Origin: a virus
Virus record (IMG/VR): IMGVR_UViG_3300025154_000065
Location: 1-64,000 of that record
DNA: 64,000 bases
Reading direction: 5' to 3' (one strand)
The translations under genes and the position numbers were made by a program. The notes under the pieces were generated by a model. That model was not told the DNA's origin. It ran no database searches and worked only from the letters and a program-made list of their open reading frames with translations. Below, piece after piece: positions 1 through 64,000 of this stretch; the first letter of the stretch is position 1; every line of letters starts with the position of its first letter.

Positions 1-1103
1 GTAGCCGCCGAAGATGTTGGTTTGAAAGTTCATCGGCGGCTACCGAGCAGCTTGTAGCTCTCACGAATACAGATGCCGGGAGCTATCGAGACTATTTCGC
101 GCTTTTTGAGCGGTGCGTATTTAGAAATGGGAAACGCGGTCTCGTTATTTCTGGAGATTGGGCATCGGGGTCATTGGTAGCGGCAACTCAGGCCGTGAAT
201 AGAGTCAAGGTGACAGACTCTGATTTCTACGGTTACACCGAATACGGAATCTACATGACTCCGACAGTGGCCAGTAACACAAATGGCCACACCATAAAGG
301 GCGTCCACTTCGATTCAGCATCTTCCGCGACTGCCGATATCTATTGGAGTGGGAATCATAACTATGTCGAAGGCATGTTTGAGTCGGCCGCAGAGCACTT
401 AGTTCATTTTGATGATGCATCAGACGGCGGCACTTTATTTGCTGGCTGCATTTCGAGTGGCGGGTTAAGTTATTCAGTATCAGCCTTCAAGCTTGGAGCC
501 GCCGTAATCCCCTCCACATACACCAATATTGATACTCTTATGGTGTCAATGAATATCGTCATTGACACAGAGCTTGGCCGGATGGGGATTGTGCCAAGGC
601 AACAAACAGCTTGGATTTACCCAATCCCAGGCCAAGACACGTGGTTAATGTCGGAGAATGGTCGCCCTATCATATTTGGAGACTATAACGACGCCACCAA
701 TGCTCGAACCGAACGTGCCAGAATGGATTTGGATACTGGAAGGTGGGTTGTACCTGGGGGAGTATTAGCCACTGGCGCAAGGGTTGCCAGCAATACATTT
801 GCCGGTGAGGCTACCGGGGGCAGCGTTAATGTTACCTTAGTAAATACCTTCTCCACTAATTCACAGAGTGCAGCTTATAGGCTGTATGTATCAGTTACCG
901 ATGCTCCAGCAGATAATAGAATGGAGGTTTATGACATCTTTATTTATGGCACAACTGGAATATATGTATCAACCCCCGTGACTTACACAGAAGGGACAGT
1001 ATCTACTGGGGCAACCACAATCACTAGGCCAGCGGCAACGACGCTAAACATCGCTTGGACTGGATATGGGTCCGTGACTGGCGCATTATTGAGGATATAT
1101 TAG
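1..1103 (+). CDS. 3' part of a tail fibre/tailspike-like or other virion protein (starts upstream of window)
   Basis: Frame of ORF 174..1103 is open back to position 3. Sequence is Gly/Ser/Thr-rich and beta-strand-like, on the opposite strand and with higher GC than the rest of the window. Function is inferred. Confidence 0.5.
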   Translation, partial: SRRRCWFESSSAATEQLVALTNTDAGSYRDYFALFERCVFRNGKRGLVISGDWASGSLVAATQAVNRVKVTDSDFYGYTEYGIYMTPTVASNTNGHTIKGVHFDSASSATADIYWSGNHNYVEGMFESAAEHLVHFDDASDGGTLFAGCISSGGLSYSVSAFKLGAAVIPSTYTNIDTLMVSMNIVIDTELGRMGIVPRQQTAWIYPIPGQDTWLMSENGRPIIFGDYNDATNARTERARMDLDTGRWVVPGGVLATGARVASNTFAGEATGGSVNVTLVNTFSTNSQSAAYRLYVSVTDAPADNRMEVYDIFIYGTTGIYVSTPVTYTEGTVSTGATTITRPAATTLNIAWTGYGSVTGALLRIY

Positions 1104-1192
1104 TGCGGGGCAAGAGTTGGGGGTGTCCAGGCAACCCGTCACGGACACAACGGAACAAAGACAAAAATAACCTCACTTCAAGGAAGTATGAA

Positions 1193-1267
1193 ATGAAGAA
1201 AACCCGATTCATTGCAATTCTGGCGATGCTGGCCTTCTCGGCATCTCTCGCCCAGGCCGCAGCGTAA
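1193..1267 (+). pseudogene. Isolated signal peptide (MKKTRFIAILAMLAFSASLAQAAA*), probable truncated secreted-protein gene
   Basis: Typical Sec signal (basic N-terminus, hydrophobic core, AQA site) followed almost immediately by TAA; lies next to the GC/strand junction. Confidence 0.4.
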
Positions 1268-1336
1268 AATAGTGAGCGGTGGAAAATGGCTCATGAGTTT
1301 GGGGCATCCGGCCAGCCCGGAGCCCCTATATTTTTA

Positions 1337-1975
1337 TCAATTCAAAATTCTTTTAAATGATTTAATCTTCTTTACAGGTTTCTCTTTCCAGTCTCTAGAG
1401 AAAAATACTTTGTCTGCATACTGATAGATATCTTCCTGATCTGTTACCATAATAATTTGTATATTATGTCTTTTACATATCTCTCTAATCATTTGACCAG
1501 CAGCATCTTGAAGAATTGGACTATGAAGAAATTTCAATGGTTCGTCTTCAATAAATAATGCTCTGGTTTTTTTATTCAAGCTCCACAATGCTATCTTTAT
1601 AGCAAATGAAGCAATGTCTTTTACTCCTCCTCCACTTCCTGCCATTGGTTCAACACGTTCACCATCTTTATTGATAAAAAATACATCACACTCTGTTTGA
1701 TTATTTCTTGTAACGAATTCCATCCCAAATGAGAATTTTTCATCAAAAGGGATAGCATCCAAAGCTTTCGTAACAATATATGAAATATGAGATTCAAGAG
1801 TTTGTTGTATCTTTTGTGCTACTTCTTGTATGACAATACGAGCCTTTAAAGAATTATCGTGTCTTTTCTGCCAATTTCTTTGCTCTTGCTTTTGAAGAAA
1901 TAACTGGTTCTGTAATAACTTTTGTTCCGTCAGTTTCTCGTTTAGTATTTGACGCCATTTTTGTATTGTTTCCAT
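1337..1975 (-). CDS. SbcC/Rad50 (gp46-like) C-terminal half
   Basis: Coiled coil, then ABC signature GSGGG, Walker B LFIEDEP and H-loop-like IMVTD; no Walker A. Confidence 0.8.
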   Translation of the reverse strand: METIQKWRQILNEKLTEQKLLQNQLFLQKQEQRNWQKRHDNSLKARIVIQEVAQKIQQTLESHISYIVTKALDAIPFDEKFSFGMEFVTRNNQTECDVFFINKDGERVEPMAGSGGGVKDIASFAIKIALWSLNKKTRALFIEDEPLKFLHSPILQDAAGQMIREICKRHNIQIIMVTDQEDIYQYADKVFFSRDWKEKPVKKIKSFKRILN

Positions 1976-1997
1976 CTTTTTCCTTAATATAAATCGC

Positions 1998-2867
1998 CTA
2001 ACATCTCAAATCAGATCTTTTACATCCATCCTGTTTATGAATTATTTCATGGCAATCATAGCAAACACACATTCCATTATCAACGTCATTTGCTAACATT
2101 GGATTAAGAGTTGCTGATTGAATATGATGAGCTATTAATTTCTCAGTAGATCCACATTTTTCACACTTGTAGTCGGCCCTAGCCAATACCATTTCGCGCC
2201 ATTCTGGATCTATTTTAGGTCTATTTGATTCTGATAGAAATCCTTTAGGATACTTACGTTGTCCGTATATATTACACTCTTCTTTACATTTTTTAGAACA
2301 ATAGAAATTATTTGAACTAGATACTTTTCCATTAATAGAATTAATTCTATATTGGACTTGGTTAGCTGTAGGATAAAACCAGCTTTTACAATGATAACAT
2401 CTAACTTGGAAATCCGGCTTACCCAATCCTCTAAATCTAGTCCTATTAATTTCTTCAATTGGCATTAATTGATGAACATATGTTTCATATAAAGCTACAT
2501 TATTTTGACAAACTCCACCTTTCCAAAAACGACTTTTACTTCCTGTACGATTTTCACTCATTTTGTTTTTTGTTTCTTCTGAATGTTTTCTTCCTTTATT
2601 AACCTCGCTCATTTTCTTTCTAGATTCTTCTGAAAATTTCTTTCCTTTATGAGATTCGCTTATTTTCTTCTTAACTTCTTCTGGAAGTTTTTTACCTTTA
2701 TGAGATTCACTTAATTTCTTTCTAGTTTCTTCAGAAATTTTATGCCCTTTGTGTGATTCGCTTATATTTTTAATATGTTCTTTAGAAAGTTTCTTTCCTT
2801 TATGAGATTCACTTATTTTCTTTCTATGTTCATCAGACATCTTTCTATAGTTCTGTATTGATTGCAA
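1998..2867 (-). CDS. NUMOD3-repeat HNH homing endonuclease
   Basis: About six N-terminal 17-aa repeats (SEEHRKKISESHKGKK); C-terminal CEKC...AHH...NG..VCYDCH HNH motif. Confidence 0.85.
   Translation of the reverse strand: MQSIQNYRKMSDEHRKKISESHKGKKLSKEHIKNISESHKGHKISEETRKKLSESHKGKKLPEEVKKKISESHKGKKFSEESRKKMSEVNKGRKHSEETKNKMSENRTGSKSRFWKGGVCQNNVALYETYVHQLMPIEEINRTRFRGLGKPDFQVRCYHCKSWFYPTANQVQYRINSINGKVSSSNNFYCSKKCKEECNIYGQRKYPKGFLSESNRPKIDPEWREMVLARADYKCEKCGSTEKLIAHHIQSATLNPMLANDVDNGMCVCYDCHEIIHKQDGCKRSDLRC
2560..2840 (-). repeat. ~51-bp coding tandem repeats (NUMOD3)
   Basis: Recurring + strand unit tttcctttatgagattcacttatttt; boundaries approximate. Confidence 0.75.
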
Positions 2868-3063
2868 CTTCTTCCTCCTTAATTTGAAGTCTCATTAATT
2901 CTTCAATCAGGTAAGAAATCTCTATGATTTTAGAATCTCTAATATGCCTATATTGAAGTTTAAGCATCTCATTTTCATCAAGAATTCTAAGGATTGCATC
3001 TGCAAATATAGAACGATCATCATCAAATTTTGCTCTTGATTTTTCAAGGATATCTTCTACCAT
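2845..3063 (-). CDS. hypothetical protein
   Basis: Overlaps both neighbours on the coding strand; RBS upstream. Confidence 0.5.
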   Translation of the reverse strand: MVEDILEKSRAKFDDDRSIFADAILRILDENEMLKLQYRHIRDSKIIEISYLIEELMRLQIKEEEVAINTEL

Positions 3064-3296
3064 TCGATTTCTCCTCTCAAAACGCTAAATTTCTTATCTC
3101 TAACTGATTGTCTCTCTTCCAATTCGTTCTTTGCTTTGCCAATCCATTCTTGTGCTTCTTCTATATCCTTAAATCCATACTTATTTAATTCTTCTAATTT
3201 TGCATCCTTGGTTCCATTCAGCGTGGCAAGTTTTGTTTCTATTGATTTCAAAATCTTATCTAGTTCTTTCAGTTCTTCTAAAATATCTGTCATCAT
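3057..3296 (-). CDS. small coiled-coil protein
   Basis: Heptad-like E/K/L pattern; start overlaps the SbcD stop. Confidence 0.6.
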   Translation of the reverse strand: MMTDILEELKELDKILKSIETKLATLNGTKDAKLEELNKYGFKDIEEAQEWIGKAKNELEERQSVRDKKFSVLRGEIEW

Positions 3297-4255
3297 TTCT
3301 CTCCTGTGGCTTTTTTAACTGCTTCAAATATTATATCTTCCACTTCCTTATCTATATTGGTTTTGTCAGCAATTACTCTGAGTTTCTTGACAAAATCCAA
3401 GTCTTCACTCTCAGAGTTAAAACTTCTGTCAAGGGCCGCACTAAATACCTCCAATCCGTCATTTAAGGCCGTTTTTGATGCTATCAAATCCACCTTAAGG
3501 ACTTCAGCCGATGGTAAGACAGGTATATAGTGTTTCAATAATTTTTGAGTGTCAGTATTTAAAGTCCATACAACAGGTTTGTGTTTATCTTGATCAATTC
3601 TCGCCCTCATCCAAGATCCGCAATTTATTAAAATTTTATTTCCATGATCTACAAAAAATTCATTATGATTGTCTCCACTAATGATAAAGTCAAATTCATT
3701 ATCATCTAAAAATTTAGATGCTGGTGTATAATCAACATGTCCATGCCAGTAATCTTTATCTGCTAACATTTTGTGTATAACGAGAATGTTAATATCTGCA
3801 TTAAGTACAGATGGTTGTATTATCTTATCTTCATCTCCCCATCCGCAACCATAAAACATAATCCTTTTCTTTTTGTTGTTTATTAATATTCCTTTATTAT
3901 CTACAATTGTTAATGCTTTAGCAGCAGCAAGGACTTGTAAAGGTGTGTTATCTGTTTCTGTAGAGTGGTATCTTTGATCGTGTTGACCGGCTACTGCAAA
4001 AATTTCAACTCCATATTTATCTTTTGCTTCAAGGAACGTGTTTATCAACAGGCTTTTGAGCCTGTCACTTATCCTAAAACTATCGCAAACATCTCCGGGT
4101 AGAATTAAGATAGATCTCTCTTTATTTGATTCCTTGCAAATTATTTCAATGACAGACCAAAATTTGTTTATAAGAGTCTGCGAATAGTCCTTATCTATAC
4201 GATTTTCCGGATTTGTTTCTCTAGCATGGAAATCACCACTAGTGCATATTATCAT
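3293..4255 (-). CDS. SbcD/Mre11 (gp47-like) nuclease
   Basis: Metallophosphoesterase motifs GDFH, PGD, GQHD, GDNH, NCGS; next to SbcC. Confidence 0.88.
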   Translation of the reverse strand: MIICTSGDFHARETNPENRIDKDYSQTLINKFWSVIEIICKESNKERSILILPGDVCDSFRISDRLKSLLINTFLEAKDKYGVEIFAVAGQHDQRYHSTETDNTPLQVLAAAKALTIVDNKGILINNKKKRIMFYGCGWGDEDKIIQPSVLNADINILVIHKMLADKDYWHGHVDYTPASKFLDDNEFDFIISGDNHNEFFVDHGNKILINCGSWMRARIDQDKHKPVVWTLNTDTQKLLKHYIPVLPSAEVLKVDLIASKTALNDGLEVFSAALDRSFNSESEDLDFVKKLRVIADKTNIDKEVEDIIFEAVKKATGEK

Positions 4256-5483
4256 GAATCATTCTCTCCATTTCATTTTTTGTCATTAATTTACCGCATG
4301 TAGGACATTGCCCACCTTTAAATAAGATATCATCATATTTGACTTTATGTATATTAAAATCCACAGTTTCTAATGATATCTTCTTTTGAAGATCATTTAA
4401 AGAATTAATAACTGTTTTAACGGATTTAAATTGTTTTTCTAACTCTAATAGAGATAAAGATTCATTTGTCAATTCAATTACTGTAGGACTCACTGATAGA
4501 TAATCAGTGCATTCTTCAATAGATGAATTGATATCTAAAAGGTTGTTTATTAGAATATCTACTGATTCAATCTTTTTTGATTCAACTTCAATATCTTTAG
4601 ATATCTCAATACATTCTTCAATATCTTTCTTGTACTTTAGAAAGTCATTACATTCTTCAATCTCTTCATTTATCAACGAGATTTCATTTAGTAGATTTTT
4701 GGTATCTTCAATATCATAATTCAATTCACTAATTATTCTAGAATCAGCTAATAATGCATCCACTCTTCTACGAAATCTTAATTTATTATTTACATTATTG
4801 ATATCAGCTTGAATTGTATTTATTGATTCTATTATTTCATTGGTGTTTACTATTTTATCATCAATTTCTAATAGATAAAGGTCATCCTTTTCTATATCTT
4901 CAATAAGAAGTTGGATTGATTCAAGATTGTCAAATTGTTTTAATTCTTCTTCCTTCTTTTTTACTTTTTCTAATTCTTCTTCTGATTTTTGCTTTGCTGT
5001 TGATACTATGGAATTTATAGCTTTTATTGTTTTATCAATTATTGAAATACCTACTATATCATTTAGTTTCCTTGCAACCTCACCAGGAGAATCTTGAAGA
5101 AGATAATATGTGTCATGTTGTGATTGAAAATTAAGATCATTGAGATTGATAAATGATTTTATCTCTTCTGGTATTTGTCCTTTCAATGCCTTATATGGTT
5201 CATTATGACCAGACCATTCATAATGATTAATAGTTTTACTTCTTTCACGAGATACCCATCCTTCAGGAAATACCATTTGAATAGATGTTAATTCGCCACT
5301 TCTTGCAGTCCATGACCGAAAATCGAAGCCCTGTGGTCTGTTCCGTATAGCCCAATATAAGGAATGTATGATAGACGATTTTCCGCTATTGCTGATTCCT
5401 ACAATTGCATTAAATCCATTAGAAAATTCTAATATAGTCTTTTTATGTCTTCTGAAGTTTTTGATTTCTATGCTTTTAAGCAT
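4239..5483 (-). CDS. SbcC/Rad50 (gp46-like) N-terminal half
   Basis: IKNFRRH, Walker A GISNSGKS, Q-loop FQSQHD, coiled coil, ending just after the CPTC zinc hook. Confidence 0.88.
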   Translation of the reverse strand: MLKSIEIKNFRRHKKTILEFSNGFNAIVGISNSGKSSIIHSLYWAIRNRPQGFDFRSWTARSGELTSIQMVFPEGWVSRERSKTINHYEWSGHNEPYKALKGQIPEEIKSFINLNDLNFQSQHDTYYLLQDSPGEVARKLNDIVGISIIDKTIKAINSIVSTAKQKSEEELEKVKKKEEELKQFDNLESIQLLIEDIEKDDLYLLEIDDKIVNTNEIIESINTIQADINNVNNKLRFRRRVDALLADSRIISELNYDIEDTKNLLNEISLINEEIEECNDFLKYKKDIEECIEISKDIEVESKKIESVDILINNLLDINSSIEECTDYLSVSPTVIELTNESLSLLELEKQFKSVKTVINSLNDLQKKISLETVDFNIHKVKYDDILFKGGQCPTCGKLMTKNEMERMIHDNMH

Positions 5484-5484
5484 A

Positions 5485-5724
5485 TTAATCCTTTATATAA
5501 TATTCGTTTTGGGTTGTAGGAATAGAACTATGTTCTCCGTCTTCCACATAACAAACTATAGAATCAGGCCATTTATCATATTTTGAAAAATCATTATAAC
5601 TAACAATTGGCGGATCGAACATTCCTGCAACATTTCTTTTAAGTTTATTGGGATATTCTTTTAGGTATTTAAAAAATGTTTCTTTGTCTACTTTTATAAA
5701 TCCATCTAGCATTTTACTCTCCAA
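5485..5724 (-). CDS. hypothetical protein
   Basis: Fills the gap between neighbours on the coding strand. Confidence 0.5.
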   Translation of the reverse strand: MESKMLDGFIKVDKETFFKYLKEYPNKLKRNVAGMFDPPIVSYNDFSKYDKWPDSIVCYVEDGEHSSIPTTQNEYYIKD

Positions 5725-6296
5725 TTCTTCTTCATATTCCTTTTATTCAATATGATATCAAAAACTCCAGGGACACACCATATAAAGAAGTCCATTTGTC
5801 TAATAAGGACTAGTTTATCATTGTCAATTGTACAATATATTTTATTACAATTAGCAGGACCACAATATTCTGCCAATAGATTGAAGAAATCTGCTTTCAT
5901 AAATACTATTGGCAATAGGTGATCTCTATGCACTACAAGTAATGGTTCGTTTCCCCATCCTGCCTTTTGTGCATTCTCTGCATCTTTTAAGACTTGTCTC
6001 CAGAATAGTTGCAAAGTTTGTTTTTTAGCATTACTATCAATAAGAGATAACAAATCAATAACCTTATTATACCCTTTTTTAACCTCGACTACGCAGATCC
6101 TTAAAAATGGTTCGCCAATTGGATCTAAACAGACCAAGTCACCATAACTATTCGCCGTGGTCTTTGAAGATTTATTTCTTTGTGTAGCTCGTGCTCCTGA
6201 ATTTGTTCTCCAAAATATGTCATCTCTATTACCTTCACTTATCCATAATGACCATTCTTTGCTTTTAGTTCTCTCGTTGTCGCCGCCTTTTGCCAT
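5706..6296 (-). CDS. Holliday junction resolvase-like PD-(D/E)XK nuclease
   Basis: KGGDNER ... GDLV ... EVKK pattern of Hjc-type phage resolvases. Confidence 0.7.
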   Translation of the reverse strand: MAKGGDNERTKSKEWSLWISEGNRDDIFWRTNSGARATQRNKSSKTTANSYGDLVCLDPIGEPFLRICVVEVKKGYNKVIDLLSLIDSNAKKQTLQLFWRQVLKDAENAQKAGWGNEPLLVVHRDHLLPIVFMKADFFNLLAEYCGPANCNKIYCTIDNDKLVLIRQMDFFIWCVPGVFDIILNKRNMKKNWRVKC

Positions 6297-6521
6297 ATAC
6301 TATTCCTTTTTATTTTTTAAAGCATCGTAATTCTATAGTTCTACATCCAACTTTTGGAAAGATCCCTCGAATTGTTTTAAATGGAAGTGGATAATTTGTT
6401 GCAATAGACCAACATTCCTCATCTGTTAATTCTGGAAATAAATCATATTCATTTATAAAAGGAGCATTATACTCAAAACACTTTTCTATTATTATTCTGG
6501 CTTCTTTTTCATTATCTGTCA

Positions 6522-7022
6522 TTATCTATCCTTATTTTTCTTGATGAAGTCGAGTATGTTTTGACTACAGAGAAACTCTACATTCTCCATTATTCTTTCT
6601 TTATTCCAATCCCACCATTTTATTTTAAGTAATTCTTCAATTATGTCATCCGAGAATCTTTTCCTTATTACTTTTGCAGGTTGTCCAATTGCAATACTAT
6701 ACGGTGGTATTTTGCCAGCAACTAGAGAGAATGCACCTATGACTGCGCCATCTCCTATATCTGCACCACCTAGTAATGTGACACCACTACCTATCCATAC
6801 ATCATTTCCAATCTTTATATTCTCTGGATCAACTGGATGTCCTGTAATTGGCAAATCCCAAAGTATAGGAAATGGATATGTTGATATCCAATCAACTCTA
6901 TGGTCTGGAAGAAATACAGCAATTATTGCTGTTGAAAGAGAACAATATTTACCAACAGAAACATCTCCATTTCCTGTTATGTGAATAGAACCATAAGAAC
7001 CTTTGTCTAAATTGAGCCCCAT
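6522..7022 (-). CDS. Hexapeptide-repeat O-acetyltransferase (CatB/Vat-like)
   Basis: [49 protein letters not shown]. Confidence 0.88.
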
Positions 7023-7672
7023 TATTTACCCCATTCTGCTGTCATACTTGTATCAGGAAACATTCTGTTAATTCTGTTTAATAATTGTTTTTGTCTTTCT
7101 GTTCTTTCGTCATATTTGATTTTATCATCATAATTTTTAAGGATATCTAAAATATTATTGGATGCTTCAATAAGTTCTTCATGTGGTTTCATCTCATCTT
7201 TTATCAGAAGGACTTTTCTATCAAGTATGAGTTTTAATATATCTTCATCTTTTACATTATATCCTGATAATATTTTAGATACTCTATCTAATTTTATCTG
7301 CAATACAGAAAGATTTTTCTTTGTTATTTCAATCAAATTATTTATTGCTGATCTTACTTCTTTAATTGGAGAATCTAAAGGAATATCTGCTTCTATTAGT
7401 CCTTCTAAAATACCAGATAGAATCTCTAAACATTTATCCGAAGATGATTTACTACTTCCTTGTATCTGTGGATCATTCCAAATTCCTGTTTCATCGTACC
7501 GAGCTTTCCATAAAGGATTTGATAGAAACAAATATGCCTTTTGAATTTTTAGAAAATCTTCTACGTCACCTTTTGCATCAGGGTGGTACTTTTTTGATAA
7601 TCTACGATAGGCATTTTTAATTTGTTTTTGTGTAGTTGCGTTTTTGATATTAAGTGTTTGATAAGGATTCAT
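7022..7672 (-). CDS. DnaJ-domain protein
   Basis: NPYQTL...[16 protein letters not shown]-domain with HPD motif. Confidence 0.88.
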
Positions 7673-8043
7673 TTGTTTACTTTGTCATTAGGGGATCGTT
7701 AAATAATTCTTCTTCTTTTATTTCTTCTAGTACCCAAGATAATCCAAATTTTAATCCAAATAGATAATGGTAATTATCCCCGGCATCAGGATTTTTATAT
7801 TGTATATCAATAACTTTTTCTAACATGTTCTCAATTTGTTCTTTGGTTTTCATTTTCTATCCTCCAATTAAGGTCTATTTCCATACTATTATAAAATTCT
7901 ACATTATCAACATCATTTATAATCCAGAATAAAACACTTCCTATTAAAGCTAAAAGATTATATTCATCTCCCTTACAATGGTAAGTACGATAGTCTTGTA
8001 ATTCCTTTAAAATCTTTTTACATTCTTCTTCAGTTTTCATTAT

Positions 8044-8910
8044 TTACTCCAATCCAAAATTATCTTTCCATGCATCAAAACTCTTAGTGTGAATAAAAGA
8101 TAGCATTTGATACTCGTAGCAGATGTCCATAAATCTATCGAGACTTAATCTGTCTTCATTAAGATCAAATTTAGGAGTTCCTTCAAATGGAAGAACAACT
8201 AATGGTTTATTAATTTTTATTGTTTCTTGACCTTCTTTGCTTAAAATTGCATCAAGTACATTACCTTTCTTCATTGTTCCAGTTACATATTTTGTTGCAA
8301 CATTATATCCCACTTTAACTTCTTTATTTCCTCTCATGTATCTAATACCATCTACGGCATCACCTTTACATCCAGCTACACACTTTACGTTCTTCCATTG
8401 CTCGGGTGAGACACCATATTCTTCCATTAAATCTTTTCTAGTGTAATATGACTTTTTGCCAAGATCAAACATAGATGATTTATCAAGTAATTGATATAGA
8501 TCATTATCAGAACTTACAATAATACTATCCTCATTCTCTAAAACCACAGAAGCTATGATATCATCAGCTTCATACCCTTCTAAATAAAAATTGTTTATAA
8601 ATCCTATTTTTGGGAGAATATGTCGTCTAAGAATAGCAAATTGAGGTCTTGATATTTTCTCAAGTTCAATCTTTTCAGGATCGTCAGATATTTCTCGTTT
8701 TTTATAATTTGGATAGATCTCTCTTCTAATAGATTTAGAAGAGTCCCATGCAAATATAAATTTATTGGATTTAAGCATTTGAGATAGCATTAAAAGAGTT
8801 TTAAGGAATCCAAAAATAACTCCAGTTTGCTTCTCATTATGAGATAATCCTTTGAGAGAATGCTTCGCCCTATGGCACAAAAAATGGCAATCTACGATTA
8901 TTCTATTCAT
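8044..8910 (-). CDS. 5'-3' exonuclease (Pol I N-terminal / T4 RNase H-like)
   Basis: IIVD, FAWD, YPNYK, GYEADDII, SSDNDLYQL motifs. Confidence 0.88.
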   Translation of the reverse strand: MNRIIVDCHFLCHRAKHSLKGLSHNEKQTGVIFGFLKTLLMLSQMLKSNKFIFAWDSSKSIRREIYPNYKKREISDDPEKIELEKISRPQFAILRRHILPKIGFINNFYLEGYEADDIIASVVLENEDSIIVSSDNDLYQLLDKSSMFDLGKKSYYTRKDLMEEYGVSPEQWKNVKCVAGCKGDAVDGIRYMRGNKEVKVGYNVATKYVTGTMKKGNVLDAILSKEGQETIKINKPLVVLPFEGTPKFDLNEDRLSLDRFMDICYEYQMLSFIHTKSFDAWKDNFGLE

Positions 8911-9855
8911 TATCTTCCTTATTTATATCGTCAGGAGTGACCCACCTTCTATTATATTCTTTATTTATAGTTTTCAATTTTAGTAATAATTTAACTTTAT
9001 TATCCATATGACTAAACCATATTTTATATTCAGAGATAGATAAATCTTTCATATTATGAACAGTATCTACTAATTCTTTATTTGTGTGATCATAATTATG
9101 TGGATTTATTTTAATATTGTCAATAAAAATTCCACAATTATTATCTTCTTTTAATAAATCTAAAACTAAATTTCTTCCAAACATTTTTATTAATTCGTCT
9201 AGTCTTTCATTTCTTGGATCTTTACGAGATTTATTTCTGAATAAATATCTAAAAAATTTCATTTATAAAACTCCTTTATAAATAATAAGTTATAATTTTT
9301 ATTCTTTTGACAGGTAATCTTTGTCCATATTCTATTAAATCAAAACTTGGATGTTCATAACATATTTGAAATATATCTGTTTGAAAGTCAAAATTAATTC
9401 CTATAAATTTTGCATCTTTTGGAATTCCTAAATCAATATAATAAGCTTTGCAAGAATCATCTTCTGTCTGTCTAAAGAAATCAGCAATATATTCTGGAGA
9501 CGCTTCAACTATAATTCTTCGCCTTCCAGAAATAGAATCTATTACTTCATCATATTTAATTTCATCCATTTTAATATTCCTTTATATCACTTCGATTTCC
9601 ATACTACCTGTATCTGTGTCTATCAAAATTCCACCAATACCTCTTTCTACTTTTAGATTTTCCTTTTGAAAGAACTTCTCACACTCTTGTAATGTCTGAA
9701 GTGCTATTACGCATTGAGATATTTTTTTATATGGATAGTGAAATGTTACATTCATATCTCTATTATGACGCCACCATATTCCACTAATAGTGGCCCAATC
9801 CAATTCAAATTGATCAATAGCATTTGCAACTGTTGATCTTATTTTAGTTTCCATT

Positions 9856-10323
9856 CTATCTCCAAATAACCAAGGTATGATCCAATTCCTTTAATTCTTC
9901 ATCAATAATTTTTGATATTTTATTCCAATCACCTAATGCTAATCCTGCTCCAATTTTAGGATAACCAATTTTATATCCTTTAAATAGTTTATAAATTGTA
10001 GCAAAACACGATCTCAAAGCATCGTATTCTACCAATACTCTTTTCATCTCTCCTCTTACACAAGTATCAAATTGAGTATATGCGTTAACTACAAATATAG
10101 AATGCATATCATTTATAAATACTTTTGTATATGTTATCTTACCTAATTTTGAACGATCACCAGATTTTGTTCTTTTATCAATCTCCCAAGCCTTTGGAAA
10201 TTCCTTTTTAATTTGTAGAGCAATTCCTGCTCCCATTGTACATATACAATTACAACCATGAACTATGACATCAAAATGACCTTCTTTTGCTAGTTCAATT
10301 AAATCACCACGAATTATCTTCAT
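9856..10323 (-). CDS. Macro-domain (ADP-ribose processing) protein
   Basis: GDL...VIVHGCNC..MGAGIA...PKIGAGLALGDW. Confidence 0.88.
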   Translation of the reverse strand: MKIIRGDLIELAKEGHFDVIVHGCNCICTMGAGIALQIKKEFPKAWEIDKRTKSGDRSKLGKITYTKVFINDMHSIFVVNAYTQFDTCVRGEMKRVLVEYDALRSCFATIYKLFKGYKIGYPKIGAGLALGDWNKISKIIDEELKELDHTLVIWR

Positions 10324-10325
10324 AT

Positions 10326-11126
10326 TTACTTTCCTAATCTTTTATCTAAAAATTCCAATTCGAAATGATATGCGTGTAATGATTTGCAGGTAAATGATAA
10401 TGGACCTGGTTCTACTCCTAATTCATTAGAAATGAATTCATTGAGAAGAATAAAGCCTCCCATATTGGTGCAGAATCCCGAAATCAGACTCCAACTTCTA
10501 TATACTACTTTAGTAGTAAGATAATTTATCCCACCATCTTCAATAATTCTAAAATCTAACATTCTAAGACAAGGACTCGTCTTCCTTTCTTGTTCATTTG
10601 TATATGGTATATCATAAGCAAAATTACTCTCAGGATAACCTACTTGGATCGTACAATGTTCTGTACCAAATCCATATTTCTTAAAATGATTAATAATCCA
10701 ATCAAGTTGATTTGGAACAATAATTTTAGGAGATTTATCCCAAGCATAATTGATATTAAAACGTGCTTCTCCTTCATGTTTTAAGTATAATTGTGGGATT
10801 ATATATTCTCCGCCTGAAATAAATGTTCCGTATTTGTAGTCTTCGTTGTCTTTTATATTCCCATCCATTAAATATTCAACAAAATACTTTTCAATATCTT
10901 CGTCAGTTGTTGGTGCTGGCAATCCTTCAGGCATAATAGGAGCCAAAGGTCTTTGATGAGGATATTTTATAAATCCAGCTACATCATCAAATGCAAGTCT
11001 ATATTGACCCTCATAACTTCCTTTGGTAATAAGATACCTACGCCCTTTTTCTTTTAATGCATATAATAACTTGAACCACGTATCATCCAAGGTTGTTCCT
11101 TCAATCCAAATTGGCTTTATGTTCAT
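10326..11126 (-). CDS. Thymidylate synthase-family protein
   Basis: Catalytic SPCL, YRSW...N and SLHAY motifs; usual RSxD reads RSWS; next to dCMP deaminase. Confidence 0.75.
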   Translation of the reverse strand: MNIKPIWIEGTTLDDTWFKLLYALKEKGRRYLITKGSYEGQYRLAFDDVAGFIKYPHQRPLAPIMPEGLPAPTTDEDIEKYFVEYLMDGNIKDNEDYKYGTFISGGEYIIPQLYLKHEGEARFNINYAWDKSPKIIVPNQLDWIINHFKKYGFGTEHCTIQVGYPESNFAYDIPYTNEQERKTSPCLRMLDFRIIEDGGINYLTTKVVYRSWSLISGFCTNMGGFILLNEFISNELGVEPGPLSFTCKSLHAYHFELEFLDKRLGK

Positions 11127-11130
11127 TATA

Positions 11131-11696
11131 TTACTCCGTTGCTGATAATATTCTTTTAGAAGTTATATTTGTCATAAATGGCATGACATAATTCAAAGTA
11201 CCTTTATCTATTATTAATTGTTGATAAATATTTATCCCACATTCTTTAATGACTCTATCCAAAAATTCTTTATCTTTTACTTCTTTTGAATCATAAGGAT
11301 ATTCATAGTATATCTCTTTAATATTAACAGCAGTAATAAGCTTTAGGCATGTGTAGCAGGGTTCTAAAGTTGTATAAATGACACATCCTTCAATTGAAAT
11401 ACCCATCTTTGCAGCTTGTGCTATATAGCATTGGCTTCAGAATGCGACGAACAACAATACAAGGTCTTGCTAGAGTCATCTATGCCCATCTCTCGACGGC
11501 GACAATAAGGCCGATTTTGGGCTGTTTGAGGGCATTCTGTACAGTGCGGAGCGTTTGGTACGGCTCCGCTATAGCCAGTCGAAAGAATGTGATGATTTTT
11601 GACAATTATTGCACCTGTTGGGCGAGAATTACAAGTGCTTCTTGTAGATACAAGTTTAGCCAAAAGCATAAAATATTGATTCCATGACGGCTTCAT
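11131..11696 (-). pseudogene. dCMP deaminase interrupted by a 2-nt frameshift
   Basis: RSTC, TGY and HSEANAI lie in 11421..11696; YTTLEPCYTC lies in 11131..11406. Removing one TA from GCT ATA TA GCA restores HSEANAIAQAAKMG. Confidence 0.85.
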
Positions 11697-12164
11697 AATA
11701 TTGAAATTACTCCACTAATCCATTTTTAAATTGTTTTATATTTTCTTCTTTCAATTCTTCTTTTATTTTTTCCCAAATAGTATGAAGTGATTCAACTTTA
11801 TCTTTAAAAGTGACATGTTTAATTTTAAATCTATTGTCGATGTTTTCCAGTAAGATATTTTTTATTGGAATTAATTGTTCTTCCGTCAATTCATCAAAGA
11901 ACTTGAAGGTTTTTCCATCAGATCCAAAATAATCTTTTGGATCAACAAATGCAATTTGAAGATCATCATAAGTCATCTTCTTCCTCCTTTACTATCATTA
12001 TTGAGTTATAAGAGTCAACTTGTTCAAACCAATCAGATACTTCCAAATCAGAAGGATAGTGGTCTGGATCTGATTGAGATTTTTCTACCCAAAATTTCTG
12101 GAATTCGTTTACTTCCGAGTGTAATATTTCAACAAATTCATCAATATCCATATTTTGTTATTCC

Positions 12165-13322
12165 CTATTTATAACGAGGTTTTCTACCTGAAATTGATTC
12201 CATAATTTCATTCTCTAAATCATTCCAGCATTGACCTACTATTTGTCTCAATTCGTCTTCTTTATTCTCATCTTCAATGTACTTAATCATATCTTTAATA
12301 TGGTAAGTTTTATTTAAACCAAGATCTCCTTCTGTATTTATTCTACCTCTATCATTGCCCCAAAAATTCTCGTCTCTCATCCATTCTATCATTGATTGAA
12401 GATCATCAATTCCGTATGCGTCATAGATTGCTATCTTTACCTTCCTTCTTTTTCCTGTTAGTTTATTTTTATCAACATCAAGATAGACATAAGAACCAAC
12501 TCTACGTTTCTTTCCTCTAATATCTACATTTATTGCAGCACCAAAATATAATCCAACAGCATGAGTTGCATAGAATCTTATTGCATCACCACCACTTGTG
12601 GTTTTCTCTGGTTGACCGAATCCTTGCTTTAGATTCTGTCTTGTTTGAGATAAAACAAGAGATACAGATTTTGTTTTTCCTATACGAGCTATTGTCTTTC
12701 TAAAACCTTCACTTGCAAGGATCGCCTTACCCGTCTTCCATCCACCCTTAGATGCTTTTGGTTCTTCTCCATCTTCTGTTTCTTTTATCTTTTTTACTAT
12801 AAGATCTTCAGGAAGAGGTAGTGAATCCCATGAGTCTGTTACGCTAATAATTGGTTTTCCACCTTTCATGAATACTTGATGATCATTTTCCCAATTAACA
12901 GTAGTATAATTACCTTTATGCTCGTTATCCGGAATGATTTCAACTCTCTTAATTTTTGGGCCAAATATTTCTTCAAGGTTAAAATGCATTGCTGATTCTA
13001 GTTCAATATATTTCAAATCATATCCATCAAATCTAGGATTTGATACTGCTTCAGCCATAATTGTTAGAGCAAGTAGAGACTTTCCCGTTGATGGATCTCC
13101 TTTAAGATGCACTTCGCTTCCAAGATAATAGCCGCCTTCCCACATTCCAGAACAAGCAAGATTGAGAAGTGTTGAACCAGTTGAGATTAGATCATTTTTG
13201 GTATAATTGGTAATTAGATCAGTGGGTGATTCTAATACTTTGAGATTATCTTCAAATGAATCTGATACTTTCTCTGCACGTTTAAATACTCTATTTGCTG
13301 CTTTATCTAATTCTTCAGTCAT
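12165..13322 (-). CDS. RecA/UvsX-like recombinase
   Basis: ISTGSTLLN, Walker A GDPSTGKS, VTDS, SQTR, SGGDAIRFYAT, KNK. Confidence 0.88.
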   Translation of the reverse strand: MTEELDKAANRVFKRAEKVSDSFEDNLKVLESPTDLITNYTKNDLISTGSTLLNLACSGMWEGGYYLGSEVHLKGDPSTGKSLLALTIMAEAVSNPRFDGYDLKYIELESAMHFNLEEIFGPKIKRVEIIPDNEHKGNYTTVNWENDHQVFMKGGKPIISVTDSWDSLPLPEDLIVKKIKETEDGEEPKASKGGWKTGKAILASEGFRKTIARIGKTKSVSLVLSQTRQNLKQGFGQPEKTTSGGDAIRFYATHAVGLYFGAAINVDIRGKKRRVGSYVYLDVDKNKLTGKRRKVKIAIYDAYGIDDLQSMIEWMRDENFWGNDRGRINTEGDLGLNKTYHIKDMIKYIEDENKEDELRQIVGQCWNDLENEIMESISGRKPRYK

Positions 13323-13571
13323 ATTTATTCCTTATTGAGATTTAATTCAATTCCTTTGATAATAATCTCTGCAAATATATTACAAAATGTAATTAGAAGA
13401 TATATAGCAATAAACCAAGGAACAGAGATTTCGAGTTTGTAGGAAATAAATACCAAATTTATCCCAAAGAATGCAAGAAATAAAAATGTAATAAAAATAT
13501 GTCTATATTTAGGAATATGAACAATCTCATTTTTATTCATTTAAAATCCTCCATTATTTGTTATAAAATAA

Positions 13572-13607
13572 AGCTAGATAGGTTGCCCCAAATCAACCTA
13601 TCTAGCT
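13572..13607 (-). terminator. Intrinsic terminator
   Basis: 14-bp inverted repeat agctagataggttg/caacctatctagct followed by a U-rich tract on the - strand. Confidence 0.75.
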
Positions 13608-13611
13608 ATTA

Positions 13612-13680
13612 CACCAGTTTTCTCAAGACGCACTATAATCATTATGATTATAGCTGCACGATACTTTTTCGACCACTGGC
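13612..13680 (-). ncRNA. Candidate hairpin RNA, possibly Y-RNA-like
   Basis: CCAGU GGUCGAAAAAG ... UCUUGA GAAA ACUGG long hairpin with inner CUAUAAUC/GAUUAUAG stem, directly before the terminator. Confidence 0.35.
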
Positions 13681-13700
13681 AGGGCCGATGGAGGGTTTGT

Positions 13701-14927
13701 TTAATCTCTCTTTAGAATACGTCTACCTCTAGGCTTTTCTACAGCTTCCAATTCATCTTTCTTTGCCTTACATGCCTTGTAAACATCATCGGCACACTTA
13801 TTACATTCTTCATTAGTAAGTGTATCTTTGCCAAATTCAAGCATTGAAGGACATTTGGCAATTAGTCCTCTATCAGCAGGAGATTCTTCTTCTCTGGTCC
13901 TAGAGAGTCTTTTAGTAGACTGTTCTTCCTGTTTTTCTTCATCTTTCTTCTCAGGTTCAGGAGTCTCTTCGGTAGTACTCCTTTTAAGCCTTCTTGAACC
14001 TCTGGAATCTTCTTGTTTTTCTTCCTTCTTTTCTTCTTGTTTAGTATCTTCTGTCTTTTTACTTTCTACTGACCAATAAAGATCATTGAGTTCTTTGTAG
14101 GTCATAAGAATCAGAGTGTCATCGAGACAGATTGCGTCTTCAAGTTCTTCATCAGAAATAACATATGGCTTTCCTTTAACCATACGATCTACAAACCTAT
14201 GACCTTCATATGCCGCAGTAGTATCCTTGCCTTTACCACTCTTCTTATAGACAAAGTAGATAGTCTTACCTTCATCGGGATCAGGATAAGTGACAGCACC
14301 CGTACCTGCTCTCTCATCTTCTTCAGAAAGAGTATCAAGATTCTTCTGCATGAAGTGATGACTTACTTCATAAATCTGACAACCTTTCTCTTCCTCTTCG
14401 CCACCATCACGCACAATAGCATTGTACATTACTCGACGATAGGCTTTCTTCTCTTTCCAGATTGCCTTGCGTTTATCTGCATCAGGTTCATCAGCTTGTG
14501 CTGATTTAAGATGTTCGCAGATAGGACATCCAACGACATTCTCTTCGGGATCAGCAACTCGTCCAAGTTCTACAGCTTCTTCATCGGAAAAACATTTACC
14601 TGCTTTGAATGTATTCATAGGACATACAACGCTAGCACCTAGAGGACCGACATTTTTATGCATATGGATATCCATAACATGCCGAAAAGTCCCAGGCTTA
14701 GGTGCTTTCTTGAGAGTCTTATCAGGAAAATGTTTTCCAATGCGAAATGGAATACAATCCCAATAATGTTTAACTCCATCATCATTACCTTCAGGAATCC
14801 ATTGACTCCTTCCATCAGGCACAGTAAAGTATGTCTCAAAAGATGAAGAATTGAAATTTTTGGATTCTTGAGATTCCTGAACAGATTCTTTCAGTTCAGC
14901 CTTCATTAGTTCTCTTGCACTAGGCAT
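13701..14927 (-). CDS. Probable ssDNA-binding protein (gp32-like)
   Basis: HMH...VCP...CPICE zinc motif, YNAIV, long charged tail; sits between RecA and UvsY-like genes. Confidence 0.6.
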   Translation of the reverse strand: MPSARELMKAELKESVQESQESKNFNSSSFETYFTVPDGRSQWIPEGNDDGVKHYWDCIPFRIGKHFPDKTLKKAPKPGTFRHVMDIHMHKNVGPLGASVVCPMNTFKAGKCFSDEEAVELGRVADPEENVVGCPICEHLKSAQADEPDADKRKAIWKEKKAYRRVMYNAIVRDGGEEEEKGCQIYEVSHHFMQKNLDTLSEEDERAGTGAVTYPDPDEGKTIYFVYKKSGKGKDTTAAYEGHRFVDRMVKGKPYVISDEELEDAICLDDTLILMTYKELNDLYWSVESKKTEDTKQEEKKEEKQEDSRGSRRLKRSTTEETPEPEKKDEEKQEEQSTKRLSRTREEESPADRGLIAKCPSMLEFGKDTLTNEECNKCADDVYKACKAKKDELEAVEKPRGRRILKRD

Positions 14928-15658
14928 AAATTATTTGCTCCTTTTATCTATTCGTTTTTCAATTATCTTGAATAATTCAAGGATTGTATATTGATCTGTC
15001 ATATTTATTGGAGTATCATCACTTGATGATTCACAAATGTTAGCGGTTAATGATAAATCAATAGTAAAAGTTACCGGACTTCTAAGATATGATTTATAAT
15101 TTCCAAATAGCGATGTCGTTTCAATCATATCTGTGTCTTGTTTAATCATTAATTCTCTAGGAAAACATTCTTTAAATATATAAGATCCTTGTCCTGGCAT
15201 AATAATGGTCATATCTTTACCATTACTATATATTTGTATTGAACCGTCGTGAATTCTATACGACATCATCAATATCCTTATCGAGTAAATCTTGTAATTG
15301 TTTTTCAAGCTTTGTTAAACACTTTTTGGCAGATTGAATCTCATAAAGTCTTTGCTTGAGAACTCCCTTAGCCATTTCCTTCTTTTCTTCTTCAATTTCA
15401 ATTTTCACTTCATCCATAAGATCAGAAATCTTCATTTGATACTCCTTATGTCTAATTACTAATTTTTCTTTTGATTACAAAATCGCCTATCTTAACCTTA
15501 TCATCTTTTTCAGTAATCAATATAGGGATAAGAATGTGATCTTTGTCTAATTCTAGATTATCTTCTAATTCTAGATATCCTTCATCATTAATATATCCTA
15601 CTGGATCTCCTTTCCAAAATATTCTATATTTCATATATTATATTCCTATTTGTTTGAT

Positions 15659-15743
15659 TGGTGGGGAAGGAGGGATTCGAACCCTCAAGCTATTCGCCGA
15701 AGAATTTTAAGTTCTTTTCCTCTACCAATTGGGCTACTCTCCC
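15659..15743 (-). tRNA. tRNA-Leu(UAA)
   Basis: Cloverleaf: D arm GCCCAAUUGGUAGAGG, anticodon arm AAGAA-CUUAAAA-UUCUU, long variable arm, GGUUCGAAUCC, encoded CCA. Confidence 0.9.
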
Positions 15744-15974
15744 AGAAATATTAAAAAGGTATTTGATTGAATGGTATTTTAAACATACATGTAGACGATG
15801 CCATTCTTCTCAAGAATTCTTTTCTTGTAATTCTCATATGATACCATTCATGATCAAAATATTCTGGTTTTCTATTCCATCCATCAGGATCATATATCTC
15901 AAAATAAGGATGATATACTTTTGACCAAATCTCACTTGTTAGATAGAATGTTTTCATGGTATCTTTCTAAGTGT

Positions 15975-16174
15975 TGCTGCGGACAAGGAATCGAACCTTG
16001 TACTTCTGGCATTGACTGTTAGTTCCCAACTTTTCATATCTGTGGTATTCCTCGCCTTTTAATGACTGGTTAAGATGCACTAAGCAGAGCTTAACGGGTG
16101 TACTCTCGGTCATTCACTGATATGAAAGTATCCAGACTATGGGTTTGAGCGACTATCCTTTCCGCCACCGCAGC
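15975..16174 (-). ncRNA. 200-nt tRNA-like RNA with a ~125-nt structured insertion
   Basis: Acceptor GCUGCGG/CCGCAGC, D-arm-like hairpin, T arm CAAGG-UUCGAUU-CCUUG, nested internal stems. Confidence 0.7.
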
Positions 16175-16183
16175 AATTCTTTA

Positions 16184-16459
16184 TTAATTCAATTCTTTCT
16201 TCCAAGCAGAAGAAGGCTTGAATCGAATTGCATTCTTTTCGCCAACTTCAATAGCTTCACCACTACGAGGATTTCTTGCTGTTCTCGGTGCTCTAACTAC
16301 ATTCTTGAAAGAACCAAACTTATGGATATCTACATCATTTCCCATGGAAATCTCAAATTTAATTCGATCAAAAATAAAATCAACCAATTCTTCAGCCATT
16401 TCCCTGTTGATTGTTGCAAAAGATTCCTTGATGTCAACAGCCAATTCCTTCTTAGTCAT
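16184..16459 (-). CDS. HU/IHF-family DNA-binding protein
   Basis: MTKKEL...FGSF...RTARNPRSGE...FKPS. Confidence 0.92.
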   Translation of the reverse strand: MTKKELAVDIKESFATINREMAEELVDFIFDRIKFEISMGNDVDIHKFGSFKNVVRAPRTARNPRSGEAIEVGEKNAIRFKPSSAWKKELN

Positions 16460-17062
16460 TTATAATTCCTTTCTAATAAGTCGTTTTGATTTTGATAAAT
16501 TATCAACCACTTCTTCATTTATATCAGACCCTATAACTTCTTGAATCCTCCTTTCTACAGAACCTTTTTCTTTAGGTTTTGCCCAATAATTTTGTTTATA
16601 CAAATCTATATCTGATTCAATCATTGACTTTCTATTCTCAAATGATTTTACTGCTACTTCTAATGCATCTTCTCTTTTCTGTGCTTCATTAAGATTAATA
16701 GCAGCTTGATGTAAGATTTCACGACATTCTTTCAATACTTCTTGGTAATCTTCATGTCGTATAATCCAATTTTCAACTATTGTATCTGTGATCTTTTTAA
16801 GATCGTATTTTTGCCAATTGGTACGGATGTCATGATCGAGTTCTGCTTTAATTTTTTCTATCTCATGTTTGAGATTAGCTTTTGCTACATCATAAGCCTC
16901 TTTTGCATCATATCTTAGTGCTTTTGCTCTTGCATAAGCCTTTGCCCACTTAGCAAAGATATCTGCATGAGTACAACAAATCTCATGCAGGTAGTATGGA
17001 TCAATTGTTAAATCGGCTTCATAATTATACTCAAACTCTTTGTCTGTCATACTTACCCTCAA
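16460..17062 (-). CDS. UvsY-like recombination mediator (helical)
   Basis: DLTID...L, long helical body, FENRKSMI...YW end; in recombination context. Confidence 0.5.
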   Translation of the reverse strand: MRVSMTDKEFEYNYEADLTIDPYYLHEICCTHADIFAKWAKAYARAKALRYDAKEAYDVAKANLKHEIEKIKAELDHDIRTNWQKYDLKKITDTIVENWIIRHEDYQEVLKECREILHQAAINLNEAQKREDALEVAVKSFENRKSMIESDIDLYKQNYWAKPKEKGSVERRIQEVIGSDINEEVVDNLSKSKRLIRKEL

Positions 17063-17072
17063 TTTGTATAAG

Positions 17073-17082
17073 CATTATAGCA
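17073..17082 (-). promoter_or_regulatory. Extended -10 promoter TGCTATAATG
   Basis: TGn+TATAAT upstream of 17062; related motif at 29092, 34529 and 38457. Confidence 0.55.
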
Positions 17083-17423
17083 TATGCAAATGTATCGTGA
17101 TTAAAAATCTTTTACTTTTTGGAGAGGGTAAAAATCTTCATCTGGTATCTCTCCAATCAACCATAAAAGTGTCTCATGTACTCCATCTTCATATGTATTC
17201 TCATATGCTGTTGTACTTTGAGGAAATTTTTGAAGAATATCTCTTATTTGTCTACTTTTACAAATAATTGATTTCCAATTTGTTAAAACTGATTCAGTAG
17301 TGATTGGTTTATAATCGAAAGAACATTTTTTGCATACTGGTCCTTTATTGATATAAGTTATCATTCCATCTGTTGAAATTCTATCTCCACATTCCGAACA
17401 GAATACATCAACCGTGTTTGTCA

Positions 17424-20400
17424 TTACAATCCTCCTATCTTTTTACATTTCATAGCAAAATTCTTAATACCTTCTTCAAATAAAAGTTTATTATTTGGAT
17501 TATGAAGAACTGATGATGGATGCATACTCCAACAAATCCAACATCCAAATTTGTTATTCTCAAACCATTCAGTAGGATTTTCCTGAACCTGCTTTACAAT
17601 TCCACCCATTTGTTTCTTAAAATAATATTTTGATATATTGCCACCAGCAAGAATAAGATTGGGTTGAATAAACTCAAGTTCTGCATCCAACCATTTACGA
17701 CAAGCATCTATATGTTTTTCTGATGGATTTTTGATGATAGAACCGGGATAACAATGAACCGCGTTGGTTACATGAAACATATCTCTGGTCAATTTGTATT
17801 TCTTCAGTTCCTTCCAAAGAGTTTCTCCGGCTTTGTGGATCAAAGCAATCCCTTCATCATTTTCAACTTTTCCTGGCGCTTCCATCACAATAACAATCTT
17901 ATTCTTAGCAGATGAAGGAGGAACTGGCCTTCGTGCATGTAAATGTAATTCACAGGATTGACACTTGAATAGATTCTTATCAATCTCAAATGGTTTACAA
18001 GTCTTCTCAAGTTTTACATGGATATCACCACTAAATGCTTTATCAATGTCTGCAATATTGTGATAGCCATTCTTCTCAAGAAGTTCTATCAATTTTGGAT
18101 ATTTATTGTCAATCTTACCTAATACATTAAATTTAAAATACTTTTCTGCAACCGATTGATCTATGTCAGCATCTTTATCAAATGCTTTGATGTCATTAAG
18201 GATATCTAACATCTTGCCTTTGACACTGTATTGCTGAGACTCAAGAATAAAAAATCCCTTCCTCTTTTTTGGTGTTAGACTTAGCACTAACTCGTCAGCC
18301 ATTTTATCCCCGACTCCTTCTATAGCTGAGAAGGGCACGACCAGTTTCTTGTCCTTAATAAGCCATTTACGGCCATCTGAGATGCCTACCTTGGGTGTTA
18401 GCAAATCCAAACTTAGTCTTCTGGCTTCCTTAATTAAATCATCCTTAGAAGTCTTCTGGTCATAGGTCAGACAGCCACAAATATATTCTGCAGGATAGTA
18501 ATGCTTTAACCAAGCTGTGTACATTCCTATCATTGCGTAAGCGCAACTGTGACTTTTATTGAAGGAATAGGATGCATGTTTTTGTAAACCTTCCCAAAAT
18601 GTCTCAGCTTGTTCTCTTGATAAAGTGTGATTTTCTAAACATCCTACCATAAATTGATCTTTAAATGGTTTAAATTCAGCAGGATCTCGTTTCTTTCCAA
18701 TTACCTTTCTGATTTTATCTGCAACTGGATATGGTAAACCTGCTACTTTGTAAATAACATTCATTACATCTTCTTGATAAACAATCAATCCATAAGTATT
18801 TTTAAGTATTTCTTCATATAGTGGATGAATTGGTTTCCATTTCTCTCCATGTTTGCGTTTAATATATTCAGTAGTTTGACCGCTATCATAAGGTCCAGGT
18901 CTTACAAGTGCTACTGCATCACTCAAATGACTAAACTTCTCTATTCCCATTTCCTTGATAAGTTTAGTCATTGGTTTAGTACCTGCTTGAAAAACACCTA
19001 TTGTATAGCCATTGGAGATATCTTTCAATACTGCTTTATCTTCAAGATTAATCTTTGTAAAATCAATATCTTTGTTATGATTCTCTTTGATAAGTCTTTT
19101 TGCTTCATCCAGTGCTTCAAGAGTTGATAGACCAAGTACATCAAGTTTCATTAACCCCATATACTCACAGTCGGCCATTTCCCAATTGACCGTCAAAGAA
19201 CCATCTCTCATTGCAAGATTACATTTTGTTCCATCTCTTAAATCTTCATTTGAGATTATAATTCCTGCTGCATGTTGTCCACTGCTCTTATTAATTCCTT
19301 CAAGGATTATTGCATGGTCTACAATATGAGAATATTTTCTATCAAATTCTTTGCCTATTTCTGTATTTAGAACAGTTTCAATAGTATCATCTTTGCCTAT
19401 TTGCTTTGAGAATAAATCTACTTCTTTTAAAGGAATTTCAAATGTACTTGCTACACTTCTTATAGAAGATTTATTCTTCATTTTTTGAAAAGTAGATATC
19501 CCTGCAATATTATATTTCCCGTAAGTTCCCTCAAGATAGATTCTGACTTTATCTCTGTTGCTAAAATCAATATCTATATCTGGCATATCTAATCGTTCTT
19601 CATTAATAAATCTTGAAAATGGGAGATCAAATTTAAGAGGATTAATATTAGTAATACCTAAAAAATACGCCAACAATGAACTACCGCAACTACCTCTTCC
19701 TGGTCCTGTCATTACGCCATTTTGTTTACACCATTGAATAAGATCCCAAACAATTAGAAAATATTCTATAAATCCTTTATCTTTGATTACTTTGAATTCA
19801 TGCTCAAATCTTTCTTCATATTCTGCTGGCATAAATTCGCCAATTTTTTCTATACTTCCTTGAACGCATAGATGTTGTAAATATTCATCACTTGTTTTGC
19901 AGATAGTTTGAGATTTTACAGATGGAGGAAGAGGAAGATTTATATTTTGTTTTTGAATTTTAAATTCAGAACAATATTCTGCTATATAAACCGTTTGTTG
20001 CATTGCTTCAAGATAGATATCTGAATCTAATTGATTTTGTTTCTCAAATGCCTTAATCATCTCATTGGCTGATTTCAAATGAAGATCATAATCAGTGAAT
20101 TTCATTCGATTAGGATCAGACCATTTTTTTTGAGTCTGCATTGCAAGAAGGACTTCATGAGATTCTTTGTCTTCTTTGTAGATATAGTGACAATCTAATG
20201 TTGCACATAATGGTAGATATTTTCCATTGATCTTTGTTTCAATTACCAACTCATTCATTGCTTTCTGCGAGTCAGTATTATGTGGCATTATTTCGCCAAA
20301 GATATCATCAGGTATTTTTTCTTGCAATTGTTCTAGGAATTGCCTTCCTTCTGGACTTCCTAGAACGCCATTAGCACAACCTGTCAATACAGTAAGACCG

Positions 20401-20783
20401 CTACAATGATTGAGAAATGTAGGATAGTCAATTCTTGGCCTATAGTAGAAGCCAGAAAGATTGGCATATGTAAGCATTTTTAATACATTATGCCAACCTT
20501 CCTGATTATTTATTAGAACAGTTATGTGATGATTCTTTTCTTTTGCTCGGATAGTCGCATCCTTGACAATATTGAATTCCACGCCTATGACACTTTTAAC
20601 ACCTTGCTTCTCACACTCATTTTGAAATTTAATAGAACCGTCTATGTTTCTGTGATCCGTTATTGCTAAATATTCAAAGTCTAATTCTTTAGCCCTAGTG
20701 ACTAATTCTTTGATTTTACATGCACCATCTAAAAGACTATATTCTGTATGTACATGAAGATGTGCAAAGTCTTTATTCTGCAT
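17424..20783 (-). CDS. dnaE: DNA polymerase III alpha with C-terminal family-4 uracil-DNA glycosylase-like domain
   Basis: PHP HLHVHTEYSLLDG, GPGRGS, PDIDID, HAAG, KLDVLGL, YSFNKSH; C-terminal CQSC...EAPG..E...HCYP...HPS. Confidence 0.93.
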   Translation of the reverse strand: MQNKDFAHLHVHTEYSLLDGACKIKELVTRAKELDFEYLAITDHRNIDGSIKFQNECEKQGVKSVIGVEFNIVKDATIRAKEKNHHITVLINNQEGWHNVLKMLTYANLSGFYYRPRIDYPTFLNHCSGLTVLTGCANGVLGSPEGRQFLEQLQEKIPDDIFGEIMPHNTDSQKAMNELVIETKINGKYLPLCATLDCHYIYKEDKESHEVLLAMQTQKKWSDPNRMKFTDYDLHLKSANEMIKAFEKQNQLDSDIYLEAMQQTVYIAEYCSEFKIQKQNINLPLPPSVKSQTICKTSDEYLQHLCVQGSIEKIGEFMPAEYEERFEHEFKVIKDKGFIEYFLIVWDLIQWCKQNGVMTGPGRGSCGSSLLAYFLGITNINPLKFDLPFSRFINEERLDMPDIDIDFSNRDKVRIYLEGTYGKYNIAGISTFQKMKNKSSIRSVASTFEIPLKEVDLFSKQIGKDDTIETVLNTEIGKEFDRKYSHIVDHAIILEGINKSSGQHAAGIIISNEDLRDGTKCNLAMRDGSLTVNWEMADCEYMGLMKLDVLGLSTLEALDEAKRLIKENHNKDIDFTKINLEDKAVLKDISNGYTIGVFQAGTKPMTKLIKEMGIEKFSHLSDAVALVRPGPYDSGQTTEYIKRKHGEKWKPIHPLYEEILKNTYGLIVYQEDVMNVIYKVAGLPYPVADKIRKVIGKKRDPAEFKPFKDQFMVGCLENHTLSREQAETFWEGLQKHASYSFNKSHSCAYAMIGMYTAWLKHYYPAEYICGCLTYDQKTSKDDLIKEARRLSLDLLTPKVGISDGRKWLIKDKKLVVPFSAIEGVGDKMADELVLSLTPKKRKGFFILESQQYSVKGKMLDILNDIKAFDKDADIDQSVAEKYFKFNVLGKIDNKYPKLIELLEKNGYHNIADIDKAFSGDIHVKLEKTCKPFEIDKNLFKCQSCELHLHARRPVPPSSAKNKIVIVMEAPGKVENDEGIALIHKAGETLWKELKKYKLTRDMFHVTNAVHCYPGSIIKNPSEKHIDACRKWLDAELEFIQPNLILAGGNISKYYFKKQMGGIVKQVQENPTEWFENNKFGCWICWSMHPSSVLHNPNNKLLFEEGIKNFAMKCKKIGGL

Positions 20784-20978
20784 AATTAATCCATTTATCT
20801 TAAATTTGAAGTTCTCTTAGAATATTCTGTATTCCAAATAGACCATGACATTATTGAATAAATTGACATAATATTATTTGGATAAGGAAATAGTAAATGT
20901 TTATTTGAAAAGTTACAAAATAGAGTATCTGCTTCTTCAATTGATTTGCAATATTCCATCAACATATCAGTCATTTAT

Positions 20979-21158
20979 TTATTCCCAATGTTTGTTCCAT
21001 TCTGTTCTCCACTCATATTCTGCATCCGCTGCTTCACAGACATCATCTTCATTTGATTTTTCAGCAAGCCATTTCAAATAACTTGAAGGAATATCTTCTA
21101 TTGATTTACCTTTAAATTTACCCCATGGCATTATAAAATCAGAATTTGATCTTTTCAT
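20979..21158 (-). CDS. 59-aa DUF3820-like protein (not in ORF track)
   Basis: Translates to ...MPWGKFKGKSIEDIPSSYLKWL...; start overlaps the upstream stop. Confidence 0.65.
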   Translation of the reverse strand: MKRSNSDFIMPWGKFKGKSIEDIPSSYLKWLAEKSNEDDVCEAADAEYEWRTEWNKHWE

Positions 21159-21709
21159 TCTTTTTCCTTTGCCTCCACAATCACCGACGCCATGGCCTGA
21201 AGATCCTGAGTATAGAGACCAAAGATCTCTACCACATCACGAAATTCTTCAAGATCATGTTTTGCGACACGTAGTTTAAGTTCACCTTCTTTTGATTCGG
21301 TTATTTCAATATGTTTCAATTCATGTAGAATCAATGCCTGTCTTTGGATATCTGTAAGTTGTTGCCATATGTCATGAGCAAATTCAATAATAAAATCAAA
21401 TCCGTGAAGTATTTTTAGTTTATCACTCTGTTTCGAGCATTTACCGAGCACCACCTTTCCGCCAGCTTTCTGATGCTCACTTCTGAACATATAGCATATA
21501 TTAGAATAGGCCGCGTCGGGGTGGAAATTAGATATCAATTCTTCTGCGATTTTAATAATTTCATCATCGCATTTCCAGTAAGAATCATTAGGAGTTTCAA
21601 TCTCTTCATTCTCTTTAATATCATCACTCATTTTATCAGCCTCCCCAAGAATTTTTAATTTCAAAAAGATGATAGATTTGCATACCATCATATATTTGGA
21701 ACGAATCAA
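21155..21709 (-). CDS. Putative phage metallopeptidase (true start probably ~21631)
   Basis: ILHELKH (HExxH) plus HDLEEF motif. Confidence 0.7.
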   Translation of the reverse strand: MIRSKYMMVCKSIIFLKLKILGEADKMSDDIKENEEIETPNDSYWKCDDEIIKIAEELISNFHPDAAYSNICYMFRSEHQKAGGKVVLGKCSKQSDKLKILHGFDFIIEFAHDIWQQLTDIQRQALILHELKHIEITESKEGELKLRVAKHDLEEFRDVVEIFGLYTQDLQAMASVIVEAKEKE

Positions 21710-22104
21710 TAAAGATAAGATCTAAAATATCTTCATCTATTGAATGTCCTGTTCCAGCAAGTCTAAAATTTCTATCTTCTAATTCTGCTTCTGGATCGCA
21801 TAATATCCACAAACAAGGATTTTCTTTTTGTGTTTGACAGCATAGGATTTTCGCATTTAATGGAAGTTGGAGAGTGAAATAATCTGTTAGTTTTATAATA
21901 TATTTAATTACTTTCAATTACATCTCCTTTCTTAAATTCCGATATCAAAGCGCAAATAAAATGCTCTGCAATATTATTACAATAAATACATTTTACATAT
22001 TCTAAATTAGGCAATGGATATATTTCAAAACTCCTTTTATGGATATTACAAAATCCATTATAACATGATTTGCATATCCATTTATTTGAATAACAATCTG
22101 TCAT

Positions 22105-22569
22105 CTAATATCCTTTTCTGACAGGCCAAGTATAAGGCAAATCATCTCTCTCGTCAGGCCAAAATTGTCTATAGTGTTCTGGATATTTTCTTAGTAGATT
22201 TGAACGATGACTTCTATGAAAATCTTCATTACCTAACCAAAGTGGATACTCAATTAGGGTATAAATATTTAAATAATACCAATCATGTTCTGATATTTTG
22301 TATTTTGTATTATCTATATATCCTCTATTTGTCCACTCATCACAAATAGCATAACCATATTTACATAAAGCCGATTCATAATTTTTCCACATAAGAACTG
22401 CTGGATGATTTTCCCATCTACTTCCATATCTTAAAGTATTAAGAATTTGAAGAACTTCTACTCTTTGTTTTCCAAGTCTTCTATAGTCTAATACTTTTGC
22501 TGATTCTATGAAATCTGGAGAAGCGAGGAATGTTTGCATTTTATTTCCTGTATTTGATATATAATTCAT
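22105..22569 (-). CDS. Pyrimidine-dimer DNA glycosylase-like (MSMEG_6728 family)
   Basis: MQTFL...LDYRRLGKQRVE...HPAVLMW...HRSHRSNLLRK. Confidence 0.8.
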   Translation of the reverse strand: MNYISNTGNKMQTFLASPDFIESAKVLDYRRLGKQRVEVLQILNTLRYGSRWENHPAVLMWKNYESALCKYGYAICDEWTNRGYIDNTKYKISEHDWYYLNIYTLIEYPLWLGNEDFHRSHRSNLLRKYPEHYRQFWPDERDDLPYTWPVRKGY

Positions 22570-23068
22570 GATTACCTAATGGTTTTTTAAGTTTTAAATT
22601 TTCTCTAACCAATCGTCTCCAATAAATAGGACTAAATCCTTTAAATCCCTCTAACCAATAATTCCATTTCATCCACCATAAAGGTGCAACTAACCATGAT
22701 GCCTTGTCTGCTCTCATAAGTAAGCTTTGAGTCCATTTAGATTCTTCTGGACAATGACCAGCACAAAACATCCAAGCTTTTGAACTTAATTCACGTTGAG
22801 TCAAATAATCAGTTTTTAAGAAATATTTACAAATTTTTATTGTAAATTTACATGTTATTTTTGCACCTAATTCCCAATGACCTTTCTTGGCATTATCATC
22901 GCTTAAATATTGTTTTCCCCAAACACCAATATCATGTAAAAATATTCCAATTATTTGCCACCATTCAGGCCATGATCCATATTCTAATTTCCACGCTCTT
23001 AATACTGCCAAACCATGCATAACGGGATTATGGCATCCAAATAAAACAGACTTAGTTCCTTCTATCAT
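22541..23068 (-). CDS. HD-like domain protein
   Basis: H...LHDIG...H...H...ADK spacing. Confidence 0.45.
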   Translation of the reverse strand: MIEGTKSVLFGCHNPVMHGLAVLRAWKLEYGSWPEWWQIIGIFLHDIGVWGKQYLSDDNAKKGHWELGAKITCKFTIKICKYFLKTDYLTQRELSSKAWMFCAGHCPEESKWTQSLLMRADKASWLVAPLWWMKWNYWLEGFKGFSPIYWRRLVRENLKLKKPLGNHELYIKYRK

Positions 23069-23078
23069 TTTACCATCC

Positions 23079-24026
23079 TTATTTTGCTACAGTGCAGGCA
23101 TTTATCAACTGCATTATCAAGCCCGGTTTGCCGTTGTAGTGTAGCACTTCACGGAAGGAATCGCATATGAGCCACATCCTAGAGGCTTTAGAAGGGTCAT
23201 TAATTGCCACTCTTGCCATATAACCCATAATGCTTAATCGACAAGTTTCTGGTTCAATCTTAACTTTATCAATCATGGGAGCCAATTTTACCCAAAGGTC
23301 ATTCCCCCCCTTCACAAGCAATCTACATACTTCCAAAATGTCTACATTTTCAATTCCACTATCCACAAGGTCAATTGCTAGACTAATATCCTTAATGTCT
23401 ATAATAGTTTCTAATGCAACCAAAGCATTTCTAGAACTTCCTTTACTATTGATCACAATCTTACTTTGAACCTTTCTATCAATTTCTTTTCCTTCTGCTT
23501 CAAGAATACAATCTATTAATTCGTTCATCTCTCTAGGTGCAAGAGGCTTTGTCTCATATCTTGCACATCTTGATTGTATTGTATCAATAACTTTTCTTTG
23601 TTCTGTTGTAGACAAGAACCAATAAATAAAATCAGGTGGTTCTTCAAGAGGTTTTAAAAGACAGTCTTGTGCTTGTGGAGTTGCTCGATGGAATTCATCA
23701 AGTATATAAACTTTTAATTTTTTGCCACCACGTTCTACTACTGGAGAAAGATACATTGTACTAACAATCTTTCTCATATCTTCGACACCATTTGTATCAG
23801 ACATATTATATTCAAATATATTTTGTTCTGTACATCCAAGACTTTTCGCCATAAGTCTGCTAACACTTGTTTTGCCTGTGCCTTTTTCTCCAATTAAAAG
23901 TATAGCATGTGGCAATGCATCATCTTCTAGTTTTTGTTTAATCATAGAAACAAGTGCTTCATTGCCAAATACTTCATCCCAATTTTGAGGGCGATATTTT
24001 CTTGCTAATGCATCAGTTGCAGCCAT
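23079..24026 (-). CDS. dnaX: Clamp loader, Pol III gamma/tau-like
   Basis: LARKYRP, GEKGTGKT, ILDEFH, LLKPLEEPP, TIQSRC. Confidence 0.88.
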   Translation of the reverse strand: MAATDALARKYRPQNWDEVFGNEALVSMIKQKLEDDALPHAILLIGEKGTGKTSVSRLMAKSLGCTEQNIFEYNMSDTNGVEDMRKIVSTMYLSPVVERGGKKLKVYILDEFHRATPQAQDCLLKPLEEPPDFIYWFLSTTEQRKVIDTIQSRCARYETKPLAPREMNELIDCILEAEGKEIDRKVQSKIVINSKGSSRNALVALETIIDIKDISLAIDLVDSGIENVDILEVCRLLVKGGNDLWVKLAPMIDKVKIEPETCRLSIMGYMARVAINDPSKASRMWLICDSFREVLHYNGKPGLIMQLINACTVAK

Positions 24027-24029
24027 ATA

Positions 24030-24251
24030 TTATTCTCCATTTAGAATTTCTTCTTTTAGGTTATTAAATGCTCTGATTAAATCTTCAAATTCATACTCTA
24101 GAATTTCTAGATTGGTTGGAGAATCTTTATCTGGATATTTATTTTGCCAACCAAATCTGTCCCCCTTACATACAGCTTGTATTAATTCACCGCATTCTTC
24201 TATCAATTTTATAGTATTAGAACCAATATTTACATAATTTGGATCGGCCAT
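24030..24251 (-). CDS. MazG-like NTP pyrophosphohydrolase
   Basis: EECGELIQA...EFEDL pattern. Confidence 0.55.
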   Translation of the reverse strand: MADPNYVNIGSNTIKLIEECGELIQAVCKGDRFGWQNKYPDKDSPTNLEILEYEFEDLIRAFNNLKEEILNGE

Positions 24252-24860
24252 TATTCTTTTCCCTCCAATTTTCTAACTCTATTTTTAAGACTAGCAAGAT
24301 CTATAAATATACAGATTATTACAAAAAGTAATGATATCAATACTGGAAATAAATCCCCAACTGTAACCATTTCAATCATCGGTCTAAAATCAAACCATAA
24401 CCAAATTCTTTCCATATTTAACTCCTATTCACAATCAGGCCATATCTTTTTATTCTTTTCAATTATGTCACATTCTGTTGCCAATTTATCCATCAAATCT
24501 TCACGAAGAGATTTATAACATGCTTCTTTCTCTTTTATCGAACATTTTTGAGTAATTCCAATATCAATCCTGACAAATTCAAAACTCCCTTTGCCTAGAG
24601 AGATAGTTTTACCTATAGACATCCTTATTTCTAAATTATTTTCTTCCATGAAATATTTCTTTCTTTGTTGCGTATCTTACAGAAGGTGGGCTTTTTATGA
24701 AGAATTTACCATCGTAGGTATAGGTATTCCAATAATTGTTTTCTAACAAATCAATAGAACATCCTACTCCTACATCAAATTCGTTTAGGTTAGATTCTTC
24801 ATACTCTTTAATGATATCTCTGATTCTTGCAAATAATTCTTTATTGGTCATTTTATTTAC

Positions 24861-25541
24861 CTATATTTTATATAACAAGCCTCTAGTTTTTATCTTCACG
24901 TCTTCATTGTGTCTTTTTGTTTCTCCTTTTGGATAAGGAAGGATTGAATATTTTAGCTTAGATAACATATCTTTAATTTGTTTCTTACTTCCTAAAAACT
25001 TAAAATATCTATGTTTTGAATCTTCTTCTTTAAATCTTTGTATGTATTCAGGAATTTTGTCTTTATTCCTAGTCCCATAGGAGTTAAAAACACTTCTTGG
25101 ATGGATTCTTTTACCAGTTATTATATTGACATAATAATCTTGTGGTTCTGACAATCCAGTATATATCCAATTTGTGGCTTGATAGATATATCCTACATGT
25201 CCAACTCCTGCATCTGCATAACTTAGAATACAAACAGGCTTTGGTAGCAAAGAAAGACATTTCGCAACAAAGAAAGATGATGAATTTTTTGGTAATCCTT
25301 CTGCCACACATAACCTATTCAATTCTAAGGTATTTATCTCCAATTTGTTATCAAATATTTCACCACCATTATTAAATTTTCTGCATGGAGTAGAACCAAA
25401 CGTACAAACACCCATAATTTCTTGATCTAAAGAGAATAATCCATAAGCAAATGTTATTAGTGGAATTGTTTTAGCATAGTGTCTATATAATAGCCAAGAT
25501 TTACACCATTTATTAGAAATTTGTCTTACTTCAAATTCCAT
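24861..25541 (-). CDS. Mom-like DNA modification enzyme (GNAT fold)
   Basis: RHYA, LELNRL, SYAD, GHVGYIYQATNWIYTG, KHRY motifs typical of the Mu Mom family. Confidence 0.78.
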   Translation of the reverse strand: MEFEVRQISNKWCKSWLLYRHYAKTIPLITFAYGLFSLDQEIMGVCTFGSTPCRKFNNGGEIFDNKLEINTLELNRLCVAEGLPKNSSSFFVAKCLSLLPKPVCILSYADAGVGHVGYIYQATNWIYTGLSEPQDYYVNIITGKRIHPRSVFNSYGTRNKDKIPEYIQRFKEEDSKHRYFKFLGSKKQIKDMLSKLKYSILPYPKGETKRHNEDVKIKTRGLLYKI

Positions 25542-25545
25542 AATA

Positions 25546-26604
25546 TCACCATTTTGACATAAGGTGTCGAAACGCTTTCGTTTTAAAAATCATAACACTT
25601 TCATCAGCTATAGAAAAATTACGAGTGATTGAAAGGATAGTTTTAAGGAATGTGGGTGATATTTTAAAACTCATACCTTCTTCAAACATTTCTCCATCAA
25701 TTTCAACACTATCTTCAACACGACCATTTGAGTTTTGTCCTTTAACAAAAAGTCTCTTACCTTTTCTATAAATCTCTACATTCAATACAGGATCATCTTT
25801 GTCGAGAACACTGGCAAGAATACCTGCTACATCAAGACATTCTTCCAGATCTTTAGGAAATTGGTATTCTTTAAACTCTTCATCATATGAGTTGAAGATT
25901 TTGATAAGGTTTGAGATTGGAAATGATTTCATCAATTCATTGGTGCTAAATACAATACCATTGTCACACTTAAAATGTATCCATCCATCACCAACTGCAT
26001 ATGAGATTGGTGGATAAACCATTTTAAGAAGAGTGGTAATAGAACTTGCTGGTATTGTAAAATCAAAATCTATAGATTCATCAAATTTATAACGAGAATT
26101 ACGATAGATATCTGTAGACCATGCACAATCTTCTTTAATTGCTATTCCATTGATTTCTATTACATTTGGATCAAGACTCATTGAATACGAACAAAGTCTA
26201 ATTCCTTCCATAAAGTCCTTTGGTAGATCATGGAATATCAGATCATCAATATTGAATGAATTTACAAGTTTACGGATTCCATCATCTTCTTGAATCAATA
26301 CCATTTTAAGAGTAGTATTATCTCCAGATATCTCAAGATTGTCTGGATTTTGTTTCAGTGTAACATCTTCAGATTTCATCTTTTCAAGAATCTTTAGAGT
26401 CTCAGTAGCTTTTACTGTACAATTTACTCCTGTCTTTATTGGATATGAGAATGACATTCTATTAGAATAAGTATGTACATATTCATCAGCAAAGATAAAA
26501 CTATCTGCGCCAATAAGAAGTTGATCTTTGATATCAATTGCACTAATTACAGTTTTCAATGCTGAGACAATATTTTTACGCTTTTGAAGAAAACCTTTTG
26601 CCAT
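25546..26604 (-). CDS. Sliding clamp (Pol III beta-like)
   Basis: 352 aa, STDIYR resembling ATDGHR, FP motif; near the clamp loader and DnaE. Confidence 0.6.
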   Translation of the reverse strand: MAKGFLQKRKNIVSALKTVISAIDIKDQLLIGADSFIFADEYVHTYSNRMSFSYPIKTGVNCTVKATETLKILEKMKSEDVTLKQNPDNLEISGDNTTLKMVLIQEDDGIRKLVNSFNIDDLIFHDLPKDFMEGIRLCSYSMSLDPNVIEINGIAIKEDCAWSTDIYRNSRYKFDESIDFDFTIPASSITTLLKMVYPPISYAVGDGWIHFKCDNGIVFSTNELMKSFPISNLIKIFNSYDEEFKEYQFPKDLEECLDVAGILASVLDKDDPVLNVEIYRKGKRLFVKGQNSNGRVEDSVEIDGEMFEEGMSFKISPTFLKTILSITRNFSIADESVMIFKTKAFRHLMSKW

Positions 26605-27018
26605 TATTTTATATCTCCTTAATTAAGGAATTTAAGAACGTAAAATAATATCCATGCAATACCTAAAGAAAGATGTGTTATAATTTGAACTAAAATATAT
26701 GATTCCCAAAAATTCATTATATCTCCTTAATCTGCTGGTTCAAATTCAATAATGCCATTAACAACTTGTTTTGGTTTGAGGATGATAATATTATCACAAT
26801 CTAATGAAGTATATATAATATTTCCTACTAATAAATCAACACTAAAGAATTTTTCATTTAATTGTTGTTTATTAAAAATACTATCAAAAATATCTCTTCC
26901 TGGAGAATCAGAAATTCTCATATAAATTGTATTATTGTATGTATTTTTATATTTCCACACTTCTCCAACTTCAGGAATTCTGTTTTTAGATTTTGTTTCA
27001 ACTGATCTACATTTCATC

Positions 27019-28137
27019 TTATATCTCCTTAGATTTAAAATCTTCATATTTAAGATCAATGTAATGATTGATATCTATATGTTGTAGAACATCAAATAAT
27101 ATTTTATTATGTTTCCATTTTTCAAAGTATTCTCGAATACTTAGTTTCTTGTAATTGCCAGGATTCATACACCACTTAGTAAGCAATGTATAAAAATATC
27201 CCCAAGGACAATCTTTGTATTTTTCATATCTCATAAAGTATGGAATACATTGAAATTGCATCAATACTTTCATTCTTTCAAGAGTTTCAACCAAGTCGGT
27301 TTTCCAAAAACTTAAATCATAATTACCAGTTCTATCAAATGCACATAGAACATAAAGTTTTGTACTGGATTTATTATATTCTCTCCATAGTGCTAGTTTT
27401 TTAACAATCATATTCTTGTCTTTTATATTATCAAACGCAAAGATATAATCTCCATAGTATTTTACATCAGATAATAATTTTACATTTTCCTTATTAAGGA
27501 GGCGAATGTCTAATCCTTGTTTAAATTGGATTCGTTTACCGAAATCATACAATTCTTTGAGAATACCAATAGATCCTTTATATCCAAGAAAGTTATCATC
27601 GAGGAAACAAGAGTATTTATTTTTTGGATCATAGAATTCCATGTGTGAAGAATGTAGCTTGACTACTTTACAATTTCTATTCACACAGAATTCACAACCT
27701 CTAAAACATCCAGTTGTCAATTTACCAATATTTACTTGATTGTAAATCTCAAAAGTATCTCTTCGATCATGATCTATTAGATCCTGAGATGCAACAAAAT
27801 CATCATAGAGATGATAATCTGGCATTATATGTTCTATTTCATCTGGTAATTGAGGAGATTTATCATAGAAAAATCCAGTACCACCATATTCTACATGTTT
27901 GAGTTGAAGTACATTCTCAGGAAATAAAGTATCTGTAAATACCTTTGTCACATATACTTTATCATATGAGTAGATATTATTGTAGTTGAGTTTAGACATG
28001 AGGTTTCGGATATCTAATTTAAGAGTGATTATATCCCCTTTTTGTTTATGATATGAAGAGATTTTCATAGCAGCAAGATTTGGGAAACGATGCCGCTTTT
28101 TATTAGTTAAATCAGCATCTATAATACATATATTCAT
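27019..28137 (-). CDS. Radical SAM protein
   Basis: GCFRGCEFC (CxxxCxxC), FPNLAAMKISSYHK, LDDNFL, QGLDIRL. Confidence 0.82.
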   Translation of the reverse strand: MNICIIDADLTNKKRHRFPNLAAMKISSYHKQKGDIITLKLDIRNLMSKLNYNNIYSYDKVYVTKVFTDTLFPENVLQLKHVEYGGTGFFYDKSPQLPDEIEHIMPDYHLYDDFVASQDLIDHDRRDTFEIYNQVNIGKLTTGCFRGCEFCVNRNCKVVKLHSSHMEFYDPKNKYSCFLDDNFLGYKGSIGILKELYDFGKRIQFKQGLDIRLLNKENVKLLSDVKYYGDYIFAFDNIKDKNMIVKKLALWREYNKSSTKLYVLCAFDRTGNYDLSFWKTDLVETLERMKVLMQFQCIPYFMRYEKYKDCPWGYFYTLLTKWCMNPGNYKKLSIREYFEKWKHNKILFDVLQHIDINHYIDLKYEDFKSKEI

Positions 28138-28380
28138 TTTTGTTCTTTCTTATATATTACTATTATAAGTCTGTTTATAGATATTATGTATGATTTCTTC
28201 TGGATCTATTATATATTCATTCTCGTTATGAGTAAAAATCACTAAATTTCTTGTTTTTATGGCATAAATTATTGATTCAGAAAATCCTTTATTTAAATGA
28301 GATCCGGGTATTGCATCAATACGGATTCTTTAATTTTTATTGATTCCATTATATGATCCTTATGGTTATTTTGAGGAAGG

Positions 28381-28407
28381 AACTACCCCCCATTATGGGG
28401 GGTAGTT
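28381..28407. terminator. GC-rich hairpin, possible terminator
   Basis: aactacccccc-attat-ggggggtagtt perfect 11-bp stem just downstream of 28423..29037; weak U tract. Confidence 0.5.
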
Positions 28408-28422
28408 TATGTAGAAATGGAA

Positions 28423-29037
28423 TTAAATTACAGGTTTTATAACAAGTTGATAATTGCCAACTTCATCAATCTTCAGATATCCAAAAGGCACAAGCCAACG
28501 GATACATTGTTCAACCCAAAGTTGGGCAGCAGAAGTAGAATCATTGGCTCCAGGATTATGTTCAAGATACAACTGATTTGACCTAAAACTAATTGCCTCA
28601 ATAGTTTCATTGCCTTCGATCATTGCATCTCGCACAGAGACAGCCCGACCATAAGATTCCTTCTTCTCTTTCTTAACCTTTTCCTTCTTGGGCTTTGCTT
28701 CACCGGGTTCCTTGGGCTTCCTTCCTCTCTTTGCACCTTCCGGCTTTTCTACTTCTTCCGGAATTGTAGTAAGACTAGCATATGTTTCAATGACAAGAGA
28801 ACTAAGAGCATTAGCCACTGCATCATCATCGCCAGGAACAGAATTAACAGCCGCAACAAAACAAGCCGCCATCTCATCCTTATTCTTCAACTTTTTAACG
28901 TCAATCTTAATAACCTTATCTTCGCCATCCTTAATCTCCAGCTTATTGAAATCGTTAATAACTTCAGTAAACTTCTTGATGGACATTTCATTAACAACTG
29001 CCTTATTCAATGCGCCCATAAAAATTAATCCTTTCAC
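28423..29037 (-). CDS. hypothetical protein with Lys-rich linker
   Basis: 204-aa ORF with its own promoter motif upstream and a hairpin downstream. Confidence 0.6.
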   Translation of the reverse strand: MKGLIFMGALNKAVVNEMSIKKFTEVINDFNKLEIKDGEDKVIKIDVKKLKNKDEMAACFVAAVNSVPGDDDAVANALSSLVIETYASLTTIPEEVEKPEGAKRGRKPKEPGEAKPKKEKVKKEKKESYGRAVSVRDAMIEGNETIEAISFRSNQLYLEHNPGANDSTSAAQLWVEQCIRWLVPFGYLKIDEVGNYQLVIKPVI

Positions 29038-29621
29038 TATTGTTTTTGATTAGAAGCGACATACCAATTATGTCACTATTGAAGACAAACACATTCTAGC
29101 ATACTTTGATTGATATGGTATAAAAATCTTCATTGATACTCAAAATAAATTGCTTGTTTTTAGGACTTGGTAAAAACTGGCTTATCTGCTGGTCCTTGTT
29201 CTCCATTTGCAATAGATATAGTATCAAATGGCTGATTCATTACAGGATAATCACTAATTACTTTCAAACGATTTATATCAAACCAGCATTGATCCATCAA
29301 TTTTCCATCTCTATCCATTCCTGGATGAACAATTGCCTGAATACATCCATAAAGATCAAAACTGATTGATGCAACAATTCCTTTAAATCCTGTTACTTTA
29401 TCTTCAACTTTCATACCCAATAGACTTAGATGTTCTTCTACTTTTGTCATTTATTTCTCCTTATATATTATGTTCTTTTCTAATCATTTCAAAATAAGAA
29501 ATTGCGAAACTATAACCTTTCCATTTGTCAACACCTTGTTCTTCTAATGCCATTAATTTATAATAAGCAATTTGCAATTTTTCATATTCAATCTTTGTAA
29601 TTGTTACAGTTTCCATAACTT

Positions 29622-30536
29622 TTATCTCCCAAATACCTCGATCCTAACTTGTCTTGCATCTTCTATTGATAATGATCCAGGATCACTATAGCAATTTAAT
29701 TCTAATCTTTCTACATGATCAAAGGAAGATGCAAGACACATTATGCTAGCTAATTTCTGTGCTTGTTCCTGTGCTGGATTCTCTGGATCATATAAAACAA
29801 ATAGATTTTTAATTCCTTTCTTTAATAAAAGAAGTAATTGTGCATTAGTAAATTTTGTTGATAATGTAGCTACAGCTCCATCACCTATTTTCCATACATC
29901 TATTGGTCCTTCAACAATTAATACAGTATCTCCTTCTAAATGGTTAAGATTGTACACTAGCCTATCTCTAGGAATCAGATTCTCATTATCAGATGGAGAA
30001 TCATATTTATTAATTGCTTGTCCTGTTATATCTCTAGCTGAGAATGATACTATTTGATTATCCATAAAGATAGGAATGATGATTCTGAATTTGAATTTTG
30101 TCATATTGCCGCATGATATCACTCCATAGTGTTCTTGTAGATAATAAGGGTCAAATCCTCTCTTTGCAAGATAATTAAAGTATGGTTCTGGAAGATCTTT
30201 ATTGAAGAATTTGAAGTATTGTTCTAATGCTCCTTTTACTGGTTTATGTATTTTCTCTTCTGGAAAACCTACATGGAATTTACTAATTATTTCTCTGATT
30301 TCAGAATATGGAAGTTTTGTTAGAATTTCAAGAGTTTTGATTAGAGAATGACCACCACATTTATAACAACTCGTTTTATGTGATTGTTTATGAATTCCTA
30401 AATGATTTGACCTATCCCCACAGTATGGACATTGTATATTGACGTATCCTCTAGCAACATTTTTACCACGTTCCCAATATGGTATATTATACTCTTTGAG
30501 GAATTCTTGAATTGAATTCATATTTTGGTTAAACAT
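29622..30536 (-). CDS. DNA primase
   Basis: CPYC...CYKC zinc finger, RIIIP, TOPRIM IVEGPID, LYD. Confidence 0.85.
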   Translation of the reverse strand: MFNQNMNSIQEFLKEYNIPYWERGKNVARGYVNIQCPYCGDRSNHLGIHKQSHKTSCYKCGGHSLIKTLEILTKLPYSEIREIISKFHVGFPEEKIHKPVKGALEQYFKFFNKDLPEPYFNYLAKRGFDPYYLQEHYGVISCGNMTKFKFRIIIPIFMDNQIVSFSARDITGQAINKYDSPSDNENLIPRDRLVYNLNHLEGDTVLIVEGPIDVWKIGDGAVATLSTKFTNAQLLLLLKKGIKNLFVLYDPENPAQEQAQKLASIMCLASSFDHVERLELNCYSDPGSLSIEDARQVRIEVFGR

Positions 30537-31408
30537 TTTAGGAGTTGATATAGTTGTTGTTGGAATGCAGATGCCACCATGTCAAGTTCTTTTTCTGTAA
30601 CTTCGCTATCTGATGATATTGTTTCAATAGTAACAGGTTTATGTTCGATAGCAATTGTATTTCTATCACTAGAAACCATAATTTTTAATGAATAGATCAT
30701 TTTATTCTACCTTTCTTTACGCTATATTTTTGTTATATTCATTCAATGCTTTTTCTACCAAAATTCCCCATGGTTCATTTCTATTGTGATAAATTTCCAA
30801 ATGATTCAATTCTTTTGGTTTTCTAAATCTATACAAATGTTTACCGTCTTCTATATGGCCGGTATTAATCAATGCAATTGAATCTATTTCTCTTTCATTT
30901 AAAAATACTTTTACAATCAACATGATATTATCCTTCCCATTTCATCATTAATGGATGAGAATTTATATGATATGGTTCAAGACATACTGCCCACATCCCT
31001 TTCAATCTATTGGGAGAATTTTTAAAATGTTCTAACAGAGATTCTCTAAATACATCATAAATTAAGTTTTTACTTTCCCAATCAAGCCACTTAACTGCTT
31101 CGGTTGTATACCATTTACCTGATCCTCTAAAGAAATCAACTCTTACCATTGAAGGATCTTCAATATATCCCATATATTATTCTCCTTAAAAATTAACAGA
31201 ACATTTCACATCTGAAACAAAATGTTTTCTATTTTTATCTCCAATTGTTGTCATTTCTGTAAGTTTAATATCTATATTTGAAATGCCTACATCTGTTTTT
31301 GTTTCAAAAATAGCAATTTTTGCATTAATTACAGATAGTAAATCTTCCTCAAGTTGTTTTATTTCTTTTTTTAATTGTTTAATATCCATTTGAACTCCGT
31401 AAGTAAAA

Positions 31409-31433
31409 TGGCGATACCTTTTGAGTATCGCCA
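31409..31433 (-). terminator. Intrinsic terminator closing the TROVE operon
   Basis: tggcgatac/gtatcgcca stem followed by UUUUACUU on the - strand. Confidence 0.7.
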
Positions 31434-31452
31434 AGGAAGAGAAGTTGTGTTA

Positions 31453-31758
31453 TTAGTTTATTTTAGCCTCAAGTTCGGTGATCTCCCTATCAAGATCACC
31501 ACGTTTTTCATCGGCAGTCCTAAGAGCCGACCTTCTTGCCTTAGCTTGCCGTAAACGCCTCATTAATTCACCCCTCATTCTAGTATTGATTTCATGATCT
31601 ACTTCAGAAATCTTATCAGTAACCCATTCAGGCGTATCAGTCTTTAATTCTTGAAACCCATTATCAATGGTACGAAGTTGCGACTGAATCAAAATCAATT
31701 CCTCAATAGAACCAATTTTTTCTACATCAACATCTATAGTAATTGTTAATACTCTCAT
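31453..31758 (-). CDS. Coiled-coil protein coupled to the TROVE gene
   Basis: ATG 1 nt after the TROVE stop; Arg-rich helical C-terminus. Confidence 0.65.
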   Translation of the reverse strand: MRVLTITIDVDVEKIGSIEELILIQSQLRTIDNGFQELKTDTPEWVTDKISEVDHEINTRMRGELMRRLRQAKARRSALRTADEKRGDLDREITELEAKIN

Positions 31759-31759
31759 T

Positions 31760-33235
31760 TTACTTCCTTTCGTAAGATTTAAAAACATCCTTAAATGTCA
31801 TCAATGGAGTTTCCATGATCTCATCAATAAATGAATACCGATTTGTTCTAAGTGTTCTAATTACATTAGGTAAAGAATAGTAATCAACTCTTTTACCCAA
31901 CTCTTGTTCTTCAATTTGGATATTGGAGATTTTACAGTTGTAAGAAAGTCTATTAGTTTCTCCTGGTACATGAAGTAAATATACAGTTGGTTCTATGTCA
32001 AATTTCTTTGCATATTTTGCATATGCAGTATGAAATAAAGGATTGGTATTATCTCCTCCGTCAGAACAAATCACTATTCCATTTACAACAATACTCTTTT
32101 CAGAAATATAATCAAGTCCACAACCTACTGAAGTACCACCGACTGCATTCAACCTTTTGGTCATATCCTTGATCTCTTCTAATGTTTTACCTGTTACATC
32201 AAAATAAGTAGGTTGAACATTAAAAAATACAAGGTAAACTTTACCTTTTACCTGTTGTGCAATCAGAGCAGCTATATTTCTCGCAACTTCTATAGAAGTT
32301 TGCATACTTCCACTTCTATCTCCAAGGACAAGCCAATCGCCTTCAATTCCTCCTAGTTTCTCAAGTCTTTGTTCCTGAACGTTCTCAAGTTTTGAAGCCG
32401 TTTTTATATCTGTCCTTTTCAATACTTCTGCCGCTTTGCCAGCTTTTAATGTACTTACATTTTTCTTACTAGTCTTCATTCTTTCAACTGCTTTGTCGTA
32501 AGCAGCTTTAAGAGTTGGATTTTCAAAAACTCCATATTTCTTTAGCATATTGGTGTTATTGATTAATTCATTCCCACTCATTCTTTCAATTAAAGCAAGA
32601 ATAAGATCCGTTTTACCTTTTATTCCACCTAATGCACCAACAGCTATGAGAAATGGAATCTCATAATTCAAAATTGTACCAGCAGCCTCTTCTGCATTCA
32701 TATTTTTCAATTGTCTGATTGCAGCAAAAGGGCTATTTACTGGATATTCTTTTTTAAAGAGAATTGAATTTGCATAATCAGATGGTTTTATATGATACAT
32801 GGCATAAAGAGATTTAAGACTTTCTCTATGTTGCATAGCAGTTTTATTCCACCATCTTTTATTCTTCTCTCTTTCTCTCAAATAAAGATTTACTGCTTGT
32901 TTCAGAAATTTTGACCCGCCATCATAAGATATAGGAAGAGATTTAGAAAATCTACTTGCTCTTAGAAAATCTCTCATGTCAAGGAGGCAGAGATTGGCTG
33001 CAGAATTCTCAAATAATTCATCATCGCCTTTTGATTTCAAGGCGATGATTGGCAATGCCACTTTGCTATCTCTAACTTCGCCTTTTTTTGAATTCCATGC
33101 AATAATATGAGCAAATAATTCAGGTTCTTGATTTGCAGCTTGGAATCCAATATCTTGATAAATAGTTAGATCTTTGTGTCCAATTTTGATGAGTTGAGAA
33201 ACAAGTTGGGATTTAGAAATCCCGGTGTTTTCCAT
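31760..33235 (-). CDS. Divergent Ro60/Rsr-like TROVE + vWA protein
   Basis: Helical N-terminal ~290 aa with SLKSLYAMYHIKP (cf. Ro60 SHKDLLRLSHLKP); C-terminal vWA MIDAS DRSGS, GGT, SDG; 491 aa; tRNA-like RNAs upstream. Confidence 0.75.
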   Translation of the reverse strand: MENTGISKSQLVSQLIKIGHKDLTIYQDIGFQAANQEPELFAHIIAWNSKKGEVRDSKVALPIIALKSKGDDELFENSAANLCLLDMRDFLRASRFSKSLPISYDGGSKFLKQAVNLYLREREKNKRWWNKTAMQHRESLKSLYAMYHIKPSDYANSILFKKEYPVNSPFAAIRQLKNMNAEEAAGTILNYEIPFLIAVGALGGIKGKTDLILALIERMSGNELINNTNMLKKYGVFENPTLKAAYDKAVERMKTSKKNVSTLKAGKAAEVLKRTDIKTASKLENVQEQRLEKLGGIEGDWLVLGDRSGSMQTSIEVARNIAALIAQQVKGKVYLVFFNVQPTYFDVTGKTLEEIKDMTKRLNAVGGTSVGCGLDYISEKSIVVNGIVICSDGGDNTNPLFHTAYAKYAKKFDIEPTVYLLHVPGETNRLSYNCKISNIQIEEQELGKRVDYYSLPNVIRTLRTNRYSFIDEIMETPLMTFKDVFKSYERK

Positions 33236-33262
33236 GATTTACTCCTTTGGTTTGAGTTAAAT

Positions 33263-33339
33263 TGGTCTGGATAGAAGGATTTGAACCTCCGATCCCTTGC
33301 TCCCAAAGCAAGTGCGATACCCGACTTCGCTATATCCAT
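33263..33339 (-). tRNA. tRNA-Pro(UGG)
   Basis: Anticodon arm CUUGC-UUUGGGA-GCAAG, T arm GGAGG-UUCAAAU-CCUUC, encoded CCA; 1:72 mismatch. Confidence 0.88.
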
Positions 33340-33354
33340 ATTTAATTGAAAAGA

Positions 33355-33494
33355 TTAGGGTAAGTTATTTGAGGCATTCATTTGTAAAGTCTGATTATGA
33401 GTCAGATGCGTTTACCAATTCCGCCGTATAGTCCGAAGACTACAGAAGGACTCGAACCTTCAATTTTGCATGTATCCTCAAAAAGTAACCCTAA
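33355..33494 (-). ncRNA. Y-RNA-like RNA A: module plus circularly permuted tRNA (CAU loop)
   Basis: Order is T arm, acceptor closed by UUCG, D arm, anticodon arm, all inside a long terminal stem. Confidence 0.82.
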
Positions 33495-33500
33495 ATTGAA

Positions 33501-33573
33501 AAATGGGATAAATCAAAAAGGCTTTATTGTTTTCTCCGATGATAACATGTATGCCTTCTTAGTAATCCCATTT
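33501..33573 (-). ncRNA. Y-RNA-like RNA B: module only
   Basis: AAAUGGGAU UACU AAGAAGGC AUACAUG ... GCCUUUUU GAUUU AUCCCAUUU. Confidence 0.72.
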
Positions 33574-33579
33574 GTTTAC

Positions 33580-33685
33580 TGGTGGGGAATGTTGTTCCAT
33601 TGCAATTTTAGATCCTAAATCTAACGCATGTATGATTACTTTGTGCCATTTCTGGAAGTCAAATAACCTTTTAATGGCATTCCCC
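33580..33685 (-). ncRNA. Y-RNA-like RNA C: acceptor stem+CCA, permuted module, anticodon-like hairpin (UAG)
   Basis: GGGGAAU/AUUCCCC-A-CCA; GGUUAUUU GACUU CCA-GAAA-UGG CACA AAGUAAUC AUACAUGC; UUAGA-UUUAGGA-UCUAA. Confidence 0.7.
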
Positions 33686-33695
33686 ATAAATAAAT

Positions 33696-34277
33696 CTATC
33701 TTGATTTCTTATTAATTTTTAGAGGAATCGAAGATAGAGTTGAAGCCAAATATTCGTTTTTTCTTACTATATCAATTGGCAAATTCTTTGAAATCTGTAT
33801 ATAGTAATCAGAATCAAGCCAATTAGTATATTCCATTCTTCCTCTAGTTTTATTACATTTTTTACATGCAGTCAAGAGATTTTCTTCTATGCTTGGACCA
33901 CCATTTTCCCATAAAATTAAATGATCAACCGTTAGAGGAATTCCTGTTTTATTACAATATCTACATGAATAATGATCCCGTTGAAAAACTCTCCAGCTTA
34001 CAAATTGGTCAATTTGTCTTTCGCATTTCCTTACAATAGTTTTTATAAATTGACCATCATTTTGGGAGAATACTTCTGTTTTCAATGTATCTGTTTGACG
34101 AAAGAATTTCTTCCAATCTTCTAAATTCATATTTAAGTATATTTCGTTATGCAAATCTTCTACATAATCTGGAAGATAACAATAATAATCTTTTTCATTT
34201 CCAGATATAATAATTCCTGATATTTGGATGGTATTTCCAAGATCATAAATTTCAATATCATCAAGAGTTATTTCCAT
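33696..34277 (-). CDS. HNH endonuclease within the RNA array
   Basis: RDHYSCRYC...TVDH...NLLTACKKCN; uncharacterised N-terminal ~85 aa. Confidence 0.85.
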   Translation of the reverse strand: MEITLDDIEIYDLGNTIQISGIIISGNEKDYYCYLPDYVEDLHNEIYLNMNLEDWKKFFRQTDTLKTEVFSQNDGQFIKTIVRKCERQIDQFVSWRVFQRDHYSCRYCNKTGIPLTVDHLILWENGGPSIEENLLTACKKCNKTRGRMEYTNWLDSDYYIQISKNLPIDIVRKNEYLASTLSSIPLKINKKSR

Positions 34278-34294
34278 ATTCTTCCTTTAAAAGA

Positions 34295-34387
34295 TGGCGG
34301 GGGAGGGTGGGGCGAACCACCGTTTGCATGTAAGATTTTACAATTAGCTTTTTAGCAAGTCTGAAAACCTTTCATCAATTCTCCCCC
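34295..34387 (-). ncRNA. Y-RNA-like RNA D: acceptor stem + T arm + CCA with permuted module
   Basis: GGGGGAG/CUCCCCC-G-CCA; GGUGG-UUCGCC-CCACC; GGUUUUCA GACUU GCU-AAAA-AGC UAAU UGUAAAAUC UUACAUGC. Confidence 0.72.
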
Positions 34388-34395
34388 ATAAAAGA

Positions 34396-34520
34396 TGGGT
34401 TGTAAATCTGCTGTACTATTTAGGTTACGCTCGTGGGAATCGAACCCACAACACTCGGCTTTCAAGGCTGATGCTCTACCAATTGAGCTAAAGCATGTAA
34501 GCACAGCAAGTAACAACCCA
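34396..34520 (-). ncRNA. Y-RNA-like RNA E: module extending the acceptor end of a normally ordered tRNA body (UGA loop)
   Basis: UGGGUUGU UACU UGCUGUGC UUACAUGC [D, anticodon, T arms] ... GUACAGCA GAUUU ACAACCCA; no CCA end. Confidence 0.8.
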
Positions 34521-34528
34521 AGCAATAG

Positions 34529-34538
34529 CAATATAGCA
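34529..34538 (-). promoter_or_regulatory. Extended -10 promoter candidate for the RNA/TROVE operon
   Basis: TGCTATATTG about 9 nt upstream of RNA E; matches the recurring motif. Confidence 0.5.
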
Positions 34539-34808
34539 TGGTTTTTGAAGAGGCATAAAATATTATTGATTGATACAATAAATTACTTTTTAAATTTGTT
34601 ATTTATATGCAATACCAAATCACCAAATATCTCCTTGTCCATCAAAAATGGTCCCTGTATTGGACTTTTTAAATACTTCGATTGATACCAAATCCATATT
34701 CCATATTCTGGCAATTGGCCTTCTTTGCCAAATACAGGACCAACACGAAATCTCAACAATTGTTCATCATCTAATATTGCAAAAGTTGAATCATCTTCTA
34801 TAATTTCA

Positions 34809-35018
34809 TTAGTTTCCATGAGGTTCTCTCCCTTCAAAAAATTGAAACCAACATTCTTTACAAAAATCTTTTGTGTATATTAGTTTTCTATCAGAATCAA
34901 AAGCTAATAAGTAGCCAAATTCTTCATTTAATTCTTCTCCACATAATAATTGTTTATATTCAAAATTGTTTTTAATAATATGAATTTTATTATTTTGAAA
35001 ATAAACTGTTTTTGTCAT
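34809..35018 (-). CDS. small Cys-containing protein, paralog of 35173..35418
   Basis: Shared KIH...C.EE...FDS...KD.C..CWF pattern. Confidence 0.6.
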   Translation of the reverse strand: MTKTVYFQNNKIHIIKNNFEYKQLLCGEELNEEFGYLLAFDSDRKLIYTKDFCKECWFQFFEGREPHGN

Positions 35019-35172
35019 TCCTTAATCCTTTTGAATATCAATTTTGAATTATCTATATAAATTAATTCCCATCCGTTATTACCATATTCATTTAAATTCT
35101 CTTCAAAATTATCAAAGCTAAATGGAAAACATCCACTATATTCAAAATATCTTATTTTGTATTCATATTTTA

Positions 35173-35418
35173 TTATTCCCATATCCACTCCCACTCTTTT
35201 TCATTGTCAATTCTTTTCTGAATACTTTCTGGGATTCCATTAGGAAACCAACATTTTAGACATATATCTTTAGAAGATATATGTCTTTCACAAGAATCAA
35301 AAGTTATTATCTTACAGTGATATATGTCAATCTCTTCACAACATATAAAATATTGTGTTATATTTTTAGATGAAATAAAATGTATTTTACCATTTTGAAT
35401 ATATCCTGTTATTACCAT
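35173..35418 (-). CDS. small Cys-containing protein, paralog of 34809..35018
   Basis: Same pattern as 34809..35018. Confidence 0.6.
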   Translation of the reverse strand: MVITGYIQNGKIHFISSKNITQYFICCEEIDIYHCKIITFDSCERHISSKDICLKCWFPNGIPESIQKRIDNEKEWEWIWE

Positions 35419-36944
35419 TTTTCCTCTCTTTCACTATCTAGAAATGCTTGACCAACTTCAAGTTGTCTCAGAACTCTCACTTCTTCCAGTTCGTTAAATT
35501 GTTCATCTCTACCTTTGATTTTGCTAACTCTAATATATCTCATTTGTTTTTCTTCTGGAGTTTGATGTATTCCAAATGCAATATCTGGATGTCCATATTT
35601 AGCTCTAGCAGAACCAGAAGCATCACCCATCTTTGATTTTCTTTTATTTAATGCAGCGGTTTTTATTTGTGTTGCAGTTATAACAAGAGTATGTCTCTCT
35701 CCTGCTATTCTCGCAAGACTTTTCCATATGTCATCAATTTTTTGTTCATCATTGCCATCTTTTAATTCAGGAACTACAATATCAGCATAATCAACTATGA
35801 TTATGTCAGGGATAAATCCTTCAAGATATTCTGCAATATCTAATTGTCGTTCCATGTCTGATAATGTAGCTGAAAATCTAGGAAAGCATTTTAATCTCCA
35901 ATTATCTCCATAAGTTCTTGTTACCGCTTGAGTCTTACTTAGAATTTTCTCTGTTGAGATAGCTGGTCTTTCGATTTCAATAAACCAACTGTCCATTTTA
36001 TAATCTCTTTTAAACGATTCATGATTTCTACAAAATGTACATGGTTTATAACCTTTTGGCTGATATTCAATTGAATGTGGTTTTGTCCCTGTTTCTGGAT
36101 CGTAAAGACCTATTTCATTTGTTCTAAAATGCTTATTGCATAAATTATGTTGATTCAATATACAATCAAATGATGGATAAATAAATTTACCACCTTGTTC
36201 CATTTGTGCAGTTATTCTCTTATAATATCTTTGTGCTAATCTTTTATCATTCATTTCAAAATTAAACTCAAAGACATTTAAACCTGCAAAAATACCCAAC
36301 ATTCTACATTCTGATAGTATCCATGACTTCCCGATTCCGTAACCACCTTGTACTGAAACAAGCATCCCTCTACAGAACCAGTCAAGCAAATCTCCTAACG
36401 CTCCTCTAAATCGTATAAGTTTATCATCTTCTGCTTCATTCATTACTTTCTTGATAAACTCTGGATCATTGGGATTTACGTATGTTCCCATTACTTTTGC
36501 TACTTTATTGAATCCTGCAACTTCCTTCTCTGCTTCATCAATCTTATCTAATTTGATTAATCCGTCAAGACGTTCTTTGTGTACTTCAAGAGAACGCTTT
36601 CTAAAATAAGCAATGGCTTTATCTATTGCAAATGGTTTATTGAAATTTTGTTCGTATTGTGCTGAAAGATTTTGGAGGAATATTTCTATAAGATCAGCTT
36701 CATCAGAGTTTAGAGATAAACTCTCTGCTGCAAAGATATCTGTGATTTCTTCTTTTGGAGCAGCTTCATATTGATTATAATGATTTAGAATCCACTTTGA
36801 TACTTTTCTAGCTAAAGGAGTTTGCCAGTAATCAGATTTTACTAAAGGAACAATCTCCTTTAGAAAATCACTATTTGTTATCATGTTTGTTATTATTTGT
36901 TTTTCTACTGTTAAATCGACTTCATTTCTTCTCAATAAAGCCAT
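35412..36944 (-). CDS. DnaB-like replicative helicase with Cys-rich insertion
   Basis: GGYGIGKS, NFEM, IIVDYAD, TATQ, KGR motifs. Confidence 0.8.
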   Translation of the reverse strand: MALLRRNEVDLTVEKQIITNMITNSDFLKEIVPLVKSDYWQTPLARKVSKWILNHYNQYEAAPKEEITDIFAAESLSLNSDEADLIEIFLQNLSAQYEQNFNKPFAIDKAIAYFRKRSLEVHKERLDGLIKLDKIDEAEKEVAGFNKVAKVMGTYVNPNDPEFIKKVMNEAEDDKLIRFRGALGDLLDWFCRGMLVSVQGGYGIGKSWILSECRMLGIFAGLNVFEFNFEMNDKRLAQRYYKRITAQMEQGGKFIYPSFDCILNQHNLCNKHFRTNEIGLYDPETGTKPHSIEYQPKGYKPCTFCRNHESFKRDYKMDSWFIEIERPAISTEKILSKTQAVTRTYGDNWRLKCFPRFSATLSDMERQLDIAEYLEGFIPDIIIVDYADIVVPELKDGNDEQKIDDIWKSLARIAGERHTLVITATQIKTAALNKRKSKMGDASGSARAKYGHPDIAFGIHQTPEEKQMRYIRVSKIKGRDEQFNELEEVRVLRQLEVGQAFLDSEREEKW

Positions 36945-36962
36945 TATTAATAAATCCCTCCA

Positions 36963-37760
36963 TTAATCAAATATCTTAAAACCTCTTTTACTTTTTATTT
37001 TATCTGGATCAAATGATTGAACATCATCATAAATTCTTCTCTCTGCAATCTTTACATATTCTTCTTCTTTTTCTATGAGAATGAAATTTCTATTTGATTT
37101 TTTAGCAGCAACGCCAGTAGTGCCAGAACCAGCGCAATTATCCAAAATCAAAGCATTTTCGTTTGTATATGTTTTTATTAGATATTCAAATAAAGGAACA
37201 GGTTTTTCCGTTGGATGATTGCTTTTATCCTTATCTCCAAAACAAGCTCTAAATTCTAATATGTCAGATGGATAACTTTTATTTATTGATATCTCTCTTG
37301 ATGATTCCTTTTCCATATCTCCATAAGAGTCTGTATTTTTACGTTTTGTTGTGGCAGGTCTTATGTTTTTAGGATCTTTCTTTACAAATTGTGGATTATA
37401 AGTACAAGAATTACTATAAAATACACTAATTCTTTCTGTTAATCTCATAGGCATTTTCTTTGCGTTTAAATGACCAGTTGCTTTATCTTTCTTCCATACC
37501 CAATCATATTTATAATTCTCTAAATTAGAGCAACGTAATAGTGAACTAAAAGGTTCTGCTCCAAATAATACTATTGCTGAATTATCTTTGATAATTCTTT
37601 TATATTGTTTCCATAATGGTTCAAAAGGAATTATTGTATCCCAACAACATTGGGTGGTTCCATATGGGAGATCACACAAGATAAGATCAATTGATTTATC
37701 ATCAATCTCTTTCATTACTTCTAAACAATCACCATGATATATTTTGTTGATTTCCAGCAT
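36963..37760 (-). CDS. DNA amino-methyltransferase (N6-A/N4-C, beta class)
   Basis: CDLPYG, HPTEKP, LDNCAGSGTT. Confidence 0.9.
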   Translation of the reverse strand: MLEINKIYHGDCLEVMKEIDDKSIDLILCDLPYGTTQCCWDTIIPFEPLWKQYKRIIKDNSAIVLFGAEPFSSLLRCSNLENYKYDWVWKKDKATGHLNAKKMPMRLTERISVFYSNSCTYNPQFVKKDPKNIRPATTKRKNTDSYGDMEKESSREISINKSYPSDILEFRACFGDKDKSNHPTEKPVPLFEYLIKTYTNENALILDNCAGSGTTGVAAKKSNRNFILIEKEEEYVKIAERRIYDDVQSFDPDKIKSKRGFKIFD

Positions 37761-38766
37761 TATTTATATCCTACAAAAAGGTACATCGCCTTTAGAAAAT
37801 GTCTTTTTATCTTCATAGATATCTTCTTTTACTTTTTGGACATATGATCTACTTTGCTCCTCAGTAGTAAGTCCTTCTTTTATTTCAGTACACCAATCAC
37901 TTAATTGTAGAATTCTCCAACCTGGGAATGAATGCTTTGCTGCTACATCAAGACATATCTCATATCTTTCTAAATCCAGATAACTACATGTCGCACAAAT
38001 CAATTCTCTATCATTATCTGGTGTGATAGTACATTTATTTTCAATTACTCCAACTACTGTAGGTGTTTTGCAATAGTAATAATCTTTGCATTCTGGATCA
38101 CTTAATATGACTTTTTTACGACGATTGGATGGAACTAACACAATATTTCTTCTCTCGTAATTAAATATATTGCCATCAATATGAAGCAGAGTTTTATTTC
38201 TTCTGTCTGCATCATTAAACATTGTGCAATGTAAATATTTGCAATTTAACTCATCTGATTTGATAACCATTCTAGGACCGGCTTTTGTATTTATCTCGCA
38301 AGCATAAAATATGTAGTCTTTTACTCTATCATAATCTGCTATGTCGAGCTTGACGTAACCTCCACCCTTGAGCTTGAGACTTGCCATACAGACGCCCTCT
38401 CTGAAGCCGTATTTTGGCCTTATTTTGCATTATCGCCATGTTTTTGTACTCTGGCACATTGTAGCACAGAAGTCCAAAAGAAAGGCCAAATTTTAACAAT
38501 TTAAGGGGTATGTGATTTTATATGGATTAGCCATAAACTCTTCTAGCTTTATGTTCATTGTCATAAAATTTACAGCCCCAATATGTTAATCTTTCATAAT
38601 TAATATATTTTGTTCTTTCATCTGGATTTTCTGAAACCCATTGACGTATAGCATCAATTAGTGAATTTGCTTCATAAGTTCCGCAGAATGTCGCTCCACA
38701 AGATTGTCCTGTTGCAATAAAACCTTCTAGCCATAGAGTTATTGTTTTCATAATTTATTCTCCGCA

Positions 38767-39501
38767 TTAGGAACACCATCCACAATTACGACATCTATAA
38801 ATACCAAGTTTTGAATCGTAATATAAATATTTATCATCACATTCACATTTTTTCATTTTATTTTTCTCCATAAATTCTAACATTTTCCATGCATATCTAG
38901 CCACTGCTGGAACTTGTCCATTTCCAGTGGCTCTAAGTCTGTCCATCCTATAGGCCATCCCATTAGATATTCTTGATTCTCCGGGATTACTTGTCCAAAA
39001 ACTTGTACATACGCACGACAGGCAGGATGTTTCTGCATTGATTTTGCTGTATAATTTCCCTTCGTTGTTGGAGTATGCACGTAACCAATATCTTTCCCGA
39101 ATGTGGTCTGCACCCAAGTTTCTGAGACATTCTGCAGCATTGTTGATTGAATCATATGTAACATTTTCCGAAAAAACGTATTTTGGTTTAACTTCTTTGA
39201 TAATTCTAAGCATTTCCGGCCATAAGTCTTCAGCAATAATTCTACCTGAAGACGCTTTACTGAATGGTTGACATGGGAATCCGCCAGAAACCACATCAAT
39301 AATTCCTTCCCATATGGTTCCGTCAAAGGTATGTACATCGTCCCATATAGGGAATGATGGAAGATATCCTTCATTTTGTCGCTGCATGAGTCGTCTAATG
39401 CAGAAGGGATCGTTTTCAACTGCACAGATTGTTTTCCATCCGAGTAATTGACTTGCAAGAAGTCCTCCTCCAGCGCCAGCGAAAAGTGCCAACTCATTCA
39501 T
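38767..39501 (-). CDS. DNA cytosine-C5 methyltransferase, large subunit
   Basis: LFAGAGG, GGFPCQPFS, ENV, RER, GNG (motif X); motif IX not evident. Confidence 0.85.
   Translation of the reverse strand: MNELALFAGAGGGLLASQLLGWKTICAVENDPFCIRRLMQRQNEGYLPSFPIWDDVHTFDGTIWEGIIDVVSGGFPCQPFSKASSGRIIAEDLWPEMLRIIKEVKPKYVFSENVTYDSINNAAECLRNLGADHIRERYWLRAYSNNEGKLYSKINAETSCLSCVCTSFWTSNPGESRISNGMAYRMDRLRATGNGQVPAVARYAWKMLEFMEKNKMKKCECDDKYLYYDSKLGIYRCRNCGWCS
38877..39497 (-). CDS. Nested alternative-frame protein, putative small subunit of the C5 methyltransferase
   Basis: 206 open codons inside the MTase gene; AGGAG 8 nt upstream; EYLMGWPIGWT resembles motif IX. Confidence 0.65.
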   Translation of the reverse strand: MSWHFSLALEEDFLQVNYSDGKQSVQLKTIPSALDDSCSDKMKDIFHHSLYGTMYIPLTEPYGKELLMWFLADSHVNHSVKRLQVELLLKTYGRKCLELSKKLNQNTFFRKMLHMIQSTMLQNVSETWVQTTFGKDIGYVHTPTTKGNYTAKSMQKHPACRAYVQVFGQVIPENQEYLMGWPIGWTDLEPLEMDKFQQWLDMHGKC

Positions 39502-39974
39502 CATTCTCCTCGTATAAGACTTTATGAGTTTTATAATGCCATCCATCAAACCATTTAAGATAAACATAAGATACTTTGCCTTTTAATCTTTTATTATAAT
39601 ATTCCTCTGCTTCTTTTATAGTCATGCGCCCTCTTACAACCTTTATTTTATTCTTTGGCATATCTGGAGTTCTATAACAAAGATTTACATTCATGTTATT
39701 TATCCTCAAGATAGATCAATAATCTGCATTTCTTTCTTTGTGAGTTTTATTTCTAATAGATTTGGAACGTATTTAATTCCTTCACTTCTAGCCCATTCTT
39801 TGGCTTTTTTTACTGCTTCGTTATTTGATTCATAATAATTAATTCCTCGTATAATTAATACATCATGCCTCCACCCGTATTTATCTTGTAAGATCCCCAT
39901 TAATGCTGCATAATAACCAAGAATTGAATCAAAATGAATTGTTATATATTTTTTAATATATTGTTCTGGCACTT

Positions 39975-41624
39975 TTATTCTCCTTCATAATCTTTTTTGA
40001 CTTCGCCATAATATTTATTTGTTATTCCTTCTTCATGAAAGAATGTGGGAATTCTTGCAGAAAAGGTTCTATCTGATGATAACCATCCAGGTGATATTAA
40101 TTTAACATCTTCATTTGCAGATATAATAATTGCTTTTATAAGCACTTCTGCCCAATAAGGTTCCTTTTTTAAGAAGAATCCAGATAATATTTTTGATCTA
40201 TTTCTTTCAATAAATTCCATATACTTCTTTGAACTTAATCTAAAGCAATTTTCGTCAGACGATGAGAATTTACAATCTAATCTACCATTTACTTTCTCGC
40301 AATAATACTTTTTGATTTGAATAGTAAGTGCAGGATATTGATCTTCAATTAAACGGATATTACCTTGTGGTATAAGTTTTGGAGGATTTTCTAAATTAGA
40401 GATAAAATTACTTAAAGGGATTGGATATTCTAATGTTTTGTTTATTTCAATTGCATATGAATTATAAAAGAAATCTTGCATTTTAAGTTTTGCCATACTA
40501 CGTTTGGTTGTTTCCTTGGTAGGAGTGTAATTTATATCAAGCGCAGCTTTATGGAAATTTTCTATTGATTGAACTATTTGTTCTTTAGTATAAATCTTTC
40601 CTTTATATGTTTCATTTAAACCTGCTTTATGATCAAAGAATATACCAGACATTATATCTTTTATAATATTTCTACAAAATTTATAATCTTCTTCTGTAAG
40701 GAATTTTAGTTTCTTTAATCTCCAAAATGATATTATTTCATCTATATCATCTTTAATTGGAGTATTGTATTCTATTCTTTTGCCGCGAGCGCCATTATTA
40801 GATTTAGAAGCAGGTTTATCACACTTTGAAAAATCTAACTCGTCCTTGGAAGGGCGTCTAAATGTCTTCCCTTCCAAGGGAGTGTTATCTTCTTTGCAAG
40901 GAGTGTTTAATTTACAAGGAGTTGATTGATTATCTTGAGTTTGATTGATATCTATATTTACTCTCTTAAATGTTTTTGTTGTTTTAATGGACGATTCAGC
41001 CGACGGCTGTTCCGTCGGCTTTGTATTAGATGATGGAATAGACTGCGAAGCAGGATATTCTTCTTCTAATACTGTTTTATTACTACTTGTTATACTTATA
41101 TCTGTTATACCTTGATCATCCAAGCCTGTACCATCCAAGTTTGCATCATCCATACCTGCATTTGGCACACACGGTTTTTCCGTATATGCATTTAGTACAC
41201 ACGGATTTTCTTCAATTAAATCACATACTTTTGTAATCGGCTTATTTCTTTTTCCAAGAGGTATTAATTTAAATCCTAAATTGGCCTTATTTGCTCTTTC
41301 AAGAGCTTCATTTTCTTCAATAGGTCTACTATAAACACAGTATAAATATCCTTCAATTACATTACCTTCTCCTCTTTTACTAAATCTATAAACATATTTA
41401 GCATCTAATAATTCATCAAGAGCAGTTCTAATTGCTCTTTCGCCATCAGTAACTCTTTTTATAATATCTTTTAAATAAAGTTTCCATCCTTCTTTTCTTG
41501 TTGTCATATATGTATGAATATATTTTGCTCTTGCTGATAATGTATGGTCATCATCTAATACATGTAGATCAAGTATCCTAAATTTTTCCATTTTTTCTTC
41601 TTGAATATATCTTAATTCGCTCAT
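39975..41624 (-). CDS. Replication-initiator-like protein with N-terminal winged HTH
   Basis: LSARAKYIHTYM...DGERAIRTALDELLDAKYV followed by a repeat-rich linker. Confidence 0.6.
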   Translation of the reverse strand: MSELRYIQEEKMEKFRILDLHVLDDDHTLSARAKYIHTYMTTRKEGWKLYLKDIIKRVTDGERAIRTALDELLDAKYVYRFSKRGEGNVIEGYLYCVYSRPIEENEALERANKANLGFKLIPLGKRNKPITKVCDLIEENPCVLNAYTEKPCVPNAGMDDANLDGTGLDDQGITDISITSSNKTVLEEEYPASQSIPSSNTKPTEQPSAESSIKTTKTFKRVNIDINQTQDNQSTPCKLNTPCKEDNTPLEGKTFRRPSKDELDFSKCDKPASKSNNGARGKRIEYNTPIKDDIDEIISFWRLKKLKFLTEEDYKFCRNIIKDIMSGIFFDHKAGLNETYKGKIYTKEQIVQSIENFHKAALDINYTPTKETTKRSMAKLKMQDFFYNSYAIEINKTLEYPIPLSNFISNLENPPKLIPQGNIRLIEDQYPALTIQIKKYYCEKVNGRLDCKFSSSDENCFRLSSKKYMEFIERNRSKILSGFFLKKEPYWAEVLIKAIIISANEDVKLISPGWLSSDRTFSARIPTFFHEEGITNKYYGEVKKDYEGE

Positions 41625-41902
41625 TTCAAACCTCCATTCTGTTTTAGAGAATAAGAATATCCTAAGAATTTTCTACTTGAATCTAGAATTTTTGATCTAG
41701 TTATATATCCATTTCTTATTAATTCATTAAGAGTATTTCTAATACTTTTTTCTCCTTCTTTATTTACTTCTGATAATGATTTGATACTAAATTTAAATCC
41801 TTTAGGAAGGGAAGTCATCGTAAGAAATAAACCCTTCCCTTTTAAGGAGATATTTTTATCTGTGGCTATTTTTTCATATTCAATCATATGATTCTCTTTC
41901 AC
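41621..41902 (-). CDS. Stand-alone winged-HTH paralog
   Basis: ISLKGKGLF...EGEKSIRNTLNELIRNGYI. Confidence 0.65.
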   Translation of the reverse strand: MKENHMIEYEKIATDKNISLKGKGLFLTMTSLPKGFKFSIKSLSEVNKEGEKSIRNTLNELIRNGYITRSKILDSSRKFLGYSYSLKQNGGLK

Positions 41903-42245
41903 TATATAATTTGTGAGCTTCTTTTATAGCATCTTCTTCATTTGTTGGAGAATCAAAAATAACACATATATTGCTATCAAGTTTTATATCATCAATTTTT
42001 GTGATAATATATAAATATTTAGATTTGATTAGTTCATTAAATGCTTTTATAATATCTTTCTCTTTATCTGTTGTTAATTTTGATATGGTTTCAATGCTCC
42101 ATTTTTGATAACCTTCTCTTGTTTTTATATAGGCATGAATATATTTTGCTAAACCAGATAAATTATTTTCATAATCAAAGATCCTAGTATTAATTGCTTT
42201 CATTCTAAAAAGAAAATCATATTCTTTATTATGAAAATCTTTCAT
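41880..42245 (-). CDS. Stand-alone winged-HTH paralog
   Basis: LSGLAKYIHAYI...DKEKDIIKAFNELIKSKYL. Confidence 0.65.
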   Translation of the reverse strand: MKDFHNKEYDFLFRMKAINTRIFDYENNLSGLAKYIHAYIKTREGYQKWSIETISKLTTDKEKDIIKAFNELIKSKYLYIITKIDDIKLDSNICVIFDSPTNEEDAIKEAHKLYSERESYD

Positions 42246-42391
42246 TTTATTTTATCCTTTCTGAAATAATTGGTTTTTGGCGTATCCCAATATGCCGACT
42301 TACATCTAGGGCATATTCTGACCTCTCTTTTTCTAGGAAGCCATTTATGCCCACATCTTAAACATTCTATGTAAACCAAATTAACAAGCAT
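42242..42391 (-). CDS. 49-aa zinc-ribbon protein (not in ORF track)
   Basis: CLRCGHKW...CPRCKSAYW; GGAG RBS upstream. Confidence 0.7.
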   Translation of the reverse strand: MLVNLVYIECLRCGHKWLPRKREVRICPRCKSAYWDTPKTNYFRKDKIK

Positions 42392-42409
42392 AGAATCTCC
42401 TTGTAACGT

Positions 42410-42437
42410 ATTATACATAAGTAAAATGTTTTGTCAA
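42410..42437 (-). promoter_or_regulatory. Consensus sigma70 promoter
   Basis: TTGACA-16 nt-TATAAT upstream of the zinc-ribbon/HTH operon. Confidence 0.75.
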
Positions 42438-42515
42438 TAGGTTAAATGCTAAAAATTACCCAAATTTATGAAAAATTAGTAAAAGAAAATAAAGGAGATT
42501 TTACATTGATTAATA

Positions 42516-42556
42516 AACTCACCCTAGTAAGAGATTATACCATACTAGGGTGAGTT
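42516..42556 (-). terminator. Hairpin terminator
   Basis: aactcaccctagta/tactagggtgagtt 14-bp stem downstream of 42567..42944. Confidence 0.6.
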
Positions 42557-42566
42557 CTATGAGGGA

Positions 42567-42944
42567 TTATTTTTTACGTTTAGATTTAATAGCGTTATTT
42601 AGATGTTCAGAACCACTGGTAAAATTATCTAAATGCATTTTCAGGAAATATTCACATTTCTCACTACCAGACATTGGACCATTACAAAATCTCATATAGT
42701 GACCATAGGCAGCCATTGATACATCAAAATCACAGAATGCTTTGAATAGATCAATACTGGATTTCTTTGACATTTCATATTCTGCTTTTGCATCAGCATA
42801 TAGTTCTGTACTTTTACTATATGAGACGCTATTTTCAACAGCAGATCTGAATTTTATTAGTGATTTAATAGTTGAATTTTCATCAGCAAAAGCAATTGAT
42901 GAAGTCAGGATTGTCAAAATAACGATTGATATCCTTAGTTTCAT
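42567..42944 (-). CDS. Secreted hypothetical protein
   Basis: Signal peptide ending in AFA. Confidence 0.6.
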   Translation of the reverse strand: MKLRISIVILTILTSSIAFADENSTIKSLIKFRSAVENSVSYSKSTELYADAKAEYEMSKKSSIDLFKAFCDFDVSMAAYGHYMRFCNGPMSGSEKCEYFLKMHLDNFTSGSEHLNNAIKSKRKK

Positions 42945-43002
42945 GATTCAACTCCTTTTATCTACCTGATAGATTAAATCTATCAGGTAGATATCAATAC
43001 AT

Positions 43003-43587
43003 CTATTTCGTCATAACTGCTTTACTTTTTTCGAGTATTTTGATAGCTTCGTCTGTATTTACAATAGCCAGTCTAACAACAGGTTTTGCAAAATTCAAAG
43101 GTACTGTAGAAACAATATATTTCATATTGGTTTCAATATAAATGTCTTCAGGGGTAAATCCAAAAACACTATCACCATTTGAACCATAACTTCCATCTTC
43201 TGCTGGCGAAGGCAGCGCAGATGATTCATAATGACCATAATTAGAACTCCATACAATTTGTTCTGTATTTGTTAGTTGACTATTAATAGAACTAACTTTA
43301 TTGACCATGTAGTATCCAACAGGATCAGCAACTCCTTCAATAAATACATACATAAAGAAATTTATTGTTCTGTCATTTTGAAGTTTAAATCTCTTGATAA
43401 GATTATCTCTCTCAAGACTCCATGTAATTTTTGGAGGAGGTTGACGTTCAAGAAGTCCTCTCTGATTGTCTTCTGTCATTGATTGTTCTTGTTTGGCTGT
43501 TTTATTCTCATTCTCATCACAGCCTTTATTCCCCATCAAAATAAAGCACATCACAAAGATCAATCCTATTGAAGATATCTTTCTCAT
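43003..43587 (-). CDS. Putative lipoprotein
   Basis: Hydrophobic N-terminus then GC; DGSYG motif. Confidence 0.55.
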   Translation of the reverse strand: MRKISSIGLIFVMCFILMGNKGCDENENKTAKQEQSMTEDNQRGLLERQPPPKITWSLERDNLIKRFKLQNDRTINFFMYVFIEGVADPVGYYMVNKVSSINSQLTNTEQIVWSSNYGHYESSALPSPAEDGSYGSNGDSVFGFTPEDIYIETNMKYIVSTVPLNFAKPVVRLAIVNTDEAIKILEKSKAVMTK

Positions 43588-43598
43588 TTAACTCTCCT

Positions 43599-44030
43599 TT
43601 AATAGTTTTCAAAATCATTAGTATTTAGTTGATAAGGAAGTTTGCCTGATTTCCACATAGACCTATTCCACATCTTACTTTTTGCATTGTATTCTTCAAT
43701 CCACCTAGTCATTTGTTGCTTTTTATTGGTAATAAGAGCTTCTTTGCTGAATTGACTGAACATCTTATCTTCACTTGGAAGTGATTTAATTGTTGCCAAG
43801 TCTGAATTGATCTTAGCACAAGTGTTATAGATTTCTTGGAATTCCTCATATTTAATAATGGCATTGTCTATAACAGTTGTTGATCTACTAAAGAACCAAC
43901 CGATTCCAGACACAACAAATAAAAATGTTACAATCCAAATTAGATTTTTCTTAAAAAAGTTCACTTCTTCTCTCATTTCTTTGTCATAATTACCTTTGTA
44001 CATTTGCCTTCCTTTCTTTATAATGGACAA
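43599..44030 (-). CDS. Membrane-anchored hypothetical protein
   Basis: One TM segment; EYNAKS motif; adjacent to the lipoprotein gene. Confidence 0.55.
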   Translation of the reverse strand: MSIIKKGRQMYKGNYDKEMREEVNFFKKNLIWIVTFLFVVSGIGWFFSRSTTVIDNAIIKYEEFQEIYNTCAKINSDLATIKSLPSEDKMFSQFSKEALITNKKQQMTRWIEEYNAKSKMWNRSMWKSGKLPYQLNTNDFENY

Positions 44031-45385
44031 ATAATAGAATTCCTAAAGCACTCAAAATAGTTGTTTTAATTATCGCAATAGTTTTCCAGTCAATATCTGA
44101 TTTCATAAAAAGTAGTAGAATAGGATTTGCTTCCATTAATCCTAATTCAAAAAGAAGTTTTGATTGATATACATCTAACAAATTATAGATGCATAGAGTA
44201 AAGAATAAGAACCATCCAATAAAGCTGGACATATAATCCTTTCTTTAATTACAATAAAATCTACTTTTAAAAACATCTTTTCTCTAAACGCTCTAGCAAT
44301 GTTTCATTTATAAGACTACTCATTTTGAAAATAATGTACATAGCGAAGTCATCACCACCTTTTTTTTGAATCATAGCTCCTATTAGCATCAACAAAATAG
44401 GAGCAAGAGACGATTCAGTTTCAGCTTGATCGACAATCTTTTCGAGTTCTTTTGCTATTTCAAAATCATTCATATACATTCTCCTTTAAACCAATCAGGT
44501 TTTGGAAACCTATTTGTAAATATATACTTCTCAACTTCATCATAATCTACATCACTTGCTTCGGGCCAATTTTCATAGATATGATCTACGCTATCTGCAT
44601 ATGCAATTACAATAGCATAATCATCGCCTTCTCCAGATATCCAATAAGGATGTCTTATAGGCCAATGAATAGGTCTTGGATCTTCCAAGTTTGCTTTGAA
44701 TCTTGCTCTAATCATAGATACTCTCCTTCTTCAAGAATTGGCTTAAATGCTTTTGCAATAATAACAATAGGATTGTCCCAAGTTTCATCTGGTTCTGTTC
44801 TTTTGATTAACGCTTGTTTATACTCAACTTTTCTAATAACAAAATTAAGATTGTAATAGTTTATTCCTTTCCATCTTTTTAACATTTTAATAGCATCTTT
44901 TTTAAGAAAAACTAGACAAAATCCTTGTTTATGTGAAGTTGAATAGTCATTATTCCATTGTATTATATCATCATTATCCTGATGATATCTTTCCTTATGA
45001 TTTAACATTGGACAAAGGATTCCATCAGTATTTTTACTAAATATTTTCCATGCAGTACCACTTTCTTTAATAGGAAATTCTTTAAAAGGTTTTTCTGGTC
45101 TGATCGCATTACATATATTTATCTCCTTATAGAGAAGCATTAATTACTTCATAATTAGCAAGTCTTGTTTTATAAACAGGCCAATATTTTGGATAAACCC
45201 TTCTAATAACTCGGACTGCTAGTAAATTTTGTAGGCTATGTATTGCGTCAACAAAATCACGCATTTCATCAGGATGTTGTCTTTCCATTTCTATAAATAC
45301 ACCATAAGCATCCATTAGATATTGCATACATTTTTCTTCATCTTCTGTAAAACCAGAAATATTATTTATTTCCATTTATTTTCTC

Positions 45386-46815
45386 CTAAATCCATCCTAA
45401 ACGAGAATACGTCTGTATTCTCGACACTGTATGTTGAGAAAGATGTGGTCCAATATCAAGACAATCTCCAATCATTGCTTGATCCTTTCCTTCAACCTTC
45501 CTCAAAGCTCTACCAGCAGCTTGTATCAATGCCATCTCACTTTCACCACCACCTGCAATAAATATTCCTCCAAGTGTTGGGATGTTAATTCCTTCTCTCC
45601 AAATTACAGAAGCAACAACTAAGTCAATATCAAAGTTGTTCAATTTAGCCTTTACTTCATCTCTAGTAACTTGGAAAGTATCTCCATGTACATATTCAAC
45701 TAAAAATCCCTCTTCTTTTGCTAATGAGTAAAGTATTTCGCCATGGTCTCTCCTTGTGATAAAAATGATAGAAGTCAATCCTTTATTTGCCCATTGAATA
45801 ACCTTTTCAATAATAAGTCGATTCCTTAGTTTGTTTTCAACAATTCCCTGTTGATATTCTTCCTTATAATTTCTCAATCGACTTATAGCTTTATTCTCGG
45901 GGACACAAATTAGTTCTACCCTTGGTTCTGACAAAATCCCCATATCCATTGCCTCATCAAAAGTTATAAGTGAAATAACAGGACCAAGCAATCCTTCAAT
46001 GTTCAATAGCTTTGCTTGATCCGTAAAGTAGCTGTAAATCCTAATCGTACAGGCGCAAGACATTTACTGAGTATCTTTTCATAGGACGAACCTTCATTTG
46101 GCATTGATTTTTTTGACTTTGATTTTTGAGGATTGGGAGAAAATGCAAGATGCGCTTCGTCGATAATAACTACATCAAAATAATCAGCAAGTTCTATCAA
46201 ATCCTGTCTAACATAGGTTTGTACATTAGACACAACTATTTTACCATAAATGTTTTTATCTCCACCTGTTAATACACAAATGTCTTTAAAAAGGAAGCGT
46301 TTTAGCTCAGAATGCCATTGTGAGACAAGTTGAGTATTAGGACAAAGTATAAGAGTTTTATATCCTTCGAATGCTTTTATAATAGACATTGCCAAAATTG
46401 ATTTTCCACTTCCGGTCGGCTGTTGTATCACTCCCCTGATTGGGTCAGAAGTCAACACCCGATTTAAGGCCACGAATTGGTCGTTTTGACGGAGGCTCTC
46501 GAAGCCGGGTACTTGGGGCAATAAAGCCCCTTTCGTTGGCTTCACGGCCTCATTAACGGCCTTATATGCGGGATTATAATCTATGCTGACAGTGTGCCCT
46601 TCGGCCTCTGCTTTGGCTCGAAGTTTTTGCAATAATCCAGTATAAAATATTCCTCCAGGTTTAACAATTGTCTTTCTTTTGGTTTCTGCAACTATGCGAT
46701 ATTGCCCTTGCCGAAATATTTCCACGGGATACGACAGGAGGATTTTTGTTTCTGAAAGCCCTTTTAGAATTTTACATTCTATAGGTGATTTGACATAGAT
46801 TTTTATTTCTGCCAT
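45386..46815 (-). pseudogene. SF2 (UvsW-like) helicase interrupted by a frameshift at ~46022
   Basis: PTGSGKS, DEAH and GFTAT lie in 46003..46815; EGINIP and QAAGRALR lie in 45386..46063. Adding one base joins TATL-x-DQAKLL. Confidence 0.8.
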
Positions 46816-47212
46816 AAGATTCCTTTATTCTGGATCGTATCCATTCGCTAATTTCCTTAATTTTTCTGCCAAATTTCTATTTTTGTATCTCTCTATTCTT
46901 CTTATAATAGATAAACTGATATCTACTATAAGGTTTATCAAGAATCTTTTTGATTCATATATTAGCATTTCATTCTCCTTATATCTTCTTTTTGCAACAA
47001 GGACAGATATCTGTTTCAGTTGTTATTCTTTTGACTCCGGCACCAAGATTATAAATTTTAAATGGAATTTTATATTTATCCAACATAGTAATTAGCCATT
47101 GAGATGTTTTATTAAAACTAATTGTTTCATCTATCATTTTTCCTTGGAAAATGTTTCTTTGCATTTTATCAACCCATTTTTGATTCACAGTCATCGCCAT
47201 AATATTCTCCTT

Positions 47213-47299
47213 TTACATATATGTTAATATATAAATGACTAATAGTTCAATAGCTATTAGTCCAAGTATTATCCATAGATAATCTTCAGGTTGAAACAT
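47213..47299 (-). CDS. 28-aa membrane peptide flanked by 22-bp direct repeats
   Basis: MFQPEDYLWIILGLIAIELLVIYILTYM with AGGAG RBS. Confidence 0.5.
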   Translation of the reverse strand: MFQPEDYLWIILGLIAIELLVIYILTYM

Positions 47300-50200
47300 T
47301 ATAATATTCTCCTTTTACATATCTATTTCATAACAAAAAGATTTAATCTCATTAAAGAGTTTATCTATCTTACCGGGTTTTACTTTCAATACATCAACAA
47401 CTAATTTCTTAATATTCTTTTTTGTTATTCTATGTTTTGTTTTACCAATTCTTGAGTAAAGGATTTTTCCATGCTTTCCTTGGCGCCAATCATGAGGTGT
47501 TGATTCTAATATAATCATAATGAGTTTTTTAGCATTGTCAGAAAGATTATTCCAGAGTTCTTTTTTGATTAGAAGTTGATGTTGATTTAATTTATTGCAT
47601 GGAAGGATATCTATGTTTTCTTCGTTTTCGTCTATGAGTGTTTTACATGAGATGATAGGATCACATAAAGCAGTCTTCATTTTAAGGAATGGATTTTTGT
47701 CATCAGCTTCTCTTATTGTTATAAGCAATTTTTTCCAAGATAGTTCTTGTTTATTTATAAGATCTTCTAATTCTTGATCTTCCATAGAACAAAGACGATC
47801 TCGTTTTACTCGTCTTATTTCTTGTAAAGATCTTTCCCATGATATTTTACCAGATTGGACCAATCCTTCTATTTCGGTATAAAGACACATAGATACCCTC
47901 CTATGTATTTATAATTTTTCTTCTTATTTTCTCTAAATTGCCAGAGTAGAGAAATATTATTTTACCATTCTTTTTAAGAAAATAGTTCAATATATTTTCT
48001 CCCCATAAAAAAATTATGATATCTTCAATGTCATTTACTATTTTTACATGATATGATTTTATATTTATAATTTCATATATATCTACTTGTTTATTTGTTT
48101 GATCCATAGATATCCAGTAATTATTAGATACTTCTCGGTTTTTAACCGTGGTTATTTTAACTTTAAAATCATCTGCTGGAGATTTATTAATATTGAAAAT
48201 AGGATTATGATCAGGATATTTTTTAGTTTTAGTTATTACAATGATATTTCTACCTTTTATTAGATCGGTGAGTTTTTTAAATTCATCTTCTCGATTCATA
48301 TTTATCTCCTTGTTATAGGGGAATAATAACAAATTTTGGTCTTTTCCATTTACATATAATAGAGTTATACCCATGAAATTCCATAACTTCTGCAATCATC
48401 CGTTCTGCTTCTTCTCGATCAATATAATCTTTAGGAGAATAGATAGTAGGCATATCTTTATAATCATTGTGAATATAGATATAGATTTTATTATTATTGA
48501 TGGATTCCAAAGCATCTTCCGTTTGTTTTAGATAAGAAAGAATTCCATCTTCTTTTAATTCTAATTCAATTTGATAATTTCTCTCAAGATCATTTTTAGA
48601 ACATAAACAAGGACTAAGATAGTATTTCTTTCTTCCAGGTTTATCAGTCCATGATAGATAAACATCTTCCCAAGGAGGTTGATATGTTTTATTAATACCG
48701 ATAGGACCATAACATTTTACAGTGATTTTCTTAGGCATTTTTATTCCTCTGTTATTGTAATTATTTCACCTTTAACAGTGGTAGTATCAGGCCATAAAAT
48801 TCCTGTACATGGAGAGATAAATTTATTCTTGTTGTAACTTATTATATCTTCTCTAAGACATTCAATAGCTTTGTTTTTATTATTGTAAGATTTTGAAATT
48901 ATTAAAAGATGTCCATATTGATCATAAATTTCATATTGAAATCCTGAAAAATTATTTGCGTCAATAACTTTATAATCTTTTATAGGAATAATTTCTGGAG
49001 TTCTAAATTCTCCTTTCCATCCACAATAGCAATATTGTTGAAGTTTGCGATCTTTAACCCATTTATCGAATAGACGATCAGAATTACAGATAGGGCATTT
49101 ATTATACCTCATTTTATTCCTCCGTTATTTGTACTCTTCTAAACGTCTTCTTTGCCAATTCAGCTTTATTTTTTGCAAAGATAGATTTGAGAGAATGACA
49201 TTGTGCTTTATGATTCTCGCAATCTTCATATTGTTGCCGGATTTCACACATATTGAATGTAATTCTTTGACAACAATTATCGCACCAAAAATATTTAGCT
49301 TGTTTAAAAACAATACAAGCAATTGTATCAGGATTAACCTGTTCAATAATCTCAGGACATAAACGCCAATATCTAAATTTCTTTTTCTTTTCTTCTGACA
49401 AAGAAGGTATTTCTTCCTTTCCTCTCATTATTGCTTCTTCATAATGAAGACAATAACGACATAGTATTGCATCAGTATCAATTCCTGTCAATTTATTCTT
49501 CGCCATCAGGATTATCCTTTTTTGCTTTTCTTCTAGCTACTTTTTGAATAGCTCTACAAATCATACATAAACTTTTTTGATTCTTCTCAAATTTCTTTGG
49601 TTCTGTTTCTCCACATTTTTTACATAAGTAAGGTTTGGGTTGTCTACCTCTTTTCTTTTTAATCTGTTCTGGAATTACAACCTCTATTCCAGAATTAATA
49701 GAACCCTGTTTACAATTGAGACATTTGGAATAATCAATTTTAAATCCAAATGAAGATAAAGGATTCGTTCTAGGTGGATCTTTTGCGTATGATTGCATTT
49801 TAGCACATGTTTCGGGAAGAAGCTTTGCATTTAATTTATCACAATAGAATAATCTATCCACAATTTCTGGATTACTCACAGTCATATAGTTTACTTTCTA
49901 TTGATTAATTGTTTATATTCTTCATACATTTTTTGTACAGTTGTATGGCTGATATTCCCAATACAATCGGCGATAGAATGCCAACTTAAATTATCTTTAT
50001 CTCTGAACTGAACTATCTTTTTAAGTTGTTGATCCTTTTTGGTTTTAGAGAATCCATTATTGATTAGCCGAGCCTTTCTGAATGCTCGATTTAAGGATTG
50101 TTTGATTTGACCTAGCTGATTGAAAGGAATGCTTTTGTATTTTGATAATTCTTCTTTAAATAATTCTTTGATGAGATTTGCTTGTTTATCTGTTATGTTA

Positions 50201-50671
50201 CTCATCCATCTTTCTCTTCCTTTTCTGAGTTCTCAAGGGAATATTCATGAGTTCCATCCAATAAAGTTTGAAACATATTTATCATGGCTTGGAGATGAGC
50301 CTTGGGCCAATCTCGGTATGCCCAACCACAAGTACAAGGGGTGTTCCAACATTTTGGACAATCAGACATTGACATTTTCTTTCTCCTCTTTATGAAGAGT
50401 CTCGTATTCTGCCATCGTGCCAATTTTATTTCCTGTACCACATTTAATACAAACAAATCCTTTTTGCATTGCTGTAATATTATCTTGTTTTGTCGGATTC
50501 TTTGGATGTAATGCAGATAGTTTTCTAAGATTAATTACTTGAGAGAAATCTTCGCTTCCACAATTTAGACAAACCAATGCTTCGGTATCTTTTATATCAA
50601 TCATAATAGTTTGATTTCCTGAATTGTCTTTATGAATTTCATACCCCATCTTCTTAGCAATTGACAAAGGA

Positions 50672-51217
50672 TTATTCTTTGACTGACCCATTATTATTCT
50701 CCTTAAATAATTTATAGCGTTCAAGTATTATATTCATAGATTGTGGATATCCATTGTGTAAATGTACTGCCACATTATAATTTTGTGAAATTCCAAGAAA
50801 AACATCGTTGTGGTTATGCCCATGGACGTTCAAATAGAAATCACCACGGCATGGAACATGACTCAATAAAATCTTTTGCTTTTTTCCATCAACTGGCACT
50901 TTCAATAGAATAGGATCTTTGACTACTTCATGAAATCCTGCTCGTCTATACCAATTGATTCCATGTTCGTCATGATTGCCACATATCAAGATTTTTCTTT
51001 TACCTTTCAATCTCCTTAGTATTTTTTGTACAGAATTGATATGAGTATATTGCGATATAAAATCTCCTAAATGATAGACTGTATCTTTTGGTTCAATAAG
51101 ATAATTCCATTTTACTATATAATCATTAACCATTTCTTCCATTGAAGAATAAGGACGTTTATCAATTTTTATGATATTCTTTTCTAATAGATGATGATCG
51201 CTTGTGAACCAGAGCAT
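50672..51217 (-). CDS. Calcineurin-like phosphoesterase
   Basis: TSDHH, HLGD, GNHD, SH, HGHNH. Confidence 0.85.
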   Translation of the reverse strand: MLWFTSDHHLLEKNIIKIDKRPYSSMEEMVNDYIVKWNYLIEPKDTVYHLGDFISQYTHINSVQKILRRLKGKRKILICGNHDEHGINWYRRAGFHEVVKDPILLKVPVDGKKQKILLSHVPCRGDFYLNVHGHNHNDVFLGISQNYNVAVHLHNGYPQSMNIILERYKLFKENNNGSVKE

Positions 51218-52646
51218 GATTTATCCTTATATTAGTATCTCCCTTAGTAAAATCCTCTCGCCATAGATATAGACGAGAGGATTGATTTAGTCAATTTAAT
51301 ACACAATATTGTGTATTATACCACATTTATTTACATTCTTTAACAATCTTTTTCGTCAACTTCTACTTCGGCAATAAATGCTATATCTGTCTCTCTTTTA
51401 AAGATTTCTTCTTTGCTGTCAAATAAAGACATTTTCATTCCATGACCATGCGCCATTATGACCGAAGGAGAGTCATAAAATCCAGCTACATATTTCTTTA
51501 CCTTTCTTTTAGGCATTGGTGGATCTATGTACTCAGGTTTTGACCAGAACAATGTAGGCATACCTTGACCATCCAGGGTATGATATCCATCTATAGTAAA
51601 AGTAAAAATATTCAGATTGGGACCGTCTGTTATAATTGTTATAGGACATGTATGATATGTATACATAACTTCAATAATAGCATTTGTTTCTCCTATTTTA
51701 ACATCAGGTCCAAATGCACAAAATACTCGATCACCAATTTTTGCTTTTGAGAAATCAGCCATTGTATTATTCCTTTTCTATTTCTTCGTTAATAATTTTG
51801 TTAATGATTTTATGACCAAACTTTCTTCCTCTTTCTTCTGCTTCTTCTTTAGCTGTTTCAAAACATGCTTTTTTATAAGCAATTTTTATCGTTGCAATTT
51901 CTCTTTGAGAGAATGCAAAATTATTAATAAATTCTTCATCTATAATCTTTTCAAGAATAGATTGAATGTGAGGTTGTATTAGTTTGTATAGAGAATTATT
52001 TTTATGTTCGTAAGAATACGAAAGTTCAAATTTTTTACCCCAAGTATCATATCTTAACCCTGTTTCTGCGGCTATAATTTGATTAAGTGCATCAGATCCA
52101 ATAATTGTTTCCATTTGTTTACTGATTTTATCTTCCGTCATACCTGACAGAATCCTATCCCTATTGCTTTTTATCCATTTACGAATTTGATCTTCGCTAG
52201 GAATATTGCTCATTTTATTCCTCCATCATATTGAGTTCATCAGTTATCTCTCTAAATACCCTAACTTTACGAATACTAATTTCTTCTAGTGATACCTCAT
52301 TGAATACATTTGAAGAATAACACAATTTACCTTTACTATTTTTAAATATGTTTTCGACGAAAGTATCAAGGAAGAAGTTATCTATGAGAATATAAAATCC
52401 TCTATCCATTGCATATTGCAATTTTTTGATTTGTTCTTTAGTCATATCAATCCTCCTTCAAAACATCTATATCTGTTTTGATGTCTACATACTGTAGTGG
52501 TCCATCAAGAAATGTAATTTTTAATCGGTATTCATCTTCTCCGTAATAATTTTCTAATTCTATATGACAGTGACATAGAATTGGTTCTTTACCTTTAAGT
52601 TCGTTAATAGAAATAATAGATATTTCATTAAACATAATTATTTTCC

Positions 52647-54524
52647 TTAATTTATTAATTGTTTGGCATTTGTTTTTATCTTAGCCGCAAAATCACGACC
52701 ACCTAAAACTGCCGCAATATCTTTTATATTTGCATTCGCAACTTCTTCAATATTGTGAAAACCAGCATTGTATAGTAATTTGGCTCGCTTGCCGCCTATC
52801 TTTGGAATCTTTACTAATTGAACCATATTTTCGTCGATCCCATAGATAATGCGATCAGGCAATATTTTCCATAAATCATCTTTTCCCCACCTAGAGAAGC
52901 GGGAATCTATCATGGAAATTGCTTGGACACAGCGTTCGATATCATATCTCACAGTACGCATCAATGGCGCAATTGCTCCTTTCATTTCATCGCCTTTAAG
53001 AAGAGAGTAAGTTGCAAGAATAAAATGTCCATTGAATCCATTTGATTCTATCCCTCTATTTCTAAGCTTCCATTGTATTTCTGAAACTTCTGCCGACAAT
53101 TCCTTCGGGGTGTAGTTCCATGTATACTCTGGTCTATTCGCCAATGCCCAAGACAGCGTGTAATCATCAAGTTCTATTTCATTTTTAAAGATTTTGTTGA
53201 AATTGACGTAAAATGCATAAATATCGTAGGGAGATATGTACAACCAAGAACTGATCTGACCTAGATTTGTTATATTATAACTAAAATTCCCGTCGGCGCT
53301 TTCAACCATTGACATTCTTTCCAAATCCGAAAACAATCCCTCTGCATCATCTAATGTAAAATCTTGATTTTGAAGGAATGCTAATGATCTTTGATACCAT
53401 TGTAGCATTTGTTTTGCATTTCTAATATTCCCAGTGCTGATTTCTGCCAAGGTATGGAAGGCAAGTATTCTATGATCGTTTAATACAGAATCAACATCTC
53501 TAGGATTTTTGAATACTTCTTCCCAATGAGATTTAGAACCATAAGGAATGATAAGATTTACAAATCCAGCATCATCAATACCGTAGCGTCCCGCTCTGCC
53601 CGAAGCCTGCGCTATATCCATAGAATCTACTTCTTGCATACCTCTGTGAATACCTGTTATAATACAATTGCGTGCAGGTGTGTTACATCCCCACGCAAGT
53701 GTATTCGTGGATACTAATACTCTTAATCCTCCTTGTCTATTTTTAAATGAATCTTCTATTTCTTTACGATCCTCAAAATCAAGATCGGCATTATGGAATA
53801 ATGCATCTTCGCCTAATTGTTTTAATTCGTGTACAATCTTTCTTCCTGTTCCTTTGTCCCAAACAAAAATAAGGTATTTTTCATCAGGTTTTTCCATAGC
53901 AGTTTGTACAGCGGTATCAATTTTTATCTTTTGAGTCGCTTGATAGTCCATTCTTCCGTAAGAAGATATTGCTGTATTATATTGAATATAATTCATTTGA
54001 AGTTGAACTGGACGCCAATTGCAATTAATAATTTCTGTCTTCTTCCCATTAAGTCGAGTTGTCCACTCTCCTAGTTCTGATACATTGGGCATGGTAGCAC
54101 TGAGAAGTAATATTCTTGCATGTGGATTAATTTGAGAGAAACGCATGATTCCTACTTCTACTGCTGGACCGCGATCCATTGCAAGGATATGACTCTCATC
54201 GACAATCAGTAATCCTACATTGAGAAGCCATGTATATTTCTCTGATTTCATTTTACGAGTTACTGAATCAAGTAATTCAGATGTGGTAATGATGATATCA
54301 GAAGTTGCAGCTTCGGCCATTTGTTTTGCTCTAACTTTTTCATTGTAAAGAGTATCGCCTGTAAGCATAAGGACTTTGTGATTAGGGAAGCGTTTATCCC
54401 ATTCTTGTTTCTTCTCGCTCCCGAGTGCTTTCAAAGGAGCCATATATAAACATTTATTTCTAAAATATCCATCATCTGGTTTGTATTCTTTGAGATCTTG
54501 TTTTATAAATTCTCTTCTACTCAT
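52647..54524 (-). CDS. Ski2/Hel308-like helicase lacking Q motif and Walker A
   Basis: APLKAL, TGD, DESH, LSAT, HNA, STNTLAWGCN, QASGRAGR, C-terminal HhH. Confidence 0.85.
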   Translation of the reverse strand: MSRREFIKQDLKEYKPDDGYFRNKCLYMAPLKALGSEKKQEWDKRFPNHKVLMLTGDTLYNEKVRAKQMAEAATSDIIITTSELLDSVTRKMKSEKYTWLLNVGLLIVDESHILAMDRGPAVEVGIMRFSQINPHARILLLSATMPNVSELGEWTTRLNGKKTEIINCNWRPVQLQMNYIQYNTAISSYGRMDYQATQKIKIDTAVQTAMEKPDEKYLIFVWDKGTGRKIVHELKQLGEDALFHNADLDFEDRKEIEDSFKNRQGGLRVLVSTNTLAWGCNTPARNCIITGIHRGMQEVDSMDIAQASGRAGRYGIDDAGFVNLIIPYGSKSHWEEVFKNPRDVDSVLNDHRILAFHTLAEISTGNIRNAKQMLQWYQRSLAFLQNQDFTLDDAEGLFSDLERMSMVESADGNFSYNITNLGQISSWLYISPYDIYAFYVNFNKIFKNEIELDDYTLSWALANRPEYTWNYTPKELSAEVSEIQWKLRNRGIESNGFNGHFILATYSLLKGDEMKGAIAPLMRTVRYDIERCVQAISMIDSRFSRWGKDDLWKILPDRIIYGIDENMVQLVKIPKIGGKRAKLLYNAGFHNIEEVANANIKDIAAVLGGRDFAAKIKTNAKQLIN

Positions 54525-55846
54525 AAATATCTCCTATTTTCATTAGAGATTTCATTTATAGCATCTTTAATTGCATCTGATAAAGACTCCATTACTATTC
54601 CTGCAATCCTATTTTTAGATAGGTGTCTTTTATGCATACGCAAATATTTAAGGAATATTGATTTAATGGCAAGATAAGATTCTTCTTGTAATTGACCCAC
54701 CAATCCTCTTGATTTTTCCATAGCATCTCCTTATACTTCAATAAATTTAATTTTCTTTCCACACCAAGGACAAAAATTAATTTCTGCCGACCAATTAGTT
54801 GAAGTAGTCTTACCTCTATTCCCTAGAACTGGAACTTCTTTATGTGCTGAAATATATACGGCATGGTTGTCAATAGCATTCTTCATCGTTTCACAACATG
54901 TTCTCATTGATGAGATGTTGTGGCCGCAGTATCTTATAATAAATTCATCTTCATCTTGATCTTGATCATCAAGATTGATATAATCATCTGTTCTTTCATG
55001 TAGAAGATGACTTTGCAATACTCTTAATCTATCAAGAATAATATTGTATAATTTCCTATAGTTTGAATTAACATGATGCTCGGTTCTTTGTATTTCTAAT
55101 TCATTGATGATTGAATCAAGATTGATATCACCATTAACTTCTTTTTTATAATTATCCTCTACTGATTTATTCAATTCAGGATCTTTTGCCCAATAAAATC
55201 TAATACTATTTCTAGCACACGTCTCAAGGAATTCCAAAAGAGTAACATCTCCAAGTATATTGGCTTTATAGAAAGAACCACCAGCTTTTTCAAAAGCCTG
55301 TCGGAGATTTTCAGTAGTCTCAATATCCTGTTCAAAAAATTTAAGTCTCATTCTGTCATCCATTTTATTTCTCCATTATATCAGTAAGATTAATAATAGA
55401 TTCTTTCTTCTTCAATCCATTTATTGCAGTAATGATTCCACCTGCTGATATAAATACAGTAGCAATCAACAAAGCAAGAGTTCCTTCTATCTCATGAATA
55501 GCTGATTGCTACTGATAAAGGATTTGAAGTCCCCAATATACGTGTAAAGCACCCAATGCAAAGAATATGTAGCTCATTTTATATCCTTTCATATTTCTTT
55601 ACAAATACTCTATTTTGTCCCAAGACATTATCATCAGTAATTTCTTTAATCTCATTCAATTCTACTAAACGATCTACACATGCCATTAATAACCAACTAT
55701 CTCCAGTAGTAGCCTTGAGAGCCTTTCCCATTGTAAAAGCACCAGCAGTTTCAAGAAGATTATGAATAAAATCTCTTACTTTAAGGAAGACTTTTTGTCC
55801 TTCATCTGTAAATATTTCATGTTTTAATTCTTCATAATTATACATA

Positions 55847-57982
<2,136 letters not shown>

Positions 57983-58881
57983 TTATTCCAGATATTTTAA
58001 TTGATCCACCTGGAATTTCTCTGACATAAACAGATCTATTCTCATCCAAATTTTTGCACTTACAAAAGGTAGAATTCATTGTCAGACTCCTTTGTTTTGA
58101 TTACATTGATTGCTTCAATCTCAAAATTATTGAAATCATTTGTTTGTATTGTTAGAATCTTATGAGTCTCTTCATTGATTAATCCACCCGGATCATAATC
58201 CCATTCTGTACCACCTGGGGCATAATAAGTTCCAGTCTTTACAAAATGTATATTACTAACAAATCCTTCAACATCAAGAAATCTTTCAACATATTCTATA
58301 TAAATTTTTCTTTGCTTTCCTCCAAATCCTGCATTTTTACATTGAACATATGCAATAGCTTTTGCAATCTTCTCTTCACAAAAAGAATATAACCTAATAT
58401 CTTCTTCAAATAATGAAAATTCATCTTGGATATTAAAGATATCTTTTAAAAACTTCTGTATATCTTTATGATGATCTTTAAGGACTACCTTAGTTTGTTC
58501 TTTGAAATCCATAGGATATCCACAGCGAATAAAAACATCAGGTTTGATTATTTTTACATAATCACCTACACGAATGATTTTAGGATCTTTTTTCTTAGAC
58601 ATATTATTCTCCATTAATTTGATCAAAAATAAAAACTACGGCAAATATAACAATTGCAAAAAACAGAAAGATAATGAAAGTTACAAATAGGGAAGCAATT
58701 ATTTTTATATGACATATCCAAATAAAGAGATTTGTTGAAAAAGATTTTTCAATATCAAATCTATTCCATATCATGCTAATCATTAGCATAAGCCATGAGT
58801 ATGATACGGCACCTAGATTAATAAGTTGACATACTCCAAGAGATGGATATTTATCGGACAATTCTTTAATTTTACTCATTT

Positions 58882-59781
58882 TTAAACTCCATATTTTAAA
58901 ACATGGTCAATTATTAGCTCGGCGCAGATAGTCTTCCCTGCACTGGTCGAAGCTGAAATTATCATATTGCAGTCTTTATCTCTAAGGGGCATCACAAGGG
59001 ACTGCACCGGATTAAACTCTAAGAATTTATATTTCCAGTCGGGATATGTTTCTGTTCTGATTCTTTCAACTTCATCTCCTGTAATTGGCTCGATTTTATC
59101 ATACCTCGGCCTGTCAGACACTTCTGGAATATCTTTGCCTTCCTCTGCCTTCGATTCATTCCTTTGATCTTCATTTCCTTCCTCCTCAAATAGTTTGTCA
59201 ATAAATGATTGAATAGCTTCTGGATCTTCTGCCTTTACCTTTGCTTCAAAGGTAAGATATCCCTTTGGGCTTTGTTCCCCTAGAACATAAGGAAGTTGAT
59301 TATCTGTCAGGCGACCAAAGCGATTGAGGTTCTCTAGGAGAGATTGTGCAAAATTACTTCTCTTTAGAACCTTTGATTCAAGAATGGCTTTTACATAGGC
59401 CGGATCAGTTTGACTCCACATTTTTACAGTAGGTTTCTTTTTGATCTCAATGTCTTTTGTATTCTGTAAAAACTCGTTAATCCTTTGTTGAATACGATCT
59501 TTGATAAGAGTTGCGCCTTCAACTCGATTAATCCTCTTACCTTTGCCGCAGATGTTATCATTGAGTTTATCATAGAAACAAACTCTTATTGCGTCAGTAC
59601 CAATATCCCTTGTTTGATTTGTAAATTTATCAACTGAAGAATAAATACGAACAGCCAGGTTTTCTTTATCTGTATTGATTTGGTAAATATATTCTTTGCT
59701 TCTAAAATCATTAATGACTTCAAAATCTTTCGGAAGCCATTCTTCAAATTCCTGTTTTGTTACAGTGACAAAATTTGACAT
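58882..59781 (-). CDS. Unknown N-terminal domains fused to helicase Q motif + Walker A
   Basis: C-terminus FLEFNPVQ...NMIISASTSAGKTICAEL, then a stop 10 residues later. Confidence 0.7.
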   Translation of the reverse strand: MSNFVTVTKQEFEEWLPKDFEVINDFRSKEYIYQINTDKENLAVRIYSSVDKFTNQTRDIGTDAIRVCFYDKLNDNICGKGKRINRVEGATLIKDRIQQRINEFLQNTKDIEIKKKPTVKMWSQTDPAYVKAILESKVLKRSNFAQSLLENLNRFGRLTDNQLPYVLGEQSPKGYLTFEAKVKAEDPEAIQSFIDKLFEEEGNEDQRNESKAEEGKDIPEVSDRPRYDKIEPITGDEVERIRTETYPDWKYKFLEFNPVQSLVMPLRDKDCNMIISASTSAGKTICAELIIDHVLKYGV

Positions 59782-61181
59782 ATCTATTCCTTTTCTAGGT
59801 CAATTTCATCCACTAATTTAATCCAGTGATGAAAATGTTTTGATTCCTTATTTAATTTCAGAATAAATTCATCTATTTTAGATTTATCTCCTTTTATAAT
59901 AGCAAAAGGTTCAGGCCATTCTTGAATTAATGTATAATTCCTTCTCATTATAATGTATTCTGACATATCTATTCCTCTGCTATTGTATAGGTTGAATGTG
60001 GACAATTACCTATCTTATGTTTTTTGATTGTTCCATCTTCATGCCAACAATAAACATAAGTGATATCTTCATCACATGGTCGTGTTGTAAAATGGAAGCA
60101 AACTTCTGTATAAGCTTTTTTCTTATCACAAAAACAAATTTTATGACTATATGGATCAAAAAGTTTATTATTGGGCGGATAGCTTATATATTTATCACCT
60201 GGATTAGTTTTGTTAAATGTAATATTCTTTTCACGGCATTTATCGTAAATTTGTAATCTTAATTCAACATATTTTTCGTATAAAGACGGCAAATTATATC
60301 TCTTTTGAATCTCTTTTGCCATAGCCAAGGTATTTATTCTCTTGTTCATATCTATCTCCTTTTTAGCATAAAAGTGATTTTGCCATCTGAAGGAATAATA
60401 TAAACTTCATAATTATCCTGTTGTGTTTCTAATATGATAATTTCTTCATACTCAGGATTTTTGTTAATCATTCTGTCAATTAAATATTCCTTCTCATCAT
60501 CAATATGTGACCAAGGAACACCTTCGATTGATTCTCTACCAATCAAACTACATTCTTCCCAACACTCCCATTCATAAATATTCCCATCTTTGTCAACAGT
60601 AATAAAATAATTCGATCTTTCTATTAACATGTTATTCTCCTTTTGATTGTAAGTTCCATTCAATACTTCCATACTGTCCTCCATACATAAAAATATGGAG
60701 GACAGGAGTAAATATTGATCAGATTACAAAAGTTTCTTTACCTTTCCAATTCCTTCTCATTTCTTTAAGTTGATCATTTACACATTTCAATCTATCTCCG
60801 CTCATTTTGACAAATTTAAGCTGATCCTGAAAGTCATTTTCTTCATAAAAACAATCAACTTCAAAAATACGTTGCCATACATTCTTTTTTGATCCTGTGA
60901 ATAATATATCGTCTTTATTACTTAGCCATACATGTTCAGGGAAGTTGAAATATACAAGAGGAAGTTGATCTTTCTTCAATGCCATTATCTTTTTAATTCT
61001 TCTTCCTTCAACTCCGCTTGACAATACTTCTTTTCTAGTCTTTATAATAATACTCATTTTCTTCTCCTTCGATATCTACGCTTTTTAGGTTTTGGCCTGC
61101 CAAAGAGAAACTCAAAGAATATAGTTATGATTGTAGCAAGAATCATTTTACCTCTTTTCTGACCAGAAGAGAGAGGATTGT

Positions 61182-61562
61182 TTAGACTTTGGCTTTGGGC
61201 TGATTATATCTCACATAAGCGTCTTTCGGAGATTTCTTATAGGCTACTGATTTGATCTTATCAATTTGTCGTGCGGTAAGACCAGCACCTACGAGAGCCG
61301 CTTCAAGCTTTGCCTTATCAACTGTTACAGACTCAGACTCAGGATAATAAGTGCAAGATCCAAGTTTATCATCAACAATTGCATCAAATCCTTGTGCGGT
61401 AAGGAAATCAAGAAGTTCTTTGCTAACTTCTTCCTTTTCTACTTCAAGATCAATTTCAATTGTTTTGAGTTTTCCACGTTGAGTAAGAAGTTCAATAGCC
61501 TTCTTCTTCACAGAATTCTTCATATCATCCACTTTTACTTTAACCAATTCGACTTTAGCCAT
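61182..61562 (-). CDS. hypothetical protein
   Basis: Strong RBS; coiled-coil N-terminus. Confidence 0.55.
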   Translation of the reverse strand: MAKVELVKVKVDDMKNSVKKKAIELLTQRGKLKTIEIDLEVEKEEVSKELLDFLTAQGFDAIVDDKLGSCTYYPESESVTVDKAKLEAALVGAGLTARQIDKIKSVAYKKSPKDAYVRYNQPKAKV

Positions 61563-63190
61563 TGTTTTTCTCCTTCTTAGATTTTTCTGCTAGTTTTGCC
61601 TTAATAAATCTTGCAATATTGGTATTCTTTTTGAATATTGTACCATCGCAAGATACTTCGCCATTATCTTTGACTTCTACTACTAGTACAATCTTATTCT
61701 TCACAAATTATATCTCCTTTTCTGTTGCGTCTTTATACCAAAGTTCTACGAATTTAATTAGGCCGAGTTTGGGGAATGCTTTTTTGAATAGATCAAAACT
61801 TTTAACAAATGCCATCAATTCGTCATCATCCACTGTAAATATCTCTTCTTGGTCTTCTTTAACAAGTTGTTTCTTTGCATTCCTTCTTTTATCCTGGTTA
61901 AGATGTCTTTTTGAATCAACACTCATTAAATCATCCTTAGAATCTATAATCATTTCCAACGCTTCGGTATCACTGATGACTTCTTTGATAAATGTATTTG
62001 GTGGTCGTTCTACTATCAATCCAGATACAAGAAGTAATCCTCTCACTCTACTCGGAGAGGTAAGATATTTTGATGTAAAATTACTGATATCTTTATTTAA
62101 AAATGAGTCTTTGGGCAAAGCCTTATAACATTGCCAAATCTTTTCCATCTTTCCTTTTGCTCGTGGATGCAAAGAATTGAATTTGTTTTGGTAATCTTCA
62201 CTTAATCCTTCCATTACCTTTTGAAAAATTTCATTCATACTCAAACTCCTACATGGCAAGATTGGTTGTTCAGAATACGCATCAATCTTAACCTTGCATG
62301 GTTTTTTATATTTTGGTTGATATTTCTCCTCCTGGTAAACAATTCCAATACATGGATCAATTGTATTAATCGGTTCTTCAATGGTAGAAATAATTAGTGG
62401 ACTTCCATTTAAATATACTCCATCAACCTTCTTTATATCCTTTCTCATTTTTTTTGTTCTCCACAAATAGGCAACACGTACACCACCCAATTATTACACC
62501 AAGCCAGAAAGCAACTAATATCCAATACATCTTCTTCTATCCTTTCTATAAAGGGTTACAAAATCATTAACTGATTGTTCAGTTTCTCTGTAGAGAATTG
62601 TTACTTTATCTATTTCTTTCATTTTCTTAATAGCCTCATTGTCATCTTGTGCTTGAAAACATCCATAGGCTTGTTTATCGGCTTCATAAAAGTAAATCAT
62701 TTTAACCCTCCCTTTGTTTATGGTATTATACAGGTGTTTTAATGTATCAATCACATAAAACCATACACGACACAACAAAGCGCACAAAGTCCTTCAGATG
62801 GTCTAAAAACGACCTTATACGCTTCGCTTTGGCGTGCTCAGATTGACATTTTGAAGTGTCCGCATGGCCACGTTTTTGTGTCTTTATCGAATTCTCCTTT
62901 AATCATTTTGTTTTGACATAAGGCATCCTGCTAATGTAGCCTGTAAAATAGTCCCACTCATTTCTTGAGATCTTTTTAGTCCCTCAGAAATAGATTTTCC
63001 AGTTGCTTGATTTATTTTCTTTGCATTATCTTCTATTATATTAACAAAATTTCCAAGAGTTTTGCCAACAGATTCGTTTCCAACAACATAAAAAGAGTAA
63101 GACAATTCTTCAAGTCTTCTTGCAACATATCCCAATTCGTTAAGCGAATCATGGATATCTGTCAACCAATCTATATTTTTCTTTTCCATA

Positions 63191-63919
63191 TCACTCTCCT
63201 TTTACCGTGCGATTATATTTTGCAACCATTTTTGTAGAGAAATCCTTTACATGACAGATTTTATGTTCTTTCTTGTTTTGTGATTCATAAGACCAATCAC
63301 ATCCTGCAATGACATATCCATTACAATTAAGATAGATTGATTCATCCATAATACTAATTGTATCTCCATAATGCTCAAATCTAAATTTCTCTTTCCTGTT
63401 TTCTTTTTCTCCCCATCCAGCCCTTCCTTCTCTTATAATAAAAGGTTCGTAATTATATTTTTTACTTATTCTAGGGTGAACCAAATCAGAATTACCCATC
63501 TCATATTCGGCCCATTCTTCAAGTTTATAAATATGTTTGTAGATTTGTGTCTCATGGTACTTATCATTTGAATAACTGATATTACTTATTTCATTTTCGC
63601 TACATTGATTGTAAACATAGGTTAGAGTTTCAAGAAAAGATGGTGTGATTTTCTTTGCATTAGTGGCAATGTAAAAGTTGCTGATATCAACTCCATAATG
63701 ATTTGCAGATATCATTACATTTCTGATAATGTGAGGAACAAGTGAAGGTTCACCACCTGTGAATGTTATACAGCCAACACTATCAATCTTTGAGAAGAAC
63801 TCATTTACATATTCTATCTTCATAGATTTGTTTTGCGGTTCTCCACGAAGACAATGTTTACATCTCGTATTACATCTCCGTGTTACTTCAACAACTAATG
63901 AATCTATGTGAAGATTCAT
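63191..63919 (-). CDS. Radical SAM protein
   Basis: EVTRRCNTRCKHC, FTGGEP, ATN motifs. Confidence 0.85.
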   Translation of the reverse strand: MNLHIDSLVVEVTRRCNTRCKHCLRGEPQNKSMKIEYVNEFFSKIDSVGCITFTGGEPSLVPHIIRNVMISANHYGVDISNFYIATNAKKITPSFLETLTYVYNQCSENEISNISYSNDKYHETQIYKHIYKLEEWAEYEMGNSDLVHPRISKKYNYEPFIIREGRAGWGEKENRKEKFRFEHYGDTISIMDESIYLNCNGYVIAGCDWSYESQNKKEHKICHVKDFSTKMVAKYNRTVKGE

Positions 63920-64000
63920 AATTCAAACCTCCTATAAGTATTGTTGATCCGTTAAGTGAATATCGAATTGATTGTCTCTAAGTAGATCTGTCAATACCGC

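What the first reader, a model, noticed from the sequence alone, without database searches (positions are those of the whole stretch)
33580..34387. RNAs C and D: module permuted inside CCA-ended partial tRNAs
Seen: the strand order of the module is reversed (GACUU strand first) and its outer helix is capped by a tetraloop (CCA-GAAA-UGG in C, GCU-AAAA-AGC in D). The RNA ends instead form a 7-bp acceptor stem with discriminator and encoded CCA. C keeps an anticodon-like hairpin but no T arm; D keeps a T arm but no D or anticodon arm. Inference: possibly chargeable RNAs, or CCA-end decoys tethered to Ro.
Basis: partly seen in the sequence, partly recalled or inferred. Interest (0 to 1): 0.78.

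Follow-up and report, generated by a model that had tools for sequence, protein, structure and literature searches.

The report
tRNA-ended Y-like RNAs beside phage Ro60
Two small RNA genes next to a phage's Ro60-like gene carry the locus's shared hairpin "handle" inside a tRNA-like frame that ends in CCA, a chain order I did not find described for Ro60 partner RNAs; whether they are cut, bound or charged is untested.

Summary
RNA D (34387-34295, minus strand, 93 nt) and RNA C (33685-33580, 106 nt) each have a perfect 7-bp acceptor stem, a discriminator base and an encoded CCA. Inside lies the two-helix module shared by three neighbouring RNAs, in reversed strand order and capped by GAAA (C) or AAAA (D).

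- **Partner gene:** the 491-aa gene downstream folds as Ro60 (Z 21), although Pfam and a PDB sequence search do not recognise it.
- **Independent models:** a covariance model built without window sequences ranks C and D first and second in the 86.7-kb record. A module-only model ranks them second and third in the window, with weak E-values (0.019 and 0.25).
- **Relatives:** similar CCA-ended RNAs lie upstream of Ro60 homologues in about 18 other phage loci, with covariation. An ortholog of C shows 12 compensatory pair changes.
D's T loop has 6 nt and lacks the usual A58. In C a 5-bp extension helix takes the place of the T stem.
- **Untested:** end processing, Ro60 binding and charging. C and D lack G3:U70, which seven relatives carry together with A73.

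This scan has noted the same system on other DNA. I found no paper that describes it. I rate it a new variant of YrlA-type Y RNAs.

The parts
34295..34387 (-). RNA D, 93 nt. Acceptor 5' strand 34387-34381; capped module 34371-34326 (helix b hairpin GCU-AAAA-AGC at 34356-34347; UACAUG at 34332-34327); T-type arm 34321-34306 (5-bp stem, 6-nt loop); acceptor 3' strand 34305-34299; discriminator G 34298; CCA 34297-34295.
   Evidence: structure. R2 34.8 bits, E 5e-6; module-only R3 15.9 bits, E 0.25, third best hit of the window.
33580..33685 (-). RNA C, 106 nt. Acceptor 5' strand 33685-33679; extension helix 33677-33673 pairing with 33601-33597; capped module 33668-33626 (helix b hairpin CCA-GAAA-UGG at 33655-33646; UACAUG at 33632-33627); anticodon-like hairpin 33624-33608; bulge 33596-33591; acceptor 3' strand 33590-33584; discriminator A 33583; CCA 33582-33580.
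   Evidence: R2 38.5 bits, E 7e-7. R3 21.4 bits, E 0.019; ortholog with 12 compensatory pair changes.
33696..34277 (-). 193-aa HNH endonuclease ORF lying between D and C.
   Evidence: Pfam HNH, 1.3e-10; tblastn finds homologues in 31 of the 110 Ro60-homologue loci, in some directly upstream of the Ro60 gene.
34397..34519 (-). RNA E: open (unpermuted) module wrapped around a tRNA-shaped body. ARAGORN and Rfam call that body tRNA-Ser(UGA), 34497-34423.
   Evidence: elements pair: helix a 8 bp, helix b 7 bp.
33505..33569 (-). Minimal open-module RNA, 65 nt, with no tRNA part.
   Evidence: (z -4.5).
33358..33491 (-). Open-module RNA enclosing a circularly permuted tRNA-like body: T arm, UUCG-closed acceptor hairpin, D arm, CAU anticodon arm.
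   Evidence: partial Rfam tRNA match at 33424-33390, 24 bits.
33263..33339 (-). tRNA-Pro(UGG) with encoded CCA, last RNA before the Ro60-like gene.
31760..33235 (-). 491-aa Ro60-like protein (helical ring plus vWA domain).
   Evidence: AF2 pLDDT 86. Foldseek top 12 listed rows (ranks 1-13) are all Ro60/TROVE. Z 21.2 over 437 residues to Ro60. Pfam gives only a sub-threshold vWA match; phrog_850 'RNA-binding protein', 3e-8.
31453..31788 (-). 111-aa ORF overlapping the Ro60 stop codon and followed by a terminator-like hairpin at 31433-31409.
   Evidence: tblastn homologues in 61 of 110 loci, downstream of Ro60 where coordinates were inspected.

Best explanation
C and D are partner RNAs of the phage's Ro60-like protein, that is Y-RNA analogues, built in tRNA chain order.

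The conserved module is the part that travels with this Ro60 family and is its most likely docking site. It consists of helix b, an internal loop (GACUU opposite YAC), an 8-bp helix a, and UACAUG. In C and D the outer end of the module is sealed by a tetraloop, and the RNA termini lie instead in a tRNA-type acceptor helix with discriminator and CCA.

The genes sit in a run of tRNAs and tRNA-like RNAs on one strand. I therefore infer this sequence of events:
1. They are transcribed with their neighbours.
2. RNase P cuts at G1.
3. The 3' end is trimmed to, or kept at, the CCA, as for a tRNA. The 12-bp acceptor-plus-T-stem stack in D, and acceptor-plus-extension helix in C, mimics the minihelix that these enzymes read.
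4. The result is a Ro60-bound RNA that shows a free tRNA-like CCA end to a tRNA-binding host factor.

Shown: the structures, their conservation and covariation, the synteny with a Ro60 fold, and the encoded CCA. Inferred: transcription, the cuts, Ro60 binding, and what binds the CCA end.
For: **Structure and permutation**
- All five RNAs of the array share the module. C and D have it in reversed strand order with a 4-nt cap.

**Models built without window sequences**
- R2 ranks C (38.5 bits, E 7e-7) and D (34.8 bits, E 5e-6) first and second in the window and in the whole 86,771-base record. The next hit scores 24.3 bits.
- The module-only model R3, with filters off, ranks C's module second and D's third of 13 hits.

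**Covariation**
- On 29 non-window members, 87.3% of cells pair against 58.0% when shuffled (0 of 500 shuffles reach it) and 37-49% when slid. Helix b pairs at 92.6%, the T stem at 99.3% and the acceptor at 95.6%.
- On a MAFFT, not structure-fitted, alignment of 26 modules, 76.8% pair against 51.1%, and the covariation score is 0.643 against 0.211 (0 of 500).
- Ortholog of C: 26 of 28 pairs are kept and 12 changed on both sides.

**Link to Ro60**
- The protein has a Ro60 fold, Z 21.2 over 437 residues.
- UACAUG occurs 252 times on the Ro strand in the 1.5 kb upstream of 83 distinct homologue loci. It occurs 41 times on the other strand and 30 are expected; 72 of 83 loci have at least one. In 210 kb of gene plus downstream sequence there are 33 and 30.

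**tRNA-type ends**
- CCA is encoded in 24 of 29 members and U precedes G1 in 17 of 29.
- Open-form relatives carry NCCA at the start of the loop that closes the acceptor: 31 hairpins, 18 of them directly after a T-type arm.
- Experimental precedent: M. smegmatis YrlA is cut by RNase P and receives CCA while bound to Rsr (PMC4201824, section 8 read).
Against: - No expression, end-mapping or binding data exist. No RNA run holds the stretch.
- The module has none of the motifs tied to Ro60 binding in print. C and D contain neither GNCGAAN0-1G nor CGAA (sequences). Docking is inferred from synteny only.
- D is the weaker case:
  - Module-only E is 0.25.
  - Its whole-RNA score of 34.8 bits is matched by ordinary tRNAs in other loci, at 34.5-35.0 bits, because the model includes tRNA features.
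  - Its T loop has 6 nt and no A58.
  - I found no ortholog of D in the closest clade.
- C has no T arm.
- 5 of 29 members lack CCA.
- Capped forms are a minority: 24 of 83 loci by a strict rule, against 52 with open forms, and 147 of 271 motifs stayed unclassified.
- R3 found only 5 hits beyond its own seeds in 98 loci.
- The phage record, 66% complete, has no CCA-adding enzyme and no RtcB of its own.
Confidence: 0.6

Rival explanations
1. The tRNA-like ends serve processing and stability only. The acceptor stem and CCA let host RNase P and 3' exonucleases cut a Ro60-handle RNA out of a tRNA-array transcript and protect its 3' end. The tRNA-like half binds no effector and is never charged.
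For: - The RNAs lie among tRNAs on one strand, with short spacers and frequent U at position -1.
- C and D keep only the acceptor-side minihelix and lose other tRNA parts, which is the part those enzymes need.
- Chen et al. raise protection from exonucleases as a role for CCA on M. smegmatis YrlA (PMC4201824, passages read).
Against: - Relatives keep full D, anticodon and T arms around the module.
- Seven relatives keep G3:U70 with A73 while neighbouring pairs covary. Processing alone would not need either feature.
- The ortholog of C preserves the 5-bp/7-nt-loop hairpin through three compensatory changes.
Confidence: 0.2
2. C and D are not separate RNAs. They are segments of one long structured precursor in which neighbouring units pair in alternative ways, so the apparent termini are never formed.
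For: - The best module-only hit in the window is a junction of two neighbouring open RNAs (33524-33468, 24.5 bits).
- In tandem arrays such as L089, several whole-RNA model hits turned out to be cross-unit artefacts.
- The promoter scan shows nothing above chance between the units: 13 sites against 17.2 expected.
Against: - In C and D helix b is closed by only 4 nt, and the two acceptor strands enclose the whole unit.
- The acceptor pairs have probability 0.97-1.0.
- D is followed directly by the ribosome-binding site and start of the HNH gene.
Confidence: 0.1
3. They are decaying tRNA genes into which a mobile or duplicated module was inserted, and have no function of their own.
For: - C and D each lack tRNA arms, and D's T loop is defective.
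- An HNH gene sits between them.
- Their distribution among close relatives is patchy.
Against: - Perfect 7-bp acceptors and an encoded CCA are retained.
- The ortholog of C has 12 compensatory changes and only 2 broken pairs of 28, at 60% Ro60 identity.
- Covariation is family-wide.
Confidence: 0.07
4. They are working tRNAs whose module is an intron-like insert that is removed.
For: In some relatives the module sits between a D arm and an anticodon arm of an otherwise complete cloverleaf.
Against: - C has no T arm, and D has no D or anticodon arm. Removing the module would not leave a tRNA.
- ARAGORN and the Rfam tRNA model do not call them.
- The insert is invariant in UACAUG and tracks Ro60.
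Confidence: 0.03

Closest known systems
YrlA-type bacterial and phage Y RNAs with Rsr/Ro60 (Chen et al. 2014, PMC4201824, abstract and sections 5 and 8 read plus passages; Wang et al. 2018, bioRxiv 10.1101/312249, passages read)
   Same: Small RNAs encoded just upstream of a Ro60 gene and on its strand. They are modular, with a protein-docking stem plus a tRNA-like part, and several occur per locus.
   Different: - In YrlA the RNA ends form the Ro60-binding stem, the acceptor is a closed loop, and it 'lacks a free CCA end'. In C and D the docking module is the closed part and the acceptor with CCA is the open part.
- C and D lack the GNCGAAN0-1G motif. Their conserved elements are UACAUG and a GACUU/YAC loop.
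- No Rfam Y-RNA or YrlA match lies on C or D at E <= 10.
- The Ro60 here is not recognised by Pfam.
[quoted passage not shown]
   Same: A Ro60-bound RNA that ends up with a 7-bp acceptor stem and a free CCA end.
   Different: There the free end is made by cutting a closed acceptor loop. That yields two pieces (about 82 and 65 nt), and CA is added after transcription. C and D are single chains with the CCA encoded. Open-form relatives in this family, with NCCA in the acceptor loop, look like the M. smegmatis design.
Thermus phage phiLo Ro60 with Yrl1 and Yrl2 (PMC12135203, abstract and passages read; PDB 9KOP, 9L5Y)
   Same: A phage Ro60 with its own upstream partner RNAs. Its structure is among the top fold matches to the window protein.
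   Different: Yrl1 and Yrl2 are described as having a 5'-3' stem flanking a bulge with a CGAA motif. A term search of that paper found no 'CCA' and only 2 occurrences of 'tRNA'.
tmRNA (properties recalled; mentioned in the passages of PMC4201824 and 10.1101/312249 that I read)
   Same: Like D, its tRNA-like domain has an acceptor stem, a T arm and CCA but no anticodon arm, with a large insert in between. Seven relatives of C and D carry G3:U70 with A73, the alanine identity that tmRNA uses (recalled).
   Different: C and D are 93-106 nt, with no tag reading frame and no pseudoknots. ARAGORN calls no tmRNA in the window. C and D have G3-C70.
Circularly permuted tRNA genes of red algae and an archaeon (cited in 10.1101/312249; I did not read the primary papers)
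   Same: The same set of helices is encoded in different circular orders.
   Different: Those precursors are re-joined into normal tRNAs. Here both orders seem to be end products and both carry a non-tRNA module.

Membership tests
YrlA / bacterial Y RNA | Encoded within a few kb of a Ro60 ortholog, on the same strand | tested here: met
   C and D lie 345 and 1060 nt upstream of the Ro60-fold gene, on its strand.
YrlA / bacterial Y RNA | 5' and 3' ends pair to form the Ro60-binding stem | tested here: not met
   The ends form a tRNA-type acceptor stem, and the shared module is internal and tetraloop-capped.
YrlA / bacterial Y RNA | Conserved GNCGAAN0-1G (CGAA) motif in the stem | tested here: not met
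   Neither C nor D contains CGAA (sequences).
YrlA / bacterial Y RNA | Match to a curated Y-RNA covariance model | tested here: not met
   At the gathering threshold cmscan finds only 3 tRNAs. At E <= 10 the only Y-RNA family hit (Deinococcus_Y_RNA, E 8.8) lies on RNA E, not on C or D.
YrlA / bacterial Y RNA | Bound by Ro60 in cells | not testable with these tools
   Needs immunoprecipitation or EMSA.
tRNA | Four-arm cloverleaf recognised by tRNA finders | tested here: not met
   ARAGORN and the Rfam tRNA model at E <= 10 do not call C or D. C lacks D and T arms; D lacks D and anticodon arms.
tRNA | 7-bp acceptor stem, discriminator, 3' CCA | tested here: met
   7 of 7 Watson-Crick pairs in both, followed by G-CCA (D) and A-CCA (C).
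tRNA | 7-nt T loop with the U54-A58 pair | tested here: not met
   D's loop is 6 nt, UUCGCC. C has no T arm.
tmRNA | G3:U70 alanine identity, tag reading frame, pseudoknots | tested here: not met
   C and D have G3-C70. ARAGORN finds no tmRNA. At 93 and 106 nt there is no room for a tag frame.
Ro60 / TROVE protein (the neighbouring gene) | Helical-repeat ring plus C-terminal vWA domain | tested here: met
   The AF2 model (pLDDT 86) aligns to Ro60 structures over 412-440 residues at Z 17.4-21.2. vWA-only chains stop at Z 13.3.
Ro60 / TROVE protein (the neighbouring gene) | Sequence match to the Pfam TROVE family or to solved Ro60 chains | tested here: not met
   Pfam gives only VWA_CoxE at 16.7 bits, below its cut-off. 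No PDB sequence matches at E <= 1. NCBIfam gives nothing.
The capped, CCA-ended handle-RNA family defined here (R2/R3) | Hit by models built without the window's sequences; all helices form | tested here: met
   C scores 38.5 bits with R2 and 21.4 bits with R3. D scores 34.8 and 15.9 bits, the latter at E 0.25, which is weak.

The most novel reading that the evidence does not exclude
At least some RNAs of this family are true amino-acid acceptors. The relatives with G3:U70 and A73 would be charged with alanine, as tmRNA is. The phage would then make Ro60 particles that carry a charged or chargeable tRNA mimic. Such a particle could bring Ro60 to the translation machinery, or act as a protected decoy for host enzymes that attack tRNA acceptor ends or anticodon loops during infection.
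Probability: 0.15. Interest if true: 0.9.

Novelty: new variant of a known kind. Interest (0 to 1): 0.72.

Why it matters
Ro60 and its Y RNAs are conserved from bacteria to humans, yet it is still unknown what the tRNA-like half of bacterial Y RNAs does. The published view is that these RNAs mimic tRNA but lack a free CCA end, with one processed exception in M. smegmatis.

A phage family that encodes the free acceptor/CCA end directly, and that reaches the same end by a second route (NCCA inside closed acceptor loops), suggests that the CCA end matters to how the particle works. This gives simple, direct tests: RNase P cleavage, CCA repair, charging, and pull-down of partners.

It also shows that a large Ro60 branch, invisible to Pfam, has its own docking module, which current RNA catalogues miss.

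Tried and rejected
**Searches that led nowhere**
- GenBank phages (blastn): only the tRNA-Pro matched; no relative of the array was found.
- The search for related loci with the single protein found nothing in viral contigs or metagenome contigs. Alignment queries worked.
- Rfam gave no family for C or D. Two chance-level matches overlapped them: a Tetrahymena snoRNA model (E 4.4) and a human lncRNA model (E 2.1).
- Expression: no RNA holder was listed. Contigs from four DNA runs laid on the stretch were identical where they covered C and D, and showed no joint that skips the HNH gene. This gave no covariation and no end data.
- The record holds no CCA-adding enzyme (PF01743) and no RtcB (PF01139). 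The record is 66% complete, so this is weak evidence.

**Readings considered and dropped**
- The match at 15833-15659 (24.3 bits) is coding sequence plus tRNA-Leu. I treat it as chance.
- Several whole-RNA model hits in close relatives (for example L089 810-923 and 970-1085, L109 510-614, L085 2112-2210) looked like D. They proved to be the 3' half of one open unit joined to the 5' half of the next. I dropped them from the count of CCA-ended members.
- An early idea that UACAUG pairs with an upstream AUG holds in D only and is not conserved.
- The internal GACUUUAC in the permuted-tRNA RNA was a red herring. Its real module strands are at its termini.

**Literature**
- Three searches found no description of capped or CCA-ended Y RNAs.
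- Two reviews (PMC10870794, PMC6047535) are not held.
- The supplementary tables of PMC4201824, which list the phage YrlA candidates, were not opened and could bear on novelty.
Full report
**What is there.** All features lie on the minus strand of an uncultured-virus record of 86,771 bases. In transcription order the region holds:

| Feature | Coordinates | Source |
|---|---|---|
| RNA E (its body is called tRNA-Ser by ARAGORN and Rfam) | 34519-34397 | |
| RNA D | 34387-34295 | |
| HNH endonuclease gene | 34277-33696 | Pfam 1.3e-10, |
| RNA C | 33685-33580 | |
| 65-nt minimal RNA | 33569-33505 | |
| RNA enclosing a permuted tRNA-like body | 33491-33358 | |
| tRNA-Pro | 33339-33263 | |
| 491-aa gene | 33235-31760 | |
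| 111-aa gene | 31788-31453 | |
| Terminator-like hairpin | 31433-31409 | |

**The observation.** A scan of the 1.4-kb array for a 7-bp stem followed by one base and CCA returns exactly D (93 nt) and C (106 nt).

Both acceptor stems are 7 of 7 Watson-Crick pairs. The discriminators are G (D) and A (C).

Inside each RNA lie, in order:
- an 8-bp helix a;
- the loop strand GACUU;
- a 3-bp helix b closed by a tetraloop (CCA-GAAA-UGG in C, GCU-AAAA-AGC in D);
- a short return strand (CAC-A in C, UAA in D);
- the 3' strand of helix a;
- (A)UACAUGC.

C continues with a 5-bp hairpin that has a 7-nt loop (UUUAGGA: U at position 33, purine at 37). D continues with a 5-bp T-type stem.

Pair probabilities are 0.83-1.0 for the acceptor stems, helix a and helix b. 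Folding z-scores are -3.3 for C and -4.0 for D.

1. D's T loop is 6 nt (UUCGCC) and lacks the A58 position.
2. C has a 5-bp helix (CCAUU/AAUGG) below the acceptor, separated from it by a bulge, where a T stem would stack.
3. The alternative pairing GCCAUU/AAUGGC, which would destroy the module, has probability 0.04 and is 3.2 kcal/mol worse.

**Is the module really permuted?** Yes.

- The three other RNAs of the array read: helix b 3' strand, UAC, U, 8-nt helix a 3' strand, (A/U)UACAUG, a variable body, 8-nt helix a 5' strand, GAUUU or AACUU, helix b 5' strand.
- In those three, helix b forms the RNA termini (all helices pair).
- C and D contain the same elements in circularly shifted order, with helix b closed by 4 nt.
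- UACAUG occurs five times on this strand within about 1 kb (33469-34499), once in each RNA.

**The neighbouring protein.** Sequence methods do not name it:
- Pfam gives only a sub-threshold vWA match.
- No solved chain matches at E <= 1.
- NCBIfam gives nothing.
- PHROGs gives phrog_850 'RNA-binding protein', 3e-8.

An AlphaFold2 model built from 42 homologues has pLDDT 86.1. Foldseek matches it over its full length to Ro60 structures (5.9e-12 to 6.1e-08; the top 12 listed rows, ranks 1-13, are all Ro60/TROVE). VIA-align gives Z 21.2, rmsd 4.3 Å, over 437 residues, while vWA-only chains reach Z 13.3.

The family is large: 678 proteins at E <= 1e-3 among the 8000 candidates scored.

**Relatives.**

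*Collecting the loci.* Alignment-based scans fetched 78 viral loci and 32 metagenome loci that encode homologues.

*First look.* A plain scan for G/C-containing 7-bp stems plus NCCA that also hold ACAUG found many non-tRNA RNAs of 95-130 nt upstream of the homologues. Folding shows one plan: acceptor; a linker or D arm; the capped module; UACAUG; usually an anticodon-like arm; usually a T arm; acceptor; N; CCA.

*Whole-RNA models.*
- R1 had 23 seeds, including C and D. It found further members.
- R2 was rebuilt from 29 hits with no window sequences.
- R2 ranks C (38.5 bits, E 7e-7) and D (34.8 bits, E 5e-6) first and second in the window and in the whole record. The next hit scores 24.3 bits.

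*Family covariation.* On those 29 sequences, 87.3% of cells pair. Column shuffles give 58.0% (0 of 500 reach the observed value) and slid partners give 37-49%. 25 of 27 pairs change on both sides.

*Module-only test.* A MAFFT alignment of 26 non-window modules, not fitted to any structure, gives 76.8% paired against 51.1%. The covariation score is 0.643 against 0.211 (0 of 500).

*Ortholog of C.* It comes from a phage whose Ro60 is 60% identical (L085, same sequence in L071 and L106; a near copy in L109). It keeps 26 of C's 28 pairs. 12 are changed on both sides: 3 in the acceptor, 1 in the extension, 3 in helix a, 2 in helix b and 3 in the hairpin.

**Caveats on that evidence.**
- A 7-bp stem plus NCCA is not rare in itself: 79 in the window against about 46 in shuffles.
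- R2 contains tRNA features. Ordinary tRNAs of other loci reach 34.5-35.0 bits, the level of D. The window's own tRNAs score only 20.9-24.3.
- The module-only model R3, run with filters off, gives C 21.4 bits (E 0.019) and D 15.9 bits (E 0.25). They rank second and third of 13 hits.
- R3's first hit is a junction between the two neighbouring open RNAs at 33524-33468.
- Across 98 loci, R3 recovers 25 of its 26 seeds and only 5 further hits. All 30 hits are on the Ro strand.
- I found no ortholog of D in the closest clade. The nearest analogue of its design (acceptor, module, T-type arm, no anticodon arm) is L058 2983-3079.
- Several D-like hits in tandem arrays were cross-unit artefacts, and I dropped them.

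**Association with Ro60.** I used the 83 distinct loci that have at least 600 nt of upstream sequence.
- UACAUG occurs 252 times on the Ro strand within 1.5 kb upstream. It occurs 41 times on the other strand, and 30 are expected from composition.
- 72 of 83 loci have at least one.
- The Ro gene plus downstream DNA (210 kb) has 33 and 30.
- A strict rule (7 of 7 helix-a pairs plus the loop motif) classifies the window correctly, as 3 open and 2 capped.
- The same rule finds open forms in 52 of 83 loci and capped forms in 24 of 83. It leaves 147 of 271 motifs unclassified.
- By the whole-RNA model plus a 7 of 7 acceptor, CCA-ended members occur in about 18 distinct loci besides the window (30 of 37 distinct hit sequences have 7 of 7 acceptor pairs).

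**The CCA end.**
- Among 29 well-formed members, 24 encode CCA. The others have UCA (2), CCU (2) or AUC (1).
- U precedes G1 in 17 of 29.
- Discriminators are A in 16, G in 7 and U in 6.
- The window's tRNA-Pro and tRNA-Leu also encode CCA.
- Open-form relatives often close their acceptor hairpin with a loop that starts N-CCA. There are 31 such hairpins on the Ro strand in 28 of 83 loci, against 18 on the other strand. 18 of the 31 directly follow a T-type arm, and three of those share one sequence.

That design matches M. smegmatis YrlA, which RNase P cuts in the acceptor loop. It then carries CCA while bound to Rsr (PMC4201824, section 8). The family therefore appears to reach a free NCCA acceptor end by two routes, processing or gene order.

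**Charging.**
- C and D have G3-C70, and I see no identity set in them.
- Seven distinct relatives have a G:U pair exactly at 3:70 together with A73.
- Among members with 7 of 7 acceptors, no G:U falls at positions 1, 2, 4 or 5.
- That G3:U70 plus A73 marks alanine acceptors, tmRNA included, is recalled knowledge and was not tested here.

**Mechanism and rivals.** My best reading (confidence 0.6) has four parts:
1. C and D are Ro60 partner RNAs in tRNA chain order.
2. The capped module docks the protein.
3. Host tRNA enzymes define the ends.
4. The free CCA end is the handle for a tRNA-binding factor.

Rivals:
- The tRNA-like ends serve processing and stability only (0.2).
- C and D are parts of one precursor and never form their own ends (0.1).
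- They are decaying tRNA genes with an inserted module (0.07).
- They are tRNAs whose insert is spliced out (0.03).

None of the functional steps is shown. No RNA run holds the stretch.

**Comparison with print.**
- YrlA RNAs are described as circularly permuted tRNA mimics with a closed acceptor that 'lack a free CCA end' (10.1101/312249, passages). They carry a GNCGAAN0-1G motif (PMC4201824).
- The phiLo phage Yrls carry CGAA (PMC12135203, passages).
- C and D have neither motif.
- Three full-text searches found no capped or CCA-ended Y RNA. Two reviews were not held, and supplementary tables were not seen.

Earlier notes of this scan describe the same handle and Ro60 system on other DNA, including tRNA-ordered forms with free CCA ends. 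They are unpublished AI notes and agree with what I found. I rate C and D a new variant of a known kind.

Noticed in passing
L035:2637-2755, L047:2376-2492, L040:2516-2636, L032:2443-2560, L021:2300-2413, L045:2691-2804, L058:2983-3079: Seven distinct CCA-ended relatives carry a G:U pair exactly at acceptor position 3:70 together with discriminator A, while positions 6 and 7 covary. This is the alanine identity set used by tRNA-Ala and tmRNA (recalled). C and D do not have it.
   Followed up: partly
e.g. L089:913-939 and 1075-1097; L085:2064-2089; L098:1391-1414: Open (YrlA-like) units of relatives close their acceptor hairpin with a loop that starts N-CCA and follows a T arm. There are 31 such hairpins on the Ro strand, 18 of them after a T-type arm. 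This looks like a built-in RNase P / CCA processing site, as in M. smegmatis YrlA.
   Followed up: partly
window 31453-31788 (-): The 111-aa ORF that overlaps the Ro60 stop codon has tblastn homologues in 61 of 110 Ro60-homologue loci (downstream of Ro60 in the rows inspected). It has no Pfam, PHROG or NCBIfam match. It is a likely second protein of the particle.
   Followed up: partly
window 33696-34277 (-); L047:2991-3512, L054:2951-3472, L066:2953-3450: HNH endonuclease homologues recur in 31 of 110 loci, in several of them directly between the RNA array and the Ro60 start. They may belong to the system rather than being a random homing insert. NCBIfam's best, sub-threshold match is to the HNH part of IscB.
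   Followed up: no
window 33468-33524 (-): The best module-only model hit in the window joins the 3' strand of the minimal RNA to the 5' strand of the next RNA. Neighbouring units could therefore pair across the spacer in a precursor.
   Followed up: no
window 34397-34519 (-): The 'tRNA-Ser(UGA)' called by ARAGORN and Rfam lies inside RNA E. It has a short variable region and CCU instead of CCA, its acceptor 5' strand overlaps the UACAUG motif, and the open module clamps it. It is probably a mimic or a two-piece RNA rather than a plain tRNA.
   Followed up: partly
flanks of members in L021, L032, L038, L040, L041, L047: Many family members are separated by near-identical 8-nt spacers (UAAGUUGU before G1, UAAGAUGA after CCA). 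This suggests a conserved processing context in these arrays.
   Followed up: no
L082:3101-3266; L003:2453-2558; L104:2567-2701: In some close relatives the module sits directly 5' of a complete tRNA, so that UACA or UACAU ends exactly at the tRNA's first base. RNase P cleavage there would release the handle and the tRNA as separate pieces.
   Followed up: no
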